Source: Thermoanaerobaculia bacterium
GTDB taxonomy: Bacteria > Acidobacteriota > Thermoanaerobaculia > Multivoradales > JAGPDF01
DNA: 64,000 bases
Direction of reading: 5' to 3'
Assembly (NCBI GenBank): GCA_017998715.1
Contig: JAGOCP010000002.1
Coordinates: forward strand, 5,429 to 69,428
Made by a program: the position numbers and the translations under genes. A model generated the notes under the pieces. The model was not told the DNA's origin, ran no database searches, and worked only from the letters and a program-made list of their open reading frames with translations. Positions 1-64,000 of this stretch are shown here, piece by piece. The first letter of the stretch is position 1. The number at the start of each line of letters is the position of its first letter.

Positions 1-1515
1 GAAGACGTGGCAGAAGAAATGACCGTAGTAGAGCTTCTTCTCGATCTGCGCGTCGATCTCGGGCGGCAGCCGCTCGATCCAGTCCCGGTCGTTGCGCCGG
101 AGCGCGATGTCGAGGGCGACGATGTCCTCGACATCGCGGGAGTGGACGGCGCGGTAGCGCACCGCCGCCCCCGCCACCGCGAAGCGGTGAAGGAAGGCGG
201 CCTTGCCCTCCGCAGGGGTGCACTCGAAGACGTCGCCGGTCTCGGACGGAAAGATGGTGGCGAGATAGGCACGCGCCTCGGCGATGCCGGCTCCGCCCAT
301 CTTGATCAGCAGGTGATGCTCGAACCGGTCACGGAACGCGTTCATCCGCGCCGGCAGGTGCTGGGGGGCGAGCTGGGCGACCGCTTGGGCGACGCGGTCG
401 GACACCGCGGCGCCGAGGCCGAGCCGCTCGGTCATCGCATCGACCTTCGCCTTGGCCGCGAAGAACGCGGGCATCCGGTCCGTGCCGGCCTTCTCGATGA
501 ACAGGAAGGTGTCCTTGCCGTATTTCGCCGCGACATCGTAGGCGTCGCGATGGATGTATTCGCCGGCGATTGGCAGATGCTCGAACGTCGCCAGCATGTG
601 GCGGCGGATCCCGGTCAGTTCTTCCGGATCGTTGCTGCCGACATAGAAGACCGTGGTCTCCTTCTCGGCCTCGAAGGTGTCGAGCCGCACCGCGAAGACC
701 GCGAGCTTGCCGGCGCATCCCGCTGCCTCGCGCAGCCGGCGCGGATCGGCGTTGAACCGGGCCGGGGTCTCGGCATCGACGTCGCGCACATGCCGCGCAT
801 ACTCGCGATCCGACGCCCAGGCCTCGGTCGGCTGGGGCGCGGGCAGGTCGCCGCGCTCGACCCGGGCGAGGATCTCCTCGGGATCGTTGCCGAGCGGCAG
901 CCCGAGATTGTTGACGAGCGCGACCGAGCCGTCCTCGCGCACTTCGGCGAACAGGCTCATCTCGCTGTAGGCGGGTCCGCGCTGGATCAGGGCGCCGCCG
1001 GAGTTGTTGCAGATGCCCCCCAACACCGAGGCGCCGATGCAGGAGGAGCCGATCACCGAATGCGGCTCGCGCCCGAGCGGGCGCAGGGCCTTCTCCAGGG
1101 CGTCAAGCGTCGCGCCGGGCAGGCAGACGACCTGCCGCCCCTCCTCGATGAGGTGGACGCCCTTCAGCCGGCGCAGGCTCACGAGGACGATCTCCCGGTC
1201 GTAGTCGTCGCCCCAGGGTGTCGACCCGCCCGTCAGGCCGGTATTCGCGGCCTGGAAGATCACGACCCGCCCGGCTGCAATCGCCGCCTGCAGGACGCGC
1301 CACTGCTCGACGAGACTGCCGGGGCGCACCACCGCGGCGACCCGGCCGCTGCCGTAGCGAAAGCCGCGCGTATAGCCACGGGTGTCGCGGGCGGAGGTCA
1401 GCACGTGGCGCGTGCCGACGATCCGGCCGAGCTCTGCGATCAAGTCCCCGCGCGAGGCTTCGGGCGCGGGCTGGGGCGGGAGTCCGGCAGCCGGACCACG
1501 GGCGGGGATCGTCAT
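1..1515 (-). CDS. dld: FAD-binding D-lactate dehydrogenase, quinone-dependent (Dld family); about 505 codons present, 3' end (C-terminus) lies beyond the window start
   Basis: Translating the reverse complement from the ATG at 1515 gives MTIPARGP...VIGSSCIGASVLGGICNNSGGALIQRGPAYSEMSLF...GCAGKLAVFAVRLDTFEAEKE...HRFAVAGAAVRYRAVH, which is collinear with E. coli Dld along its whole length. The 525-aa plus-strand ORF at 7-1584 is its antisense shadow. Confidence 0.85.
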   Translation of the reverse strand, partial: MTIPARGPAAGLPPQPAPEASRGDLIAELGRIVGTRHVLTSARDTRGYTRGFRYGSGRVAAVVRPGSLVEQWRVLQAAIAAGRVVIFQAANTGLTGGSTPWGDDYDREIVLVSLRRLKGVHLIEEGRQVVCLPGATLDALEKALRPLGREPHSVIGSSCIGASVLGGICNNSGGALIQRGPAYSEMSLFAEVREDGSVALVNNLGLPLGNDPEEILARVERGDLPAPQPTEAWASDREYARHVRDVDAETPARFNADPRRLREAAGCAGKLAVFAVRLDTFEAEKETTVFYVGSNDPEELTGIRRHMLATFEHLPIAGEYIHRDAYDVAAKYGKDTFLFIEKAGTDRMPAFFAAKAKVDAMTERLGLGAAVSDRVAQAVAQLAPQHLPARMNAFRDRFEHHLLIKMGGAGIAEARAYLATIFPSETGDVFECTPAEGKAAFLHRFAVAGAAVRYRAVHSRDVEDIVALDIALRRNDRDWIERLPPEIDAQIEKKLYYGHFFCHVF

Positions 1516-1600
1516 GCGGCTCCTCCGTGTGAGGGGGCTTGCCCGGGCGTCGGGAGCTCCCCTTCGTGCTGGACCTTGGGGTAGACCAACGTTTCACCAT

Positions 1601-1642
1601 TGGTAAAACAATTTTGCCACTTGCGTCAATCCATAAATTGAC
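1601..1642. promoter_or_regulatory. Two operator-like palindromes in the dld/GntR divergent intergenic region: TGGTAAAAC-A-ATTTTGCCA (1601-1619) and GTCAAT-N6-ATTGAC (1625-1642)
   Basis: Both inverted repeats are visible in the sequence. FadR/GntR-family operators are typically short palindromes of this type. Confidence 0.4.
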
Positions 1643-1728
1643 TTCACCCCCGGCGCGATCGCGGTTAGGCTCGTCTCGCCGGAAGCGCCCGCGCCAAACT
1701 CGAGGGCGGGGCTTCCGCGGGAGGCCGC

Positions 1729-2529
1729 ATGGTGAAGGACGCGATCAGGGGAAGCAGCGCCGGAGAGTCGACGGCGCGGCACATCGAGGACCTGATTCTC
1801 GAGGGCTCGCTCCGCCCCGGCGAGCCGCTGCTGCCCGAGCGCGAAATGGCGCTTCGGCTCAACGTGTCGCGGCCGACGCTGCGCCAGGGGATGAAGATGC
1901 TCGAGGAGAAGGGACTGCTGCTTGCGGAGCCCGGCGGCGCGCGGGTCGTCGCCCCACTGGCGACGAGCATCACCGATCCGCTGATCGACCTGCTCTCGAC
2001 GCGCGACGACGTGGTCGAGGACTATCTCGAGCTGCGCCGGACGCTCGAGGGCATGGCCGCGACGCTCGCCGCGACGCGCGCGAACGATGTCGATCGCGCC
2101 ATGCTGGAACGCTGCATGGACCGCATCGACGCCGCGCACGAGAAGGCAGACCCACATGACGAGGCGGACGGCGACGTCGATCTCCACGTCGCGATCTACG
2201 AGGCCAGCCACAACGTCGTCCTGCTCCAGGTGATGCGCGCGCTGTCGGGCATGCTCCGCCGCGGCGTCTTCCACAACCGAGAGAAGCTCTACGCCCGCTC
2301 CGAGGTCCGCGAGGTCCTGCTCGCGCAGCACCGGGCGATCTTCGAGGCCGTGATGGCGCGCGACCCGGAAGCGGCCGGTCGCGCCGCCGAGGATCACATG
2401 ACCTACACCCGTCGCGTGCTGAACGAGATCGCCGCCGCCGAGGCCCGGCTCGAGATCTCGCTTCGGCGAATCGACGGCGGCAACCTGAGCTCACGGGCCC
2501 GGACAAAGCCGATTCCAGAGGCCGGCTGA
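1729..2529 (+). CDS. GntR family transcriptional regulator, FadR/FCD subfamily (LldR/PdhR-like), divergent from dld
   Basis: The N-terminus has a winged HTH (PGEPLLPEREMALRLNVSRPTLRQGMKMLEEKGLL) followed by an FCD-like helical C-domain. Its position next to dld supports a lactate-regulon role. Confidence 0.8.
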   Translation: MVKDAIRGSSAGESTARHIEDLILEGSLRPGEPLLPEREMALRLNVSRPTLRQGMKMLEEKGLLLAEPGGARVVAPLATSITDPLIDLLSTRDDVVEDYLELRRTLEGMAATLAATRANDVDRAMLERCMDRIDAAHEKADPHDEADGDVDLHVAIYEASHNVVLLQVMRALSGMLRRGVFHNREKLYARSEVREVLLAQHRAIFEAVMARDPEAAGRAAEDHMTYTRRVLNEIAAAEARLEISLRRIDGGNLSSRARTKPIPEAG

Positions 2530-3089
2530 GCAGTCGGCCGTGGGTTTCTCGAGTTATGTGCGGGCGGCAGCCAGCGGCGGAGCTCGGGGCGCGCGCGCGT
2601 ATCCGCCGCCCTGACTCATATCCGTTCGGCCCGCTGCCCTGGATAGTCTTGCAGGGCGGAACAGATGCTCGGTACGCCGGCGCACCGAAAGTCGACATTC
2701 AGGTCGCTGCCGCTACCGGGTCTCGATAGTCCTGTCCTTGTAAGCATCGCCCAAATTGATCTGGGCACCTTGTTTTCCAGAGCGATTGCAACCACCAGTC
2801 GAGGTCTACGCGCCGGCATACGGTCGAGCCAGCCCATGGTGTTCTTGCGCCCATGAGCTGTCGCGCACCAACGCCATGGCGCCAATGATTGGTAGGTTGC
2901 GGATGTCGCGCTGGCCCATTTTCGAGGTCTTGCCGAAGACCCGGACGCCCGGCAGCGGTAACGCAACGAACGGCCGCTTCTGTCCTTGTGGCCGATCCGG
3001 CCGGGCCACTGCAAATGGCGGCTGTCCGCCCATCGCGCCCACCAAGGAGCGCGCCGATCTGGCTCTGCACCCCACCGCGGTCGGATAAT

Positions 3090-3491
3090 TCAGTGGTTTC
3101 CCAACCGCTCGAACTGCCGGCTCCACTCCAACTGGAACCCTTCCAGCAGGGTGTCGAGCTGCAGGTCCACTTGCTGGCGTCCGTCGAGGATCGCCTCCAC
3201 GATCTCCGGCGCTAACAGCGTGAGCCGCAGGATGCCGCTGACGTACGACGGTGCGAGCCGCTCGGCCTGGGCGAGGTCCTCGATCGTCGCATGAACGCCC
3301 TCATCGAGCATCTTCCGCCACCGGAACGCCCGCGCGAGCGCCTTCACCATGGCATTGTCGATCCGCGGCCGTGGCGCCCACTCCGCACCGTCCGGCGTCA
3401 CCACCCGCTTCCGCCCGCCGCGCTTCCTGAATGTCAGCGGGATGTGGACGGTGATCGTCTCGCCGTCGGCCGAGATCGTGGCCCGCTTCAC
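3090..3491 (-). CDS. Conserved hypothetical protein co-transcribed downstream of the serine recombinase
   Basis: 133-aa ORF with realistic composition (MKRATISADGETITVHIPL...SYVSGILRLTLLAPEIVEAILDG). It overlaps the recombinase stop by 4 nt. Confidence 0.5.
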   Translation of the reverse strand: MKRATISADGETITVHIPLTFRKRGGRKRVVTPDGAEWAPRPRIDNAMVKALARAFRWRKMLDEGVHATIEDLAQAERLAPSYVSGILRLTLLAPEIVEAILDGRQQVDLQLDTLLEGFQLEWSRQFERLGNH

Positions 3492-4795
3492 GCTGCTGCC
3501 CTCCTGCTGCCCGCGACCTCACGGACCAGCCCGGCGAGCCCGTTCGGCCTCAGCCTGACCTCGACGCCGTTCATCCGCACCTCGACCCGTTCGACCAGCA
3601 ACTGCACGATCCGCGCCTGCTCGGCCGGGAACAGCTCGTCCCACAGCGGATCGAGCTCGGTGAGAGCCGTCCGCGCCTCGTCTTCGGTGATGTCGTCGGC
3701 TTCGGCCCGCGCCGCGCGCCATGTGCCTACGATGATCTCCGGCTGCCGGAAGATGCCGCGCAGCTGGTCGATCACCGCGGCCTCGATCTCCGCTGCCGGC
3801 ACCCGACCAACCGGACACGCGTCGGGCCCGCGCTTCAACACGTCCTGGCTGACGTAGTAGCGGTAGAGCCGGTTGCCCTTGCGCGTGTGCGTTGGCGACA
3901 TCGCCGCCCCGCTCGGCCCGAAGATCAGCCCCCTCAGCAGCGCCGGCGTCTGTGCCCGGGTGTTCGCCGAACGGGTGCGGACGTTCTCGGCGAGGATCGC
4001 ATGCACCTTGTCCCACAGATCCTGATCGATGATCGCCGCGTGTTCGCCCGGATGCGCCGTCCCCTTGTGCACCGCGAGGCCGAGGTAGGTACGGTTGTTG
4101 AGCAGCTTATAGAGGTAGCCCTTGTCGACCAGCTTGCCGCGCTTGGTGCGAACGGCCTCCCGCCGCAGTTCCCGAGCCAGCACCGTCGCAGAGCCGATGC
4201 TGACGAACCGTTCGAAGATGCTGCGCACGATCGCCGCATCGGGCTCGGACACCACGAGCTTCCGGTCCTTCGCCACGTAGCCGAGCGGGACGTTGCCGCC
4301 CATGAACATGCCCTTCTGTCGCGACGCCCTGATCTTGTCGCGGATGCGCTCGGCGGTGACCTCGCGCTCGAACTGGGCGAAGGAGAGCAGGATGTTGAGC
4401 GTGAGCCGCCCCATCGAGGTCGTGGTGTTGAACGACTGGGTGACCGACACGAAGGTGACGCCGGCGCGGTCGAAGACCTCGACCAGCTTTGAGAAGTCCA
4501 TCAGCGAGCGGCTGAGCCGGTCGATCTTGTAGACCACGACGACGTCGATCAGCCCCTCCTCGATGTCGGCGAGCAGCCGCTTCAGCGCCGGCCGCTCCAG
4601 CGTGCCGCCGGAGAAGCCGCCGTCGTCGTAGGGCTCGCGGATCAGCGCCCATCCCTCGGAGCGCTGGCTGGCGACATACGCCTCGCAGGCCTCGCGCTGG
4701 GCGTGCAGGCTGTTGAACTCCTGCTCCAGCCCCTCCTCGCTGGACTTCCGGGTGTAGACCGCGCAGCGGAGCTTGCGGGTGACGGGCTTCGTCAT
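3488..4795 (-). CDS. Large serine recombinase (resolvase/invertase catalytic domain + recombinase domain + zinc ribbon)
   Basis: MTKPVTRKLRCAVYTRKSSEEGLEQEFNSLHAQREACEAYV is a typical serine-recombinase N-terminus with the catalytic Ser. The long C-terminal recombinase/zinc-ribbon region follows. The ATG at 4795 overlaps the upstream gene stop (ATGA). Confidence 0.85.
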   Translation of the reverse strand: MTKPVTRKLRCAVYTRKSSEEGLEQEFNSLHAQREACEAYVASQRSEGWALIREPYDDGGFSGGTLERPALKRLLADIEEGLIDVVVVYKIDRLSRSLMDFSKLVEVFDRAGVTFVSVTQSFNTTTSMGRLTLNILLSFAQFEREVTAERIRDKIRASRQKGMFMGGNVPLGYVAKDRKLVVSEPDAAIVRSIFERFVSIGSATVLARELRREAVRTKRGKLVDKGYLYKLLNNRTYLGLAVHKGTAHPGEHAAIIDQDLWDKVHAILAENVRTRSANTRAQTPALLRGLIFGPSGAAMSPTHTRKGNRLYRYYVSQDVLKRGPDACPVGRVPAAEIEAAVIDQLRGIFRQPEIIVGTWRAARAEADDITEDEARTALTELDPLWDELFPAEQARIVQLLVERVEVRMNGVEVRLRPNGLAGLVREVAGSRRAAA

Positions 4796-5238
4796 GATGC
4801 ACCGCCCTGCCGCTTGAGGCCCCAGAAGACGAGCCCGTTCCACCTCGTGCCGGTGATCTCGCGGGCGATCGCGGAGAGCGAGCGGTAGGGGCGGCCCTGC
4901 CACTCGTAGCCGTCGGCAAGCACCGTGACCGTGTGCTCGACGCCGCGGTACTCGCGGACCAGCCGGGTCCCGGCGACCGGGCGCGCGTCATGCCGGATGC
5001 GGCGGGTGGCGACGTTGTCGCTGTCGTACTGCTCGCCGAGGATCTCCAGCCGCCGGAGCGTCTCCGGCTTCAGCCCGCCGTAGGCAAGCTCCTGGATGCG
5101 GTAGGCGATGCGATTTTCGAGGTGGCGGCGGTTGAACGGTGGCGGCTCGGTCTCGAACAGCGCGCGCCATTGCGCCTTCAGCTCCGGCATCGGCATGGTC
5201 TTCAGCGCGGCGACGCGCGCGGGGATCGGGTCGGTCAT
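4792..5238 (-). CDS. DUF2924-like protein, the usual partner of large serine recombinases in integrative elements
   Basis: MTDPIPARVAALKTMPMPELKAQWRALFETEPPPFNRRHLENRIAYRIQELAYGGL matches the DUF2924 signature as I recall it. Confidence 0.65.
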   Translation of the reverse strand: MTDPIPARVAALKTMPMPELKAQWRALFETEPPPFNRRHLENRIAYRIQELAYGGLKPETLRRLEILGEQYDSDNVATRRIRHDARPVAGTRLVREYRGVEHTVTVLADGYEWQGRPYRSLSAIAREITGTRWNGLVFWGLKRQGGAS

Positions 5239-5307
5239 GCGGTTCTCCGTCGTTCCGGTTTTGCATGACCGCTCCGGTCGGGCGGGATGTGTAGGCAACT
5301 TTCTCTC

Positions 5308-5331
5308 GTCAAGTCAGATACTTGACTTGAC
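5308..5331. repeat. Perfect 9-bp inverted repeat GTCAAGTCA-gatact-TGACTTGAC immediately upstream of the DUF2924/recombinase operon
   Basis: Seen directly in the sequence. It could be an operator, or a recombinase-binding site. Confidence 0.5.
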
Positions 5332-5652
5332 TGCCGGGCGCGGAGCCGGATCAGGCCGAAGGCGAGCAGCTCGCAGACCTCGGTGCGGCGCTCGGTGGCC
5401 GACATGCGCTCCGGCAGCAGTGGATTCGGGCGGTTCACGGGGCGAGAGGGGGCGGGTGTCAAAGCCACACTGCTGGGGTTCGGGGATTGCTGTCGGCGCC
5501 CCGGGAGTCGGGCTGCACGAAATGAATCGTGATCCGGTTTTTTCGCGTCGTCAATCATATTGATACGAGATCATGGAATTTGCGTGGCGATCGGTTCGCG
5601 AGTGCGATAGGTGGGCGATCCCTGACAGAATCAGCCTCGGATCGCCGCCCTC

Positions 5653-6387
5653 ATGAACTGCTACATCCGCTCGGTCGAGGTGATTGACCGCACCCTTCCC
5701 GACCTCGCGCCGCTCTTCGACGAGATGCGGGATCGCCTGCGCGACGAGCACGGCGTCACCCGGGCGCGTTACTATCACGCCGTTCCGATCGCCGACGGCG
5801 CCCGCCTTGCTGTGTCCGCCAGCCCGCCGATCCGGGCGCTGGCCGAGGACTACGTCCGCAACCGACGTCACGAGATCGACCACCTGCTGCTCGAGCGCAT
5901 GCGGATTGCCGAGCCGACGGTCTGGGACCGGGAGCGGCGCGACGAAGGCTGCCCGCCGCGGATGCGGGCGTCGCGAGAGCGCTGGGCAAAGCTCACCCAG
6001 GAAGCCATCGGCGCGGGATGGTGGCACGGCTTCGACGTCGCTGCCTTCGGCCCCGGAGGACGACGGGGCCTCTTCAAGATCAACGCCCCGCTCGAGCAGC
6101 CGCTCGGCCGCCGCTACATGGGCGGGGTGCGGCACGTGCTGCACGACTTCCACCTGGCCTATTGCAACGTCGAGCTGGCGGCAGCGCCGAGGATCAGACT
6201 GGCGCCCGGCGACCAGGAGGCGCTCGCTGGCGTCGCCTCCGGTCGCAAGATCGACGTGATCGCCCATGAGCTTGGCATCACCAGCCGCGGGGTCGAGGAG
6301 CGCCTGGCCCGGGCGCGCAAGCTGCTCGGCTGCCGGACGACCCCCGAGGCCGTCGCCAAGGCGGTGGCGCTGGGATTTATTCTCTAG
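5653..6387 (+). CDS. LuxR-family transcriptional regulator (solo), with an N-terminal ligand/autoinducer-binding-like domain and a C-terminal GerE-type HTH
   Basis: C-terminal PGDQEALAGVASGRKIDVIAHELGITSRGVEERLARARKLLGCRT is a LuxR-type HTH. No luxI-like gene is nearby. Confidence 0.65.
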   Translation: MNCYIRSVEVIDRTLPDLAPLFDEMRDRLRDEHGVTRARYYHAVPIADGARLAVSASPPIRALAEDYVRNRRHEIDHLLLERMRIAEPTVWDRERRDEGCPPRMRASRERWAKLTQEAIGAGWWHGFDVAAFGPGGRRGLFKINAPLEQPLGRRYMGGVRHVLHDFHLAYCNVELAAAPRIRLAPGDQEALAGVASGRKIDVIAHELGITSRGVEERLARARKLLGCRTTPEAVAKAVALGFIL

Positions 6388-6553
6388 ACCCCGTCCGAAG
6401 TGTGGGATCTCCCATCGAGTGTGGGATTTCCCAGCTAGTCGGATCAACCATAAGTTGTATCACTGACCTTCAAGAACACTCGGTCTTGAGGGAAGTCGCT
6501 TCACATGCAGCGCCGCGTGCGGCTCGCGATCCTGATCCGCAAGGCGGTCCCGG

Positions 6554-6892
6554 TCAGCCTGGACCTTCTGCTCGACCCTTTCGGGCCTCTATGTCGCGCA
6601 TGGCGGCGAAGACGCGCTCCGCCGTCTCGACCGGCAGGCGCCGGAAGTCCCCGTAGATCACGAAGTCGAAGCTGATGTCGTGCTCGCGGCGAAAATGCCG
6701 AATGACGTCGATGGACGGATAGGCCTTGGCGGTCTCGTAGCTGGCATAGCTCGAGCTCGGCATGTCGAGGGCGGCGGCCATCGTCTTCTGGTCGACGCCG
6801 AGCGCCATTCGGGCGGCGCGCAGCCGGAACGACGCCGCCTCGATCGAGGTGTCGGCGAAGCGCGCCAGCGCGTGCCTCTCGTCCTGCTGCAT
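6554..6892 (-). CDS. XRE-family (Cro/CI-type) HTH repressor-like protein
   Basis: HTH_3 motif LRAARMALGVDQKTMAAALDMPSSSYASYETAKAYPSID. It is divergent from a rightward early operon. Confidence 0.7.
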   Translation of the reverse strand: MQQDERHALARFADTSIEAASFRLRAARMALGVDQKTMAAALDMPSSSYASYETAKAYPSIDVIRHFRREHDISFDFVIYGDFRRLPVETAERVFAAMRDIEARKGRAEGPG

Positions 6893-7050
6893 CCTGATCC
6901 TGCCTTCCTGCTCCCCGATCGCCGGCACTTTCCGGGTTTTTCGAACAAAATGCGAGCGCGAGATTTTCACATCTTGTTGATTGCAGAATCTGGGATAATG
7001 ATTCGGCATCGCAAACGCTTCATCCCCCGCAACTTCGTTCGAGAGCACCC
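6893..7050. promoter_or_regulatory. Divergent promoter/operator region between the cI-like gene and the early operon; contains the palindrome GATTGCAGAATC and a GATAAT -10-like box
   Basis: Sequence inspection, and position between divergent regulatory genes. Confidence 0.35.
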
Positions 7051-7392
7051 ATGGCGAAAACGCCTACGATCCGGATTCCCCGACCCCGCGTCAGCGAGAT
7101 CGAGCTCTGCGCCTGGGTGGCGCAGGCCCAGCCCGGCGCAAGCCTCACCTATCACCGCGGCTATCTCGCGCTCGACCGCACCGCCTTCGGCCCCTTCGCC
7201 GACACGCCGGAGCGGGCGGCCATCGGCCTCCTCGGCGCCCGCGCCCACGACCTCGCCGAGCGCGGCCTCGTCCACCTGGTGCAGCACCGGCACGGACCGG
7301 AGGACTACAGCTACATCGCCGTCGCCCGAGCCCGCGGGAAGAAGGCGCTCCCCGACTTCGCGGCCCACGTCATCACCGAGGAGGCCGCGTAA
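7051..7392 (+). CDS. Hypothetical phage early protein
   Basis: ORF with coding-like composition, first gene of the rightward operon. No recognisable motif. Confidence 0.45.
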   Translation: MAKTPTIRIPRPRVSEIELCAWVAQAQPGASLTYHRGYLALDRTAFGPFADTPERAAIGLLGARAHDLAERGLVHLVQHRHGPEDYSYIAVARARGKKALPDFAAHVITEEAA

Positions 7393-7878
7393 GTGGACAC
7401 CCCCGCCAACCGTCCCCGGCTCGGGGACCTGCCGACGATGCCGATCGGCGAGATCGCGGCGCTTCCCGCCGATCTCCTCGCTGTCCTGCAGGAGGAGGCG
7501 GAGGACGCCGCGAAGGCCGCGCGTTCGCTCGCCGACTGGCTGAACGGCGCCATCGCGCTCCGCTACGCCGACCGCGCCGCCGCGGCGCGCCGCGCCGAAG
7601 GCAAGGACACCGGCACCGTCCGCCTCAACGACGACGAGGTCACGGTGGTCGCCGACCTGCCGAAGCGGATCGAGTGGGATCAGACGAAGCTCGGCGAGAT
7701 GGTCGCGCGCATCCGCGCGGCCGGGGACGACCCGGCCGAGTATGTCGAGACCAGCTTCAAGGTCTCCGAGCGGAAGTACGGCGCCTGGCCGGCGGCGATC
7801 CGTGATGGCTTCGAGGCCGCTCGCACCGTCAGGCCGGGTAAGCCGACGTTCCGGCTGCAGCTCGGGGAGGTGCGGTGA
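7393..7878 (+). CDS. Hypothetical phage early protein
   Basis: ORF contiguous with its neighbours (ATG follows the upstream stop). Confidence 0.45.
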   Translation: MDTPANRPRLGDLPTMPIGEIAALPADLLAVLQEEAEDAAKAARSLADWLNGAIALRYADRAAAARRAEGKDTGTVRLNDDEVTVVADLPKRIEWDQTKLGEMVARIRAAGDDPAEYVETSFKVSERKYGAWPAAIRDGFEAARTVRPGKPTFRLQLGEVR

Positions 7879-8771
7879 TGGCTCTCCCGATCATCACCGC
7901 CGACCAGCGTCTGGCCGAGCCGCGGGGCATCAAGGGCTGCATCTTCGGCAGGTCCGGGCTCGGCAAGACCAGCCTGCTCTGGACGCTCAACGCCTCGACG
8001 ACGCTCTTCTTCGACCTCGAAGCGGGTGATCTCGCGATCGAGGGCTGGGAAGGCGACGCGATCCGCCCGCGTACCTGGACCGAGTGCCGCGACTTCGCCG
8101 TCTTCATCGGCGGACCGAACCCGGCGCTCCGGAAGGACCAGTCCTACAGCCAGGCGCATTACGACGCGGTCTGCACGAAGTTCGGCGATCCCGCCGTCCT
8201 CGACCGCTACGACACCATCTTCATCGACTCGATCACCGTCGCCGGCCGGCTCTGCTTCCAGTGGTGCAAGGGCCAGCCCGAGGCCACCTCCGAGAAGACC
8301 GGCAAGCCGGACGTGCGCGGCGCCTACGGGCTGCACGGCCGCGAGATGATCGGCTGGCTCACCCACCTGCAGCACACCCGGGCGAAGAACGTCTGGTTCG
8401 TCGGAATCCTCGACGAGCGGCTCGACGACTTCAATCGCAAGGTGTTCTCGCCGCAGATCGACGGATCAAAAACCGGCCTCGAGCTGCCCGGGATCGTCGA
8501 CCAGGTGATCACCATGGCGGAGATCCCGGACGCGAACGGCAAGGCCGGCCGCGCCTTCGTCTGCCAGACCCTGAACCCCTGGGGCTTCCCGGCCAAGGAC
8601 CGCTCGGGCCGTCTCGACATGGTCGAGGCGCCGCATCTCGGCCGGCTGATGGAGAAGGTGCACGGGCCGGTGCAGCCGGCGTCGCTGCGCCTGACCTACA
8701 CACCCCTCGCGCTTCCCGCGCCCCCCGCCGGCCCCGCGGCCGACGACAGCAATCCTTCCCATGGCAACTGA
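7875..8771 (+). CDS. RecA-like AAA ATPase (AAA_24 / Sak4-like recombination protein)
   Basis: Walker A GRSGLGKTSLLWTL and Walker B-like IFIDSITVAG motifs. AAA_24 proteins are typical of phage replication/recombination modules. Confidence 0.7.
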   Translation: MMALPIITADQRLAEPRGIKGCIFGRSGLGKTSLLWTLNASTTLFFDLEAGDLAIEGWEGDAIRPRTWTECRDFAVFIGGPNPALRKDQSYSQAHYDAVCTKFGDPAVLDRYDTIFIDSITVAGRLCFQWCKGQPEATSEKTGKPDVRGAYGLHGREMIGWLTHLQHTRAKNVWFVGILDERLDDFNRKVFSPQIDGSKTGLELPGIVDQVITMAEIPDANGKAGRAFVCQTLNPWGFPAKDRSGRLDMVEAPHLGRLMEKVHGPVQPASLRLTYTPLALPAPPAGPAADDSNPSHGN

Positions 8772-9381
8772 CAGGAGCCTCCCCGTGACCGGACTCTGGA
8801 ACGACTTCAACTCGGCGCCGGACAACGCCAACGTCATCCCGAAGGGCACGCTCGCCAAGGTGCGTCTGACCATCCGCCCGGGCGGCTTCGACGACCCGAC
8901 GCAGGGCTGGACCGGCGGCTACGCCACCCGCGCCACCAGCGGCGCGGTCTACCTCAACGGCGAGTTCACGGTGCTCGAAGGCCCCTACGCCCGGCGCAAG
9001 GTCTTCACGCTGATCGGGCTCTACAGCCCCAAGGGCCCGGACTGGGCGAACAAGGGCCGGAGCCTCGTCCGCGGCATGCTGAACTCGGCGCGCGGCATCT
9101 CGGCCAAGGATGTCTCGCCGCACGCGCAGGCGGCGCGGCGCATCTCCGGCTTCGCCGATCTCGACGGGCTCGAGTTCGTCGCGCGCATCGACATCGGCAG
9201 CGACACCGACGGCGACGACAAGAACGAGATCCGGAGCGCGGTGACCCCGGATCATCGCGACTATGCCCAGTTCATGGCCGGCGTCGCGGCGGCCCCTGCA
9301 ACGGCCGCCTACACCGCGCCGGCCGCGCCGCGGCCGCAGCCGGGCCCCGGCGCTCCGGTGCGGCCCGCCTGGGCACAGTAG
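8761..9381 (+). CDS. Hypothetical phage protein (possibly a DUF669-like partner of the Sak4-type ATPase)
   Basis: Its position immediately after the AAA_24 gene. Only weak recollected similarity to DUF669. Confidence 0.4.
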   Translation: MATDRSLPVTGLWNDFNSAPDNANVIPKGTLAKVRLTIRPGGFDDPTQGWTGGYATRATSGAVYLNGEFTVLEGPYARRKVFTLIGLYSPKGPDWANKGRSLVRGMLNSARGISAKDVSPHAQAARRISGFADLDGLEFVARIDIGSDTDGDDKNEIRSAVTPDHRDYAQFMAGVAAAPATAAYTAPAAPRPQPGPGAPVRPAWAQ

Positions 9382-9385
9382 GCCG

Positions 9386-11056
9386 ATGCGACTTCGCCCG
9401 CGTCAGACCACCTTCGTGGAGCGCAGCCTCGCTGCGCTTCGCGAGCGCGGCAACACGCTCGGCGTCGCCCCGACCGGAGCCGGAAAGACGATCATGCTCT
9501 CGGCGGTCACTGGCACGCTGGTAACGGGGAGCGATGCGAAGGCCTGCGTGCTGGCGCACCGCGACGAGCTGACCCAGCAGAACCGCGCGAAGTTTACCCG
9601 GGTCCACCCCGGGGTCGCGACCTCGGTGGTCAACGCTGCGGGCAAGTCCTGGGCAGGCCAGGTCACCTTCGCCATGGTCCCGACGCTCACCCGCGCCGCG
9701 GCCCTCGCGGCGATGCCGGGGCTCGACCTGCTGGTGATCGACGAGGCGCACCACGCCGTCGCCGGCAGCTACCGCCGCATCATCGACCGGGCGCGCGACG
9801 CCAATCCCGCCTGCCGCATCTTCGGCGTCACCGCCACGCCGAACCGCGGCGACCGTAAGGGCCTGCGCGAGATCTTCGACAACGTCGCCGACCAGGTCCG
9901 ACTCGGCGAGCTGATCGCCTCCGGCCACCTGGTGCCGCCGCGCACCTTCATCATCGATGTCGGGGTGCAGGAGAAACTGCGCACGGTGCGCCGGCTCGCT
10001 GCCGACTACGATATGGCCGAGGTGGCGCGGATCATGAACCGCGCCCCGGTCACCGACGAGGTGATCCGGCACTGGAAGGAGAAGGCCGCCGACCGTCCGA
10101 CGGTCGTGTTCTGCTCCACGGTCGCCCATGCCGAGAACGTCGGCGCGGCGTTCAACGCGGCCGGGGTGCCGGCGGCAGTCGTGCATGGCGATCTCGACAT
10201 CGACGCCCGCCGGCGGCTGCTCGCGGCCTACGCCGCGGGCGATGTCCGGGTGATCGTCAACGTCGCGGTTCTCACCGAGGGCTGGGATCATCCGCCGACC
10301 TCCTGCGTCGTGCTGCTCCGGCCGAGCTCGGCCAAGTCGACGATGATCCAGATGGTCGGGCGCGGGCTGCGCACCGTCGATCCGGCCGAGCACCCGGGTG
10401 TCGTGAAGACCGACTGCATCGTGCTCGACTTCGGCGCATCGAGCCTGACCCACGGCACGCTCGAGCAGGACGTCGATCTCGACGGCCGCGAGCCGGTGGA
10501 GGGTGTCGCGCCGACCCGCAACTGTCCGGAGTGCGAAGCGGAGATCCCGCTCGCCTGCACCGAGTGCCCGATCTGCGGCGCCGAACTCGTGCGTGAAGGC
10601 GCCGAGCCGATCGCCGGGTTCATCATGACCGAGATCGACCTTCTGAAGCGTTCGAGCTTCGAATGGGTCGACCTCTTCGCCGACGACGCGGCGCTGATGG
10701 CGAACGGCTTCACCGCCTGGGGCGGCATCTTCTGCCTCGGCGGGCGCTGGCATGCGGTGGGCGGGGCGAAGGGCGAGAGCCCGCGGCTCCTCGGCATCGG
10801 CGAGCGCCCGGTCTGCCTAGCGCAGGCGGACGACTGGCTGAACGCGCACGAGTCCGACGAGAGCGCCTACAAGACCCGCAGCTGGCTCAGCCAGTCCGTG
10901 ACCGAGAGGCAGCTGCAGTACCTCCCCCGGGAGCGCCGGCAGGACTTCGGCCTGACCCGCTACCACGCCTCGGCGCTGATCACCTTCCGCTTCAACCGGC
11001 GCGAGATCAGGCAGCTCGTCGGCCAGGCGACGCCGCTGCCGGGACGGGCGGCGTGA
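9386..11056 (+). CDS. Superfamily-2 DEAD/DEAH-box helicase with a C-terminal zinc ribbon
   Basis: Motif I GVAPTGAGKT, motif II VIDEAHH, motif III VTATP, and helicase C-domain VIVNVAVLTEGWDHP...MVGRGLR. CPECEAEIPLACTECPICG forms the zinc ribbon. Confidence 0.85.
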   Translation: MRLRPRQTTFVERSLAALRERGNTLGVAPTGAGKTIMLSAVTGTLVTGSDAKACVLAHRDELTQQNRAKFTRVHPGVATSVVNAAGKSWAGQVTFAMVPTLTRAAALAAMPGLDLLVIDEAHHAVAGSYRRIIDRARDANPACRIFGVTATPNRGDRKGLREIFDNVADQVRLGELIASGHLVPPRTFIIDVGVQEKLRTVRRLAADYDMAEVARIMNRAPVTDEVIRHWKEKAADRPTVVFCSTVAHAENVGAAFNAAGVPAAVVHGDLDIDARRRLLAAYAAGDVRVIVNVAVLTEGWDHPPTSCVVLLRPSSAKSTMIQMVGRGLRTVDPAEHPGVVKTDCIVLDFGASSLTHGTLEQDVDLDGREPVEGVAPTRNCPECEAEIPLACTECPICGAELVREGAEPIAGFIMTEIDLLKRSSFEWVDLFADDAALMANGFTAWGGIFCLGGRWHAVGGAKGESPRLLGIGERPVCLAQADDWLNAHESDESAYKTRSWLSQSVTERQLQYLPRERRQDFGLTRYHASALITFRFNRREIRQLVGQATPLPGRAA

Positions 11057-11059
11057 ACC

Positions 11060-11458
11060 ATGGCAGCACCAGCATCCGTCCGCGATCGGCGGTTGCTCTG
11101 GCATCCGCGGCCTTGCCTCTGCGCGGTCTGCGCCGGCCCCGCCACGGGGTTCGGCTTCTTCGATCCGCACGACCGAACCCGCCCGCGTCCGCGGCGCTGG
11201 TTCTGCTCGATGACCTGCCAGGCGCTCTACGCCCGCAAAGCACGCAAAGGACTGATCATGATCGACTTCACCGAAGAGGAAACCCAGGCGCTGCCCGCCG
11301 TGATGCGCGCGCTCGCGCCCGAGCTGGAGCGGATCGGCTGGGACCGGCCGCTCGGGCAGCTCACCGCGAACGACATGCACCGGCTGATCGTCACGACCGT
11401 CGAGGCGTTCCGCGCCGAGATGGCGGCGATCGCCGCCGACGCGGAGATCCCGTTCTGA
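11060..11458 (+). CDS. Hypothetical protein with a Cys-rich N-terminal segment (CLCAVC...CSMTC)
   Basis: ORF tightly packed between the helicase and nuclease genes. Could be two small genes. Confidence 0.4.
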   Translation: MAAPASVRDRRLLWHPRPCLCAVCAGPATGFGFFDPHDRTRPRPRRWFCSMTCQALYARKARKGLIMIDFTEEETQALPAVMRALAPELERIGWDRPLGQLTANDMHRLIVTTVEAFRAEMAAIAADAEIPF

Positions 11459-12216
11459 TGCTGGACTTCAATCCCCGGCCATCGATGGCGGACCGCGTCA
11501 ACACGCTGGTCGATGCCGCGCTCGAGGCCGAGCGGGCGGCCACACCGCCGCGCGACTATCTCGGCGGCTCGCGCCTCGGGCACGCCTGCGAGCGGGCGCT
11601 GCAGTTCGAGTTCACCGCGACGCCGAAGGACGAGGGCGCCGACTTCGCCGGCCAGACCCTGCGCATCTTCGCCACCGGCCACGCCCTCGAAGACCTGGCG
11701 ATCCTCTGGCTGCGCGCCGCCGGGCTCGATCTCTATACCCGTAAGGCCGACGGCGGGCAGTTCGGCTTCTCGGTCGCCGGCGGCCGCGTCCGCGGACACG
11801 TCGACGGCGTCATCGCCGCCGCACCCGCCGCGCTCGGTCTCCGGGTTCCCGCCCTCTGGGAATGCAAGACCATGAACGCGAAGAACTGGCGCGAGACCGT
11901 CTCCAAGGGCATGCGCGTAGCCAAACCGGTCTACGCCGCGCAGATCGCGCTCTATCAGGCCTACATGGAGCCGACGGTCCCGGGCATTTCCGTCGCCCCG
12001 GCGCTCTTCACCGCGATCAACAAGGACACCGCCGAGCTCCACCACGAGCTCGTGCCCTTCGACGCCGCCCTCGCGCAGCGCATGTCCGATCGCGCCGTGC
12101 GCATCCTGCGGGCGACCGACGCGGGCGAGCTGCTGCCCCGCATCGCCGCCACCCGCGACTTCCTCGACTGCCGCTTCTGCCCCTGGGCCGAGCGCTGCTG
12201 GAGCCTGCCTCGGTGA
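11458..12216 (+). CDS. PD-(D/E)XK nuclease of the Cas4/RecB-like family (phage exonuclease)
   Basis: The catalytic region HVDGVI...LWECKT gives a D...ExK pattern, and the Cys pattern C...CxxCx5C (GHAC ... CRFCPWAERC) is characteristic of Cas4-type Fe-S nucleases. Confidence 0.7.
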   Translation: MLDFNPRPSMADRVNTLVDAALEAERAATPPRDYLGGSRLGHACERALQFEFTATPKDEGADFAGQTLRIFATGHALEDLAILWLRAAGLDLYTRKADGGQFGFSVAGGRVRGHVDGVIAAAPAALGLRVPALWECKTMNAKNWRETVSKGMRVAKPVYAAQIALYQAYMEPTVPGISVAPALFTAINKDTAELHHELVPFDAALAQRMSDRAVRILRATDAGELLPRIAATRDFLDCRFCPWAERCWSLPR

Positions 12217-14528
12217 CCGACGACACCATCGTCCACTTCAACCCGTGGCGCGACTTCAACGATGCGCCCATCGACGATGATCCGTTCGGCATCGAGCCCG
12301 ACGCCGGCCAGATCGCCACCTTCCTCGACGTGGTGTTCGGGTATTGCGACGGGCTGATCCCGGTGCGCGGCTTCGTCGACAAGGGTCAGGGCAAGGACGG
12401 CAAGCCGCACAACGTCTGGATCGACGCCGACGCCAGCGCCCCGGAAAAGCTCGCCACCTTCGCCACCTGGGCCTGGCGCGAGGGCGCCGCGGTCTATGTG
12501 ATCCCCGGCACCGTCGCGGAGCCCGGCCAGGCGAAGTCGGCCGACGTGCTGCAGATGCAGGCGGTCGTCGTCGATCTCGACGCCGGCGACATCGCCGCCA
12601 AGCTCGACCACCTCGTCCGGCATCTCGGCCGCCCGACGCTCGTCATCGAGAGCGGCGGGCGCACGCCCGAGGGCGATCTCAAGCTGCATCTCTGGTGGAA
12701 GCTCACCGAGCCGGCCGAGGGCGCGGACCTGGCGCGGCTCTGCCGGCTGCGCGGCGAGATCGCGCTGAAGGTCGGCGGCGACACGCATTTCCGCTCGGCG
12801 CACCAGCCGATCCGCGTCGCGGGCAGCGTCTACCACAAGGGCGGCTTCCAGCGCATCGTCGAGATTCGCGAGCACAATTCCGTCGAGCTCGAGCTCGACG
12901 ACCTCGCCGAGCTCGTCGCCGAGATGCCGCCGCTCGCAGGCCTGGGCGCCGGGTCCGCCGCCGACGCTGGCGAGAAGCCGTCGCTCGACGCGGTGCTCAC
13001 CACCCCGGTCCACGCCGGCGGTGGCGACGACTGGACCCGCTTCGCCGGCGCCAGCGCCGCCATCGGCCACTACATCCGCCAGGTCCACGAGGGACGGATC
13101 ACCCCCGACGACGGCTGGGAAGCGATCCGCGGCTACAATGCCGCCATGCTGCGTCCGAGCTGGCCGGAGGAGCGGCTGAAGGCCGAGGCCGACCGGCTCT
13201 GGGGCAAGCACATCGAGAAGAACGGGCCGCCCCTTCTCCGCGCGCCAGCCAGCGCGACGTCCGCCGCTATGCCCGCCTTCACCCTCGGCGCGCTGCTCGA
13301 CGACGTGACGCCGATGCCCGAGGACATCATCGCGCCCCGCGTGCTGACCCCGGGCGGGCTCCTCGTGCTCGGCGGCGCGCCGAAGGTCGGCAAGAGCGAC
13401 TTCCTGATCAGCTGGCTCGTGCACATGGCCGCGGGCGTGCCCTTCCTCGGCTTCACCCCGCCGCGGCCGCTGCGGGTGTTCTATCTGCAGGCGGAGATCC
13501 AGTACCACTACCTCCGCGAACGGTTGCAGGCGATCCGGCTCGACGCACGCGTCATTGCCGCCGCACGCGACACCTTCGTCGCCACGCCGAAGCTGAAGCT
13601 GCTCCTCGACGGTCAGGGCTGCGCCCAGGCCGCCGCCGCAATCGCCGAGGCCTTCCCCGAGGCGCCCGTCGACATTCTCTGCATCGACCCGATCCGCAAC
13701 GTCTTCGACGGCGGCCCGGACGGCGCCGGCGAGAACGACAACGCGGCGATGATGTTCTTCCTCAAGGACCGGGTCGAGGTTCTGCGCGAGGCGGTGAACC
13801 CGGACTGCGGCGTGATCCTCGCCCACCACACCAAGAAGCTCGGCAAGCAGCAGGTGAAGGACGACCCGTTCCTCGCGCTCTCCGGCGCCAGCGCGCTCCG
13901 CGGCTTCTACACCTCCGGGCTGATCATGCACCGGCCCGACGAGGAGAGGAGCGAGCGGCGGCTGGAGATCGAGCTCCGCAACGGGCCGGCGCTCGCGTCG
14001 AAGCTGATCGACAAGGTAGATGGGCGCTGGGTCGAGCTCGACCGCGACCATGAGCGACTGGTGCGCCAGGACGTCGGCGCCCGGCTCGATGCCGAGCGCT
14101 CGCGCAAGCACGACGTCATCCTTCAGACGATCTTCTCGGAGGCACAGGAAGGCCGGCTCTACCTCGGCCTGCAGTTCGCCGAGAAGTTCGAGAACACCGG
14201 CGGGCTCGGCAGCAAGCACACCATACGGGAGCGGCTGGGTGTGCTGGCGACGAACGGCTTCGTGAAGTTCCGCCGCGATGCGCGCGACTTCGGATACCCG
14301 GTGACCCGCTCGCATTTCGGCTACCTCTGCGTCGAGGGCATGATCTTCGGAGCGCCTGTCGAGATCGTCGACCCCGACACCGGCGAGATCACCGAAGACG
14401 TCCGTCCGGTGCACCCCAGCCACTACAAATGCTCGCAGTCGGGCGCCTGCCTCGACGTCGAAAACCCGTCGGTCTGGGTCTATCCCGCCGGCTCCGAAGA
14501 CGACCTCACTCATATGAGTGAGGCCTGA
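12213..14528 (+). CDS. Replicative primase-helicase (N-terminal primase/polymerase-like domain + AAA_25/DnaB-like ATPase)
   Basis: Walker A LVLGGAPKVGKSDFLISWL and downstream RecA-fold motifs. GTG start overlaps the upstream stop (GTGA). Large N-terminal domain is typical of phage prim-pol/RepA-like initiators. Confidence 0.75.
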   Translation: MTDDTIVHFNPWRDFNDAPIDDDPFGIEPDAGQIATFLDVVFGYCDGLIPVRGFVDKGQGKDGKPHNVWIDADASAPEKLATFATWAWREGAAVYVIPGTVAEPGQAKSADVLQMQAVVVDLDAGDIAAKLDHLVRHLGRPTLVIESGGRTPEGDLKLHLWWKLTEPAEGADLARLCRLRGEIALKVGGDTHFRSAHQPIRVAGSVYHKGGFQRIVEIREHNSVELELDDLAELVAEMPPLAGLGAGSAADAGEKPSLDAVLTTPVHAGGGDDWTRFAGASAAIGHYIRQVHEGRITPDDGWEAIRGYNAAMLRPSWPEERLKAEADRLWGKHIEKNGPPLLRAPASATSAAMPAFTLGALLDDVTPMPEDIIAPRVLTPGGLLVLGGAPKVGKSDFLISWLVHMAAGVPFLGFTPPRPLRVFYLQAEIQYHYLRERLQAIRLDARVIAAARDTFVATPKLKLLLDGQGCAQAAAAIAEAFPEAPVDILCIDPIRNVFDGGPDGAGENDNAAMMFFLKDRVEVLREAVNPDCGVILAHHTKKLGKQQVKDDPFLALSGASALRGFYTSGLIMHRPDEERSERRLEIELRNGPALASKLIDKVDGRWVELDRDHERLVRQDVGARLDAERSRKHDVILQTIFSEAQEGRLYLGLQFAEKFENTGGLGSKHTIRERLGVLATNGFVKFRRDARDFGYPVTRSHFGYLCVEGMIFGAPVEIVDPDTGEITEDVRPVHPSHYKCSQSGACLDVENPSVWVYPAGSEDDLTHMSEA

Positions 14529-14618
14529 ACTCATATGAGTGCGGCATGCAGACTCCAGCGAAATCAATGGCTTGCGTATGAGCATGAGTGAGGTGCCGAC
14601 ATCATGCCCTCACTCATG
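14504..14618. repeat. Cluster of CCTCACTCAT / ATGAGTGAGG palindromic repeats at the 3' end of and just after the primase-helicase gene
   Basis: A 20-bp perfect palindrome at 14504-14523, a 12-bp palindrome ACTCATATGAGT at 14529-14540, and an 11-bp inverted repeat CATGAGTGAGG (14583-14593) / CCTCACTCATG (14608-14618). All are seen directly. Confidence 0.7.
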
Positions 14619-14861
14619 TCGGATGATGTTTTCAACAGAAAAAACAAAGGCTTGCAGCGAAAATATGATGATAGGTGCTCTATCCCCCATACTACGTATG
14701 GGGGTGCCACCCTGAAGGGTTGGCACCCGATCCCATACGTAACGGGGTTCTCTGCCGGGCTCCCCGAGCGTCCGGAAGAACGATCAGGCGACGACGGCCA
14801 GTACCGCCAAGCACCGGGCCGCCGTCGCCCTCCACCACCGACAGCCTCCAAGGAGACCATC
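14619..14861. promoter_or_regulatory. AT-rich structured non-coding segment (candidate origin DNA-unwinding element and/or promoter for the downstream resolvase operon)
   Basis: Local GC is about 50% against roughly 67% around it. There is an A-rich tract (cagaaaaaacaaagg...gaaaatatgatgatagg), a hairpin CCCCCATAC-tac-GTATGGGGG (14684-14704), an imperfect inverted repeat GTGCCACCC/GGGTTGGCAC (14705-14726) and a second TACGTA-centred motif. Confidence 0.35.
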
Positions 14862-15398
14862 ATGGCTGCAGCGACTCTGACTCTGCACGACGGCGACGCA
14901 AGGCCCGCCTCGCCCACCGCCCTGACGGCGGCGCCGACAATCCTCGCGCTGGATCTCGGCACCACCACCGGCTGGGCGCTCCGGGCGCACGACGGCCTGA
15001 TCACCAGCGGCACCGTGTCGTTCCGCCCGAGTCGCTACGACGGCGGCGGCATGCGCTACCTGCGCTTCACCAACTGGCTCACCGAGCTTGACCAGCTGAG
15101 CGGCCCGATCGCCGCGATCTGGTTCGAGGAGGTCCGCCGGCACGCCGGGACCGACGCCGCGCACGTCTATGGGGGACTGATGGCGACGCTGACCAGCTGG
15201 GCCGAGCTGCGCGGCGTGCCCTACCAGGGCGTCCCGGTCGGCACGATCAAGATCCACGCCACGGGCAAGGGCAATGCGCCGAAGGAGGCAATGATTGCCG
15301 CCGCCCGCTCCCGCGGCTTCAGCCCGAGCGATGACAACGAGGCGGACGCGATCGCCATCCTGCTCTGGGCCATCGAGACCCGCGGAGGTGTGCGGTGA
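14862..15398 (+). CDS. RuvC-like Holliday junction resolvase (phage type)
   Basis: ILALDLGTTTGWAL is the N-terminal RuvC-fold motif. Acidic catalytic residues appear later (EADAIAILLWA). Strong RBS AAGGAG 8 nt upstream of the ATG. Confidence 0.75.
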   Translation: MAAATLTLHDGDARPASPTALTAAPTILALDLGTTTGWALRAHDGLITSGTVSFRPSRYDGGGMRYLRFTNWLTELDQLSGPIAAIWFEEVRRHAGTDAAHVYGGLMATLTSWAELRGVPYQGVPVGTIKIHATGKGNAPKEAMIAAARSRGFSPSDDNEADAIAILLWAIETRGGVR

Positions 15399-15652
15399 AC
15401 GGCGAGGCAATGCTCCGGCAGGCAGCGCGCGTCGTCGGTCAGCGCCGCCGCGCCTACGGCGCCCCTGCCGGATCGATGGCGGCCGTGGCGGCGCGCTGGT
15501 CGCTCACCCTCGGGCACACGGTGACGCCGGCGCAGGTTGTGCTCTGCCTGATCGATCTGAAGCTCGCCCGGCTCGGCCACGACCCCGCGCATGCGGACTC
15601 GATCCTCGATGTCGCGGGCTACGCCGCGGTGCTCGAGGAGGTGCGGTCATGA
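15395..15652 (+). CDS. Small conserved phage protein (DUF6378-like)
   Basis: 85-aa ORF translationally coupled to the resolvase gene. VxGxRxxxYGxP...DLKLARLGHDPAHADSILDVAGYAA resembles a phage family seen next to RuvC-like genes (from memory). Confidence 0.45.
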   Translation: MNGEAMLRQAARVVGQRRRAYGAPAGSMAAVAARWSLTLGHTVTPAQVVLCLIDLKLARLGHDPAHADSILDVAGYAAVLEEVRS

Positions 15653-15849
15653 ACGCGATGAAGTGGCACCCGCGCGGCTACGGCGGACAGCGTCGCGCAC
15701 CCGACAAGGTCAAGCGGGACGGTTGGCTGGAACAGGGCGTGCTGGCTGTCGCGGTCGACGACGAGCGGCTGAGCTGGCCGGAGCGCGAGCTCGTCCGCCA
15801 GCTCGGCGACAAGCTCTACGGCAAACGTCCGGAGGCGGCTCATGACTGA
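15649..15849 (+). CDS. Hypothetical small phage protein
   Basis: 66-aa ORF translationally coupled in the operon. Confidence 0.35.
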   Translation: MNAMKWHPRGYGGQRRAPDKVKRDGWLEQGVLAVAVDDERLSWPERELVRQLGDKLYGKRPEAAHD

Positions 15850-16267
15850 CTGGACCCGCGACATGGTCGAGGACCGGGTGGAGGAGGCCGCCGACGTCCT
15901 GCGCCAGCTGCCGCACGTCCGGCTCAGCGGCTACTTCAGCACCTGGCCGGAGATCCTGCGCAGCTTCGGCGACCGGGTCGGGGCGAACCCGGTCCCGATG
16001 CGCCGGCCGCCGCCGAACCCCGCTGCGATCAGCCGGATGGAGGAGGCGATCACCTGGAACCGCTTCCTCGAGCGCGACGAGTGCCAGCTCATGTGGGCAC
16101 GTGTCGAGGGCACGCCGTGGAAGCATCTGTGCCACCGCTTCGGCATCAGTCGGCCGACGGCGCACCGGCGATACGACTACGCGCTCAGCGTCATCGCCTG
16201 GCGGCTCAACGGCCGCGAGGTGCACCACCGGCGCGGACGGCGGTTCGTCGTGGCTCGGGCGGGGTAA
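15842..16267 (+). CDS. Hypothetical protein with a C-terminal HTH-like segment (possible late-gene regulator)
   Basis: 141-aa ORF. C-terminal WKHLCHRFGISRPTAHRRYDYALSVIAWRL resembles a sigma-region-4/HTH fold. Confidence 0.4.
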   Translation: MTDWTRDMVEDRVEEAADVLRQLPHVRLSGYFSTWPEILRSFGDRVGANPVPMRRPPPNPAAISRMEEAITWNRFLERDECQLMWARVEGTPWKHLCHRFGISRPTAHRRYDYALSVIAWRLNGREVHHRRGRRFVVARAG

Positions 16268-16467
16268 GAAGGGGATTGGCCGGAGGGCACACGAAGATCG
16301 TGGATCTCCGGCCCCATTGCGGCAGTGGTCGGCTCGCGCAGCGGCAGTGATCAGCGGCCAAAGGCGGATTGGCCGCGAGCGCCGAAGAAAGCAGATTTGC
16401 TATTCCATGCGGCGCGTGAGAGCCTGACAGGCGCAGCCCGGCGCTGCCAACAAGGGGGGATTTCGTC

Positions 16468-16728
16468 ATGCCGAAACTGATCGCCACCCATGAAGTCGAT
16501 GATGTCGCGCACTGGCTCGCGTCCCCGAAGAGGGAGGAGGTCTTCGCTGGCGTGGCGACGAACATCACCACGTTTGTCCACCCAAGCGCCCCCAATCGCG
16601 TTGCGCTGTCCATGGAAGTTGCCGACATGGCGGCCTTCGACACGCTGATGAAGAGCGACGCGGCCGCGGCTGCCATGAAGTATGACGGCGTTCGACCGGA
16701 AACCCTCGACATCTTCCTGGAGGGGTGA
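16468..16728 (+). CDS. Hypothetical small protein
   Basis: 86-aa ORF with balanced composition. Confidence 0.35.
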   Translation: MPKLIATHEVDDVAHWLASPKREEVFAGVATNITTFVHPSAPNRVALSMEVADMAAFDTLMKSDAAAAAMKYDGVRPETLDIFLEG

Positions 16729-16752
16729 TCGAGACGGCGGTCGTTCCACGGA

Positions 16753-17124
16753 TCACTTCGGAGCGAGGTCTTCCGGCTTCTTCGTCATGAAGCTCGCCGG
16801 CGCCTTCCAGCGCCCCGCTATGTGCGCTTCGCCCCACCGGCAGAGCGCGTGCAACGTCGGAAGCAACGCCGCGCCCTTGGGCGTGAGGTGGTACTCGTAG
16901 CGTTTCGGACGCTGCCGATAGAGGCGGCTCTCGATCAGGCCCGCCCGCTCCATGGCCGTCAGGCGCGCGCTCAGGACGTTGCTGGCGATCCTCTCCGGGC
17001 CGTCGAGGAAGTCCGTGTAGCGCGTCTTGCCGTTCACGAGGTCCCGCAGGATCACGAGGGTCCAGCGATCGCCGATCAGGTCGAGCGCAGAGGCTATGGG
17101 GCAGCCTGATCGGAAGTCCTCCAT
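16753..17124 (-). CDS. HxlR-family winged-helix transcriptional regulator
   Basis: CPIASALDLIGDRWTLVILRDL...RYTDF is the HxlR signature. Confidence 0.8.
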   Translation of the reverse strand: MEDFRSGCPIASALDLIGDRWTLVILRDLVNGKTRYTDFLDGPERIASNVLSARLTAMERAGLIESRLYRQRPKRYEYHLTPKGAALLPTLHALCRWGEAHIAGRWKAPASFMTKKPEDLAPK

Positions 17125-17226
17125 GTCCGCGCTTCGACCCATCGGCGTGATTGACCTCATCTCTTGTCACTTGCAATATGCAACGTAATAGCATCTGTGA
17201 GAGCGTCAACATCACAGGAGGGGTCG

Positions 17227-17646
17227 ATGGCGCAAGCGTTCACGGGCGGATGCCTGTGCGGGGCGGTTCGATACAGCTGCGCCGGTGAGCCGATGATGGC
17301 GGGACACTGCCACTGCGAGGATTGCCGGCGCTCCAGCGGCACGGGGCACTGCTCTCATCTCGTCGTGCCTGAGGCGGCGCTTCGGATGACAGGCGAGACG
17401 CGCGCCTACGAGCGCCCCGCCAACAGCGGGCATATCATCACGCGCTGCTTCTGCCCCACCTGCGGCGCACCGATCCTATCCCTCAACTCGGCTATGCCGG
17501 GGACCGTCGCCCTGCGGGCATCGAGCCTCGACGACCTCGAAGTGTTCAAGCCGCAGATGCATGTCTATGTGGGGCGAGCGGCCAGTTGGGACCGTCCGGG
17601 CGACGGTCTGCCCGTGTTCGAGACAATGCCGCCCGGAATGGGTTAG
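17227..17646 (+). CDS. GFA-family protein (CENP-V/glutathione-dependent formaldehyde-activating enzyme fold)
   Basis: Cys ligand pattern GGCLCGAVRY...GHCHCEDC...CFCPTCG. Divergent from the HxlR gene, a common pairing. Confidence 0.8.
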   Translation: MAQAFTGGCLCGAVRYSCAGEPMMAGHCHCEDCRRSSGTGHCSHLVVPEAALRMTGETRAYERPANSGHIITRCFCPTCGAPILSLNSAMPGTVALRASSLDDLEVFKPQMHVYVGRAASWDRPGDGLPVFETMPPGMG

Positions 17647-18100
17647 TCGTGAGATCCCGGGCGCGGAGATTTCGCTTCATGCTCGTTCGACGTAACGCGC
17701 TCCCCCTGTGCGGAGCAAGTCGAGGTGATCGGGGTCGCGTAGCCGAACATGGCCCACTGATTGGGGCCGTTCTGCGAGGGAAACTTCGATCGGCTGTCAA
17801 GACAAATCGACTTCGTGAGACATCAAGAGTTGAGACACCGAGAGGGATTCACTTCCGCGGCGGCAATCGTTAGAAACACATCATGCTCGGAAAGTGCGGG
17901 CGCGGCGAAGGACGAGGGGGACAGGTCGGAGATCGGTTTGCAGATGCCCTTGCCGACCAACCGGATGAAGCAGAACGCGAGCATCGGCCTCTAAGCCACT
18001 GATTGTATGGGTCCCTCCTAGCGGGAACCGTATGCGGGAGCGCCAAGCGCGCAACTTCGCTAGCGACAGCCGCGAATTTTTGGGAAGCCACCCGGCACCC

Positions 18101-18234
18101 GGAATCCACCTGCTCGCCTGATATCGACGACAAAACAAAGACTTCTCCCCTTCCGGGGGTGGCTTCCGCTGGACCCCTGAAGGAGTCCACGGGACCCAGT
18201 GGAATCCAGTGACGGAATCCACTCTCGGAATCCA
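18101..18234. repeat. GGAATCCAC direct repeats: one copy at 18101 and three tandem 13-bp units at 18201, 18214 and 18227, ending 30 bp upstream of the ParB-methyltransferase gene
   Basis: ggaatccagtgac / ggaatccactctc / ggaatccaccggc are seen directly, plus ggaatccacc at 18101 and a one-mismatch copy ggagtccac at 18182. Confidence 0.65.
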
Positions 18235-18263
18235 CCGGCCGTCCGCCGTTCCAAGCCCCCAAG

Positions 18264-19619
18264 GTGCTACCCATGACCCTGAGCTTCGCTCCGGAGCGCA
18301 TCGAGACCTGGCCGCTCGATCGCCTGAAGCCCTACGCCCGGAACGCGAAGACGCATGGGGCGGACCAGGTCGCGAAGATCGCCGCCTCGATGGCGAAGTT
18401 CGGCTGGACCAACCCGGTACTGGTCGCCGGCGACGGCGAGGTGATCGCTGGCCACGGCCGCATCCTCGCCGCCGCCGAGCTCGGGCTGACCGAGGCGCCG
18501 GTGATCGTGCTCGACCACCTGACCGAGGAAGAGCGGCAGGCGTACCGCATCAGCGACAACAAGCTGACCGAGCTTGGAGCGTGGGACGAGGCGCTGCTCG
18601 CTGCCGAGCTGCAGGCGCTGGCGGCCGACGACTTCGACCTGTCGCTCACCGGCTTCTCCGACGCCGAGCTCGACCAGCTGCTCGCCCTCGACGTGGGCGG
18701 CGGGACCACGGAGGGGCCGAGCGTTCCCCCGGTCGTGGTGCCCGAGCCGCCGCGCAACCCGGCGTCGCGGACGGGCGATCTCTGGATCCTCGGCGACCAC
18801 CGGCTGCTCTGCGGCGACAGCACCAGTGCCGCCGACGTGCGGCGGCTGATGAACGGCGAGCGGGCGGCGCTGTTCGCGACCGATCCGCCCTACCTCGTCG
18901 ACTACGACGGCTCGAACCATCCGACCCGCAACAAGGACTGGTCGCCCTCCTACGGCGTGACCTGGGACGACAGCTCGCAGGGCGCCGAGCTCTACGACGG
19001 GTTCATCCGTGCCGCCATCGACGAGGCGATCGCCGAGGACGCCGCCTGGTACTGCTGGCACGCCTCGCGCCGGCAGGCGATGCTCGAGGCCTGCTGGGAG
19101 AAGGCCGGCGCCTTCGTGCATCAGCAGATCATCTGGGTGAAGGACCGCGGGGTCCTCACCCGCTCGCACTACCTCTGGAAACACGAGCCCTGCTTCATGG
19201 GCTGGGTGCGTCCGCACCGTCCGCCGAAGGTCGCCGACGAGATGCTGGCTTCGACCTGGGTGATCCCGAGCCTCGCTGGCGAGGAGCGCCCCGACCACCC
19301 GACGCCGAAGCCGCTCGACTGCTTCGCCATCCCGATGCGCCAGCACTTGGCGCGCGGCGGGCTCTGCTACGAGCCGTTCTCGGGCTCTGGCTCGCAGATC
19401 ATGGCCGGGGAGGCGACCGGGCGGCGGGTCTTCGCGATGGAGATCAGCCCGGCCTATGTCGACGTGGCGGTCGAGCGCTGGCAGACCGAGACCGGGCGCG
19501 ACGCCACTCTCGACGGCGACGGCCGCAGCTTCGCCACGGTGAAGGTCGAGCGGCTCGGCGCCGACGCGGACGTGGAGCCCGCGGCCCCGAAGCGCTCGCC
19601 CAAGCCGCCGGCCGCGTGA
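18264..19619 (+). CDS. ParB/Srx-like nuclease domain fused to a beta-class N6-adenine/N4-cytosine DNA methyltransferase
   Basis: N-terminal ParB-like domain (PLDRLKPYARNAKTHGADQVAKIAASMAKFGWTNPVLV...AGHGR). Motif IV DPPY precedes motif I FSGSGS, which marks a beta-class amino-methyltransferase. Confidence 0.85.
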   Translation: MLPMTLSFAPERIETWPLDRLKPYARNAKTHGADQVAKIAASMAKFGWTNPVLVAGDGEVIAGHGRILAAAELGLTEAPVIVLDHLTEEERQAYRISDNKLTELGAWDEALLAAELQALAADDFDLSLTGFSDAELDQLLALDVGGGTTEGPSVPPVVVPEPPRNPASRTGDLWILGDHRLLCGDSTSAADVRRLMNGERAALFATDPPYLVDYDGSNHPTRNKDWSPSYGVTWDDSSQGAELYDGFIRAAIDEAIAEDAAWYCWHASRRQAMLEACWEKAGAFVHQQIIWVKDRGVLTRSHYLWKHEPCFMGWVRPHRPPKVADEMLASTWVIPSLAGEERPDHPTPKPLDCFAIPMRQHLARGGLCYEPFSGSGSQIMAGEATGRRVFAMEISPAYVDVAVERWQTETGRDATLDGDGRSFATVKVERLGADADVEPAAPKRSPKPPAA

Positions 19620-19626
19620 CCCTGCC

Positions 19627-20223
19627 ATGCGCATCCTCGTTGCCTGCGAGTTCTCGGGCGTGGTTCGCGACGCCTTCCGGGCGCGCGGCCATGACGCCGT
19701 GTCGTGCGACCTGCTGCCGAGTGAGCGGCCCGGTCCGCACATCGTCGGGGACGTCCGCGCCGTCCTGCATGATGGCTGGGATCTGCTGATCGCGCACCCG
19801 CCGTGCACCTTCCTCGCCAACAGCGGCGCCAAGCATCTTTACCTCGGATGCCGCCGGGAGAACGGCGCCGCCGGGGACCGCTGGGCCAACCTCGGGCACG
19901 CGGCGGCCTTCTTCCTCGACATGATTCGGGCGCCGATCCCGCGGGTCGCGGTCGAGAACCCGATCATGCTCGGGCATGTCCGGCGGCTCTTCGACATCCC
20001 GGCACCGTCTCAGACGATTCAACCCTGGCAGTTCGGGCACCCCGAGACCAAGGCGACCTGCCTCTGGCTCCGGAGCCTGCCGCGGCTGACGCCGGCGCAT
20101 CTCGTCGAGGGACGCGACGCCCGCGTGCACCGCGAGCCGCCGGGGCCTGATCGCTGGAGGAACCGGAGCCGGACCTATCCGGGCGTTGCCGCGGCGATGG
20201 CAGATCAATGGGGCGCTGCATGA
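19627..20223 (+). CDS. Compact (198-aa) C5-cytosine-methyltransferase-like protein carrying motif I/IV/VI look-alikes but no recognisable target-recognition domain
   Basis: CEFSGVV (motif I-like), HPPCTFLANSG (PC motif IV-like), VAVENP (ENV motif VI-like). It is too short for a canonical Dcm. Confidence 0.45.
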   Translation: MRILVACEFSGVVRDAFRARGHDAVSCDLLPSERPGPHIVGDVRAVLHDGWDLLIAHPPCTFLANSGAKHLYLGCRRENGAAGDRWANLGHAAAFFLDMIRAPIPRVAVENPIMLGHVRRLFDIPAPSQTIQPWQFGHPETKATCLWLRSLPRLTPAHLVEGRDARVHREPPGPDRWRNRSRTYPGVAAAMADQWGAA

Positions 20224-20675
20224 CGATCTGGACGATTAACGAGGTCGCCGCGGCCTGCGGACTGTCTCGCCACGAGATCAGCAAGTGGATCTCAAGGGGC
20301 GTGTTCCTGCCGAGCATGTCGACCCGCAAGGGAGAGTGGCGGCACTATGACTGGCGCGATGTGGTCTGCCTGGCGGTCATCGCTCAGCTCCGCCGAATCC
20401 CGATCGATACCGCCACGGCGCTGCGCTGCGCCGGAGACGAACTTCGCCGCGGCCTGGCGGGATACGAGAGCTTGCCGTCGGCCCCGATGCACTGGCTCGT
20501 TCGCGAGGTCGGTCGCGAGCGGCGAATGAGCTTCGAATCCGCCGATGCCGTCGCCGCTTCGCTCGCCGAGGCGCGCACGACCCTCGCGGTGGATGTGGCG
20601 CGGGTCGGGCGGGCGGCCCTGAACAGGCTCGAAGCGACGTCCGGCGCCGCAAGTAGGAAGCAGTCGCGATCGTGA
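20220..20675 (+). CDS. MerR-like HTH DNA-binding protein (possible regulator or excision-directionality factor)
   Basis: WTINEVAAACGLSRHEISKWISRGVFLP...GEWRHYDWRDVVCLAVIAQLRR follows the MerR HTH and wing pattern. Confidence 0.5.
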   Translation: MTIWTINEVAAACGLSRHEISKWISRGVFLPSMSTRKGEWRHYDWRDVVCLAVIAQLRRIPIDTATALRCAGDELRRGLAGYESLPSAPMHWLVREVGRERRMSFESADAVAASLAEARTTLAVDVARVGRAALNRLEATSGAASRKQSRS

Positions 20676-20787
20676 GCATCACCAGATCGCGTACGCTTCA
20701 ACGGCGTCGAGGCGCTGCCGGTGCGCGGTGTCGAACGAGTAGCCGCCGCCTGCGAGGGCGGCGGCTACCGACGCGGTGATCGACCGA

Positions 20788-20994
20788 TCAGGCGTCCGAG
20801 TTGCGGAGCGCGGCCTGTGTCGCCTTCCAGTCGACCCCGGCGTCGCTGAGGGCCTCGCGCAGCTCGGTGATGAGCCGCCAAGGGACGCGCGCCTCGTAGA
20901 CGTGCTCGTGCTTACGCACCGGCGGGTACGCTGCGATCGGCAGGGCGAGCCCGAGGATGCGATGCCGCGGGTCGGGACGGTCGGCGGGACTCAA
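20788..20994 (-). CDS. Hypothetical small protein, translationally coupled downstream of the DUF3489 gene
   Basis: 68-aa ORF with a 4-nt overlap with the upstream gene. Composition is not GC-shadow-like. Confidence 0.35.
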   Translation of the reverse strand: MSPADRPDPRHRILGLALPIAAYPPVRKHEHVYEARVPWRLITELREALSDAGVDWKATQAALRNSDA

Positions 20995-21659
20995 CGCCCC
21001 GCCTCCTGCGGCAGCCGGTAGACCCGGTCCTTGGCGCCCTCGGGCTTCTCCGAGGTGACGTTGAGACCGAGCTTCTTCTTCAGCGCCCCGGCGAAAAAGC
21101 CCCTGACGGTGTGAGCCGCCCAGTCGGTGGCTGCGACGATCTCGGCGATGGTCGCGCCCTCCTTGCGACGGAGCAGGGCGATCACCTGCTCCTGCTTGGT
21201 GCCGCTGCGGGTCTTCGGCGCAGGCGCGACCTCCGCGCCGGTGGGCGCGGTCTTCCGCGGCCGGCCCCGACGCTTCGGCGTCGCCTCGACCGGCGCCTCG
21301 TCGGCGTTCGTGGGCGCACCCGCGGCGGGCTCGCCGGCGGAGTTGGTTCCCTCGTTGAAGGCGTAGGGCACCGCCTCGGACTCGACGCCGATGGCGTCCG
21401 CGCCGGCCGCGGTGATGAAGAGCAGCACCCCGCGGCCGTCCGGCTCGGGGAGGTTGCGCCAGATCGTGTTCATCGCAGCGTCCGCCTTACGTGGGCTGTC
21501 GATGATGTGCTCGCGGATGAAACCGCGCGTGAGGAGCGCGGCCACCACCTTGGTGGCGGCCCCGCCGCGCAGGCTGCCCGGGAGCGGCAGCAGGTTGCCG
21601 TCGGCGCGCTGGGCGGCGGCAGAGAGGATGATCGACTGGGTGTCGGAGAGCTTGGTCAT
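20991..21659 (-). CDS. DUF3489-domain protein
   Basis: C-terminal KQEQVIALLRRKEGATIAEIVAATDWAAHTVRGFFAGALKKKLGLNV matches the DUF3489 signature (recollected). An N-terminal repeat of the same fold is likely. Confidence 0.6.
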   Translation of the reverse strand: MTKLSDTQSIILSAAAQRADGNLLPLPGSLRGGAATKVVAALLTRGFIREHIIDSPRKADAAMNTIWRNLPEPDGRGVLLFITAAGADAIGVESEAVPYAFNEGTNSAGEPAAGAPTNADEAPVEATPKRRGRPRKTAPTGAEVAPAPKTRSGTKQEQVIALLRRKEGATIAEIVAATDWAAHTVRGFFAGALKKKLGLNVTSEKPEGAKDRVYRLPQEAGR

Positions 21660-21759
21660 CGGGTCGTCCTTCATTGCGAGACGCGGGACCATCCCGCGCC
21701 TGCTACGACCCCGAGCCACGCATCCCGGCGGGAGCGCGGCGGAGCCGGAAGGGCGGCGA

Positions 21760-22137
21760 TCAGTAGGGAAGCTGGGCCATGATCGCGAAGTGGTTGGCGA
21801 GGCCGGTCAGGTAGGGGAGCCCCTTCGGGATCCCGGTCTCGCGGCTGGTCTTGCGGTCGATGCGCCACCCCATCCATCGGGCGATCGCGGCATCGATCGC
21901 CTCCTTCAGGGTCTCGCCCTTCGCGAGCTCGCCCGCGACATCGTCGGCGAAGTGGCGGCCGTGCCGGCTGTCGAGGAAGTCGCGCACCCCCTCGGACGAG
22001 GCGGTGGTCACCTCGGCGATCCGGCGGGAGGCGATGTCCCAGGCCTTCGCGGGGTCGGCGGCAGGGTCGTTCTCGATGCGGCCGATGGTGCCCCAGTAAC
22101 CCCATTCGGTGTTCCGGCTGGGCAGGATCGTGGTCAT
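21760..22137 (-). CDS. Hypothetical protein, first gene of the leftward three-gene cassette
   Basis: ORF MTTILPSRNTEWGYWGTIGRIENDP... with balanced composition. No assignable motif. Confidence 0.4.
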   Translation of the reverse strand: MTTILPSRNTEWGYWGTIGRIENDPAADPAKAWDIASRRIAEVTTASSEGVRDFLDSRHGRHFADDVAGELAKGETLKEAIDAAIARWMGWRIDRKTSRETGIPKGLPYLTGLANHFAIMAQLPY

Positions 22138-22239
22138 TGTCGTGCTCCATTCAAGCGTCTGCTTGACACCACACATGCTCGGTTCCGCGCACGATCCAAG
22201 TCGATAAGTGGATCATAAGATTGCTATTTTGGGGTCGCG

Positions 22240-22812
22240 ATGCAGGGCATGAGCGAGCGCGAGTACGCCGCCCGCGCCGGGCTCTCGCGCGGCGCGATCC
22301 AGAAGGCAAAGGCCGCCGGGCGGCTGGTGCTGTACGTCGACGGCTCGATCGATCCGGAGGCATCCGATGCGCGGCGCGCCGCCGCGACCGATCCGTCGAA
22401 GCAGCGCGTGGCTCCGTCGCCAACCTCGGCGCAGCCGAAGCTGAAGCCGGTGCCGAACGCCGCGCTCTCCGCGGTCGGCGACACCCTCCGGGAGCACGGG
22501 CTGCCGACGCCCTCCGGCGGCGGCGCGACCTTCCTGCAGGCGAAGACCGCCAACGAGGTGCTGAAGTCGCAGGAACGGCGGCTGAAGCTCCAGAAGCTGA
22601 AGGGCGAGCTGGTCGACCGCGCCCGGGCCGAGGCGCTGGTCTTCCGGCTCGCCCGCGAGACCCGCGACGCCTGGGTGAACTGGCCGGCCCGCGCCGCGGC
22701 GCTGATCGCCGCCGAGGTCGGGCTCGATCCCGCCGCCATGCAGAAGGTTCTCGAAGCCCATGTCCGAGCGCATCTCGACGAGCTCGCCGAGGCTCGGCTC
22801 GATCTCGGATGA
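22240..22812 (+). CDS. Terminase small subunit
   Basis: N-terminal HTH (MSEREYAARAGLSRGAIQKAKAAGRL). Sits immediately upstream of and overlaps the GpA-type large terminase. Confidence 0.65.
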   Translation: MQGMSEREYAARAGLSRGAIQKAKAAGRLVLYVDGSIDPEASDARRAAATDPSKQRVAPSPTSAQPKLKPVPNAALSAVGDTLREHGLPTPSGGGATFLQAKTANEVLKSQERRLKLQKLKGELVDRARAEALVFRLARETRDAWVNWPARAAALIAAEVGLDPAAMQKVLEAHVRAHLDELAEARLDLG

Positions 22813-24757
22813 CGACCCGATCCTGGCGTTCGACGGGGCCGCGGCGTTGTTGCGCGCCTGGGGCGGCGGGCTGAAGCCCGATCCGCTGCTCACCGTGTCG
22901 GAATGGGCCGACCGCTACCGCATGCTGAGTTCGCGGGCCGCCGCCGAGCCCGGGCGCTACCGCACCCGGCGCACGCCGTACATGAAGGACATCATGGACG
23001 CGCTCTCGCCGGGGCATCCGGCGCAGCGGATCGTCTTCATGAAGGCTGCACAGGTCGGTGCCACGGAGGCTGGAAGCTGTTTTTTGGGCTTCATCATTCA
23101 CCAGGCGCCGGGACCGGCGCTGGCGGTACAGCCGACCGTCGAGCTCGCCAAGAGGAACTCGCGGCAGCGGATCGATCCCTTGATCGAGGAGAGCCCGGCG
23201 CTGCGGGACAAGGTGAAGCCGGCCCGCTCGCGCGACGCCGGCAACACCATGCTGTCGAAGGAGTTCGCCGGCGGCATCCTGATCATGACCGGGGCCAACT
23301 CGGCGGTCGGGCTGCGCTCGACCCCGGCGCGCTACATCTTCCTCGACGAGGTCGACGCCTATCCCGCCTCGGTCGACGAGGAAGGCGATCCGGTCTCGCT
23401 CGCCGAGGCGCGGTCGCTGACCTTCGCCCACCGGCGCAAGGTTTTCCTCGCCTCGACCCCGACGATCCGGGGCTTGAGCCGGATCGAGCGCGAGTACGAG
23501 GCGAGCGACCAGCGGCGCTACTTCGTCGCCTGCCCGCTCTGCGCCACGTCGCAGTGGCTGAAGTTCGAGCGGCTGCGCTGGGAGAAGGGCAAGCCCGAGA
23601 CCGCCGCCTACGCTTGCGAGAGCTGCGACGCCGCGATCGCCGAGCACCACAAGACCGCCATGCTCGAAGGCGGCGAGTGGCGGGCGACGGCGACTTCGGC
23701 CGATCCTTCGACGATCGGCTTCCACCTCTCGGCGCTCTACTCGCCGGCGGGGTGGCTGAGCTGGGAGCGGATCGCCCGGGCGTGGGAGGCCGCACAGGGT
23801 TCGGACGAGGCGATCCGCGCCTTTCGCAACACCATCCTCGGCGAGACCTGGGTCGAGACCGGCGAGGCGCCGGACTGGCGGCGGCTCTACGACCGGCGGG
23901 AAACGTGGCCCGCGGGCACCGTCCCGGAGGGCGGCCTCTTCCTGACCGCCGGCGCCGACGTACAGAAGGACCGGATCGAGGTCGACGTCTGGGCCTGGGG
24001 CCGCGGGCTGGAGAGCTGGCTCGTCGATCATGTCGTCATCGACGGCGGGCCGGAGCACCACGCCGGCTGGGATGCGCTCGCCCAGGTGCTAGGCCGCACC
24101 TGGCCGCACGCCAGCGGCGCTGGTCTGCAGATCGCGCGCCTCGCCGTCGACACCGGCTACGAGGCGCCTGCGGTCTATGCCTGGTCGCGGCGGCAGGGCT
24201 TCGCGCAGGTCGCGCCGGTGAAGGGCGTCGAGGGCTTCAACCGGGCGAGCCCGGTGTCGGGCCCGACCTACGTCGACGTCACCGACGGCGGCCGTCGTCT
24301 CCGGCGCGGCGCCCGGCTGTGGACTGTGGCGGTCTCGACCTTCAAGGCCGAGACCTACCGCTTCCTGCGGCTCGACCGCCCGACGGCGGAGGAGCTGGCC
24401 GCCGGTGCATCGTTTGCGCCGGGCACGGTGCATCTGCCGGACTGGGTCGAGTCCGAGTGGCTGAAGCAGTTCGTCGCCGAGCAGCTGGTTACGGTGAAGA
24501 CGAAGCGCGGCTTCGCCCGGCTCGAATGGCAGAAGCTCCGCGAGCGGAACGAGGCGCTCGACACCCGGGTCTACGCCCGCGCCGCCGCCTGGATCGCCGG
24601 CGCCGACCGCTGGTCCGAGGCGCGCTGGGCCGACCTGGAGGCGCAGCTGGGGACGGGCGGCGATGATGACAAGGCCGCGCCGCCGGCCGCCGGCACGGTG
24701 CGGCCCGTCCGCCACGTGCTGCGCCGGCGCAGCGTTCGATCCAGCTACATGGGGTGA
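22760..24757 (+). CDS. Terminase large subunit, lambda GpA family
   Basis: LTVSEWADRYRMLS...MKAAQVGATEAGSCFLGFII (Walker A-like) and the C-terminal nuclease region are collinear with GpA-type terminases. Confidence 0.9.
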   Translation: MSERISTSSPRLGSISDDDPILAFDGAAALLRAWGGGLKPDPLLTVSEWADRYRMLSSRAAAEPGRYRTRRTPYMKDIMDALSPGHPAQRIVFMKAAQVGATEAGSCFLGFIIHQAPGPALAVQPTVELAKRNSRQRIDPLIEESPALRDKVKPARSRDAGNTMLSKEFAGGILIMTGANSAVGLRSTPARYIFLDEVDAYPASVDEEGDPVSLAEARSLTFAHRRKVFLASTPTIRGLSRIEREYEASDQRRYFVACPLCATSQWLKFERLRWEKGKPETAAYACESCDAAIAEHHKTAMLEGGEWRATATSADPSTIGFHLSALYSPAGWLSWERIARAWEAAQGSDEAIRAFRNTILGETWVETGEAPDWRRLYDRRETWPAGTVPEGGLFLTAGADVQKDRIEVDVWAWGRGLESWLVDHVVIDGGPEHHAGWDALAQVLGRTWPHASGAGLQIARLAVDTGYEAPAVYAWSRRQGFAQVAPVKGVEGFNRASPVSGPTYVDVTDGGRRLRRGARLWTVAVSTFKAETYRFLRLDRPTAEELAAGASFAPGTVHLPDWVESEWLKQFVAEQLVTVKTKRGFARLEWQKLRERNEALDTRVYARAAAWIAGADRWSEARWADLEAQLGTGGDDDKAAPPAAGTVRPVRHVLRRRSVRSSYMG

Positions 24758-25372
24758 TCAGGCCTTCCGGCCCCGGCGGCCGCTGCGGTGGCTGGCGAGC
24801 GGGCCCTTGCGCCGGTCGGCGATCATGGAGAGCACGACACGGATGTGGCGCTCGTCGATGTCGTCGGGATCGAAAGGGCCACCGTACCACTCGAGCATCC
24901 GGGCATGCTCTTCATGGGTGGGGTCGAGCATAGCTTCCAGGAAGTCCATGAAGCCATAGGCGCCGCCGACGTCCTCGGGCGGCCCGCGGCGGGCGCCATC
25001 CACGAAGGCGGGGTAGTCGATGTCGGCTGCACCGTCGCGGACGTCCTCGATGATCACGCCGTGTCGCCAGTCGTCGCCGAAGTCGTAGGCATAGACGAAC
25101 CGCCCGATGCCGCGATCAACGAGGGTCTTCAGGCGGATGCTCTTTGCCTGATGGACCTTGCGCTCGTAGAGCGCGTCTTCGGGGTCCGGCTCGCCGTAGA
25201 CCTTGTCGCCGACGACGAACTCGAAGAGATGGGCGTCCTTCCAGCCCATCGCCACCTGGATGATGTCGTGCAGCGCGAAGAGCGTCACGGACAGCGGCAC
25301 GTCGACGCGCCGCCAGATCTTCGGCTCGATCTCCTGCAGCTCGATCCGGATGCGGGCGATCGGCTCGATCAT
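24758..25372 (-). CDS. pRiA4b ORF-3-like family protein (moron inserted antisense between the terminase and gpW genes)
   Basis: MIEPIARIRIELQEIEPKIWRRVDVPLSVTLFALHDIIQVAMGWKDAHLFEF matches the plasmid pRiA4b ORF-3 family signature (recollected). Its stop abuts the terminase stop in the palindrome TGATCA. Confidence 0.65.
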   Translation of the reverse strand: MIEPIARIRIELQEIEPKIWRRVDVPLSVTLFALHDIIQVAMGWKDAHLFEFVVGDKVYGEPDPEDALYERKVHQAKSIRLKTLVDRGIGRFVYAYDFGDDWRHGVIIEDVRDGAADIDYPAFVDGARRGPPEDVGGAYGFMDFLEAMLDPTHEEHARMLEWYGGPFDPDDIDERHIRVVLSMIADRRKGPLASHRSGRRGRKA

Positions 25373-25416
25373 CGACGGCGTCCTCTCTGAACCCTGACCC
25401 TACCGGGCGACCCACC

Positions 25417-25632
25417 ATGGCATCAATCGCCGAGCTGAAGTCTCGCCGCGAGGCGCTGTCGGCCTCGCGCGCCAGCGGCGTGGCGCGGGTCAGCTACGAC
25501 GGCCGCACCGTCGACTACCGCAGCATGGCCGAGATCGATCGGGCGATCGAGGCGCTCGACCGCGAGATCGCCGCCGCGGAGGGCCGGCCGATCGTGCGGC
25601 AGGTCCGCGTGACTGCGACGAAGGGCCTCTGA
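25417..25632 (+). CDS. Head-tail joining protein gpW-like
   Basis: 71 aa. Lies between the GpA terminase and the portal gene, exactly as in lambda. Residue pattern SRREALSASRASGVARVSYDGRTVDYRSMAEIDRAIEAL parallels lambda W. Confidence 0.65.
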   Translation: MASIAELKSRREALSASRASGVARVSYDGRTVDYRSMAEIDRAIEALDREIAAAEGRPIVRQVRVTATKGL

Positions 25633-25635
25633 CCG

Positions 25636-27117
25636 ATGGGCATCCTCGACGCCTTCCGCCGGCGGGGTCCCGGCGGCGACCCCGCGGCCGTGCGCGCCCG
25701 GCTCGAAGGCGCGATGGCGAAGCGCCGCCTCCGCGGCTGGCAGCCGCCACTGGAGAACCTCAACTCGCTGGTCGCCTCGGGCGGCCCCAGGCTGCTCGCC
25801 CGCGCACGCGAGCTCGTGGTCAGCAACGGTTACGCCGCCAACGCCTGCGAGGCCTTCGCCGCCAACCTGGTCGGCGACGGCATCAAGCCGTCGTCGCTGA
25901 TCGAGGACGCGGAGGTGCGCGATCGCGTCCAGCGGCTCTGGCTCGCCTGGACCGACGAGGCCGACGCCGACGGGCTGACCGACTTCTACGGCCTGCAGGC
26001 GATGGTCGCCCGCGAGATGTTCGTCGCCGGCGAATGCTTCGTTCGGCTCCGCCCGCGCCGGGCCGAGGACGGCCTGCTGGTGCCCCTGCAGCTGCAGCTG
26101 TTGCAGTCGGAGATGCTGCCGTTCGAGAAGACCGAGGACCTCGGCGGCGGCCGCCGCATCCGCTGCGGCATCGAGTTCGACGCGATCGGTCGGCGGCTCG
26201 CCTACCACTTCCGCCGCCGGCACCCGGGCGACAGCACGGATCGCGGGTCTCCCATCCCTGAGATGGTGCGCGTGCCGGCGAGCGAGGTGCTCCACATCTA
26301 TCGCCCGATCGATGCCGGCCAGATCAGGGGGCTGCCGCATGTTGCTCCGGCGATGGTGCGGCTGTTCCTGCTCGACCAGTACGACGACGCCGAGCTCGAC
26401 CGGAAGAAGACCGCGGCGATGTTCGCGGGCTTCATCACCAAGACCGCTCCCGAGGAGGCGCTGCTCGGCGAAACGCAGGTCGCCGACGACGGCACGTCCA
26501 CGGCGAGCCTGGAACCCGGCACCCTACAGGTGCTGCTGCCCGGCGAGGACGTGAAGTTCTCGGCGCCGGCGGACGTCGGCGGCGGCTACGAGGCGTTCCA
26601 GTACCGGACGCTCCTCGGGGTCTCGGCCTCGCTCGGGCTGCCGTATCACCTGGTCACCGGCGACGTGCGTCAGGCCAACTACTCGAGCCTGCGCGCCGAG
26701 CTCGTCGAGTTCCGCCGCCGGGTCGAGCAGCTGCAGCACGGGGTGATCGCCCACCAGCTCTGCCGCCCGATCTGGGCGCGGTGGATGGAGGCGGCGGTGC
26801 TCGTGGGCGCCCTCGATCTGCCCGGCTACGCCTCGGCTCCGGCGCGCTGGCGCGCCGTGCAGTGGATCCCGCCGCGCTGGGACTGGGTCGATCCCTTGAA
26901 GGACATCCAGGCGCAGGTGCTGGCGATCGACGCCGGGCTGCTCTCGCGGCGGAAGGCGGTCGAAGCGACCGGCTACGACATCGAGGAGATCGACCGCGAG
27001 AACGCGGCGGACGCTGCCCGGGCCAACGAACTCGGCCTCGGCTACCGCACGAAGCCCGGCGAGACCCAGGGCGCGCGGGCGACGCCCGAGCGGACCCCCG
27101 ACACCGAAGAGGAGTAG
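25636..27117 (+). CDS. Portal protein (lambda gpB family)
   Basis: 493 aa, position after W, conserved portal blocks (LQAMVAREMFVAGECFVRLRPRR...LPYHLVTGDVRQANYSSLRAELVEFRR). Confidence 0.9.
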   Translation: MGILDAFRRRGPGGDPAAVRARLEGAMAKRRLRGWQPPLENLNSLVASGGPRLLARARELVVSNGYAANACEAFAANLVGDGIKPSSLIEDAEVRDRVQRLWLAWTDEADADGLTDFYGLQAMVAREMFVAGECFVRLRPRRAEDGLLVPLQLQLLQSEMLPFEKTEDLGGGRRIRCGIEFDAIGRRLAYHFRRRHPGDSTDRGSPIPEMVRVPASEVLHIYRPIDAGQIRGLPHVAPAMVRLFLLDQYDDAELDRKKTAAMFAGFITKTAPEEALLGETQVADDGTSTASLEPGTLQVLLPGEDVKFSAPADVGGGYEAFQYRTLLGVSASLGLPYHLVTGDVRQANYSSLRAELVEFRRRVEQLQHGVIAHQLCRPIWARWMEAAVLVGALDLPGYASAPARWRAVQWIPPRWDWVDPLKDIQAQVLAIDAGLLSRRKAVEATGYDIEEIDRENAADAARANELGLGYRTKPGETQGARATPERTPDTEEE

Positions 27118-27120
27118 AGC

Positions 27121-28104
27121 ATGCGATCCTGGTACGCGATCCGCGCCCGCGCCGAGGGCGCGGAAGTCTCGATCTATGACGAGATCGGTGCCTACGGCGT
27201 CTCGGCGAAGAGCTTCCTCGACGAGCTCGGCGCGCTGCCCGACGACGGCGCGCTGACCCTGCGGCTGAACAGCCCGGGCGGCTCGGTCTTCGACGCGGTG
27301 GCGATCTACAACGCCCTGAAGCGCCACGCCGGCCCGGTCAGCGTCTGGATCGACGGCATCGCCGCCTCGGCCGCCTCCTACGTCGCCATGGCCGGCGACG
27401 AGGTGGTGATGCCGGAGAACGCCTTCCTGATGATCCACGACCCCTCGGGCGTGGTGTACGGGACGGCGGACGACATGCGGGCGATGGCCGAGGCGCTCGA
27501 CAAGATCAAGGGCAGCCTCGTCGCCGGCTACGTCGCGAAATCCGGCGGCGCCGAGGACGACATCGCCGCGCTGATGGCGAAGGAGACCTGGCTCGCCGCC
27601 GCGGAGGCGGTCGAGCTCGGCTTCGCCGACCGGCTTGCCGAGCCGGTGCGGATCGCCGCGCGGTTCGACATCGCGCGGTTCCGCAACGCGCCTCCGGCAC
27701 TGGTCGACGCCACGGCCGAGATCGGCGAGGCCGAGGACGACACTGCCGATGATGAGGCCGATCCGCCGGCGGGCGATGCCGAGGACGACGGCGCGGGCAT
27801 GGACGCGGTCGATCCCCCGCCGCCCGAAGCACGCGACCCGGTCTCGGCCTCCGCCGCGATCCGCGCCGAGGCGCTCGCGCATGCCGCCGCGGTGATCGAC
27901 CTTTGTGCGTTGGCCGGCCTCCCGCTGCAGGCGCGGCGGTTCTTGGAGGCCGGCGCCAGCCTCGACGAGGTGCGCGCGGCGCTACTGGCCGCAAGGGCCG
28001 ATGCCACCCCGGAGGTCACCGCCCTCCATCCGCAACCGGGCCGCTCCGCCGACGCCCGGCCCTGGGGCGAGGTGATCGCCCGCACCTTCAAGCCGAGAGG
28101 ATAA
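27121..28104 (+). CDS. Head maturation protease, ClpP/S49 family, with a C-terminal scaffold-like acidic/Ala-rich region
   Basis: LRLNSPGGSVFDAVAIYNALKRH...IDGIAASAASYVAMAGDEVVMPENAFLMIHDP is a ClpP-like Ser protease core. Confidence 0.85.
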   Translation: MRSWYAIRARAEGAEVSIYDEIGAYGVSAKSFLDELGALPDDGALTLRLNSPGGSVFDAVAIYNALKRHAGPVSVWIDGIAASAASYVAMAGDEVVMPENAFLMIHDPSGVVYGTADDMRAMAEALDKIKGSLVAGYVAKSGGAEDDIAALMAKETWLAAAEAVELGFADRLAEPVRIAARFDIARFRNAPPALVDATAEIGEAEDDTADDEADPPAGDAEDDGAGMDAVDPPPPEARDPVSASAAIRAEALAHAAAVIDLCALAGLPLQARRFLEAGASLDEVRAALLAARADATPEVTALHPQPGRSADARPWGEVIARTFKPRG

Positions 28105-28110
28105 TCCAAC

Positions 28111-28476
28111 ATGCCCACGCTCACCGAAGGCCGCCATCCGGGCGGCTTTCTCGTCTGGGAGGCCTTCCGCGACTACTGCCGCGAGGTCGTCACCATCGAC
28201 ACCGGCACGCTCGAGCCCGGCACGGTGCTCGGCAAGGTCACCGTCGGCGGCAAGTATGTCGCCCACGACCCGGACGCCACCGACGGCTCCGAGACCGCGG
28301 TCGCCGTGCTCTGGGGCAAGGCCGACGCCAGCGCCGGCGACGTGCCCGCCGTCGCGCTCGTCCGCGGCCCCGCCATCGTCAACCGCCACGATCTGGTCTT
28401 CGCCGGCACGCCGAGCGAGCCCGAGATCACCGCCGCCCATGCCGCGCTCGCGGTCGCGGGCATCATCGTCCGCTAA
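28111..28476 (+). CDS. Head decoration protein (gpD-like)
   Basis: 121 aa, between the protease and major capsid genes. Composition resembles decoration proteins. Confidence 0.65.
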   Translation: MPTLTEGRHPGGFLVWEAFRDYCREVVTIDTGTLEPGTVLGKVTVGGKYVAHDPDATDGSETAVAVLWGKADASAGDVPAVALVRGPAIVNRHDLVFAGTPSEPEITAAHAALAVAGIIVR

Positions 28477-28489
28477 GGGAGACCCGCAC

Positions 28490-29503
28490 ATGGCCAGCAT
28501 GGACATCTTCGAGGGCGACGCCTTCTCGATCATCGAGCTCACCCGGGCGCTCGAGAACATCCCCTTCAAGCCGGCGACGCTGTCGGGCTCCGGCCTTTTC
28601 GGCGACCGAGGCGTGCGCTCGCGCACGGTGGTGATCGAGAGCCGCGACGGCACCCTGTCGCTGATCCCGTTCTCCGAGCGCGGGTCGGCCTACGACCAGC
28701 AGGTTGCGGAGCGGCGCGACGTGCGCGCCTTCGTCTGCCGCCAGTTCAAGAAGCAGGACGTGATCTGGGCCGCCGAGATCCAGAGCGTCCGGGACTTCGG
28801 CTCCGAGAGCGCGCTGCAGCAAGTGCAGACCGAGGTCGCGCGGCGCCTGGGAAACCTGCGTCGCGACGCCGAGGCGACCTTCGAGTACCATCTCCTCAAC
28901 GGCATCCAGGGGCTGGTCAAGGACCCGAAGGACGGGGCGACGGTGGTGAACTACTTCACCGAGTTCGCCATCACGCCCGCGACCGAGGTCGACTTCGACC
29001 TCGACAACGCCTCGCCGGCCTCGGGGGCGCTCAGGAAGCGCTGCCAGGCGCTGATCGAGGACGTCGAGGCGAGCATGGGCGGGCTCGCGACGGGCGCCGT
29101 GCAGCTCCGCGCCGAATGCGGCTCGGCGTTCTTCGCCGATCTCGTCGCCCACAAGGAGGTGCGGGAGACCTACCTCAACACCGCGGCCGCCGCCGATCTC
29201 AGGAGCCGGGTCGCCGACGAGGTCAGCTTCGGCGGCATCAGCTTCCGCCGCTACCGCGGCAACGCCGCCTTCGGGGTGCCGGCCGACAAGGCGTTCTTCT
29301 ATCCCGAGGGCGTCGACGGGCTCTTCGAGATCTACTACGCCCCGGCCGACACCTTCGAGACGGTCAACACCCTCGGCCTGCCGCTCTACGCCCGGGCGAT
29401 CCCGGACCGTGAGCGCGACGAGTGGGTGCGGCTGGAGATCGAGAGCAACCCGCTGCCGATCTGCACCCGGCCGCAGGTGCTGCGCTCGGCGCGGCGGACG
29501 TGA
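28490..29503 (+). CDS. Major capsid protein (lambda gpE-like, phage_cap_E family)
   Basis: MASMDIFEGDAFSIIELTRALENIPFKPATLSGSGLF... is collinear with E-type capsid proteins. RBS AAGGGAG precedes the ATG. Confidence 0.9.
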   Translation: MASMDIFEGDAFSIIELTRALENIPFKPATLSGSGLFGDRGVRSRTVVIESRDGTLSLIPFSERGSAYDQQVAERRDVRAFVCRQFKKQDVIWAAEIQSVRDFGSESALQQVQTEVARRLGNLRRDAEATFEYHLLNGIQGLVKDPKDGATVVNYFTEFAITPATEVDFDLDNASPASGALRKRCQALIEDVEASMGGLATGAVQLRAECGSAFFADLVAHKEVRETYLNTAAAADLRSRVADEVSFGGISFRRYRGNAAFGVPADKAFFYPEGVDGLFEIYYAPADTFETVNTLGLPLYARAIPDRERDEWVRLEIESNPLPICTRPQVLRSARRT

Positions 29504-29811
29504 CCGCCTTCGCCACCGCGGTCGACGCGCTGTTCGCCGATCCAAACCTCGCGCGGGAGGCGGTCTACGAACCGGCGGACGGGGAGCCGTTCCCCGTCCG
29601 TGTCATCGCTCGCCGGGCCGACGCCATCACCGAGTTCGGCGAGGCGCGGCTCTGGTCGGAGACGACGCGCTTCGACGTCCGCGTCGCAGAAGTCGCGAAC
29701 CCACGACCGGGCGACCGCATCGTGATCGACGGCGAGGCGTTCGTCGTTCAGGGCGAGCCGGTACGGGACCGCGAACGGCTGGTCTGGACGCTCGACACGA
29801 GGCCCGCATGA
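29500..29811 (+). CDS. Putative head completion / head-tail adaptor protein
   Basis: 104-aa ORF with a GTG start overlapping the capsid stop. Its position and size match adaptor proteins. Confidence 0.45.
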   Translation: MTAFATAVDALFADPNLAREAVYEPADGEPFPVRVIARRADAITEFGEARLWSETTRFDVRVAEVANPRPGDRIVIDGEAFVVQGEPVRDRERLVWTLDTRPA

Positions 29812-30476
29812 AACTCAAGCTCGACATCCGGCCCGACCTCGTCGCGATGATGAGGACGGAGATCGCTGCCGGCGAGCGGGCGGTGACCGCAGCGATCCGC
29901 GAGGCCGGAACCGGGCTGAAGCTCGGCTGGCGCGGGCAGATCGTCGGCGCCGGGCTCGGACCGCGGCTCGCCAACTCGATCCGCTCGGAGGTGTTTCCGA
30001 AGGCCGGCGCCAGCCTCAACGCCGCGGCGGTGGTCTGGTCGAAGGCGCCGGTGATCGTCGGCGCCCACGACGCAGGTCCGCTGATCCGCTCGAAGAACGG
30101 GCTCTGGCTGGCGATCCCGACGCCGGCCGCAGGGAAGGCGCTTGGCGGGCGGCGCATCACGCCAGCCGCCTGGGAGCGGAAGACCGGGCTGCGGCTGCGG
30201 TTCGTCTACCGCCGGGCCGGCCCGAGCCTGTTGGTGGCCGAGGGGCGGCTGAACACCAAGGGACAAGCGGTGGCGTCGCGGTCGAAGACCGGGCGCGGCC
30301 AGGTCACCGCGCCGATCTTCCTGCTGGTGCCGCAGGTCAAGCTGCCGAAGCGGCTCGACCTGGCGCGGGACGCCGAGCGCGCGCACGACGTGGTGTCGGG
30401 GCTGATCGTGGCGAACTGGGTGGCGAGCGGTCAACGGACAGGGCAGTCTTTCAGGCCGATCGATCTCCGCCCTTGA
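29808..30476 (+). CDS. DUF6441-like phage structural protein (neck region)
   Basis: MKLKLDIRPDLVAMMRTEIAAGERAVTAAIREAGTGLKLGWRGQIVGAGLG... A family found at this position in Rhizobiales prophages (recollected). Confidence 0.5.
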   Translation: MKLKLDIRPDLVAMMRTEIAAGERAVTAAIREAGTGLKLGWRGQIVGAGLGPRLANSIRSEVFPKAGASLNAAAVVWSKAPVIVGAHDAGPLIRSKNGLWLAIPTPAAGKALGGRRITPAAWERKTGLRLRFVYRRAGPSLLVAEGRLNTKGQAVASRSKTGRGQVTAPIFLLVPQVKLPKRLDLARDAERAHDVVSGLIVANWVASGQRTGQSFRPIDLRP

Positions 30477-31149
30477 AAACTGGGGTGCCGTCTGGCGTGT
30501 AGCCAACAATCCCAGGCTCCCACCACCAGATGGGGTTGGCCTTGAAGCTGTCCCGCTCGTCGAGACGCTCGAGGAGCGACGCGACCTTCTCGTACTTCTG
30601 GAGAAACAGGTCGATCCCGAGCGGTCTCGCCTGGACAAAGCGCACATGGGCCGCGAGAAAGATGTCGTGGACTGATAGGAACCCCGGCTGGAACCCGCTC
30701 TCCGGATCGGCGAGTTGGCCATCGAGCCATCCAAGAATGTGGGGGAGTTTCTCGGCCGAGCGCTTGAGATGGGCGTTTGCATCTAAAGCAACCTCCGTCC
30801 ACATCATTTGGGAGACGGTGGTCGCTGCAGTCCCAAAGGTCTGGATCGTAGAGAACACAAGCTTGTCCCGCCACAGGTCGTCCGCGCGGAAAGCTTGACT
30901 GGCCAGAGGAGGCTCAACGGCGGGCCGCTGCGGAAAGGTCGACAACAAATACTCTACGATAGTGCCGCTTTCCCAAAGCTTTAAGTCACCGTCCCAGAAT
31001 GCGGGCACCTGTAATGTCGGGGGCGCAAGTTGCCCGGCACTTGGCGCGACGATTCTTTCATGGCGCTCATAGTCCAGCCCGATTTCGTCGAGGACGATCC
31101 GCACGGCACGGGCGAAGGGCGATCCGGTGGTGTAAAGCAATGCAAGCAT
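30451..31149 (-). CDS. Glutathione S-transferase (cargo gene)
   Basis: N-terminal thioredoxin-like GST domain (MLALLYTTGSPFARAVRIVLDEIGLDYE) and a helical C-domain. Local GC is noticeably lower than in the flanking phage genes. Confidence 0.8.
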   Translation of the reverse strand: MLALLYTTGSPFARAVRIVLDEIGLDYERHERIVAPSAGQLAPPTLQVPAFWDGDLKLWESGTIVEYLLSTFPQRPAVEPPLASQAFRADDLWRDKLVFSTIQTFGTAATTVSQMMWTEVALDANAHLKRSAEKLPHILGWLDGQLADPESGFQPGFLSVHDIFLAAHVRFVQARPLGIDLFLQKYEKVASLLERLDERDSFKANPIWWWEPGIVGYTPDGTPVFKGGDRSA

Positions 31150-31202
31150 GGTCGCCTCCGGTATAGATCACGCCGAACTTAGCGGAACGCGCTGCCGCGC
31201 TG

Positions 31203-31330
31203 CCGATCTTTCTGCTCGCGCCGCAGGTGAAGCAGACCAAGCGGCTCGATCTGGCGCGGGATGCGGAGCAAGTGGTGGATGGTCGCCGGGGGCTGATCGT
31301 GGCGAACTGCGTAGAGGGCGGGTGGGTCGA
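31203..31330 (+). pseudogene. Remnant 3' fragment of a DUF6441-homolog gene (about 77% nt identity to 30312-30430)
   Basis: Translates as PIFLLAPQVKQTKRLDLARDAEQVVDGRRGLIVAN, against PIFLLVPQVKLPKRLDLARDAERAHDVVSGLIVAN in the intact gene. There is no upstream coding continuation. Confidence 0.65.
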
Positions 31331-31389
31331 TGGCCGCGCTGCGGGACCTTTCGGTCACTCGCCGCGCGTCCTCGATCTCCCCTGCGCCC

Positions 31390-32310
31390 TTAGGGGCCAT
31401 CCGTAGAATCAACGAACGACAGCACAGCGTCGATGAACGCCGCGCGGTCCTGAACCGGTCCTCCATGGTTGGTTCCCTCGAGAACCGAACCGGTCGCGTT
31501 CGGCTGGCAGCGCACCACCTCGTCGGCCATCATCGCATCCAGAACATAGGCGTCGCTGCCTTGGATCACCAATGTTGGAACCTCGATGCGCGCAAGCCCG
31601 TCGCAGTCGATGGGTTCCGCTGCAGCGACGGCTTCCAGAAAGGGCGGAAGGGTGCGCGCATTGTCGTCCCACATCTGCTGCGCAAGATCGGAATGTGTCT
31701 CGGCCTCGCCGGGTTCCAGCCGGAACACCGCCTCGATCAGCCGCCGGACGGCATCCTCATTCTTGCCGGCTTGCAGCGCCTCTGCCATTGGGCCGAAGGC
31801 CAAGAATTTCTGTGCGATCGCGGCACGCTCGCCTGACAGGCCCGCATGCAATGACGAAACCGTCGGCTCGAAATGGGTGATGGACCGGAACTTCTCGGGA
31901 AAGCGCATTGCTGCGTGCAACCCGACCAGCCCGCCATAGGACCATGTCACCAGATGGACCGGGCCGGCATCCAAGGCATCGATCACCGCTGCCAGATCCT
32001 CGGCATGGGTCGCGACGCTTAAGCCGGCAGCCTCGTCGGGCCATTCGGCCGGTCCGAAATATCGCTGGTCATAGGCCACGAAGCGATGTCGCTCGGCGGC
32101 GCGATCGCGGATGCCGCCCCAGACCCGATGGTCAGAAACCGCGCCATGCAGGAACAGGACCACCGGCCCGCTGCCTGCCTCTTCGTAAGTCAGCAAAGCT
32201 TCCCCGACAGCGATCTCGTCGCCGCTGGCCGGCAGAGTCGACGGCAGCAACAGCGCGGCAGCGGCGAGGCCAGCGCGAAGATGCGTTTCGATGACGCTTT
32301 GATGTGTCAT
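31390..32310 (-). CDS. Secreted alpha/beta hydrolase (cargo gene)
   Basis: Signal-peptide-like N-terminus, HG oxyanion motif (VLFLHGAVSD), and nucleophile elbow GWSYGG with Ser. Confidence 0.8.
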   Translation of the reverse strand: MTHQSVIETHLRAGLAAAALLLPSTLPASGDEIAVGEALLTYEEAGSGPVVLFLHGAVSDHRVWGGIRDRAAERHRFVAYDQRYFGPAEWPDEAAGLSVATHAEDLAAVIDALDAGPVHLVTWSYGGLVGLHAAMRFPEKFRSITHFEPTVSSLHAGLSGERAAIAQKFLAFGPMAEALQAGKNEDAVRRLIEAVFRLEPGEAETHSDLAQQMWDDNARTLPPFLEAVAAAEPIDCDGLARIEVPTLVIQGSDAYVLDAMMADEVVRCQPNATGSVLEGTNHGGPVQDRAAFIDAVLSFVDSTDGP

Positions 32311-32438
32311 TCTGATAGCCCTTCCCGTGTTGTGACAAGGGAGATCAGGCCCAAACACAGTCTGAATGTCCTGATGGAGGTCTGAATTCTCTCTGAATCG
32401 AGATTCAGGTGGTAGGATGATCTGGTCTGGAGCGTGTC

Positions 32439-34043
32439 ATGGACCTCGGTGGCCACAGGTTTGACCCGGAGAGCGGCGACCTCTTCACGGGCGGCGGAGA
32501 AGCCATCCCGTTGAAGCGGCAGGCCCGCGCGCTGATGCAGGCGCTTGCAGCCGCCGAGGGCCGCGTCGTCTCGAAGGACCATTTGATGGATGCCGTCTGG
32601 CCGGATGTGACGGTCAGCGAGGATTCGCTTTATCAGGCCGTCGCTGAGGCAAGGCGGGCGCTTGGCGCGAATGGGTCCGAGATCATCAGATCGGTGCCGC
32701 GCCAGGGCTATCTTCTGGATGCGACGGGGGCCGGTGCAGGCAAGATCAGGCGATGGCCTGCGATGGCCGGGCTTGCGTCATTCGCCGTGATCTGCGTTGT
32801 CGTCGTCTGGTCGCAACGGCAGATGCCGTCCGACGATACCCGGCATCCGGTGATTGCGGTCCTGCCATTCGAGGCCGTGACCGGTGACGAGACCTGGCAG
32901 CGCCGTGGCGCGGGGCTGTCCGCTGAAATCGCCACGGAGCTTGCGCGCAACGACTGGCTGGATGTCGTCGCGCCAGAGGCGACCGAGACGCTGGCGGGCT
33001 CCACCTTGCCACCGGCGGCCGAATCCCTTGGGGCGAGATTTCTTCTGGCGGGTACGCTGGCAGCCGAGGATGGCGCGCTGAGGGTGTCAGCGCGCATGAT
33101 GGATGCCGAGACAGGCAAACTCATCTGGTCGGATCGCTGGAACCGCGACGAGACGGGCTTTCTGGATCTCGAGGCGGATGTTCTCGACCGGATCGCAGGT
33201 CCTCTGGGCGGTGCGTTGACCGGTGCGATCGCCCGGGCCGAGCTGGCCAGTTCACAGGCAAGGCAACCCGGCTCGCTTGATGCCTACGACCATTTCCTGC
33301 TGGGGCTCGAGGCGAAGCACCATTGGAACCGCGAGGGGTTCACGCTTGCAACGAGGCATTTCAAACGGGCCATCGCGCTCGATCCGGAGTACGCAAAGGC
33401 ATGGTCGTTCCTGTCGCTCAACCTCAGCTTTCTGGCGCTGGAAGCGGCATCGCGGGAAGAACGCCAGACGTTGTGGCAAGAGGCCCGCGACGCGGCAGAG
33501 CGGGCCTATGCGCTGGATCCGGACGATCCGGAGGTTCTGTGGCGCGTCGCGCGAGAGCGGGGCGCGCAGGGTGATCTCGAGAATGCAGCACGAATGCTGC
33601 GCCGGTCGGTGGAACTGGCGCCGGGCAATGCCGACGTGCTGATGGTTGCCGCATGGACCAGTCACTACGCGGGGGTGCGGGGTGACGAACCGTTGACCTG
33701 GGCGCGACGGGCGCATGAGCTGACGCCGATACGGCCCGCGAAATATACCATAAGCCTTGGGCTCGCGGCATTTTCATCCAGGGATTATCGGCTGTGCGTG
33801 GAGACCTTGCGGAATGCGCCGCGCTCGCCCGAGGTCCTGGCCCATCTGGCCGCCGCAGAGGCGCTTCTGGGAAATGTCTCCGAGGCTAGAGAGGTAGCCA
33901 GATTACTTCGGGAGGCGCGTCCCGATTTCGTGATCGATGATATGTTCGGGCCGGTCGGGTTGGACGGATTTGGCGATCTGGAAGATCTTCGGCAAGGTGC
34001 GGCGCTCGCCGGCGTGCCTGTCAGTCGCGCGGAAAGCATCTGA
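32439..34043 (+). CDS. CadC/ToxR-like membrane-anchored winged-helix (OmpR-C type) transcriptional regulator with a C-terminal TPR domain
   Basis: N-terminal trans_reg_C-like domain (HRFDPESGDLF...VVSKDHLMDAVWPDVTVSEDSLYQAVAEARRAL...VPRQGYLL), a single TM helix (MAGLASFAVICVVVVW), and TPR-like repeats to the C-terminus. Confidence 0.75.
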   Translation: MDLGGHRFDPESGDLFTGGGEAIPLKRQARALMQALAAAEGRVVSKDHLMDAVWPDVTVSEDSLYQAVAEARRALGANGSEIIRSVPRQGYLLDATGAGAGKIRRWPAMAGLASFAVICVVVVWSQRQMPSDDTRHPVIAVLPFEAVTGDETWQRRGAGLSAEIATELARNDWLDVVAPEATETLAGSTLPPAAESLGARFLLAGTLAAEDGALRVSARMMDAETGKLIWSDRWNRDETGFLDLEADVLDRIAGPLGGALTGAIARAELASSQARQPGSLDAYDHFLLGLEAKHHWNREGFTLATRHFKRAIALDPEYAKAWSFLSLNLSFLALEAASREERQTLWQEARDAAERAYALDPDDPEVLWRVARERGAQGDLENAARMLRRSVELAPGNADVLMVAAWTSHYAGVRGDEPLTWARRAHELTPIRPAKYTISLGLAAFSSRDYRLCVETLRNAPRSPEVLAHLAAAEALLGNVSEAREVARLLREARPDFVIDDMFGPVGLDGFGDLEDLRQGAALAGVPVSRAESI

Positions 34044-34089
34044 TATTGCGTGATAGACCTCCTCTGCACTCGCACAATACCCGAGAGCC

Positions 34090-34512
34090 ATGCCCACCAC
34101 GCGCGAAACCATCCTCTCGGCCCTGCACGCACTCTTGCAGACCCAGCCTGCGCCCGTTCTGCGCGGCGAGGTCTTGCCCGAGCGCGTGCCGGCCGCGGGT
34201 CTCCTCATCCTGCGCGACGGCGACCCGGGCGAACCGGCGGTGACGCTCTCGCCGCTCCGCTACCACTACCAGCACCGCGCCGAGGTCGAGGCGGTCGTCC
34301 AGGTCGGCACTGGGCGCGACGCCGCCTTCGATGCGCTCACCGCCGGCGTTGGCACCGCGCTCACGGCCGACCGCACGCTCGGGGGCTTGTGCGACTGGGC
34401 CGAAGCCGAGGCGCCGCGGCCTATCGACCTCGCGGTCGACGGCGCGGCGACGCTGAAGGCCGCGGCCATCCCGATCGTGCTGCACTACGCGAGCGCGGAC
34501 CCGCTCGGCTAG
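34090..34512 (+). CDS. Putative tail terminator / head-tail connector protein (GTA gp8-like position)
   Basis: 140-aa ORF directly upstream of the major tail gene. Weak recollected similarity to DUF3168-type proteins. Confidence 0.45.
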   Translation: MPTTRETILSALHALLQTQPAPVLRGEVLPERVPAAGLLILRDGDPGEPAVTLSPLRYHYQHRAEVEAVVQVGTGRDAAFDALTAGVGTALTADRTLGGLCDWAEAEAPRPIDLAVDGAATLKAAAIPIVLHYASADPLG

Positions 34513-34537
34513 GCCCGCTGGTCGAAGGCCGGGACCG

Positions 34538-34948
34538 CTACGCCACGGCCTCGGCGGAGACCTCGGCCAGGACCTCGCCCATCGTGACCACGGGCGTTGC
34601 GCCTCCGATCATGTTCGCGAGATTCTCCTTGATCCACGCCAGCGAGCGGTCGTGCGCCGCCTTGGCGTTGTCGGCGGTGTCGAAGAGGCTGATCGAGCCG
34701 CCGCCACCGCCCTCGAGTTGCATGATGTAGTAGGCCCTGAACCCGGGCTGCTGCTTCAGGATCGGCGCGAGGCCGGTCTCGGCGAGCCGCCGGGCCTCCT
34801 CGACATTCTGCATCTGCGGGAAACTGCGGATCACGGCATACATGACGCTCTCCTGCTGAACGCAGGCGACGAGAAGGCCGCGCCTGCCCGCCAAGTCTAC
34901 ACCCGACTCGGCCGGCTCCCTACCGACAACTCCGAAGGACACCGACAT
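34538..34948 (-). CDS. ABM-domain (antibiotic biosynthesis monooxygenase-like) protein (cargo gene)
   Basis: MYAVIRSFPQMQNVEEARRLAETGLAPILKQQPGFRAYYIMQLEGGGGGSISLFDTADNAKAA is a typical ABM ferredoxin-like fold sequence. Confidence 0.65.
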   Translation of the reverse strand: MSVSFGVVGREPAESGVDLAGRRGLLVACVQQESVMYAVIRSFPQMQNVEEARRLAETGLAPILKQQPGFRAYYIMQLEGGGGGSISLFDTADNAKAAHDRSLAWIKENLANMIGGATPVVTMGEVLAEVSAEAVA

Positions 34949-35881
34949 GGCACGTGCACAGGGGGCGCGGGCGCAGATGGCGCTCGCGTTCGAGACGGTC
35001 TACGGCATCCGGCGGGCGGCTACACCCGGGTGCCGTTTGTCAGCACCTCCCTCGGCTCCGAGCAGCCGCTGATCAGCTCGGAGCTCCTCGGCTACGGCCG
35101 CGACCCGCTGGCGCCGATCAAGGACGCGGTCACCGCCGATGGCGACGTCGTCGTGCCGATCGACGCCGAGGCCTTCGGCTTCTGGCTGAAGGCGGCCTTC
35201 GGCGCCCCGACCACGAGCGGCACCGGCCCCTGGACGCACGAGTTCCGCTCCGGCGGCTGGACGCTGCCGTCGCTGTCGATCGAGACGGCGATGCCCGAGG
35301 TGCCGCGGTACGCGATGTACTCCGGCTGCGTGCTCGACCCGCTCAGCTGGCAGCTGCAGCGCTCGGGGCTGCTGACGGCGACCACGCGGCTGGTGGCGCA
35401 GGGCGAGGCGGTGGCGACGACGACGGCCGCCGGCACCCCGGCGGAGCTGGCCCTGAAGCGCTTCGGCCACTTCAACGGCAGCATCACCCGCAACGGCACG
35501 GCGCTCGGCAACGTGGTCTCGGCCGAGATCACCTATGCCAACAACCTCGACCGCATCGAGACCATCCGCAGCGACGGCCGCATCGACGGGGCCGACCCGT
35601 CGATCGCGGCACTGACCGGCCGGGTCGAGGTGCGCTTCGCCGACAGCACGCTGGTCAACCAGGCGATCGCCGGCGACCCCTGCGAGCTCGAGTTCGCCTA
35701 TGCGCTGCCGTCGGGCGAGAGCTTCACCTTCACGATCCACGCCGTCTACCTGCCGCGGCCGCGGATCGAGATCGCTGGCCCGCAGGGCGTGCAGGCGACA
35801 TTCGACTGGCAGGCCGCCCGGGACCCGGGGCTAGGCCGGATGTGCACCGCCACCCTCATCAACGACATCGAGGAGTACTGA
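34947..35881 (+). pseudogene. Major tail protein, reading frame broken after about 21 codons by a 1-nt deficit in a C run near 35008-35015
   Basis: N-terminus MARAQGARAQMALAFETVYGI is in frame 0 (stop at 35067). The remaining 290 aa (GGYTRVPFVSTSLGSEQPL...TATLINDIEEY) are in frame +2. Inserting one C (ATCCGG to ATCCCGG) restores ...YGIPAGGYTRVPF... Confidence 0.6.
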
Positions 35882-35883
35882 CC

Positions 35884-36321
35884 ATGCTGAGGCTCGACCT
35901 CACCGCGGAGCCGCGCTGGCTCGATCTCGGCCACGGCGTGCGCATCCGCGTGGCCTCGCTTACCACTGCGTTGATGGTGGCGGCGCGCAGCGACGCCGCC
36001 ATCGAGGCGCTGCCCGCCACCGCCTCCGACGAGGAACGGGCGCTGGTCTTCGCCAAGGCAATCGCGCGGCGGGCGGTGACCGACTGGGAGGGCGTCGGCG
36101 ACGCCGACGGCAGCCCGACGCCGGTCACGCCCGAGGGCATCGACGCGCTGCTCGAGGTCTGGCCGATCTTCGAGGCATTCCAGGCGGCCTTCGTCTCGAA
36201 AGGCCTGCTGCTGGATTCGGAAAAAAACGTCTCCGCGCCCTCGCCGACTGGCACTTCGGCGGGGGCGATCGCTACTGCGCGGCCTGCGGCCAAGCGTGCC
36301 CGGACTGCCCGGCGCGGCTGA
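35884..36321 (+). CDS. Tail assembly chaperone (lambda G / GTA gp10 analogue), zero-frame product
   Basis: 146-aa acidic protein between the major tail and tape-measure genes. Contains the slippery heptamer A_AAA_AAC at 36222-36228. Confidence 0.7.
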   Translation: MLRLDLTAEPRWLDLGHGVRIRVASLTTALMVAARSDAAIEALPATASDEERALVFAKAIARRAVTDWEGVGDADGSPTPVTPEGIDALLEVWPIFEAFQAAFVSKGLLLDSEKNVSAPSPTGTSAGAIATARPAAKRARTARRG

Positions 36322-36548
36322 ACCGGCCGGCGACCTTCGAGGGCTGGCAAGTCTGGGACATGGTGGGCCGCCTCGGCGGCCAACTCCGCGTCATCCCCGG
36401 CGCGGTGATCGGCTGGGACATGGGTGCGGCGCTGGCTCTCGCGGCGGCGCTCGGGATCGAGCCAATGACCGCGGCCGAGCTGCTGCCGGAGATCGAGGCG
36501 GTGATGGTCCGCCGAACCAACGAAGCGATCGGAGACGGCCATGGCTGA
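35884..36548 (+). CDS. Tail assembly chaperone -1 frameshift fusion product (lambda GT / GTA gp10.1 analogue), predicted by a -1 slip at 36222-36228
   Basis: The -1 frame is open from the heptamer to 36548 and encodes ...KKRLRALADWHFGGGDRYCAACGQACPDCPARLNRPATFEGWQVWDMVGRLGGQ...GDGHG. It ends 7 nt into the tape-measure gene, as in G/GT arrangements. Confidence 0.55.
36222..36228 (+). promoter_or_regulatory. -1 programmed ribosomal frameshift slippery heptamer AAAAAAC (X_XXY_YYZ)
   Basis: Zero-frame codons are GAA AAA AAC (E K N). Re-pairing in the -1 frame gives AAA AAA and continues into a 106-codon open extension. Confidence 0.6.
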
Positions 36549-38697
36549 AAAGCGTGTCAGCGTCCGGCTCGCCGTCGTCGGCGGGCGCGAGGTGCGGGCC
36601 GAGCTCGAGGGCGTCGGCGAGGCCGGCAACCGCGGCTTCGGCCGGCTCGGGCGCGAGATGGAAGCGGCGAACGCCCGGCTCGCCGCCTTCTCGGCACGAG
36701 TGAAGATCGCCACAGCGGCGGCCATCGCCGCGGCGGCGGCCTCCGGCATCGCCATGGTCCGCTCCGGACTCGCCACCGTCGATGCGCAGGCAAAGCTCGC
36801 GCAGTCGCTCGGCACCACGGTCGCCTCGATCCAGGTGCTGGAGCGCGCGGGCGAGCTTGCCGGCGTCGCGATGTCCGGCATAGAGCAGGCGACCAAGGAC
36901 CTGACCCGGCGGCTGAGCCAGGCCGCCTCCGGCGCCGGGCCGGCTGCGGAGGCGCTCGGCCGGCTCGGGCTCTCGGCCTCGGAGCTGTTGGCGCTGCCGC
37001 TCGACGAGCGGGTCGGCCGGATCAATGCGGCGATCGCCGACTTCGTGCCCGTCGCCGAGCGCGCCGCGGTCGCCGGCCAGCTTTTCGGCGAGGAGGGCTC
37101 GATCGCAATTCGCGCATCGACACCGCGACGCTGCGCCAGGCGACCCAGGACGTCCGCGACTTCGGCGTGGTGGTGTCGGAGGCCGACGCCGACCGCATCG
37201 AGCGGGCGAACGATGCCATTTCCCGGCTCGGGCTGATCTGGCGCGGGCTCTCGAACCAGCTGGCAGCCGCGGCCGCGCCGGCGCTCGAGGCGGTGGCGAA
37301 CGCGATGGCGGCGCTCGCCCGCACCACCGGTCCGCTCGGGATCGCGATCCGCGGCCTCTTCGACAACGTCGGCCGGCTCGCGGCCTATGCCGCGACCTTC
37401 GCCGGCATCATGGCCGGGCGCTGGGTCGCCGGGCTGGTCGCCGCCGCCGTCTCGGTGCGCGGCCTCGCCACCGCGCTCGTGGTGCTGCGCGGCGCGCTGA
37501 TCCGGACCGGCATCGGCGCGCTGATCGTCGCCGCCGGCGAGATGGTCTACCAGTTCGGCCGGCTGGTATCTGGCGCCGGTGGCTTCGGCGAGGCGCTGTC
37601 GCTGCTCGGCGACGTCGCGTCCGAGGTCTGGGAGCGGATCAAGCTCGGCGGCCGGTCGCTCGCCCTATCGCTGCAGTCGGTCTGGGCGACGATCGAGGCC
37701 GGCTGGCTGACGGCGCTCTCGCGGATCCAGCGCAGCTGGGCCGACTTCCTGCATGCGGCGACCGGTGGCATCGCCCGGATACCCGGCATGGAGGATGCGA
37801 CGCTCGCCTTGAGCGAGGCGGCGATCCGTGCCGGCTCGGCCTTCTACGAGACCTCGGCCGCGGCCGGCGAGGCGAGCGCCCGGGCCGACGGTCTCGCCGC
37901 CTCTGCCGCTGCAGCAGCCAACGCCGCCACCGCGCCGCTCGCCTCGCTCCAGGCGCTGCGGGACGCGGTGAAGGGCTCGGCCGAGGCGGCGGAGACGGCG
38001 CTCGGCGGGGCCACGGTCGCGGCCGAGGAGTTCGGCGGCGCGGTCGGCCAGGCTGGCGGCGCCAGCGCGGCGGCGGCGCCGGCGGTGGCGGAGGCGCCCG
38101 AGGCGGCGAAGTCGGGCTGGGAGCGCGCGACCGAAGCGGTGCGCGACTATGCCGACAAGGCGAAGCAGACCGGCGACGGGATCGGCGAGGCGCTCATCAG
38201 TGGCTTCCGCGGCGCCGAGGATGCTGTGGGCGAGTTCGTCAAGACCGGCAAGCTCGGCATGCGCGACCTCGTCACCTCGATCCTCGCCGATCTCGCCAAG
38301 GTCTCGGTGCGGCGCTTCGTGCTGGCGCCGGTCGCAAATGCGCTATCCGGCGTGCTCGGCAGCCTCGGGCCCGCCTTCGCCAGCGTGCTGCACGCCGGCG
38401 GTGTGGCTGGAGCCTCGGCGCCGCAGCGAATGGTGCCGGCACTCGCCTTCGCCGGGGCGCCGCGTCTCCATTCCGGTGGCGTCGCCGGCCTCCGCCCCGA
38501 TGAGGTGCCGGCGATCCTGCAGCGTGGCGAGCGGGTGCTGAGCCGGGCGGAGACCCGGGCCTTCGAGCGGGCGCGGGCCGACGGCGGCGTCACCGTCAAC
38601 ATCATGACCAGCGACGCCGAGAGCTTCCGCCGCTCGCGCACCCAGGTCGCGAGCGACATCGCCCGGGCGGTCGCCTTCGGACGTAGAGGGATGTGAG
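36541..38697 (+). pseudogene. Tail tape measure protein with an apparent -1 frame break near 37100-37120
   Basis: Frame 1 ORF 36541-37236 (...AGQLFGEEGSIAIRASTPRR...) and frame 0 ORF continuing to 38696 (...RIDTATLRQATQDVRDFGVVVSEADADRIERAND...). One extra C near CGCGCATCGAC reconnects them as ...EEGSIAIRAIDTATLRQ... Ala/Gly/Leu-rich helical composition is typical of tape-measure proteins. Confidence 0.65.
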
Positions 38698-38698
38698 C

Positions 38699-39325
38699 AT
38701 GGCCTTCCACGAGGTCCGGTTTCCCGACGACATCAGCCGCGGCGCCCGCGGCGGACCGGAGCGCCGGACGCAGGTGGTCGAGCTCGCCTCCGGCGACGAG
38801 GAGCGCAACGCGTCCTGGGCGGACTCGCGCCGCCGCTACGACGCCGCCTACGGCATCCGCCGCGCCGACGACCTCGCTGCGGTCGTCGCCTTCTTCGAGG
38901 CCCGCAACGGCCGGCTGCACGGCTTCCGCTGGAAGGACTGGGGCGACTATCGCTCCGGCTTGCCGTCGGCGCCGGTGACCCCGATCGACCAGGCGCTCGG
39001 CACCGGCGACGGGGAAACTTCGACGTTCCAGCTGGTGAAGCGCTACGAGAGCGGCCCGCAGTCCTGGGTGCGGCGGATCGTCAAGCCGGTCGCCGGCACG
39101 GTGCGGGTCGCGCGCGGGGGCGTCGAGGCCCCCTCGGGCTGGTCAATCGATGTGACCACCGGCGTCGTCACCTTCGCCACGGCGCCAGCCGCCGGCGTTC
39201 TCGTGACCGCCGGCTTCGAGTTCGACGTGCCCGTCCGCTTCGACACCGACCGGCTCGACGTCACCTGGGACCTCGACCGCCTCGGCTCGATCGCCTCAAT
39301 CCCGCTCGTGGAGGTGCGGCGATGA
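38699..39325 (+). CDS. Distal tail protein (DUF2460 / GTA gp12-like)
   Basis: MAFHEVRFPDDISRGARGGPERRTQVVELASGDEERNASW...GFRWKDWGDY matches the TIGR02217/DUF2460 family found in GTAs and related prophages. Confidence 0.85.
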   Translation: MAFHEVRFPDDISRGARGGPERRTQVVELASGDEERNASWADSRRRYDAAYGIRRADDLAAVVAFFEARNGRLHGFRWKDWGDYRSGLPSAPVTPIDQALGTGDGETSTFQLVKRYESGPQSWVRRIVKPVAGTVRVARGGVEAPSGWSIDVTTGVVTFATAPAAGVLVTAGFEFDVPVRFDTDRLDVTWDLDRLGSIASIPLVEVRR

Positions 39326-39675
39326 ATGAGGAGCCCGGTTTCGTCGCCGGCGTCTTGCGCGACCTCGCCGCGTCGACCGCAGCGATCCTCGCCGCCTGGG
39401 GTGCGCTCGGCGGCGCCACCAATGCGCTCACAACCCGCATGCGGCTGCGCGATGCGGTCCGCCACATCCTGCTCGGCGGCCTCATCGCCGCCGGCATGGG
39501 CAGCTTCTCGATGGCGCTCGTCGCCCGCTGGCTCGGGCTGCCGCCCGAGGCGGTGCCGGCCGGCGGCGCCGCCGGCTCGGCCGCCTACCTCGTCGGCGTG
39601 TTCGGCCCGGCGGTGATCGAAGTGACGCTCGCCCGCATCCGCGGCCTTCGATCCGGGGACGGCCCCGATGCGTGA
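39322..39675 (+). CDS. Putative holin (two predicted TM helices)
   Basis: 117 aa. Hydrophobic stretches ILLGGLIAAGMGSFSMALVARWLGL and AYLVGVFGPAVIEV. Directly upstream of the endolysin gene. Confidence 0.5.
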   Translation: MNEEPGFVAGVLRDLAASTAAILAAWGALGGATNALTTRMRLRDAVRHILLGGLIAAGMGSFSMALVARWLGLPPEAVPAGGAAGSAAYLVGVFGPAVIEVTLARIRGLRSGDGPDA

Positions 39676-39798
39676 GCTCATCGGCCTCGCGGCTCGGCTG
39701 CGCTGCGGCGACGCCGATCCGTGCCGCCTCTTCCGTCACCGGATGCGGGTCGGCCTCGCCGTCGCCGCCCTGGTCCTGCTCCTCTCGCTGCTCAGGTA
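39667..39798 (+). CDS. Small single-TM membrane protein (43 aa; holin partner or spanin-like)
   Basis: MRELIGLAARLRCGDADPCRLFRHRMRVGLAVAALVLLLSLLR. Below the ORF-track size cut-off, found by hand translation. Confidence 0.3.
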
Positions 39799-39806
39799 AT
39801 CTCTCC

Positions 39807-40466
39807 ATGATCATGACCGACCGGGGGCTATTGGCCCTCACCCGGCACGAAGGCATCGTGCCGGCTCCCTATCTCGACGTGAAACAGGTCTGGACCTTCG
39901 GCGTCGGCCACACGGCGGCGGCGGGCGCGCCCGATCCCGCCCGGCTGCCGCGCGGCATGCCGGCCGATCTCGACGCCGGCATCCGCGAGGCGCTTCGGCT
40001 GTTCCGCGTCGACCTCGGCCGCTACGAGGCGGAGGTCCTGCGCGCCGTGACCGTGCCGCTCGCGCCCCACGAGTTCGATGCGCTGGTGTCCTTCCACTTC
40101 AACACCGGCGCGATCGCCCGGGCGGCGCTGACAAGGGCCCTCAACGCCGGCGACCGGGCCGGTGCGGGCGCGGCGTTCATGAACTGGCTGCGACCGGCCA
40201 GCCTGCGCCAGCGTCGCGAGGCCGAGCGCGATCTCTTCCTGCACGGGCGCTACCCCGAGGGGCCAATTCCGGTCTGGGCCGCCGATGCTCACGGCGAGGT
40301 CGACTTCTCGCGGCCGGTGCACCGGTTGACCGAGCCGCAAGCGCTGGCGCTGCTGCGGTCCGCGCCTGCAGCCGAACCGGCGCCAAAGGTCGCGGCCGCC
40401 TCCCTGCCGGGCCGCTGGCTCGCCGCGCTGCTCGCTTCCCTTTCCGCCGCCTTCCAACGGAGCTGA
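39807..40466 (+). CDS. Endolysin, GH24 phage lysozyme family
   Basis: LALTRHEGIVPAPYLDVKQVWTFGVGHT matches the EG..L.AY.D..G.WTIG.GH lysozyme motif with the catalytic Glu. Confidence 0.8.
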   Translation: MIMTDRGLLALTRHEGIVPAPYLDVKQVWTFGVGHTAAAGAPDPARLPRGMPADLDAGIREALRLFRVDLGRYEAEVLRAVTVPLAPHEFDALVSFHFNTGAIARAALTRALNAGDRAGAGAAFMNWLRPASLRQRREAERDLFLHGRYPEGPIPVWAADAHGEVDFSRPVHRLTEPQALALLRSAPAAEPAPKVAAASLPGRWLAALLASLSAAFQRS

Positions 40467-40470
40467 TCCC

Positions 40471-40707
40471 ATGCGCTACGTGCTTCCGACGTCCCTGACC
40501 TGGTGGGCGGGCCTCGCCGCGATCCTGATCGGGCTCCTCGCGCTGGCGCTGCCCGAGCACGGGCCGCTCGGCGAGCTCGCCGGAGTGATCGCCCAGCTGA
40601 TCGGCGCCAACGACGCGGCGCCGGCGACGCTGATCACCCTCGGCCTCGGGCTCATCGGCCTGCGCGACCGGCTGGAGCGGGCGATCCTGAGCCCCGAGAA
40701 GCGATGA
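40471..40707 (+). CDS. Small membrane protein (lysis-associated?)
   Basis: 78 aa with a strongly hydrophobic N-terminal half. Confidence 0.4.
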   Translation: MRYVLPTSLTWWAGLAAILIGLLALALPEHGPLGELAGVIAQLIGANDAAPATLITLGLGLIGLRDRLERAILSPEKR

Positions 40708-41588
40708 AGACGCTGTCGGCGGCGCTGCAGGCGCATCTCGACGGCGGCGCGACGACGCTCGCCTGGTGCTGGCGGATCGAACGCAGCGATGGCGTCGTCT
40801 TCGGCTTCACCGACCACGACCGCGAGCTGGAGTTTGGCGACGTCACCTACGAGCCCGACTCCGGCTTCGCCGCGTCGGAGATCCGATCCGGCACCGACCT
40901 CGCCGTCGACGCCCAGGACGCCGAGGGCGGGCTGACCTCGGACACCATCACCGAGACCGACATCCTCGACGGCCGCTGGGACAACGCCGCCGTCGAGGTC
41001 TGGCGGGTGAACTGGAGCACGGTCGGCCAGCGGGTGCTGATGCGTCGCGGCGCCATCGGCCAGGTTCGGCGCGGCCGGCTTGCCTTCGTCGCCGAGGTCC
41101 GATCGCTGGCGCACGTGCTGAACCAGACGGTCGGGCGCACCTTTCAGCACGCCTGCGACGCCGAGCTCGGCGACGCCCGTTGCGGCGTCGATCTCGACGA
41201 TTCGGCGTTCAAGGCGACCGGGTCGGTCACCAGCGTGACCGGCGACCGGAGTTTCACAGCCTCCGGACTCGGCGGCTTCGCCGCCGGCTGGTTCGCCCTC
41301 GGCCGGCTGACCTGGGCCAGCGGCCCGAATGCCGATCGCATCGCGGAGGTGACAGGCCACGATGTCGTCGCCGGTGCGCGGCGGCTGACGCTGCTCGAGG
41401 CGCCGGTGCGACCCATCGCCGTGGGCCACGACTTCGTCGTTCGCGCCGGCTGCGACAAGCGGCTGGAGACCTGCCGCGACCGCTTCGCCAACGTCGTGAA
41501 CTTCCGCGGCTTCCCGCACATCCCCGGCCAGGACACCGTGGTGCGCTACCCGAACCGCGGAGACGCCAACGCGGGAGATGTCCTGTGA
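40704..41588 (+). CDS. Tail hub protein (DUF2163 + phage BR0599-type C-domain; GTA gp13-like)
   Basis: MKTLSAALQAHLDGGATTLAWCWRIERSDGVVFGFTDHDRELEFGDVTYEP is the DUF2163 signature. C-terminal Cys-rich RFANVVNFRGFPHIPG matches the BR0599 type. Confidence 0.85.
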   Translation: MKTLSAALQAHLDGGATTLAWCWRIERSDGVVFGFTDHDRELEFGDVTYEPDSGFAASEIRSGTDLAVDAQDAEGGLTSDTITETDILDGRWDNAAVEVWRVNWSTVGQRVLMRRGAIGQVRRGRLAFVAEVRSLAHVLNQTVGRTFQHACDAELGDARCGVDLDDSAFKATGSVTSVTGDRSFTASGLGGFAAGWFALGRLTWASGPNADRIAEVTGHDVVAGARRLTLLEAPVRPIAVGHDFVVRAGCDKRLETCRDRFANVVNFRGFPHIPGQDTVVRYPNRGDANAGDVL

Positions 41589-42019
41589 CTGCTGCCGATC
41601 CTGCGGTCGTCGTTGCCGCCGCCCGCGGCTGGCTCGGCACGCCCTATCATGATCAGGCGAGCGTGCGCGGCGTCGGCAGCGACTGCCTCGGACTCGTCCG
41701 CGGGGTCTGGCGCGAGCTCTACGGCCCCGAGCCGATGCCGATCCCGCCCTACAGCCGCGACTGGGGCGAGACGGGCACCCTGGAGGTGTTGGCAGAGGCG
41801 GCCCGGTCGGCCATGCCGGAACTGTCGCCGACCGAGCTTCTGCCCGGCGCGCTGCTGCTCTTCCGCATGCGCACCGGCGCTCTCGCCAAGCACTGCGGCA
41901 TCGTCACCGAGCCCGACCGGTTCATCCATGCCTACGAGCGCACGGGCGTCGTCGAGGTTCCGCTCGACCCCGCCTGGCGCCGGCGCGTCGCCTTTGCCTT
42001 CCTGTTCCCGGAGCAGTGA
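41585..42019 (+). CDS. NlpC/P60 family cell-wall peptidase (GTA gp14-like)
   Basis: GWLGTPYHDQASVRGVGSDCLGLVRGVWREL has the catalytic Cys. His follows in AKHCGIV...FIHA. Confidence 0.85.
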   Translation: MTAADPAVVVAAARGWLGTPYHDQASVRGVGSDCLGLVRGVWRELYGPEPMPIPPYSRDWGETGTLEVLAEAARSAMPELSPTELLPGALLLFRMRTGALAKHCGIVTEPDRFIHAYERTGVVEVPLDPAWRRRVAFAFLFPEQ

Positions 42020-42024
42020 TTGGC

Positions 42025-42984
42025 TCAGGCGAGCTGCTCGAGGAATCCCTCCACCGCCGCGAAGACTTCTTCGTTGCGCCCGACCCAGACGTGGCCGCCG
42101 CTGGGGAAGCTGACCAGCTCTGCGCCGGGGACCGACGCCGCGATGTGCCGCGCGGCGTCGAGGGTCTCGAAGCGGTCGTCCGCAAGCGAAAGCGCCAGCG
42201 TCGGCGCCCGAATCGTCGCGAGCGCCATCGGCTCCGGCGAGCCCGCGAGCTTGCCGTCGTTCAGGAGCCCGCGGGCGCGGTCGCTGACCGGGAGGATGTG
42301 ATGCAGGATCGCGCGGACCCGCGCCTGCTCGGCCGGGCTGGCGGCGTGCACCAACTTGGGGTCGGTCGCGAGCAAGGTGCCGATCATCGCGTCCTCGGCC
42401 GTCATCATGCCGAGCCAGAACAGGAAGTCCGAGCGCAGGCCGTAGGCGATGATCGCCTCCGCGAGCGCGTTCGGCGGCCGCGGCGGCGGGCGGTTCGGCG
42501 CGAAGGCCGCCGGCACCAGCGCGACCAGCGCCGCGCAGCGGTCTGGATGGCGGATGGCGAAGGCCATCGCCGAGAGCGCGCCGGCGGAGCCGCCGATGAT
42601 CGGCGCCCGGTCGATCCCGAGATGGTCGAGGAGGTCGACGAACGCGTCCGCCTGGTTCTCCGAGGACGGGTTATCGGGGAAGTCGGAGCGCAGGTAGCCG
42701 AAGCGCGAGGGCGCGATGACCTGCCAACCGGCGGCGACCAGCGGCTCCGCGAACGCCAGCCCCTGGTCGAAGCCGCCGCCGGTGCCGTGGATCATCAGGA
42801 CCAGGGGGCCGGACCCGGCGACCGCATACTCCATCGTTCCGAAGCGGCTCGCGAAGACCTCGCTGCGGCCACGGGTTCGGGCCCGCGCCGCGGCGATGTC
42901 GCGGGCGTAGGCGCGCCACGTTACGCCGCCCGCGAGGGCGGCAACGCCGAGCAGCCCGAGCCCGAGTACCGTCCGCCGCCGCAT
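42025..42984 (-). CDS. Secreted alpha/beta hydrolase (moron, antisense inside the tail module)
   Basis: Tat/Sec-like signal MRRRTVLGLGLLGVAALA, HG motif (LVLMIHGTGGG), nucleophile GGSAG. Confidence 0.8.
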   Translation of the reverse strand: MRRRTVLGLGLLGVAALAGGVTWRAYARDIAAARARTRGRSEVFASRFGTMEYAVAGSGPLVLMIHGTGGGFDQGLAFAEPLVAAGWQVIAPSRFGYLRSDFPDNPSSENQADAFVDLLDHLGIDRAPIIGGSAGALSAMAFAIRHPDRCAALVALVPAAFAPNRPPPRPPNALAEAIIAYGLRSDFLFWLGMMTAEDAMIGTLLATDPKLVHAASPAEQARVRAILHHILPVSDRARGLLNDGKLAGSPEPMALATIRAPTLALSLADDRFETLDAARHIAASVPGAELVSFPSGGHVWVGRNEEVFAAVEGFLEQLA

Positions 42985-43034
42985 GCCCGCACTCCGTCGT
43001 CACCTGTCCACATCAACCATAGCCGAGCAAGCCC

Positions 43035-46000
43035 ATGGCCTCGATCATCCTCGCCGCCGCCGGGACTGCGATCGGCGGCTCGGTCGGCGGCTCGATCCTC
43101 GGCGTCTCGGCGGCTGCCATCGGCGGCGCCGTTGGCTCGATCGCCGGCGCGGCGATCGACAGCTGGCTCATCGCGTCGATGGCGCCGACGCAGCGGATCG
43201 CCGGCCAGCGCCTCGACACCTTGCAGATCACCTCCTCGACCGAGGGCGCGGTGATCCCGCGCGTCTACGGCGCCATGCGAACGGGGGGCAACATCATCTG
43301 GGCGACCGACTTCCGCGAGGAGACCGCGACCACCCGCCAGGGCGGCGGCGGCAAGGGCGGCGGCGGTGGCGGCGGCACCGAGGTCACCGAGTACTTCTAC
43401 TTCGCCTCGTTCGCCGTGGCGCTCTGCGAGGGTCCGATCACCGGCATCGGCCGCATCTGGGCCGACGGCAAGATCCTGAGCCGCGACGGCGTCACCCTGC
43501 GGCTGCACAGGGGCGGCGAGGACCAGGAGCCCGACCCGTTCATCGCGTCGAGGATGGGTACGGCGAACACGCCGGCCTATCGCGGCACGGCCTACGTCGT
43601 CTTCGAGGAGCTGCCGCTCGAGCGCTTCGGCAACCGGCTGCCGCAGCTCTCCTTCGAGGTGTTCCGGCCGATCCTCGACGGCGAGTCGGCCGAAAGCCTC
43701 GTCCGCGCCGTAACGTTGATCCCGGCTTCGGGCGAGTTCGCCTATGCGACCGAGATCGTCCGCCACGAGGGCGGGGACGGTGAGACTTGGGCGGAGAACG
43801 TCAACGCCGAGCCCGATGTCGCCGACCTCTCGGTCGCGCTCGACCGGCTGGAGGCCTGCGCGCCGAAGGTCGAGTCGGTCTCGCTGGTCGTCGCCTGGTT
43901 CGGCGACGATCTGCGCGCCGGCCATTGCCGCATCCGGCCCGGCGTCGAGGTGAGCGCCAAGGCGACGACGCCGGAGAACTGGTCGGTCGACGGGGTGAGC
44001 CGCGCCTCGGCGCATCTGGTCAGCCGCGATGCCGAGGGACGGCCGGCCTATGGCGGCACCCCGTCCGACAGCGCCGTGGTGCAGGCGATCCGCGAGCTGA
44101 AGGCGCGCGGCTACCGGGTGACCTTCTATCCGTTCATCCTGATGGACGTGCCGAGGGACAACGATCTGCCGGACCCGTACTCGGACGGCGCTTCCGCCAC
44201 CGGCCAGCCGACCTATCCCTGGCGCGGGCGGATCACCTGCTCGGCGGCGGCGGGCTATGCCGGGAGCCCGGACAAGACAGCCGCGGCAGGCACGCAGGTC
44301 GCCGCCTTCTTCGGCGGGGCGCAGCCGTCGGACTTCGATGTAGACGACGAGCGCGTCGACTGGGACGGCGATCCGGGCGACTGGGGCCTGCGCCGGATGA
44401 TCCTGCACTACGCGCACCTCTGCGCCGCGGCGGGCGGGGTCGACGCCTTCCTGATCGGCTCGGAGCTGCGTGGGATCACGCAAATCCGCTCCGGTGCGTC
44501 CTCGTATCCGGCGGTCGCAGAGCTGATCGACCTCGCTACCGACGTTCGCTTGATCCTCGGCTTCGGCACCAAGCTCAGCTACGCCGCCGACTGGTCGGAA
44601 TACTTCGGGCACCACCCGCAGGACGGCTCGGGGGACGTCTACTTCCACCTCGACCCGCTCTGGGCGGACGACGCGATCGACTTCGTCGGCATCGACAACT
44701 ACATGCCGCTCGCCGACTGGCGCGACGGCCTCGACCATCTCGACGCCGAGAGCGCGGACGCGATCACCGACCTCGCCTACCTTCGCGGCAACGTCGAAGG
44801 CGGCGAGGGTTTCGACTGGTTCTACGCCAGCACCTCCGACCGCGAGGCGCAGGTCCGGACGCCGATCACCGACGGGGCGGCCGGCAAGCCGTGGGTGTTC
44901 CGCACCAAGGACATCCGGAGCTGGTGGTCGAACCCGCACCGCCACCGCCCGGGCGGGGTCGAGAGCAGCTCGACGACGGCGTGGATCCCGGAATCGAAGC
45001 CGATCCGCTTCACCGAGATCGGCTGCCCGGCGGTCGATCGGGGTCCGAACCAGCCGAACGTCTTCTACGACCCGAAGTCGGCCGAGAGCTTCCTGCCGTA
45101 CTTCTCCCGCGGTTGGCGCGACGACGCGGTGCAGCGCCGTTTCCTCGAGGCGGCGCTCGGCTACTGGGCTGAGCCCGCGAACAACCCGAGCTCGAGCATC
45201 TATGGTGGCCGGATGATCGCCACCGCCGAGACCGCGGCCTGGACCTGGGACGCCCGGCCGTACCCGGCGTTCCCGGCGCGCAGCGACGTCTGGACCGACG
45301 CCGACAACTGGCGGCTCGGCCACTGGCTGAACGGCCGCCTCGGTGCGGTCTCGCTCGGCAGCCTCGTCCGCGAGCTCTGCCGCCGCGCCGGGCTGCCGGA
45401 CAGCCAGATCGACGCATCAGATCTCTCCGACGTCGTCCACGGATACTTCGTCACCGCGATCGAGAGCCCGCGCGCCTCGATCGCTCCCTTGGCCCGGCAC
45501 TTCGGCTTCGACGCGGTCGAGAGCGAGGGCGTCATCCGCTTCCAGCCGCGCGATCGCCGGCCGGTGGCGACGTTCGGTCTCGACGATCTCGTCGCCGCCT
45601 CCGACGCCGATGCCGAGGTCATCGAACTGGTGCGCGCGCAGGAGACCGAGCTGCCGGAGGCGCTGAAGTGGCAGCTGGTACGCTCCGACGAGGAGTATGA
45701 CGCGATGAGCGTCGAGGCGCGGCGTGCGACCGGCGCGGCCCTGCGCGTGACCGCGGAGACCTTCGCAATCGCCACGCCGGCCGGAGACGCCGAGCGTCGC
45801 TGCCGTCGGGCGCTGCTCGAGGAGTGGGTCGGGCGTGAGACCGCGTCGTTCCGGCTGCCGCCGTCGCGGCTCGCGCTCGATCCCGGCGACGTCGTCCGGC
45901 TCGACCACGACGGCCGGCTCTCCGCCCTGCGGCTGACCAGCGTCGCCGACGCCGGCCCCCGCGCGGTCGAGGCGGTGCGCACCGACGCCAGCGCCTATGG

Positions 46001-47012
46001 GCTCGCACCGGGCTCGGATCGCAACCCGCGGGTGTCGCGGCCGGTGGTCTACGGCCCGCCGGCGGTTGCCATCCTCGACCTGCCGCAGCTCCGCGAGGGA
46101 GCGGCCGCGCACCAGCCGCTGGCGGCGGTGCACGCCGTGCCGTGGCCGGGGCGCATCGCCGCCTGGACCAGCCCCGGCGAGGACGGCTTCACGCTGGCGA
46201 CGACGCTCGGCCGGCCGGCGCGGATGGGTCGACTGGTCTCGCCGCTCTACGCTGGCCCGACCTCGCGCTTCGACCTCGGCAACGTCGCAATCGTCGATCT
46301 CGTCTTCGGCACGCTCGCCAGCGTCACCGACCTCGCGCTCTTCGCCGGCGCCAACGCGCTGGCGCTGGAGGCGAGCCCCGGCGTCTGGGAGGTGCTGCAG
46401 GCCGGCGTCGCCGAGCTGATCGCGCCCGGCCGCTACCGGCTCTCGCGGCTGCTCCGCGGCCAACGCGGCACCGAGGGCGCGATCGGCAGCCCGGCGCCGG
46501 CCGGCGCGCGGGTCGTCGTGCTCGACGAGGCGCTCGTATCGCTGCCGATCCCGGAGGCGGCTCTCGGGCTCGAGGCCAACTGGCGGATCGGTCCGGCGTC
46601 GAAGCCGGTGAGCGACCGAGCCTACCGGCAGGTCGCCTTCACGCCGGAGGGTGTCGGTCTGCGACCGTTCTCGGTCGGCCACGTCCTCCAGCCGTGGCGA
46701 ACCGCGCGCGCGCCCGGCGATCTCGTCATCGCCTGGACCCGACGATCGCGGGCTCTCGCCGCCGACAGCTGGACCGCAGCCGAGGTCCCACTCGCCGAGG
46801 AGCGAGAGGCCTACGAGGTCGAGGTCCTCGACGGCGCCACGGTGCTGCGGAATCTCGGCACCGGGACGACCAGCGTGACCTACACCGCGCCCCAGCAGCT
46901 CGCCGACCTCGGGGCGCTGCTCGGCCCCGGCGGTACGCTCGATCTTCGCATCTTCCAGCTCTCCGCCCTCGTCGGGCGGGGCGCGCCGGCTTCCGTCACC
47001 CTGCAGCTCTGA
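43035..47012 (+). CDS. Host-specificity / central tail fibre protein (GTA gp15-like, with glycoside-hydrolase TIM-barrel-like domain)
   Basis: 1325 aa. N-terminal Gly-rich membrane-interacting segment, then conserved blocks (RLPQLSFEVFRP, GLRRMILHYAHLCAAAGGVDAFLIGSELRG, FTEIGCPAVDRGPNQPNVF) characteristic of gp15/host-specificity proteins. Confidence 0.9.
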   Translation: MASIILAAAGTAIGGSVGGSILGVSAAAIGGAVGSIAGAAIDSWLIASMAPTQRIAGQRLDTLQITSSTEGAVIPRVYGAMRTGGNIIWATDFREETATTRQGGGGKGGGGGGGTEVTEYFYFASFAVALCEGPITGIGRIWADGKILSRDGVTLRLHRGGEDQEPDPFIASRMGTANTPAYRGTAYVVFEELPLERFGNRLPQLSFEVFRPILDGESAESLVRAVTLIPASGEFAYATEIVRHEGGDGETWAENVNAEPDVADLSVALDRLEACAPKVESVSLVVAWFGDDLRAGHCRIRPGVEVSAKATTPENWSVDGVSRASAHLVSRDAEGRPAYGGTPSDSAVVQAIRELKARGYRVTFYPFILMDVPRDNDLPDPYSDGASATGQPTYPWRGRITCSAAAGYAGSPDKTAAAGTQVAAFFGGAQPSDFDVDDERVDWDGDPGDWGLRRMILHYAHLCAAAGGVDAFLIGSELRGITQIRSGASSYPAVAELIDLATDVRLILGFGTKLSYAADWSEYFGHHPQDGSGDVYFHLDPLWADDAIDFVGIDNYMPLADWRDGLDHLDAESADAITDLAYLRGNVEGGEGFDWFYASTSDREAQVRTPITDGAAGKPWVFRTKDIRSWWSNPHRHRPGGVESSSTTAWIPESKPIRFTEIGCPAVDRGPNQPNVFYDPKSAESFLPYFSRGWRDDAVQRRFLEAALGYWAEPANNPSSSIYGGRMIATAETAAWTWDARPYPAFPARSDVWTDADNWRLGHWLNGRLGAVSLGSLVRELCRRAGLPDSQIDASDLSDVVHGYFVTAIESPRASIAPLARHFGFDAVESEGVIRFQPRDRRPVATFGLDDLVAASDADAEVIELVRAQETELPEALKWQLVRSDEEYDAMSVEARRATGAALRVTAETFAIATPAGDAERRCRRALLEEWVGRETASFRLPPSRLALDPGDVVRLDHDGRLSALRLTSVADAGPRAVEAVRTDASAYGLAPGSDRNPRVSRPVVYGPPAVAILDLPQLREGAAAHQPLAAVHAVPWPGRIAAWTSPGEDGFTLATTLGRPARMGRLVSPLYAGPTSRFDLGNVAIVDLVFGTLASVTDLALFAGANALALEASPGVWEVLQAGVAELIAPGRYRLSRLLRGQRGTEGAIGSPAPAGARVVVLDEALVSLPIPEAALGLEANWRIGPASKPVSDRAYRQVAFTPEGVGLRPFSVGHVLQPWRTARAPGDLVIAWTRRSRALAADSWTAAEVPLAEEREAYEVEVLDGATVLRNLGTGTTSVTYTAPQQLADLGALLGPGGTLDLRIFQLSALVGRGAPASVTLQL

Positions 47013-47019
47013 GCGGTCA

Positions 47020-48924
47020 ATGTCCGACACCAGCACCCATCTCCTGCTGCCGTACTTGCTGGCGGCGCAGGCGCAGAAGCACATCACCGTCAACGAAGCG
47101 CTGAGGCTGCTCGATGGCCTCGTCCAACTCGCCGTGCTCGACCGGCACCTCAGCGCGCCACCGGCCACCCCGGCCGACGGCGCCCGCTACATCGTCGCCT
47201 CCGGGGCCACCGGCGCCTGGTCCGGCTGGGACCTCAACGTCGCCTATTGGGTCGACGGCGCCTGGATGCGGCTGGCGCCGCGACCGGGCTGGCAGGCCTG
47301 GGTCGTCGACGAGGCGAACTTCCTTGCCTGGAACGGCAGCGCCTGGACATCGGCGGGGCTACCCGCCTTCTTCTCCGACGCGGTGTTCGAGCTGGCTCAC
47401 GATGGCGACCCGACCCGGCGAGCGGTGTTCGACCTGGCAGCGATCGCTGCCGGGAGTACCCGCAGCTTCGCGCTGCCCGACGTCTCGACCGAGCTCGCCG
47501 GGCTCTCTGGCGCGCAGAACTTCACCGGCGACAAGACCTTCGCCGGCGCGCTCGAGGCGAGCGGTCCGGTCGCGACGATCGGCACGGCACCGGGCACAGC
47601 GACCTATGGCGTCGGCACCGGTGCGACCGCCTCAGGCGCCATCAAGACGGTGAACCTCGGCACCGGTGGCGCCGCCGGCTCCGACACTGTCGTCAACATC
47701 GGCTCGGCCACGCCCGGCGCCGACGGGGTCATGGTGATCAATACCCCGACCGTCACCTTCGCCAACGGCGTCGCGGAGGTCGGGATGCCCCAGGCCAACC
47801 TGACCGCGCTCCTGCTCGGCCTCGGCGGCGCCGTCGCCGACGCCTGGAACCGGCTCTCGGTGAACACGCCGGCGGTGCTCTTGAACAACGCCGGCGCCGG
47901 GATCGAGGCGACGGTCAACAAGGCGGCGGCCGGCAACGACGCCGCCTTCGCCTTCAAGACCGGCTTCAGCGCCCGGGCGTTGTTCGGCCTCCTCAGCTCG
48001 GACGATCTCACCCTCAAGGTCAGCCCGGACGGCACGGCCTACTTCGATGCGCTGCGCGTCGACCGCACCAGCGGCCGGGTCGAGCTGCCGAAGCCGGCGA
48101 TCCTGCCAGCGGCAGCTAGCGCCCCCGCTGCGCCGGCGTCGGGCAAGCTCGCGCTCTACGCCCGCAGCCGCGCGGGCCAGCCTTGGCTCGACGCGATGCG
48201 CCCGAATGGCCGCGACTTCTCCCTGCAGCCGCATCTCGGGCTGGCACGCCCGGCGAACTGGCTGCCGTCTTCGGGCGCGACGATCAACACTGAGGGCATG
48301 TCGAACTCGACGGTGGGCACCGTCTCGACGCCGGGGATCGCCGCCGGCTCGCTCGCCAACAGCATGCGCCGCTGGCGGCTGACTTCGGCGGCAACGGCGG
48401 ACTCGGCGTCGGACCAGCGGAGCGGCGTCTTCACCTGCTGGCGCGGCAACGCCGCCGGCCTCGGCGGCTGGACCTTCGTGACACGGATTTCGCTCGCCAC
48501 GCTTCAGGCGACCGGCACGGCGTTCTTCGGCCTCTACGGCTCGACAGCGGCGCTCGCGACCACGCTCGCCTTGAGCGCCGTCGTCAGCTGCATCGGCATC
48601 GGTTTCCAGCGCGGCACCCACACGCGATGGCAGCTGGTGACGAACGACGCGAGCGGATCTCCGACGCTCGTCGACATGGGTGCCAGCTTCTCCATCGCCA
48701 CCGGCGGCGTGCTGACCCTGACGATAGCCGCGGCGCCGAATGCCGGCTCGATCTGGGTGCGGGTGGTCGACGAGGTCAGCGGCGCCGTATTCGAGCAGGA
48801 GGTGACCGCGGACCTGCCGGCGGCGAACCAGTTCCTGGCGCCCCGGCTCTTTATGAACAACGGCGCCACCGCGGCCGCCGTCGCGTTCGACTGCTCCGGC
48901 GCCTACCTCGAGACCGATTTCTGA
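47020..48924 (+). CDS. DUF2793-domain tail fibre-like protein
   Basis: N-terminal MSDTSTHLLLPYLLAAQAQKHITVNEALRLLDGLVQLAV... matches DUF2793, which follows gp15 in GTA-like clusters. The C-terminal region is beta-rich and repeat-like. Confidence 0.7.
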   Translation: MSDTSTHLLLPYLLAAQAQKHITVNEALRLLDGLVQLAVLDRHLSAPPATPADGARYIVASGATGAWSGWDLNVAYWVDGAWMRLAPRPGWQAWVVDEANFLAWNGSAWTSAGLPAFFSDAVFELAHDGDPTRRAVFDLAAIAAGSTRSFALPDVSTELAGLSGAQNFTGDKTFAGALEASGPVATIGTAPGTATYGVGTGATASGAIKTVNLGTGGAAGSDTVVNIGSATPGADGVMVINTPTVTFANGVAEVGMPQANLTALLLGLGGAVADAWNRLSVNTPAVLLNNAGAGIEATVNKAAAGNDAAFAFKTGFSARALFGLLSSDDLTLKVSPDGTAYFDALRVDRTSGRVELPKPAILPAAASAPAAPASGKLALYARSRAGQPWLDAMRPNGRDFSLQPHLGLARPANWLPSSGATINTEGMSNSTVGTVSTPGIAAGSLANSMRRWRLTSAATADSASDQRSGVFTCWRGNAAGLGGWTFVTRISLATLQATGTAFFGLYGSTAALATTLALSAVVSCIGIGFQRGTHTRWQLVTNDASGSPTLVDMGASFSIATGGVLTLTIAAAPNAGSIWVRVVDEVSGAVFEQEVTADLPAANQFLAPRLFMNNGATAAAVAFDCSGAYLETDF

Positions 48925-48988
48925 GCCGACCCCGGGGGGCCACCAGCCGACGCGGATCTTCGACGCTCGGCCACATTCCCGCGAAAGG

Positions 48989-49285
48989 ATGATCGTCATG
49001 ACCCCGCCTCGCCACGACGCGGCCGTCCGCCTGTCCGACCTCGAGCTCGAAGGAATGCTGGAGCGCGCCGCCGAGGAAGGCGCGCGCCGGGCGCTCTCCG
49101 ACGTCGGGCTCGGTGGCAAGGACGCCGTGCTGACCATCCACGACATGCGCTCGCTGCTCGAGTGCATCCAGTTCGTGCGGCGTACTGCGGTGCAGACCGC
49201 CGTGCACGTCATCACCACCGGCGCGCTGATCGCGCTCCTGACCGGGATCGCGATGAAGCTGCGCTGGTTCGGACCGAACCCATGA
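48989..49285 (+). CDS. Hypothetical small protein with a C-terminal TM helix (last prophage gene before the right junction)
   Basis: 98-aa ORF with a hydrophobic C-terminus HVITTGALIALLTGIAMKL. Confidence 0.4.
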   Translation: MIVMTPPRHDAAVRLSDLELEGMLERAAEEGARRALSDVGLGGKDAVLTIHDMRSLLECIQFVRRTAVQTAVHVITTGALIALLTGIAMKLRWFGPNP

Positions 49286-49813
49286 GCGCGGGGAACGCGC
49301 GAGCGGCTCTCTCGATTTCTCGAAGAGAACGTCGTGATCTTCAGCGTCGCGCTCTCGCCCCCGGAGTGCGCCGCCATCGACACGCTAGCGGTTCGCACTG
49401 GGCCACTTCGCGTATCGTGGCGCCTCCCGGTTACACCGCGCGGCCCCCTAGCTACGTCTTCATCCTCCCGCAACGGGCGCCCGTCGCCGCTCCCTACGCG
49501 ATCCGTCATCGCCACTTTTTGTTGCTTCGCACGGCCTGACGTGAGGTTCCTCCAGAGTGTGGATAGGCGCCGCAGGTTGTCCCCTTTCGGCTCCGAAGCG
49601 TGACCCTTGAATCGCGTCCCAACGTTCTGCCTTTCCAGAGGAAGTGAGGGCCGAGCCGGGATTACAGTTTGACGCTTGTGGGGGGTCACCCGGCACGCCG
49701 ATCTACACGGCAGGTGACCTTGAGCGGTCCGGCGAAGGCCCGGCCGAACAGACCGGCGGCACCGAACGCGAGGACCGCTTTGGAAGTGACGGACAAGGCG
49801 CACTCCGATGCGC

Positions 49814-51052
49814 TCACTTCGGATCTGGCGCGACGTCCCGAAGGCAAAGCCGCGCCACCGCTGTTTCCTCGCGCACGGCGAGATCGAGAGTCCAGCCAAA
49901 CCGATCTGCGACCGCACGCGCGATGGCGAGGCCAAGACCGCTGCCCGCGGAGTGGGGTCCCGCGGCGAGGCGGTCCTCGAGGAACGCGGCGCCTGGCGGG
50001 ACAGGGTTGCGGATCTCGAGACCGAGCGGTGACCTGAGGACGATGTCGACCGGGCCGGTGCCGTGCTCAACAGCGTTGCGGAGCAGGTTGCCTATGAGGA
50101 GCGCTAGAGAGTCCGCGTCCGCCGCTACCTCCATTGTCTCGATATCGCCATCGTCGAGGCGAATGCGCCCCGCAGGGTGGTCCGAGACCAGAAGGCTGAC
50201 CACCCGCACCACGTCGGCGCGTTCGGCGGTCCGGCCGGTCTCGGCGCGGGCGAGATCGAGCAGCCGCTCGACCGTCCGGCTCAGCCTCGACAGCGCTGCG
50301 ACCACTGCTTCCGCCGCCTTCGGTCCCGCCCGCCCCTGGGCGATCAGCTGGGCCTGGGCCGAGGCGACCGCGAGCGGGGTGCGGAGCTCGTGCGCGGCGT
50401 TGGCGGAGAAGTCGCGCTCGGCGGCGAGGAGCGCCTCGATCCGCGCGAGGTAGCTGTTGAGCGCTCGCGGAATCGGCAGCAGCTCCCGCGGCAGGCCGGC
50501 CTCAGAGGTCGGAGACAGGTCGGCGGCGCGCCGCCGCTCCATCGCCGCGGCGAAGGTCGCGACCGGGACAAGCGCGCTACGCACCGTCGCCAGGACGACG
50601 ACGAGCATCAGCCCGAGAAGCGGGGCGCTCAGCAGCAGCCACACCCGGGCCGCTTCCCCGAAGTCCTCCTGCCGCTTCGAGCCGTCCTCCCCGACTTCCA
50701 CCGTGATGCCACCCGGCGTCGAGACACGCGCGACGGTCCAGAGTCCCGCCGAATGGACGCCGTCCGTAGTGAGCGGCGGCCACGGCGAGGTTGGCGCAGC
50801 GTGCCCGGGAACGACGATCCGGACGGCCGCGCCCGGCTGGCTGGCGGCTTCGGGGACCTTCCCTGTCTGCTCGACCAGCCGCGCGATCGTGTCGGCTTGC
50901 TGGGACAGACCGTCGTCGGCGAGCTCGCCCATCTCGTGGCCCATCACGCCCAGGCCCGCGACGAGCACGAGGCACCAGACGAGGCCGGTCGCCACGAGGG
51001 TCCGGCGCGCGAGCCGCCCGCGCAGCGACCATCCGCTTCGCTCGCCAGACAT
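49814..51052 (-). CDS. Sensor histidine kinase (two-component system)
   Basis: Two TM segments, H-box ERDFSANAAHELRTPLA, and ATPase motifs (N box LLRNAVEHG, G boxes GSGLGLAIA). Confidence 0.85.
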   Translation of the reverse strand: MSGERSGWSLRGRLARRTLVATGLVWCLVLVAGLGVMGHEMGELADDGLSQQADTIARLVEQTGKVPEAASQPGAAVRIVVPGHAAPTSPWPPLTTDGVHSAGLWTVARVSTPGGITVEVGEDGSKRQEDFGEAARVWLLLSAPLLGLMLVVVLATVRSALVPVATFAAAMERRRAADLSPTSEAGLPRELLPIPRALNSYLARIEALLAAERDFSANAAHELRTPLAVASAQAQLIAQGRAGPKAAEAVVAALSRLSRTVERLLDLARAETGRTAERADVVRVVSLLVSDHPAGRIRLDDGDIETMEVAADADSLALLIGNLLRNAVEHGTGPVDIVLRSPLGLEIRNPVPPGAAFLEDRLAAGPHSAGSGLGLAIARAVADRFGWTLDLAVREETAVARLCLRDVAPDPK

Positions 51053-51705
51053 CAGGGGATCAGGTATCCGAGACCGCGGCGCGTCTCGATCACGGCGGCG
51101 CCGAGCTTGCTGCGGAGGCGCGAGATGTAGACCTCGACGGCATTGCCTTCGATGTCGTCGTCGAAGGCATAGAGCGCCTCCTCGAGCGCGGCACGGGATC
51201 GGACGCGTCCGCGCGCGCTGACGAGCAGCTCGAGGACCGACCACTCCCGCGCCGTAAGCCTGATCTCGCCCGCGTCGCCAAAGACGCGCGCCGCCGCGAC
51301 ATCGACCCGCAGGCCGCCGACGCTGAACTCGGTCGCGCCGCCTGCCGTGGCCCGGCGGGCCTGGGCGCGGATGCGCGCCTCGACCTCGTCGAGGTCGAAC
51401 GGTTTGACGATATAGTCGTCCGCCCCCGCATCGAGGCCGGCGATGCGATCGGAGACGCGGTCGCGGGCCGTGGCGATGAGGATCGGGGTGCGGTTGCCCC
51501 GCGCCCGCTCCCGCCGCAGCAGGTCGAGCCCGGATCCGTCCGGCAGCCCAAGGTCGAGCAGCACAGCGGCGTAGTCGGCGACGCGGAGCGCCGCCCCCGC
51601 GTCCTCCGCCGTGGCGGCGTGGTCGACGGCATGACCCTCGGCACGCAGATGGCGCACCAGGGCGTCCGCGAGATCGGGAGTGTCCTCGACGACGAGCAAT
51701 CTCAT
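51052..51705 (-). CDS. OmpR-family response regulator
   Basis: Receiver domain (MRLLVVEDTPDLADAL...LLDLGLPDGSG...K) plus winged-helix output domain (...GNAVEVYISRLRSKL...GLGYLI). One-nt overlap with the kinase gene. Confidence 0.9.
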   Translation of the reverse strand: MRLLVVEDTPDLADALVRHLRAEGHAVDHAATAEDAGAALRVADYAAVLLDLGLPDGSGLDLLRRERARGNRTPILIATARDRVSDRIAGLDAGADDYIVKPFDLDEVEARIRAQARRATAGGATEFSVGGLRVDVAAARVFGDAGEIRLTAREWSVLELLVSARGRVRSRAALEEALYAFDDDIEGNAVEVYISRLRSKLGAAVIETRRGLGYLIP

Positions 51706-51815
51706 GGCGCGACCCTACGCGACGGCAGATCCGGGCGGAAGCGCCCGGTCGTAAGCGGAGCGCAAGGTGCGCCGGCGACAGCGGCCGGGCAATCGCAAAG
51801 CAAAGGAGCACCCGA

Positions 51816-52069
51816 TGCGACTCGCGCTACTCTCCGCCTTCGCCCTCTTCGCGCTGCCGGCCGTCGCCGCCGATCGCTGCGATGTCCCGAAGGCGAACTG
51901 GCGGTCGAAGGAGGACCTCCAGGCGCAGCTCGTCGCCAAGGGGTGGTCGATCAGCAACATCAAGACCGACGACGGCTGCTACGAAGTCTACGGCAAGGAC
52001 GCCGACGGCAAGCGCGTCGAGATCTATTTCGACCCGGCGAGCTTCGAGGCGGTCGGCTCCGATGACTGA
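51816..52069 (+). CDS. PepSY-domain periplasmic protein
   Basis: Signal peptide, then WRSKEDLQAQLVAKGWSISNIKTDDGCYEVYGKDADGKRVEIYFDP is a PepSY-like fold. RBS AAAGGAG. Confidence 0.65.
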
Positions 52070-52613
52070 GCCGCGCGCCGGGGAGGTCCCGGTCTGGGAC
52101 CCCCTCGTCCGCCTCGTGCACTGGAGCCAGGCCGCGCTGATCGCCGCGGCCTGGCTGAGCGCTGGCGAGTGGAAGTGGCTGCACGAGCGCCTCGGCTATG
52201 CCGTCGCGGCGCTCGTCGCGCTCCGCGTCGCCTGGGGGTTCGTCGGGTCACGTCACGCGCGGTTCTCCGACTTCGTCCGGGGCCCGCGTGCAGTCGGAGC
52301 CTACCTCGGCGCGCTGGTGCGCGGCCGCGAGCCGCGGATGCTCGGGCACAACCCGGCCGGCGGAGCGATGATCGTGGCGCTGCTCGCCACCGTCGCCGCC
52401 ACCGCCTTCACCGGATGGTTGCAGACGACGGACGCCTTCTTCGGGTCGGACCTCGTCGACGCCGTGCACGAGGCCCTCGCCAACCTGATCCTTGCGCTCG
52501 TGGCAGTCCATGTCGGCGGCGTGCTCTTCGAGAGCTGGCGGCACGGGGAAAGCCTCGTCGGCGCGATGGTCACCGGCCGGAAGCGTGACCTCGACACCTC
52601 CGGCGGCGCGTGA
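52062..52613 (+). CDS. Cytochrome b561 / Ni-Fe-hydrogenase b-type cytochrome family membrane protein
   Basis: His-containing TM helices (VRLVHW, LGHNPAGG, ALVAVHVGGVLFES). Overlaps the PepSY stop (ATGA). Confidence 0.7.
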   Translation: MTEPRAGEVPVWDPLVRLVHWSQAALIAAAWLSAGEWKWLHERLGYAVAALVALRVAWGFVGSRHARFSDFVRGPRAVGAYLGALVRGREPRMLGHNPAGGAMIVALLATVAATAFTGWLQTTDAFFGSDLVDAVHEALANLILALVAVHVGGVLFESWRHGESLVGAMVTGRKRDLDTSGGA

Positions 52614-52631
52614 GGCGCCGCCGGTAGGCGG

Positions 52632-53333
52632 CTATCCGACGGCGACCCCGAAGAGACGGCCGACCACCGCGGTCGCCGCCATCGCGAGCGCGCCCCAGAA
52701 GGCGACGCGCACGGCGCCGCGCGTCAGGGAGGCCCCGCCGGCCGAAGCGCCGAGGCCGCCGAGGATGACGAGCGCGAGGAGGGTCGTCGCGGCGACGAGC
52801 GGCGCGATCAGCGTCGGCGGCGACACCAGCACCACGAGGATCGGCACCGCGGCGCCGGAGGCGAAGGTCAGCGCGGAGACCACCGCCGCCTGGAGTGGGC
52901 GGGCCGCGATCGTCTCCGAGATGCCGAGCTCGTCGCGCGCGTGCGCCGCAAGGGCGTCGTGCGCGGTCAGCTGGCCGGCCACCTGCGCGGCGAGCGCGCG
53001 GTCGAGGCCGCGGGCGACGTAGATCTGCGTCAGCTCCTCGAGTTCCGCCGCCGGAGTCGCCGCCAGCTCCCGCGTCTCGCGCGCGATGTCGGCCCGCTCG
53101 GCGTCGGCCTGCGAGCTGACCGAAACATATTCTCCCGCCGCCATCGACATGGCACCGGCCACGAGGCCGGCCAGCCCGGCGACCAGCACCTCGGCACGGG
53201 CGCTTCCCGCCGCCGCCACGCCGACGACGAGGCTCGCGGTCGAGACAATCCCGTCATTGGCGCCAAGGACCGCCGCCCGCAGCCAGCCGATGCGGTGGAC
53301 CGTGTGGGTTTCCGTGTGCGCGCCGCGCCTCAT
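52632..53333 (-). CDS. VIT1/CCC1-family iron/manganese transporter
   Basis: LGANDGIVSTASLVVGVA and MSMAAGEYVSVSSQ motifs with a C-terminal TM bundle. Confidence 0.75.
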   Translation of the reverse strand: MRRGAHTETHTVHRIGWLRAAVLGANDGIVSTASLVVGVAAAGSARAEVLVAGLAGLVAGAMSMAAGEYVSVSSQADAERADIARETRELAATPAAELEELTQIYVARGLDRALAAQVAGQLTAHDALAAHARDELGISETIAARPLQAAVVSALTFASGAAVPILVVLVSPPTLIAPLVAATTLLALVILGGLGASAGGASLTRGAVRVAFWGALAMAATAVVGRLFGVAVG

Positions 53334-55204
53334 GCCTGTGCCTCCGGTTGATCCGGGGAGAGAGGCCCCGGTCCCCCCGAAGCTGCGGGCTCCGGAGCGA
53401 TCAGCAACGCGCGCAAGGCGTTGAGCACCACCGCCACGTCGATCCCTTCCTGGATGAGGGCGCCCTGCACCGGCGCCAGCAGCCCGACCGCCGCCGCCAC
53501 CATGCCGACGCCGGAAAGGCCGAGCCCGACCGCCACGCTTTGCAGCGCGATCCGCCGCGTGCGGCGTGCGATCTCGATGCCGGTGCCGATCCGGTCGAGG
53601 CGATCGACCAACAGCACGACGTCCGCGGCCTCGGCCGAGGCCGCGGCGCCGCGGGCACCCATCGCGACGCCGACGTCGGCGATGGCGAGGGCCGGCGCGT
53701 CGTTGACGCCGTCGCCCAGCATCATCACCGGCCCGCGCGTGCGCTCGTCGCGCACGACCTCTGCCTTCTGCTCCGGCCCGAGGCCGGCGTGGATCGCGTC
53801 GAGGCCGAGGCCGCGCGTGACCCGTTCCGCCACCTCGACCCGGTCGCCGGTCGCGAGGACGATGCGGTCGATCCCGTCACGCCGCAGCCGGCCGATCAGC
53901 GCCGCCGCGTCGTCCCGGATCGGGTCGGCCATCACGAGGCGCCCGGCGAGCCGTCCGTCGACCATCACCCCGACGAACACCGCGCCGGCCGCGTCCGCGC
54001 TCCCCCCTTCGGCGCCGCCGGAGACAAGGCCCGGCCCGCCGATGACGATCGCGCGGCCTTCGACCCGGCCGGCCACGCCCTCGCCCGGCCGCTCCACCAC
54101 ATCGCTTGGCAGCGGGAGCACGAGCCCGCGCGCCCGCGCTGCCGTCACGATCGCCTCCGCGACCGGGTGGGTCGACGCCTGGTCGAGGGCGGCGGCGAGG
54201 CGCAGCAGCTCGTCTTGCTGCAGGTCGCCCTCGGTCTCGATCGCGACGATCCGCGGGCGGCCGTCGGTCAGGGTCCCGGTCTTGTCGAGGATCATCGTCC
54301 TGACCTGCGCCATCGCCTCGAGCGGCTTCGCCCCCTTGACCAGCACGCCGAAACGGGCGGCCCGCGACACGCCGGCGACGAGCGCGACCGGCACGGCGAG
54401 GATCAGCGGGCACGGCGTCGCCACCACCAGCACCGCCACGGCCCGGACGGGATCGCCGCTCGCCCCCCAGGCGACCCCGGCAAGCAGCAGCGTCACTGCG
54501 AGAAAGCCGAGCGACCAGCGGTCGGCGAGCCGCGCCATCGGCGCCTTCGACCGCTGCGCCTGCGCGACGAGCCGGACGATGCCGGCGTAGGTGCTTTCCT
54601 CCGCCCGGCGGGTGGCGACGAGATCGAAGGGTCCGGCGGCGTTGGTCCCCCCGCTCATCGCCTCGGCGCCTTCCGTCAGCCGGACCGGAAGGGATTCCCC
54701 GGTCAGCGCTGACGCATCGACGAAGGCCGTCGGAGAGGCGATCCGGCCGTCGACCGGGACGATCTCGCCCTGACGGATCAGCAGCCGGTCGCCGGGGGCG
54801 ACGGCATCGAGCGCAACCTCCTCGAGGCCGCCGTCCCGAACCCGGGTCGCGCTCCGCGGGACGCGGGAGAGCAGGCCGGTCATCTCGCGGCGCGCGCGTC
54901 CGACGGCGAAGTCCTCGAGAAAGGTCCCGCCGGAATACATGAGAGCGACGACCGCCGCCGCGAGCGACTCGCCGACGAGGAGCGCTGCGGTCATCGACAG
55001 CGCGGCGACGATGTCGAGGCCGACCTCGCCGCGCCGGAGGCTGCGGACGATCTCCACGACGAGCCCCGCGAGCACTGGCAGAACGCCCGCGGCCCAGGCG
55101 ATGCGCGCCGCGCCGGCCGCACCCGCGACGGCCAGCCCGAGGCCGATCGCGAGCCCGGCCAGGGCGATAGCGAGGAGGATTGTCCCGTAGCGGTCCTTCA
55201 CGTC
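53330..55204 (-). CDS. P1B-type heavy-metal-translocating ATPase lacking an N-terminal metal-binding domain
   Basis: DKTGTLT phosphorylation motif, GDGVNDAPAL hinge, TGES actuator motif (ASALTGESLPV), PC-containing TM helix (ATPCPLILAVP). Start assigned to the GTG at 55204 (start of the VKDRYGTILL... frame) because no in-frame ATG is available. Confidence 0.8.
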   Translation of the reverse strand, partial: DVKDRYGTILLAIALAGLAIGLGLAVAGAAGAARIAWAAGVLPVLAGLVVEIVRSLRRGEVGLDIVAALSMTAALLVGESLAAAVVALMYSGGTFLEDFAVGRARREMTGLLSRVPRSATRVRDGGLEEVALDAVAPGDRLLIRQGEIVPVDGRIASPTAFVDASALTGESLPVRLTEGAEAMSGGTNAAGPFDLVATRRAEESTYAGIVRLVAQAQRSKAPMARLADRWSLGFLAVTLLLAGVAWGASGDPVRAVAVLVVATPCPLILAVPVALVAGVSRAARFGVLVKGAKPLEAMAQVRTMILDKTGTLTDGRPRIVAIETEGDLQQDELLRLAAALDQASTHPVAEAIVTAARARGLVLPLPSDVVERPGEGVAGRVEGRAIVIGGPGLVSGGAEGGSADAAGAVFVGVMVDGRLAGRLVMADPIRDDAAALIGRLRRDGIDRIVLATGDRVEVAERVTRGLGLDAIHAGLGPEQKAEVVRDERTRGPVMMLGDGVNDAPALAIADVGVAMGARGAAASAEAADVVLLVDRLDRIGTGIEIARRTRRIALQSVAVGLGLSGVGMVAAAVGLLAPVQGALIQEGIDVAVVLNALRALLIAPEPAASGGPGPLSPDQPEAQA

Positions 55205-55482
55205 ACGCAACGCCTCTCCGCCCGCCGCGCCGGCACCATGCCTGCGCTTGCCGGTGGACGACCATCGCGCAGCGGTGCCTGCGCGTCGAGGGCAACGCGA
55301 CGCCGCGGAGAGAGGCCTCTGCAAGACATATCGGGGAAAGCCGCTTCCTGGGTCTCGCTTCGCCGGTCGGTGTCGCGGGCGCGCGGAGGAGCTGCCGCGC
55401 CTCCTCCATCGACCGGTAGACGAGCTAGGCATTTGGCAGCCGGCACCCACGACCGGTGCAGGGATCCGGAGCGGGCCGGGTT

Positions 55483-56505
55483 CTACCGGTCGAAGGCGAA
55501 GATGCGCTTCCAGTCGTTCTTCATGCTGACGACGACCCAACCTTCCTTCCGCGCGAGGTCGTACATCTCTTGCGAGAAGGTGCCGACCGGGCTGTCGGGA
55601 AGCCCGGCGGCCGGGCCGTAGGGGTATTCGCGCTTCTCGTCGTCGTGCAGGATCGCCACCGACAGGCGCAGGCCCGGGGCGTTCCTCACATACTGGAGCG
55701 CCTGCTGGTCGTCGGAGGAGGAATTGCCGAATTGGGCGCGCGGGGTGACGCCGTAGACCATCTCGAAATTCTCGATCTTGCCGGCCTCGATGTTTTCGAG
55801 CGCGATCTTCGGCTCGCGGACCAGCCGCGGCTTGCCGTCGACCAGCTCGAACCTGAGGCTCTGGGCGCTGCCCGAGACCTACGCGGGCGGGATGCCGTAG
55901 ACGCGGTCGGAATAGGGCGTGACGAAGCCGACATTGCCGCCGGTGGCGATGAAGGTCTTGAAGCCGTTGGCACGCAGGAGTGCCAGCACCTCCTCCATCG
56001 GCTGATAGACGAGCTCGGTATAGGGCTTGTGCCAGCGCGGATCGCGCGCCGTGGCGAGCCAGGCGTTCGCCGCGTCGGCGAATTCGCCCGGGGTCATGCC
56101 GCTCATCGTGGCGAGCAGGATCTCGAAGAGCTCGCGGGCGCCGAGGGCGCGGATGCGCTCCGGATCCTTCGACAGCACGGCCTGGAAGGCCGGCTTGTCG
56201 GCGAACTCGGGGTGCGCCTTGACGACCTCCGGCACGCGGTCGAGCGCGAAGCGGAACTCGGTGTAGAGCGGCTGCTCGACCCAGAGCGTGCCGTCCTGGT
56301 CGAAGGCGGCGATACGCTCGGCGGGCGGCACGAAGTCGGGACCGCCCTCGGTGGTGGCACGGGCGACGAAGTCGAGGATCGCCTGCTTGGCGGGACCGTC
56401 GTTCCAGGAGGGCAGCGGGTCGGTCCGGGCGGAAGCGGACAGGCTGGCGGTGGCGAGAAGGACGAGGGCGACGAGGCCCCGCGCGAGGGTGCCGAAGCGG
56501 GTCAT
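55483..56505 (-). pseudogene. Secreted HAD-superfamily (class IB-like) hydrolase interrupted by an in-frame amber codon at 55879-55881
   Basis: ...VYGIPPA-TAG-VSGSAQSLRFELVDGKPRLV... continues in the same frame into the downstream ORF (MVYGVTPRAQF...VVVSMKNDWKRIFAFD). CAG to TAG at a conserved Gln is the simplest explanation. Confidence 0.65.
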
Positions 56506-56581
56506 GGGAAATCTTCCTCCGTGGAGCCGCGGCGGGGGGCGGATGCGCCGCCCCCCGCCCGTGACCGGGAGACTGTCCGGG

Positions 56582-59080
56582 TCAGCCCTTGTCGCCCTGG
56601 GCGCTGGCGGCCTGCTCGAGCATCTTCACGTCCTCGGGCGAGAGCTTCGGCCGCTGGATGTCGAGGGTGATCTTGTCGATCTTTCCGTTGAACGGGAAGG
56701 GCGAGGCATAGTCGGCGTCGTCGACGCTGGTCAGCGTGTCGGAGCCGATGTCCTGGCTCTCGTCCCAGGCCAGCGTGATCGGGACCGTGTGCTCCATCTT
56801 CTGCCGCGCGACCTCCTTGCCGTCGATCTTCAGCACGCCCTCCGCCGAGCGTCCGACGCCCGAAAGGTTATTGAAGGCGAAGGTGGCGAAGCCGAGCCCG
56901 TCATAGGTGAAGTCGAACTCGATCGTGTGCTTGCCCGGCGAGAGCCTCTCCGGCCCTTCCCAGCGCACGCGCTCCAGGTCGACGAGGTTCCAGGTGTAGA
57001 CGGGCTTGCCCTTCAGCAGGTAGAGGCCGTGCCCGGCGAAGCGGCCGCCCTGAGTGAAGAGCACGCCGTCACCGCCGTCCTCGCCCACCTCGATCTCGGC
57101 GACGAGCTTGTAGGTGGCGTTGAGCAGGTTAGGCTGGGTCCCATTCGGGTTGCCGGCGACCGGATAGGTGTACTCGAAGTGGGTCATCCCGGCGATCGGG
57201 CTCGGCCGCGGCGACACCATCCGCGTGGCGAGCGAGTTGTCCATCGGGAAGACCCCGTTCTTCGCGCCCTCGATCAAGAAGAGGTCCTGCATCTCGCGGA
57301 GCTTGTCCGGCATCTCGGCGGCGAGGTCGTGATCCTGCGTCCAGTCCTTGTTGAGATCATAGAGTTCCCACTTGTACGCTTGCCAGACGTCGGTCGGCGG
57401 CGCCGAGAACAGTGACCACGGATCGACGATCGGCGTGGTGTTGGCGTACCAGCCGTCGTTGTAGATGCCGCGGTTGCCGAACATCTCGAAATACTGGACC
57501 TTGTGCCGCGTCGGATCGTCGGCCTTCGCGTCCCAGGTGTAGTCCATGCTGATGCCGTCGATCGGCTTCTGCGCGATGCCGTTGACGATCTCCGGCGCCG
57601 GAATTCCCGTCGCCTCGAGGATCGTCGGGACGATGTCGATGAAGTGGCTGAACTGGTTGCGCACCCCGCCCTTGTCCTTGATTCGGTCGGGCCAGGACAT
57701 CACCATGCCCTGCCGGGTGCCGCCGAAGTGCGAGGCGATCTGCTTGGTCCACTTGAACGGCGTGTCGAAGGCCCAAGTCCAGCCGACCGCCATGTGGTTG
57801 TAGGTCTTGTCGGTGCCCCAGACGTCGTAGAAGTCCTTCAGCTGAACGTCGACCGGAACCTCGACGCCGTTGAACTGCGCCACCTCGTTCGGCGTGCCGT
57901 TGGGCGAGCCCTCGGCCGAAGAGCCGTTGTCGCCGACGATGTAGATGATGAGCGTATTGTCGAGCTTGCCGATGTCCTTGATCGCGTCGATCACGCGGCC
58001 GGTCTCGGCGTCGGCATAGGCGAGGTACGCGGCATAGACGTCGGCCTGGCGGATGAAGAGCTTCTTCTCGTCGGCAGACAGGTCGTCCCAATTCTTCAGC
58101 GCGTCCGGCCACGGCGTCAGCGCGGCGTCCTCCGGGATCACCCCGAGCCGCTTCTGGTTCGAATAGATCGTGTCGCGGAGCTTGTTCCAGCCCTCGTCGA
58201 AGAGGTGCATCCCGCTGATCTTGTCGACCCATTCCCTGGTCGGATGATGCGGCGCGTGGGTGGCGCCCGGCGCGAGGTAGACGAAGAAGGGCTTGCCCGG
58301 CGCGACCGAGTTCAGCGTCTCGATCTGCCGGATCGCGTCGTCGGCCTCGGCGGTGATCAGGTTCCAGCCGGGGTTGCCGCGGAAGGGGTAGATCTGGGTG
58401 GTGTCGTCGAAGAGGTTCGGCTGCCACTGATTGGCGTCGCCGCCCATGAAGCCGTAGAAATGGTCGAAGCCGAAGATCTCGCCGGTCGGCCACTGGTCGA
58501 ACGGCCCGGCCTGGCTCTCCGTATAGGGCGGGGTGTTGTGGTTCTTGCCGTACCACGACGTGTTGTAGCCGTTCGCCCGAAGAATGCCGCCGATGGAGAC
58601 GGAGTCGCGGCCGATCACCGAGTCATAGCCCGGAAAGCCGGTCGCCTGTTCGGCGATGACGCCAAAGCCGACATTGTGGTGGTTGCGCCCGGTCAGCAGC
58701 GCCGCCCGGGACGGCGAGCAGAGCGCGGTCGAGTTGAAGTTGGTGTAGCGCAGCCCGTCCGCGGCGAGCGCGTCGAGCGTCGGCATCGGGATCACCCCGC
58801 CGAAGGTCGAGCCGGCGCCGTAGCCGGTGTCGTCGGTCATCACCAGCAGGACGTTCGGCGCGCCTTCCGGCGGCACGACGCGCGGCGGCCACCAGGGCGT
58901 CGACTGGATCGCGTTGAGTTCTATGGTGCCGCCGAAGTTCGCCGCCGGGTTCGGTATGAAGGTGCCATCGATCGACTTCGTCGCGTCGGGCGAGCCGATC
59001 GGCGCCGCCTCCTGCGCCAGCGCGGCGCTTGCAAGAAGCGCGCTGAAGGCCACCGCCGACATCAGATGGGACCGGGTCAT
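56582..59080 (-). CDS. Arylsulfatase (formylglycine-dependent sulfatase family), secreted
   Basis: Signal peptide, then LLVMTDDTGYG and the FGly motif CSPSRAALLTGR. About 830 aa. Confidence 0.9.
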   Translation of the reverse strand: MTRSHLMSAVAFSALLASAALAQEAAPIGSPDATKSIDGTFIPNPAANFGGTIELNAIQSTPWWPPRVVPPEGAPNVLLVMTDDTGYGAGSTFGGVIPMPTLDALAADGLRYTNFNSTALCSPSRAALLTGRNHHNVGFGVIAEQATGFPGYDSVIGRDSVSIGGILRANGYNTSWYGKNHNTPPYTESQAGPFDQWPTGEIFGFDHFYGFMGGDANQWQPNLFDDTTQIYPFRGNPGWNLITAEADDAIRQIETLNSVAPGKPFFVYLAPGATHAPHHPTREWVDKISGMHLFDEGWNKLRDTIYSNQKRLGVIPEDAALTPWPDALKNWDDLSADEKKLFIRQADVYAAYLAYADAETGRVIDAIKDIGKLDNTLIIYIVGDNGSSAEGSPNGTPNEVAQFNGVEVPVDVQLKDFYDVWGTDKTYNHMAVGWTWAFDTPFKWTKQIASHFGGTRQGMVMSWPDRIKDKGGVRNQFSHFIDIVPTILEATGIPAPEIVNGIAQKPIDGISMDYTWDAKADDPTRHKVQYFEMFGNRGIYNDGWYANTTPIVDPWSLFSAPPTDVWQAYKWELYDLNKDWTQDHDLAAEMPDKLREMQDLFLIEGAKNGVFPMDNSLATRMVSPRPSPIAGMTHFEYTYPVAGNPNGTQPNLLNATYKLVAEIEVGEDGGDGVLFTQGGRFAGHGLYLLKGKPVYTWNLVDLERVRWEGPERLSPGKHTIEFDFTYDGLGFATFAFNNLSGVGRSAEGVLKIDGKEVARQKMEHTVPITLAWDESQDIGSDTLTSVDDADYASPFPFNGKIDKITLDIQRPKLSPEDVKMLEQAASAQGDKG

Positions 59081-59173
59081 GAATGCTCCCCCGTGGGTGT
59101 GATGCGCATCTCCGCGCGGGATCATAGGGGCCCCTTTGTTGACCGGATATCCTTTGGGGGACAAACATCGGCG

Positions 59174-60169
59174 ATGCAGCGCGCCGCACCCCTCGTCCCC
59201 CTGCCCGAGTTGCTCGAGCGGCTCGGCGTGCCCGTCGAGACGGCCTTCGCCGGGACCGGGGTGCGGCCGGAGGACTTGCGTCCCGATGCCTTCGTTCCGT
59301 TCGGGACCGTCCCGCTGCTGCTCGAGAGGGCGGCGGAGGTCTCCGGTCGCGAGGACTTGGGCCTGCTTCTCGGGCGGGAACTGACCCTGAGCGCGCTCGG
59401 CCCCTCGGGCCCGATCATGGCCGCCGCGGCAACGCTCGGCGAGGCGCTGGCCGACTTCGTCGCCATCCAGATCGGCAACTCGACTGCCGCCACGGTCTAT
59501 CTCAACCGCAGCGGCGACGACGTCGCCTTCGGCTACGGCGGGTATCGCACCGACGTCGCGATCTCGCCGCAGCTCCATGACGTGTCGGTGGCCGGCGGAT
59601 GCAACTTCCTGAGGGAGCTGACGCGGGGGGCAGTGCGGCCGCAGGAGATCCTCACCATGCGGCCGGCGCCTTCGGACGCCGGACCCTGGATCAGACTCGC
59701 CCACTGCCCGGTACGTTTCGGCCAGTCGGAGACCTGCCTGATCCTTCGCCGCGCCGCGCTCGGTTTCCCCCTGCCGACGGCGGACCGCGCCATCCACGAC
59801 TCGCTCCTCGCCGCGGTAGCGCCGCTGATCGCCCAAGCACCCTGGGGGGAGGCGGCCGAGGTCGGCCACGCGCTTCGCTCGGCGTTGCTGACGGGGCGGG
59901 CCGGGATGCCGGAGATCGCCGCCCATCTCGGGACGACGCCGCGCACGCTGCGCCGGGCGCTGGCCGCCGAGGGCGCGACCTTCGAGGCGGTGCGCGACCG
60001 GGTGCGCTTCGCCATGGCGCGCGAGCTCCTGGCGCTCACCCCGCTCGCCATCGGCGACATCGCCCTGACGCTCGACTTCGCGACGTCGAGTGCCTTCGTA
60101 CGAGCCTTTCGCCGCTGGACCGGCCTGCCGCCCGGCGCGTGGCGAGCGGAGAGGCGTCTCCGCGGTTGA
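59174..60169 (+). CDS. AraC-family transcriptional regulator, divergent from the sulfatase gene
   Basis: C-terminal AraC HTH pair (IAAHLGTTPRTLRRALAAEGATFEAVRDRVRFAMARELL...FATSSAFVRAFRRWTG). Confidence 0.8.
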   Translation: MQRAAPLVPLPELLERLGVPVETAFAGTGVRPEDLRPDAFVPFGTVPLLLERAAEVSGREDLGLLLGRELTLSALGPSGPIMAAAATLGEALADFVAIQIGNSTAATVYLNRSGDDVAFGYGGYRTDVAISPQLHDVSVAGGCNFLRELTRGAVRPQEILTMRPAPSDAGPWIRLAHCPVRFGQSETCLILRRAALGFPLPTADRAIHDSLLAAVAPLIAQAPWGEAAEVGHALRSALLTGRAGMPEIAAHLGTTPRTLRRALAAEGATFEAVRDRVRFAMARELLALTPLAIGDIALTLDFATSSAFVRAFRRWTGLPPGAWRAERRLRG

Positions 60170-60222
60170 CCGTTCGTCCGATCTTTCATACATCTCAACA
60201 CATCTTGACTGGTTGATGCGAC

Positions 60223-60558
60223 GTGATGAACGAGCCAGATGCCCTTGCCGCCTTCGCGGCGCTCTCGCAGGAGACGCGGCTGCGCATCATGCGGACCCTT
60301 GTGCGGGCCGGTTCCGACGGCATGGCCGCGGGCGCGCTCGGCGAGGCGATCGGCGGGGCCAGCAGCTCGCGCCTCTCTTTCCATCTCGCCCAGCTCGAAC
60401 ATGCGGGCCTCGTCACCTCGCGGCGCGACGGCCGCTTCGTGATCTATGCCGCCGCTTTCCCGGCCCTCTCCGGTCTCATCACCTTCCTGATGCGCGACTG
60501 CTGCCAGGGCCGCCCCGAAATCTGCGCCGTCGCCGTCGACGCGCTCTCCTGTTGCTGA
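60223..60558 (+). CDS. arsR: ArsR/SmtB-family metalloregulator
   Basis: [16 protein letters not shown]...[23 protein letters not shown], and a C-terminal Cys cluster ([19 protein letters not shown]). Confidence 0.85.
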
Positions 60559-60566
60559 GGCTCGGG

Positions 60567-60998
60567 ATGGACTTCGTCATCTACCACAACCCCGCCTGCG
60601 GCACGTCGCGCAACGCGCTGGCGATGATCCGCAACGCCGGGATCGAGCCGCACGTGATCGAATACCTGAAGTCGCCGCCGACGCGCGCGATGGTCGCCAC
60701 CCTCGCCGCGCGGATGGACCTTCCGATCCGCGCGCTCCTCCGCGAGAAGGGGACGCCCTACGCCGACCTCGGCCTCGCCGACGAGAGCCTGAGCGACGAG
60801 GCGCTCCTCGATGCCATCGAGACGCATCCGATCCTCCTGAACCGGCCGATCGTGGTCAGCCCGAAGGGCGTGAGGCTATGCCGCCCGTCCGAGCGTGTGC
60901 TCGACCTCCTGCCGCCGCAGCAGGCCGCTTTCGCCAAGGAGGACGGCGAGCGGATCGTCGACGCCGCGGGCGCGCGAGTCGCGGGGTCCGCGGCATGA
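60567..60998 (+). CDS. arsC: Arsenate reductase, glutaredoxin-coupled (R773 ArsC type)
   Basis: [21 protein letters not shown]...[23 protein letters not shown] is nearly collinear with E. coli R773 ArsC, including the catalytic Cys. Confidence 0.9.
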
Positions 60999-62059
60999 CC
61001 GCCCCGGTTCGCCGCCTCGGCTTTCTCGACCGCTACCTGACCGTCTGGATCTTCGCCGCCATGGCGCTCGGGATCGCCCTCGGCACGCTCGTTCCCGGCC
61101 TGCCCGCGGCACTCCAGTCGCTCTCGGTCGGCACGACCAACATCCCGATCGCGATCGGCCTCGTCCTGATGATGTACCCGCCGCTCGCGAAGGTCCGCTA
61201 TGAAGAGTTGCCGCGGGTCTTCGCCGACCGGCGCCTGCTCGCGCTGTCGCTGTTCCAGAACTGGCTGATCGGCCCGGTGCTGATGTTCCTGCTCGCAGTG
61301 ATCTTCCTGCGCGATCAGCCCGGCTACATGACCGGGCTGATCCTGATCGGGCTCGCCCGCTGCATCGCCATGGTGCTGGTCTGGAACGACCTCGCCCGCG
61401 GCGACGCCCAGTATGTCGCCGGCCTCGTCGCCTTCAACTCGATCTTTCAGATCCTGTTCTTTCCGGCCTACGCCTGGGTCTTCCTCACCGTCCTGCCGCC
61501 ACTCTTCGGTCTCGAGGGCAGCGTCGTCGATGTCGACTTCCGCACGATTGCCGGAGCGGTGCTGATCTACCTCGGTATCCCCTTCGCCGCCGGGTTCCTC
61601 ACCCGCCGGCTCCTCGTCGCCGCCAGGGGCGAGGCCTGGTACGCCGATCGCTTCCACCCCCGGATCGCGCCCCTTACCCTCGCCGCGCTCCTCTTCACCA
61701 TCGTCGCGATGTTCAGCCTCAAGGGCCGTGAGGTCGTGAGCCTGCCTTTCGACGCGCTCCGTATCGCCGTGCCGCTCGCGCTCTACTTCCTGATCCAGTT
61801 CTCCCTGAGCTTCTGGATGGGTCGTCTCGTCGAGGCCGACTATCCGCGGACGACCGCCGTCGCCTTTACCGCGGCCGGCAACAACTTCGAGCTCGCCATC
61901 GCCGTCGCCATCGCCTCCTTCGGCCTCGCCTCCCAGCCCGCCTTCGCCGCGGTCATCGGCCCGCTCGTCGAGGTGCCGGTCCTGATCCTGCTGGTCTCGG
62001 TGGCGCTCCGGCTCGGCGGGCGATGGTTCACGGACCGCGGCGCGCGCGCAACCCTGTAG
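60995..62059 (+). CDS. acr3: Arsenite efflux transporter ACR3
   Basis: [17 protein letters not shown]...[14 protein letters not shown]...[15 protein letters not shown] matches the ACR3 family. Ten predicted TM helices. Confidence 0.9.
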
Positions 62060-62278
62060 GTCGGGCGCAGAAAGCCACCGGCGGCCGCGGGAATACCCTG
62101 GTGCGATTTCGGCAACGGGCTGAGGGGCGGTGCTCGTCGCCAGCCCATGACTGCCGAACCGAATTGACAAGGTGCTCGCGCCTGAACAGTGTCTCGAGAT
62201 GGGGATCCGCGATCTCCCCACGAGGCGACAGCCGAAGCTCGCGTTCCGCCCACCACCGACCATTTCGGAGGAACGCAT

Positions 62279-63115
62279 ATGCCCTCGCCCGATGCCATTG
62301 CCTGCGACAAGCTCGCAAAGCTGCTCGGCACGCCCCGCTGCCCGACGATCCTCGATAACCGCGCCGACGCGGTCCGGGCCGACGATCCGCGATTGCTGCC
62401 GGGGGCGAGAGCGGTGACCGACGCCGACATGGCGCCTGAGGCACTCGCCCGGCTGATCGGCTCGCTTTCGGGTCCGGTCGTCGTCGCCTGCACCGAGGGA
62501 CACGCGCGCAGCCAATGGCTCGCCGCGCTCCTCCGCAGTCGCGGCCTTCACGCCGAGTATCTGGAAGACGGTTATGCCGGCTGGCGCGCGGACGGCCTGC
62601 CGCTCGTCGATCCCGCGAAGATCACCTCGCGGGATGGGAAAGGCCTCAGCGTCTGGGTGACCCGATCGCGGCCGAAGGTCGACCGCATCGCCTGCCCATG
62701 GCTGATCCGCCGCTTCGTGGACCCACGCGCCGTGATCCTTTACGTGGCGACGGCGGAGGTCGCTGGCGTTGCGCAGTTCTGCGGCGGGATGCCCTTCGAC
62801 GTCGAGGACACGTTCTGGAGCCACCGCGGCGAACTCTGCACCTTCGACGTCATGCTGATGGAATTCGGGCTCTCGACGCCGGCGCTCGACCGCCTCTCCG
62901 CCATCGTCCGCGGCGCCGACACCGCGCGGCCCGAGCTGGCACCCGAGGCGCCCGGCCTGCTGGCCGCGTCGCTCGGCCTGTCACGGATGTACTCCGACGA
63001 CCTCGAACAGCTCGATGCCGGCATGGCCCTTTACGACGCGTTCTACCGCTGGTGCCGCGACGCGACGGACGAGACGCACAACTGGCCGACGAACCGGCTG
63101 GGAGGGGCGGCATGA
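62279..63115 (+). CDS. Rhodanese-like domain (CX5R loop) fused to a ChrB C-terminal domain, a chromate-resistance regulator-like protein
   Basis: CTEGHAR rhodanese/Cdc25-type loop, and DRIACPWLIRRFVDP which is characteristic of the ChrB C-domain. RBS GGAGG. Confidence 0.65.
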   Translation: MPSPDAIACDKLAKLLGTPRCPTILDNRADAVRADDPRLLPGARAVTDADMAPEALARLIGSLSGPVVVACTEGHARSQWLAALLRSRGLHAEYLEDGYAGWRADGLPLVDPAKITSRDGKGLSVWVTRSRPKVDRIACPWLIRRFVDPRAVILYVATAEVAGVAQFCGGMPFDVEDTFWSHRGELCTFDVMLMEFGLSTPALDRLSAIVRGADTARPELAPEAPGLLAASLGLSRMYSDDLEQLDAGMALYDAFYRWCRDATDETHNWPTNRLGGAA

Positions 63116-64000
63116 TCGAGGCGGCGGTCGAAGACAGCCGTGGCGTCGAGGCATCCTCTTCGGCGTATCCGGCCCTCGCCGAGGCGACCCGCGTCTGGGC
63201 CCGGATCGCGGCGCTGTCCTTCGGCGGGCCCGCCGGGCAGATAGCGGTGATGCACCGCATCCTCGTCGAGGAGCGCCGCTGGCTCGGCGACGCCCGCTTC
63301 CTGCATGCGCTAAACTTCTGCATGCTCCTCCCGGGTCCCGAGGCCCAGCAGCTCGCCACCTACGTCGGCTGGCTGATGCACGGGGTGCGCGGCGCGCTCG
63401 TCGCCGGGCTCCTCTTCATCCTGCCGGGCGTCGTCGCGATCATGGCCCTGAGCTGGGTCTACGCGATCTGGGGCGAGGTCGGCATCGTCTCCGGCCTCTT
63501 CTTCGGGCTGAAGGCGGCGGTGCTCGCCATCGTGGTCGAGGCGGTGGCAAGGGTAGGCAAGCGGGCGCTCAAGAACCCGGCGATGCGGGCCATCGCCGCG
63601 CTGTCCTTCGTGGCGATCTTCGCCTTCGGGGCACCGTTTCCGGCCATCGTGGTCGCGGCGGCGCTGATCGGCTGGCTCGGGGCGAAGGCAGAATATTCGG
63701 CCTTTCTTGGCGGAGGCGGACATGGGTCTGTGGGCACAACCCAAGTCGCGGACGCCGGCACGCTGCTGGGTGAGGAGTCGATCGAGCTCGGACGCGCGGC
63801 AAACGCCCGCGCCTTGCGCGCCGGGCTGGTCGCCGTCGTGCTCTGGCTCCTGCCGGTGGCGGCGCTCGCATTGCTCGCTCCCGGCAGTGTCTTCGCCGAC
63901 ATCGCCACCTTCTTCTCGAAGCTCGCGATCCTGACCTTCGGCGGCGCCTACGCGGTCCTCGCCTGGGTGGCGCAGGAGGCCGTCGCCACCTACGGCTGGC
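63112..64000 (+). CDS. chrA: Chromate transporter ChrA (CHR family), 3' end beyond the window
   Basis: RIAALSFGGPAGQIAVMHRILVEERRWL...FCMLLPGPEAQQLATYVGW is the CHR family signature. ATGA overlap with the upstream gene. Confidence 0.85.
   Translation, partial: MIEAAVEDSRGVEASSSAYPALAEATRVWARIAALSFGGPAGQIAVMHRILVEERRWLGDARFLHALNFCMLLPGPEAQQLATYVGWLMHGVRGALVAGLLFILPGVVAIMALSWVYAIWGEVGIVSGLFFGLKAAVLAIVVEAVARVGKRALKNPAMRAIAALSFVAIFAFGAPFPAIVVAAALIGWLGAKAEYSAFLGGGGHGSVGTTQVADAGTLLGEESIELGRAANARALRAGLVAVVLWLLPVAALALLAPGSVFADIATFFSKLAILTFGGAYAVLAWVAQEAVATYGW

Follow-up and report, generated by a model that had tools for sequence, protein, structure and literature searches.

The window (the whole stretch of 64,000 nucleotides that was analyzed) contains genes for a large terminase, portal, protease, major head protein, and tail terminator, followed by a tail tube gene, two overlapping open reading frames (ORFs), and a tape-measure gene. 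The distal tail genes are RcGTA-like (DUF2460, GTA_TIM, Phage-tail_3, and Rcc01698_C). The features with which this work is concerned are as follows.

22760-24757: large terminase
25636-27117: portal
27121-28104: protease
28256-29503: major head protein
34090-34512: tail terminator
34652-35881, + strand: tail tube (major tail) gene, directly upstream of the chaperone (Pfam Phage_tube_2, E = 1.2e-51; phrog_290)
35884-36321, + strand: zero-frame tail assembly chaperone ORF, the G-like short form (145 aa plus stop; ATG at 35884, TGA at 36319-36321)
36228-36548, + strand: -1-frame extension, the T-like part (106 codons plus TGA), predicted to be reached only by frameshifting
36276-36308, + strand: Cys4 motif C-x2-C-x3-C-x2-C (YCAACGQACPDCP) in the -1 frame, conserved in relatives
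36390-36545, + strand: C-terminal half of the extension, corresponding to Pfam DUF7697 (PF24752) and phrog_11212
36541-38696, + strand: tape-measure gene (phrog_8462), split into two frames (36541-37236 and about 37113-38696)

The start codon of the tail tube gene is uncertain, with GTG at 34652 and TTG at 34718 both in frame. The zero-frame ORF encodes a protein that matches phrog_313, "tail assembly chaperone" (E = 1.5e-28 in the phrog search), and its relatives are listed with PF27119 (Phage_YdaY) in precomputed database matches. The Pfam scan placed the zero-frame protein in no family and returned only DUF7697 for the extension (E = 2.9e-25), in a match that covers only extension residues 55-106; the corresponding phrog_11212 match has an E value of 3.5e-24. 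The lambda-type Pfam models (TAC and tail_T) gave no match, and neither the chaperone nor the extension had an NCBIfam match at E <= 0.1.

The -1 frame has 106 open codons, running from CGT at 36228 up to TGA at 36546-36548, and this stop ends 7 nt past the ATG of the tape-measure gene at 36541 (overlap, ATGGCTGA). The frame encodes YCAACGQACPDC, with Cys codons at 36276, 36285, 36297, and 36306, and a shift into it at the heptamer described below would give a predicted fusion of 115 + 106 = 221 aa. The first-pass annotation had reported the zero-frame ORF, the heptamer, the -1 frame, the 7-nt stop overlap, the CxxC...CxxC segment, and the 221-aa fusion, and all of these are confirmed in the sequence. 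Because the window is 70% G+C, an open -1 frame is uninformative by itself, and the case for its translation rests on comparison with relatives.

The tape-measure gene of the window is damaged. Positions 2-188 and 208-672 of phrog_8462 fall in two different frames, and near 37110 there is a 1-nt deletion, where all close relatives read GATCGCCATGTCGCG whereas the window reads GATCGCAAT-TCGCG. The gene is in a single frame throughout in 144 of 153 related loci. In the window, the C terminus of the tape measure gives a weak RcGTA_tape match. The deletion may reflect a defective prophage or an indel error in the assembly, and the broken gene makes production of the chaperone in this host uncertain. 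The A7 run at the frame junction is not in doubt here, because 160 relatives share it.

Selection switches frames at the heptamer

The sequence at the frame junction is as follows.

36222-36228, + strand: slippery heptamer A_AAA_AAC, within an A7 run (36221-36227) and in phase with the zero frame

We compared the window with 160 related loci (80 in genomes and 80 in viral contigs), which were chosen solely by a peptide in the extension. In essentially all 161 loci, the N-terminal part ends and the extension starts at the same nucleotide, in a -1 relation, and tblastn matches to the extension begin at its residue 1 in nearly all 160. The zero-frame stop follows at a fixed distance of 31 codons in 146 of the 161 loci.

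The zero-frame reading at the heptamer is GAA AAA AAC, which is the X_XXY_YYZ phase needed for tandem -1 slippage. AAAAAAC with its A7 run is found at 160 of the 161 homologous loci, and the sole exception reads GAAGAAAAC. Elsewhere in the homologous genes, the share of AAA among Lys codons is only 31% and that of GAA among Glu codons is 50%, and the frequency of GAA-AAA-AAC expected from this codon usage is ~0.13. Within the G+C-rich window, the heptamer occurs four times versus 0.35 expected, a count reached by none of 100 shuffles. A second in-phase copy, at 14639, was judged to be unrelated; it lies in an AT-rich, apparently intergenic region, and its ORF has no family match. The codons immediately 5' of the heptamer vary freely among the loci (GAC GCG, GAA CAG, GAG CAG, and GAT GCG) and hold no conserved Shine-Dalgarno-like element, and an upstream stimulator of the dnaX type was rejected on these grounds.

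Selection on the encoded proteins changes frames at this same point. In a set of 127 distinct sequences, variation peaks at codon position 3 of the zero frame up to the heptamer and at codon position 3 of the -1 frame from the heptamer on. Upstream of the heptamer, pN/pS is 0.36 in the zero frame versus 2.08 in the -1 frame; over the next 30 codons, pN/pS is 0.25 in the -1 frame versus 1.82 in the zero frame. The two measures together indicate that the tail of the short product is without protein-level selection and that selection acts on the -1 frame from the first codon onward.

More-distant relatives retain the site with other sequences. Among phage records, tblastn detected the extension in eleven Rhodobacter capsulatus phages (54 to 56% identity over all 106 residues), six of which are listed as cluster RcC by Rapala et al. 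2021 (PMC8601537), and in two cyanophages (~51% identity). At the position of the heptamer, RcKemmy, L166, L167, L171, and L172 carry G_GGA_AAC, Nostoc phage Nsp-JY21 carries A_AAA_AAA, and further viral contigs (33 to 49% identity) carry A_AAA_AAC or G_GGA_AAC. The exchange of one valid X_XXY_YYZ heptamer for another at a fixed site is a classic signature of programmed -1 frameshifting. A_AAA_AAC, along with G_GGA_AAC, is given as a known shift site in the review by Atkins et al., including in the g-t genes of haloarchaeal viruses, and A_AAA_AAC is much less shift-prone than A_AAA_AAG in Escherichia coli (PMC5009743). The -1 frameshift first proposed from the window alone is thus strongly supported by a fixed junction, a nearly invariant heptamer, and a switch of both wobble position and pN/pS at that heptamer.

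The downstream hairpin and the proposed frameshift

Past position 36228, where the first-pass annotation had advised a search for a stem-loop or pseudoknot at a distance of 5 to 9 nt, folding reveals a spacer and a 12-bp hairpin that is conserved among the relatives.

36229-36235, + strand: 7-nt spacer GUCUCCG between heptamer and hairpin, from folding (6 to 7 nt in relatives)
36236-36267, + strand: candidate frameshift-stimulating hairpin of 12 bp (arms at 36236-36247 and 36256-36267; 8-nt loop at 36248-36255)

The isolated hairpin has a free energy of -25.9 kcal/mol (z = -3.73) and is matched in stability by none of 200 shuffles. It alone stands out, as the folding of the whole 102 nt after the heptamer is ordinary for its G+C content (z = -1.21). 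In 48 close distinct sequences, 99% of the cells of the hairpin alignment are paired, versus 41 to 59% in slid controls; all of the changes in this set are one-sided, mostly C to U opposite G, with no double compensatory changes. In 23 diverse sequences, 84.6% of cells are paired, versus 42 to 50% when slid, and three pairs show compensatory changes (C-G to G-C, and C-G to U-A linked to a Gly-to-Lys change). Of 500 shuffles, all but 2 have a lower covariation score than the diverse set, although the covariation itself is modest.

Synonymous variability is also reduced across the hairpin region. At the fourfold-degenerate sites of the arms (Ala GCC twice, Leu CTC/CTT, Arg CGC, and Gly GGC/GGG), G-ending codons, which are otherwise common, are almost never used, and the loop shows free variation at the third codon position. 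Since the residues encoded by the arms (RALA and FGGG) are conserved, part of the arms' conservation comes from the protein. Conservation of the hairpin is, then, good but not conclusive evidence of selection at the RNA level, and the hairpin is put forward as a candidate stimulator. An Rfam scan of 35800-36700 at E <= 1 returned no known frameshift element. A pseudoknot between the loop (GGCAC) and a downstream GUGCC near 36295 was considered by eye only; the loop changes (to GGUCC) with no consistent change in its partner.

In all, the two ORFs very probably encode a pair of G/GT-type tail assembly chaperones, made by -1 ribosomal frameshifting and belonging to a siphovirus-like prophage that has GTA-like distal tail genes and sits in an apparently alphaproteobacterial genome. 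By function and layout, the pair falls in the class of frameshifted tail assembly chaperones known from lambda G/GT (Xu, Hendrix & Duda 2004). The majority of ribosomes would translate 35884-36321 and release the 145-aa short chaperone. A minority would pause over the 12-bp hairpin that begins 7 nt downstream, at a point where the P site holds tRNA-Lys on AAA (36223-36225) and the A site holds tRNA-Asn on AAC (36226-36228). Both tRNAs would then slip one base back onto A_AAA_AA, and translation would resume in the -1 frame at CGU 36228. The shifted ribosome would add 106 residues and stop 7 nt into the tape-measure gene, giving the 221-aa long form. On the model of lambda gpG/gpGT, the N-terminal part common to both products would coat the tape measure protein, and the extension would bring in the tail tube protein to start polymerization of the tube on the tape measure; both products would be absent from the virion.

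The peptide expected at the junction differs slightly from that given by the first-pass annotation (...SEKK-RLR). Tandem slippage predicts ...DSEKN-RLRALADW, and ...SEKN-RLR is the more likely junction because, when both tRNAs slip simultaneously, the A-site tRNA has already decoded AAC. A junction of ...SEKK-RLR would require a slip with an empty A site.

A fusion of the same two frames could also be made during transcription, if RNA polymerase added one A on the A7 run to give an A8 mRNA that encodes it in frame. The site is a 7-A homopolymer, and natural A8 and A5 DNA variants that fuse the frames show that polymerases tend to slip on it at the level of DNA. Three isolate genomes join the frames exactly at the A run, namely, those of Celeribacter indicus (A8), Roseisalinus antarcticus (A8), and Rhodovulum euryhalinum (A5), and the copy in the last is a truncated remnant with no tape-measure gene. 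However, runs of 7 A are poor substrates for slippage by bacterial RNA polymerase compared with runs of 9 or more, and the homologous phages with G_GGA_AAC have no long homopolymer at this position. Furthermore, a conserved heptamer phase with a hairpin 6 to 7 nt downstream is a ribosomal layout and has no role in slippage by RNA polymerase. We consider transcriptional slippage to be an improbable source of the long form. As lambda requires an excess of the short form (PMC5009743), the run-length variants, which make only the long form, are probably defective.

Still less credible is an originally single 221-aa gene split by a 1-nt indel within the A run, whether as a pseudogene or through sequencing error. 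Many single-ORF matches of ~221 aa cover 100% of the conceptual fusion, and the tape-measure gene of the window does have a 1-nt deletion. However, alignment shows these single ORFs to be either frame mosaics joined at differing places, as is expected from indels anywhere in a long two-frame overlap, or the A8 and A5 variants described above, and we rejected them as evidence against frameshifting. They are mostly singletons, while the 145-aa split form occurs in protein clusters of up to 184 members. The split A7 form, in 160 of 161 loci, comes from independent genomes and viral contigs, and the fixed position of the zero-frame stop likewise argues against breakage.

An independent small gene with its own start (for example, ATG 36360) and a coincidental heptamer is just as implausible: gene callers and NCBI do annotate stand-alone -1 ORFs of 55 to 150 aa, named "DUF7697 family protein" by NCBI, but these calls begin at many different internal positions, as is typical of an ORF with no true start, and purifying selection on the -1 frame sets in with the first codon past the heptamer, with the invariant Cys4/WxFGxG segment lying upstream of any usable start. 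In 135 of the 161 loci, the extension has no ATG before the one at codon 65, and ATG 36360 of the window, at extension codon 45 (a 62-aa ORF), is exceptional among them. In two loci, the -1 frame is closed by a stop only 2 codons upstream of the heptamer.

The Cys4 segment and DUF7697

The Cys residues of the extension, suspected from the sequence alone of binding a metal, are conserved. The motif is present in 132 of 134 distinct extensions, as CxxC-x3-CxxC in 121 and as CxxC-x9-CxxC in 11. An alignment extending to 34% identity shows no variation at R1, W8, F10, G11, G13, Y16, C17, C20, C24, C27, G39, W43, and G76, which include all four Cys residues. No Pfam model covers the Cys4 part of the extension, and no Pfam zinc finger matched it.

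An AlphaFold model of the fusion has a mean pLDDT of 80. Its top Foldseek matches among the predicted viral structures of BFVD are tape-measure or tail-assembly chaperones from other siphoviruses, 236 to 277 aa in length (E = 7.6e-6 to 6e-4), with low TM-scores (0.3 to 0.4) that indicate moderate similarity of fold. A profile search of PDB sequences found nothing significant, and a structure search of the PDB found nothing meaningful.

Judging by its residue pattern, the segment W-x-F-G-x-G...Y-C-x2-C-x3-C-x2-C is most likely a zinc knuckle with a structural role, and the helical DUF7697 part comes after it. It is possible, if a shade short of probable, that the broader pattern W-x-F-G-x-G...Y-C-x2-C-x(3-6)-C-x(2-12)-C marks a zinc-binding module that the long chaperone needs in order to recruit the tube protein. 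If this is so, these proteins would form a metal-dependent family of tail assembly chaperones, and DUF7697 would be a mere fragment of the true domain. The literature searched yielded no papers on DUF7697 and no evident zinc motif in tail assembly chaperones, and the invariant Cys4 segment suggests a metal site in this class of chaperone.

The conserved first half of the extension has largely been missed by annotation because it has no start codon and is reachable only by frameshifting. DUF7697 and phrog_11212, and with them the RefSeq name "DUF7697 family protein," can now be assigned a function: they represent the C-terminal portion of the extension that frameshifting adds to a tail assembly chaperone. 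Chaperones of this type are common in alphaproteobacterial prophages and are also found in some cyanophages, and their genes merit annotation as joined coding sequences (CDSs). The mechanism itself is known, indeed textbook phage biology, and the biological surprise is small; what is new is a function for DUF7697, together with the conserved hairpin and the Cys4 segment hidden from annotation. With its invariant and alternative heptamers, its strong and conserved hairpin at a typical spacing, and its cultured RcC members, the family is well suited to the study of -1 frameshifting in bacteria.

Comparison with known systems

The same AAAAAAC (A6C) serves low-level -1 shifting in bacteria in the insAB' transposase of IS1, although that protein is unrelated and its biological purpose is another. 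PMC5009743 cites IS1 frameshifting. The dnaX gene of E. coli (A_AAA_AAG) likewise has an A-rich heptamer followed by a stable hairpin at about 6 to 7 nt (PMC5009743). However, the shift in dnaX gives a shortened product and is accompanied by an upstream Shine-Dalgarno-like element, and the last base of its heptamer is G; here that base is C, and no such element is conserved.

A parallel with gp10/gp10.1 of RcGTA had been drawn in the first-pass annotation, and it holds as an analogy of layout. In RcGTA, the small ORF g10.1 (<300 nt; PMC9765227) sits between the chaperone-like g10 and the tape-measure gene, and the distal tail genes of the RcGTA cluster (DUF2460, GTA_TIM, and Rcc01698_C) are homologous to those of the window. 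Homology of the chaperones was not detected; no Pfam or NCBIfam model links the chaperone or its extension in the window to RcGTA families.

The comparison with lambda G/GT, made at the same time, holds for layout and presumed function, though not for sequence family: two overlapping ORFs lie between the tube and tape-measure genes, the slippery site is conserved and in phase, and the downstream ORF has no start of its own. The lambda gpG/gpGT genes are likewise sited between the major tail and tape-measure genes. The part that both lambda products share binds the tape measure, whereas the tube protein is bound by the extension (PMC5009743, citing Levin et al. 1993 and Xu, Hendrix & Duda 2004, 2013, and 2014). 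We presume the same division of labor for the pair in the window. The lambda heptamer is G_GGA_AAG, in contrast to A_AAA_AAC here, where a strong conserved 3' hairpin is also present. To our knowledge, the Cys4 motif is not a feature of lambda gpG/gpGT.

By sequence, the closest described relatives are the chaperones of the RcC-cluster Rhodobacter phages. Gene 16 of RcKemmy already bears the annotation of a "tail assembly chaperone" CDS joined from two pieces, beside the short form, and Rapala et al. 2021 mention the programmed frameshift as usual in tail assembly chaperone genes (PMC8601537). These phages (RcKemmy genes 15 and 16, RcOceanus, RcDormio, RcBaka, and others) have the same order of tube gene, chaperone pair, and tape-measure gene, and they share with the window the nucleotide position of the shift site, the Cys4 motif, and the downstream hairpin. 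They differ in having G_GGA_AAC as the heptamer and in compensatory differences within the hairpin (C-G to U-A), together with the Gly-to-Lys change. The RcC phages are free-living and cultured, whereas the window holds a prophage with a damaged tape-measure gene.

Natural variants of the slippery run

The chaperone and its extension, which in the window would be entered by -1 frameshifting at AAAAAAC (36222-36228), share one frame in four related loci that differ naturally in the length of the slippery run:
L163, Celeribacter indicus CP004393, 1838-1846: run of A8
L164 and L165, Roseisalinus antarcticus: run of A8
L180, Rhodovulum euryhalinum, 938-944: run of A5

Because the A8 and A5 runs merge the two frames, the long form alone would be made from these copies. 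The A5 copy of L180 lies within a truncated remnant, adjoining a gene for a HigB-like toxin. Only one related locus, L120, has a broken heptamer (GAAGAAAAC in place of GAAAAAAAC, at about locus position 2995), and this copy may be incapable of frameshifting.

Within the window, AAAAAAC occurs four times, versus 0.35 expected, and the three further copies are as follows:
5537-5543, minus strand
14639-14645, plus strand, within AT-rich sequence (14530-14700) that appears to be intergenic, 3' of a gene with an AAA_25 domain
23079-23085, minus strand

The extension in family models and databases

In the extension, the Pfam family DUF7697 and its PHROG counterpart, phrog_11212, match the C-terminal half alone. 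None of the family models takes in the N-terminal 54 residues (36228-36389), which are conserved and include the Cys4 motif (C-x2-C-x3-C-x2-C), apparently because this part is out of reach for ORF callers. Many “fused” entries of ~221 aa among the aligned database proteins (P0001 to P0060; alignment A1) are frame mosaics, with junctions at differing points of the two-frame overlap. These mosaics probably derive from metagenome assemblies containing indels, and they could misguide annotation by homology.

The prophage module and origin of the contig

Two further genes lie within the prophage module:
32439-34043, plus strand, ORF of 534 aa that combines a DNA-binding domain (Trans_reg_C) with TPR repeats
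39672-40466, plus strand, phage lysozyme-domain ORF (PF00959; phrog_7 endolysin)

The first follows the head genes and precedes the tail terminator, an odd site for a regulator, which suggests a moron-like insertion. The second is found inside the distal tail gene block, 3' of a DUF2460 (g12-like) gene.

The tape-measure gene (36541-38696) is split into two pieces (36541-37236 and about 37113-38696) by the loss of 1 nt at 37105-37115, where all close relatives have GATCGCCATGTCGCG and the window has GATCGCAAT-TCGCG. This deletion represents either a defective prophage or an indel error in the assembly.

The sole database protein identical to the 145-aa chaperone (P0064) is labeled as coming from a Thermoanaerobaculia MAG. 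All close relatives are alphaproteobacterial (Amaricoccus and Rhodobacterales), so the contig may be mis-binned.
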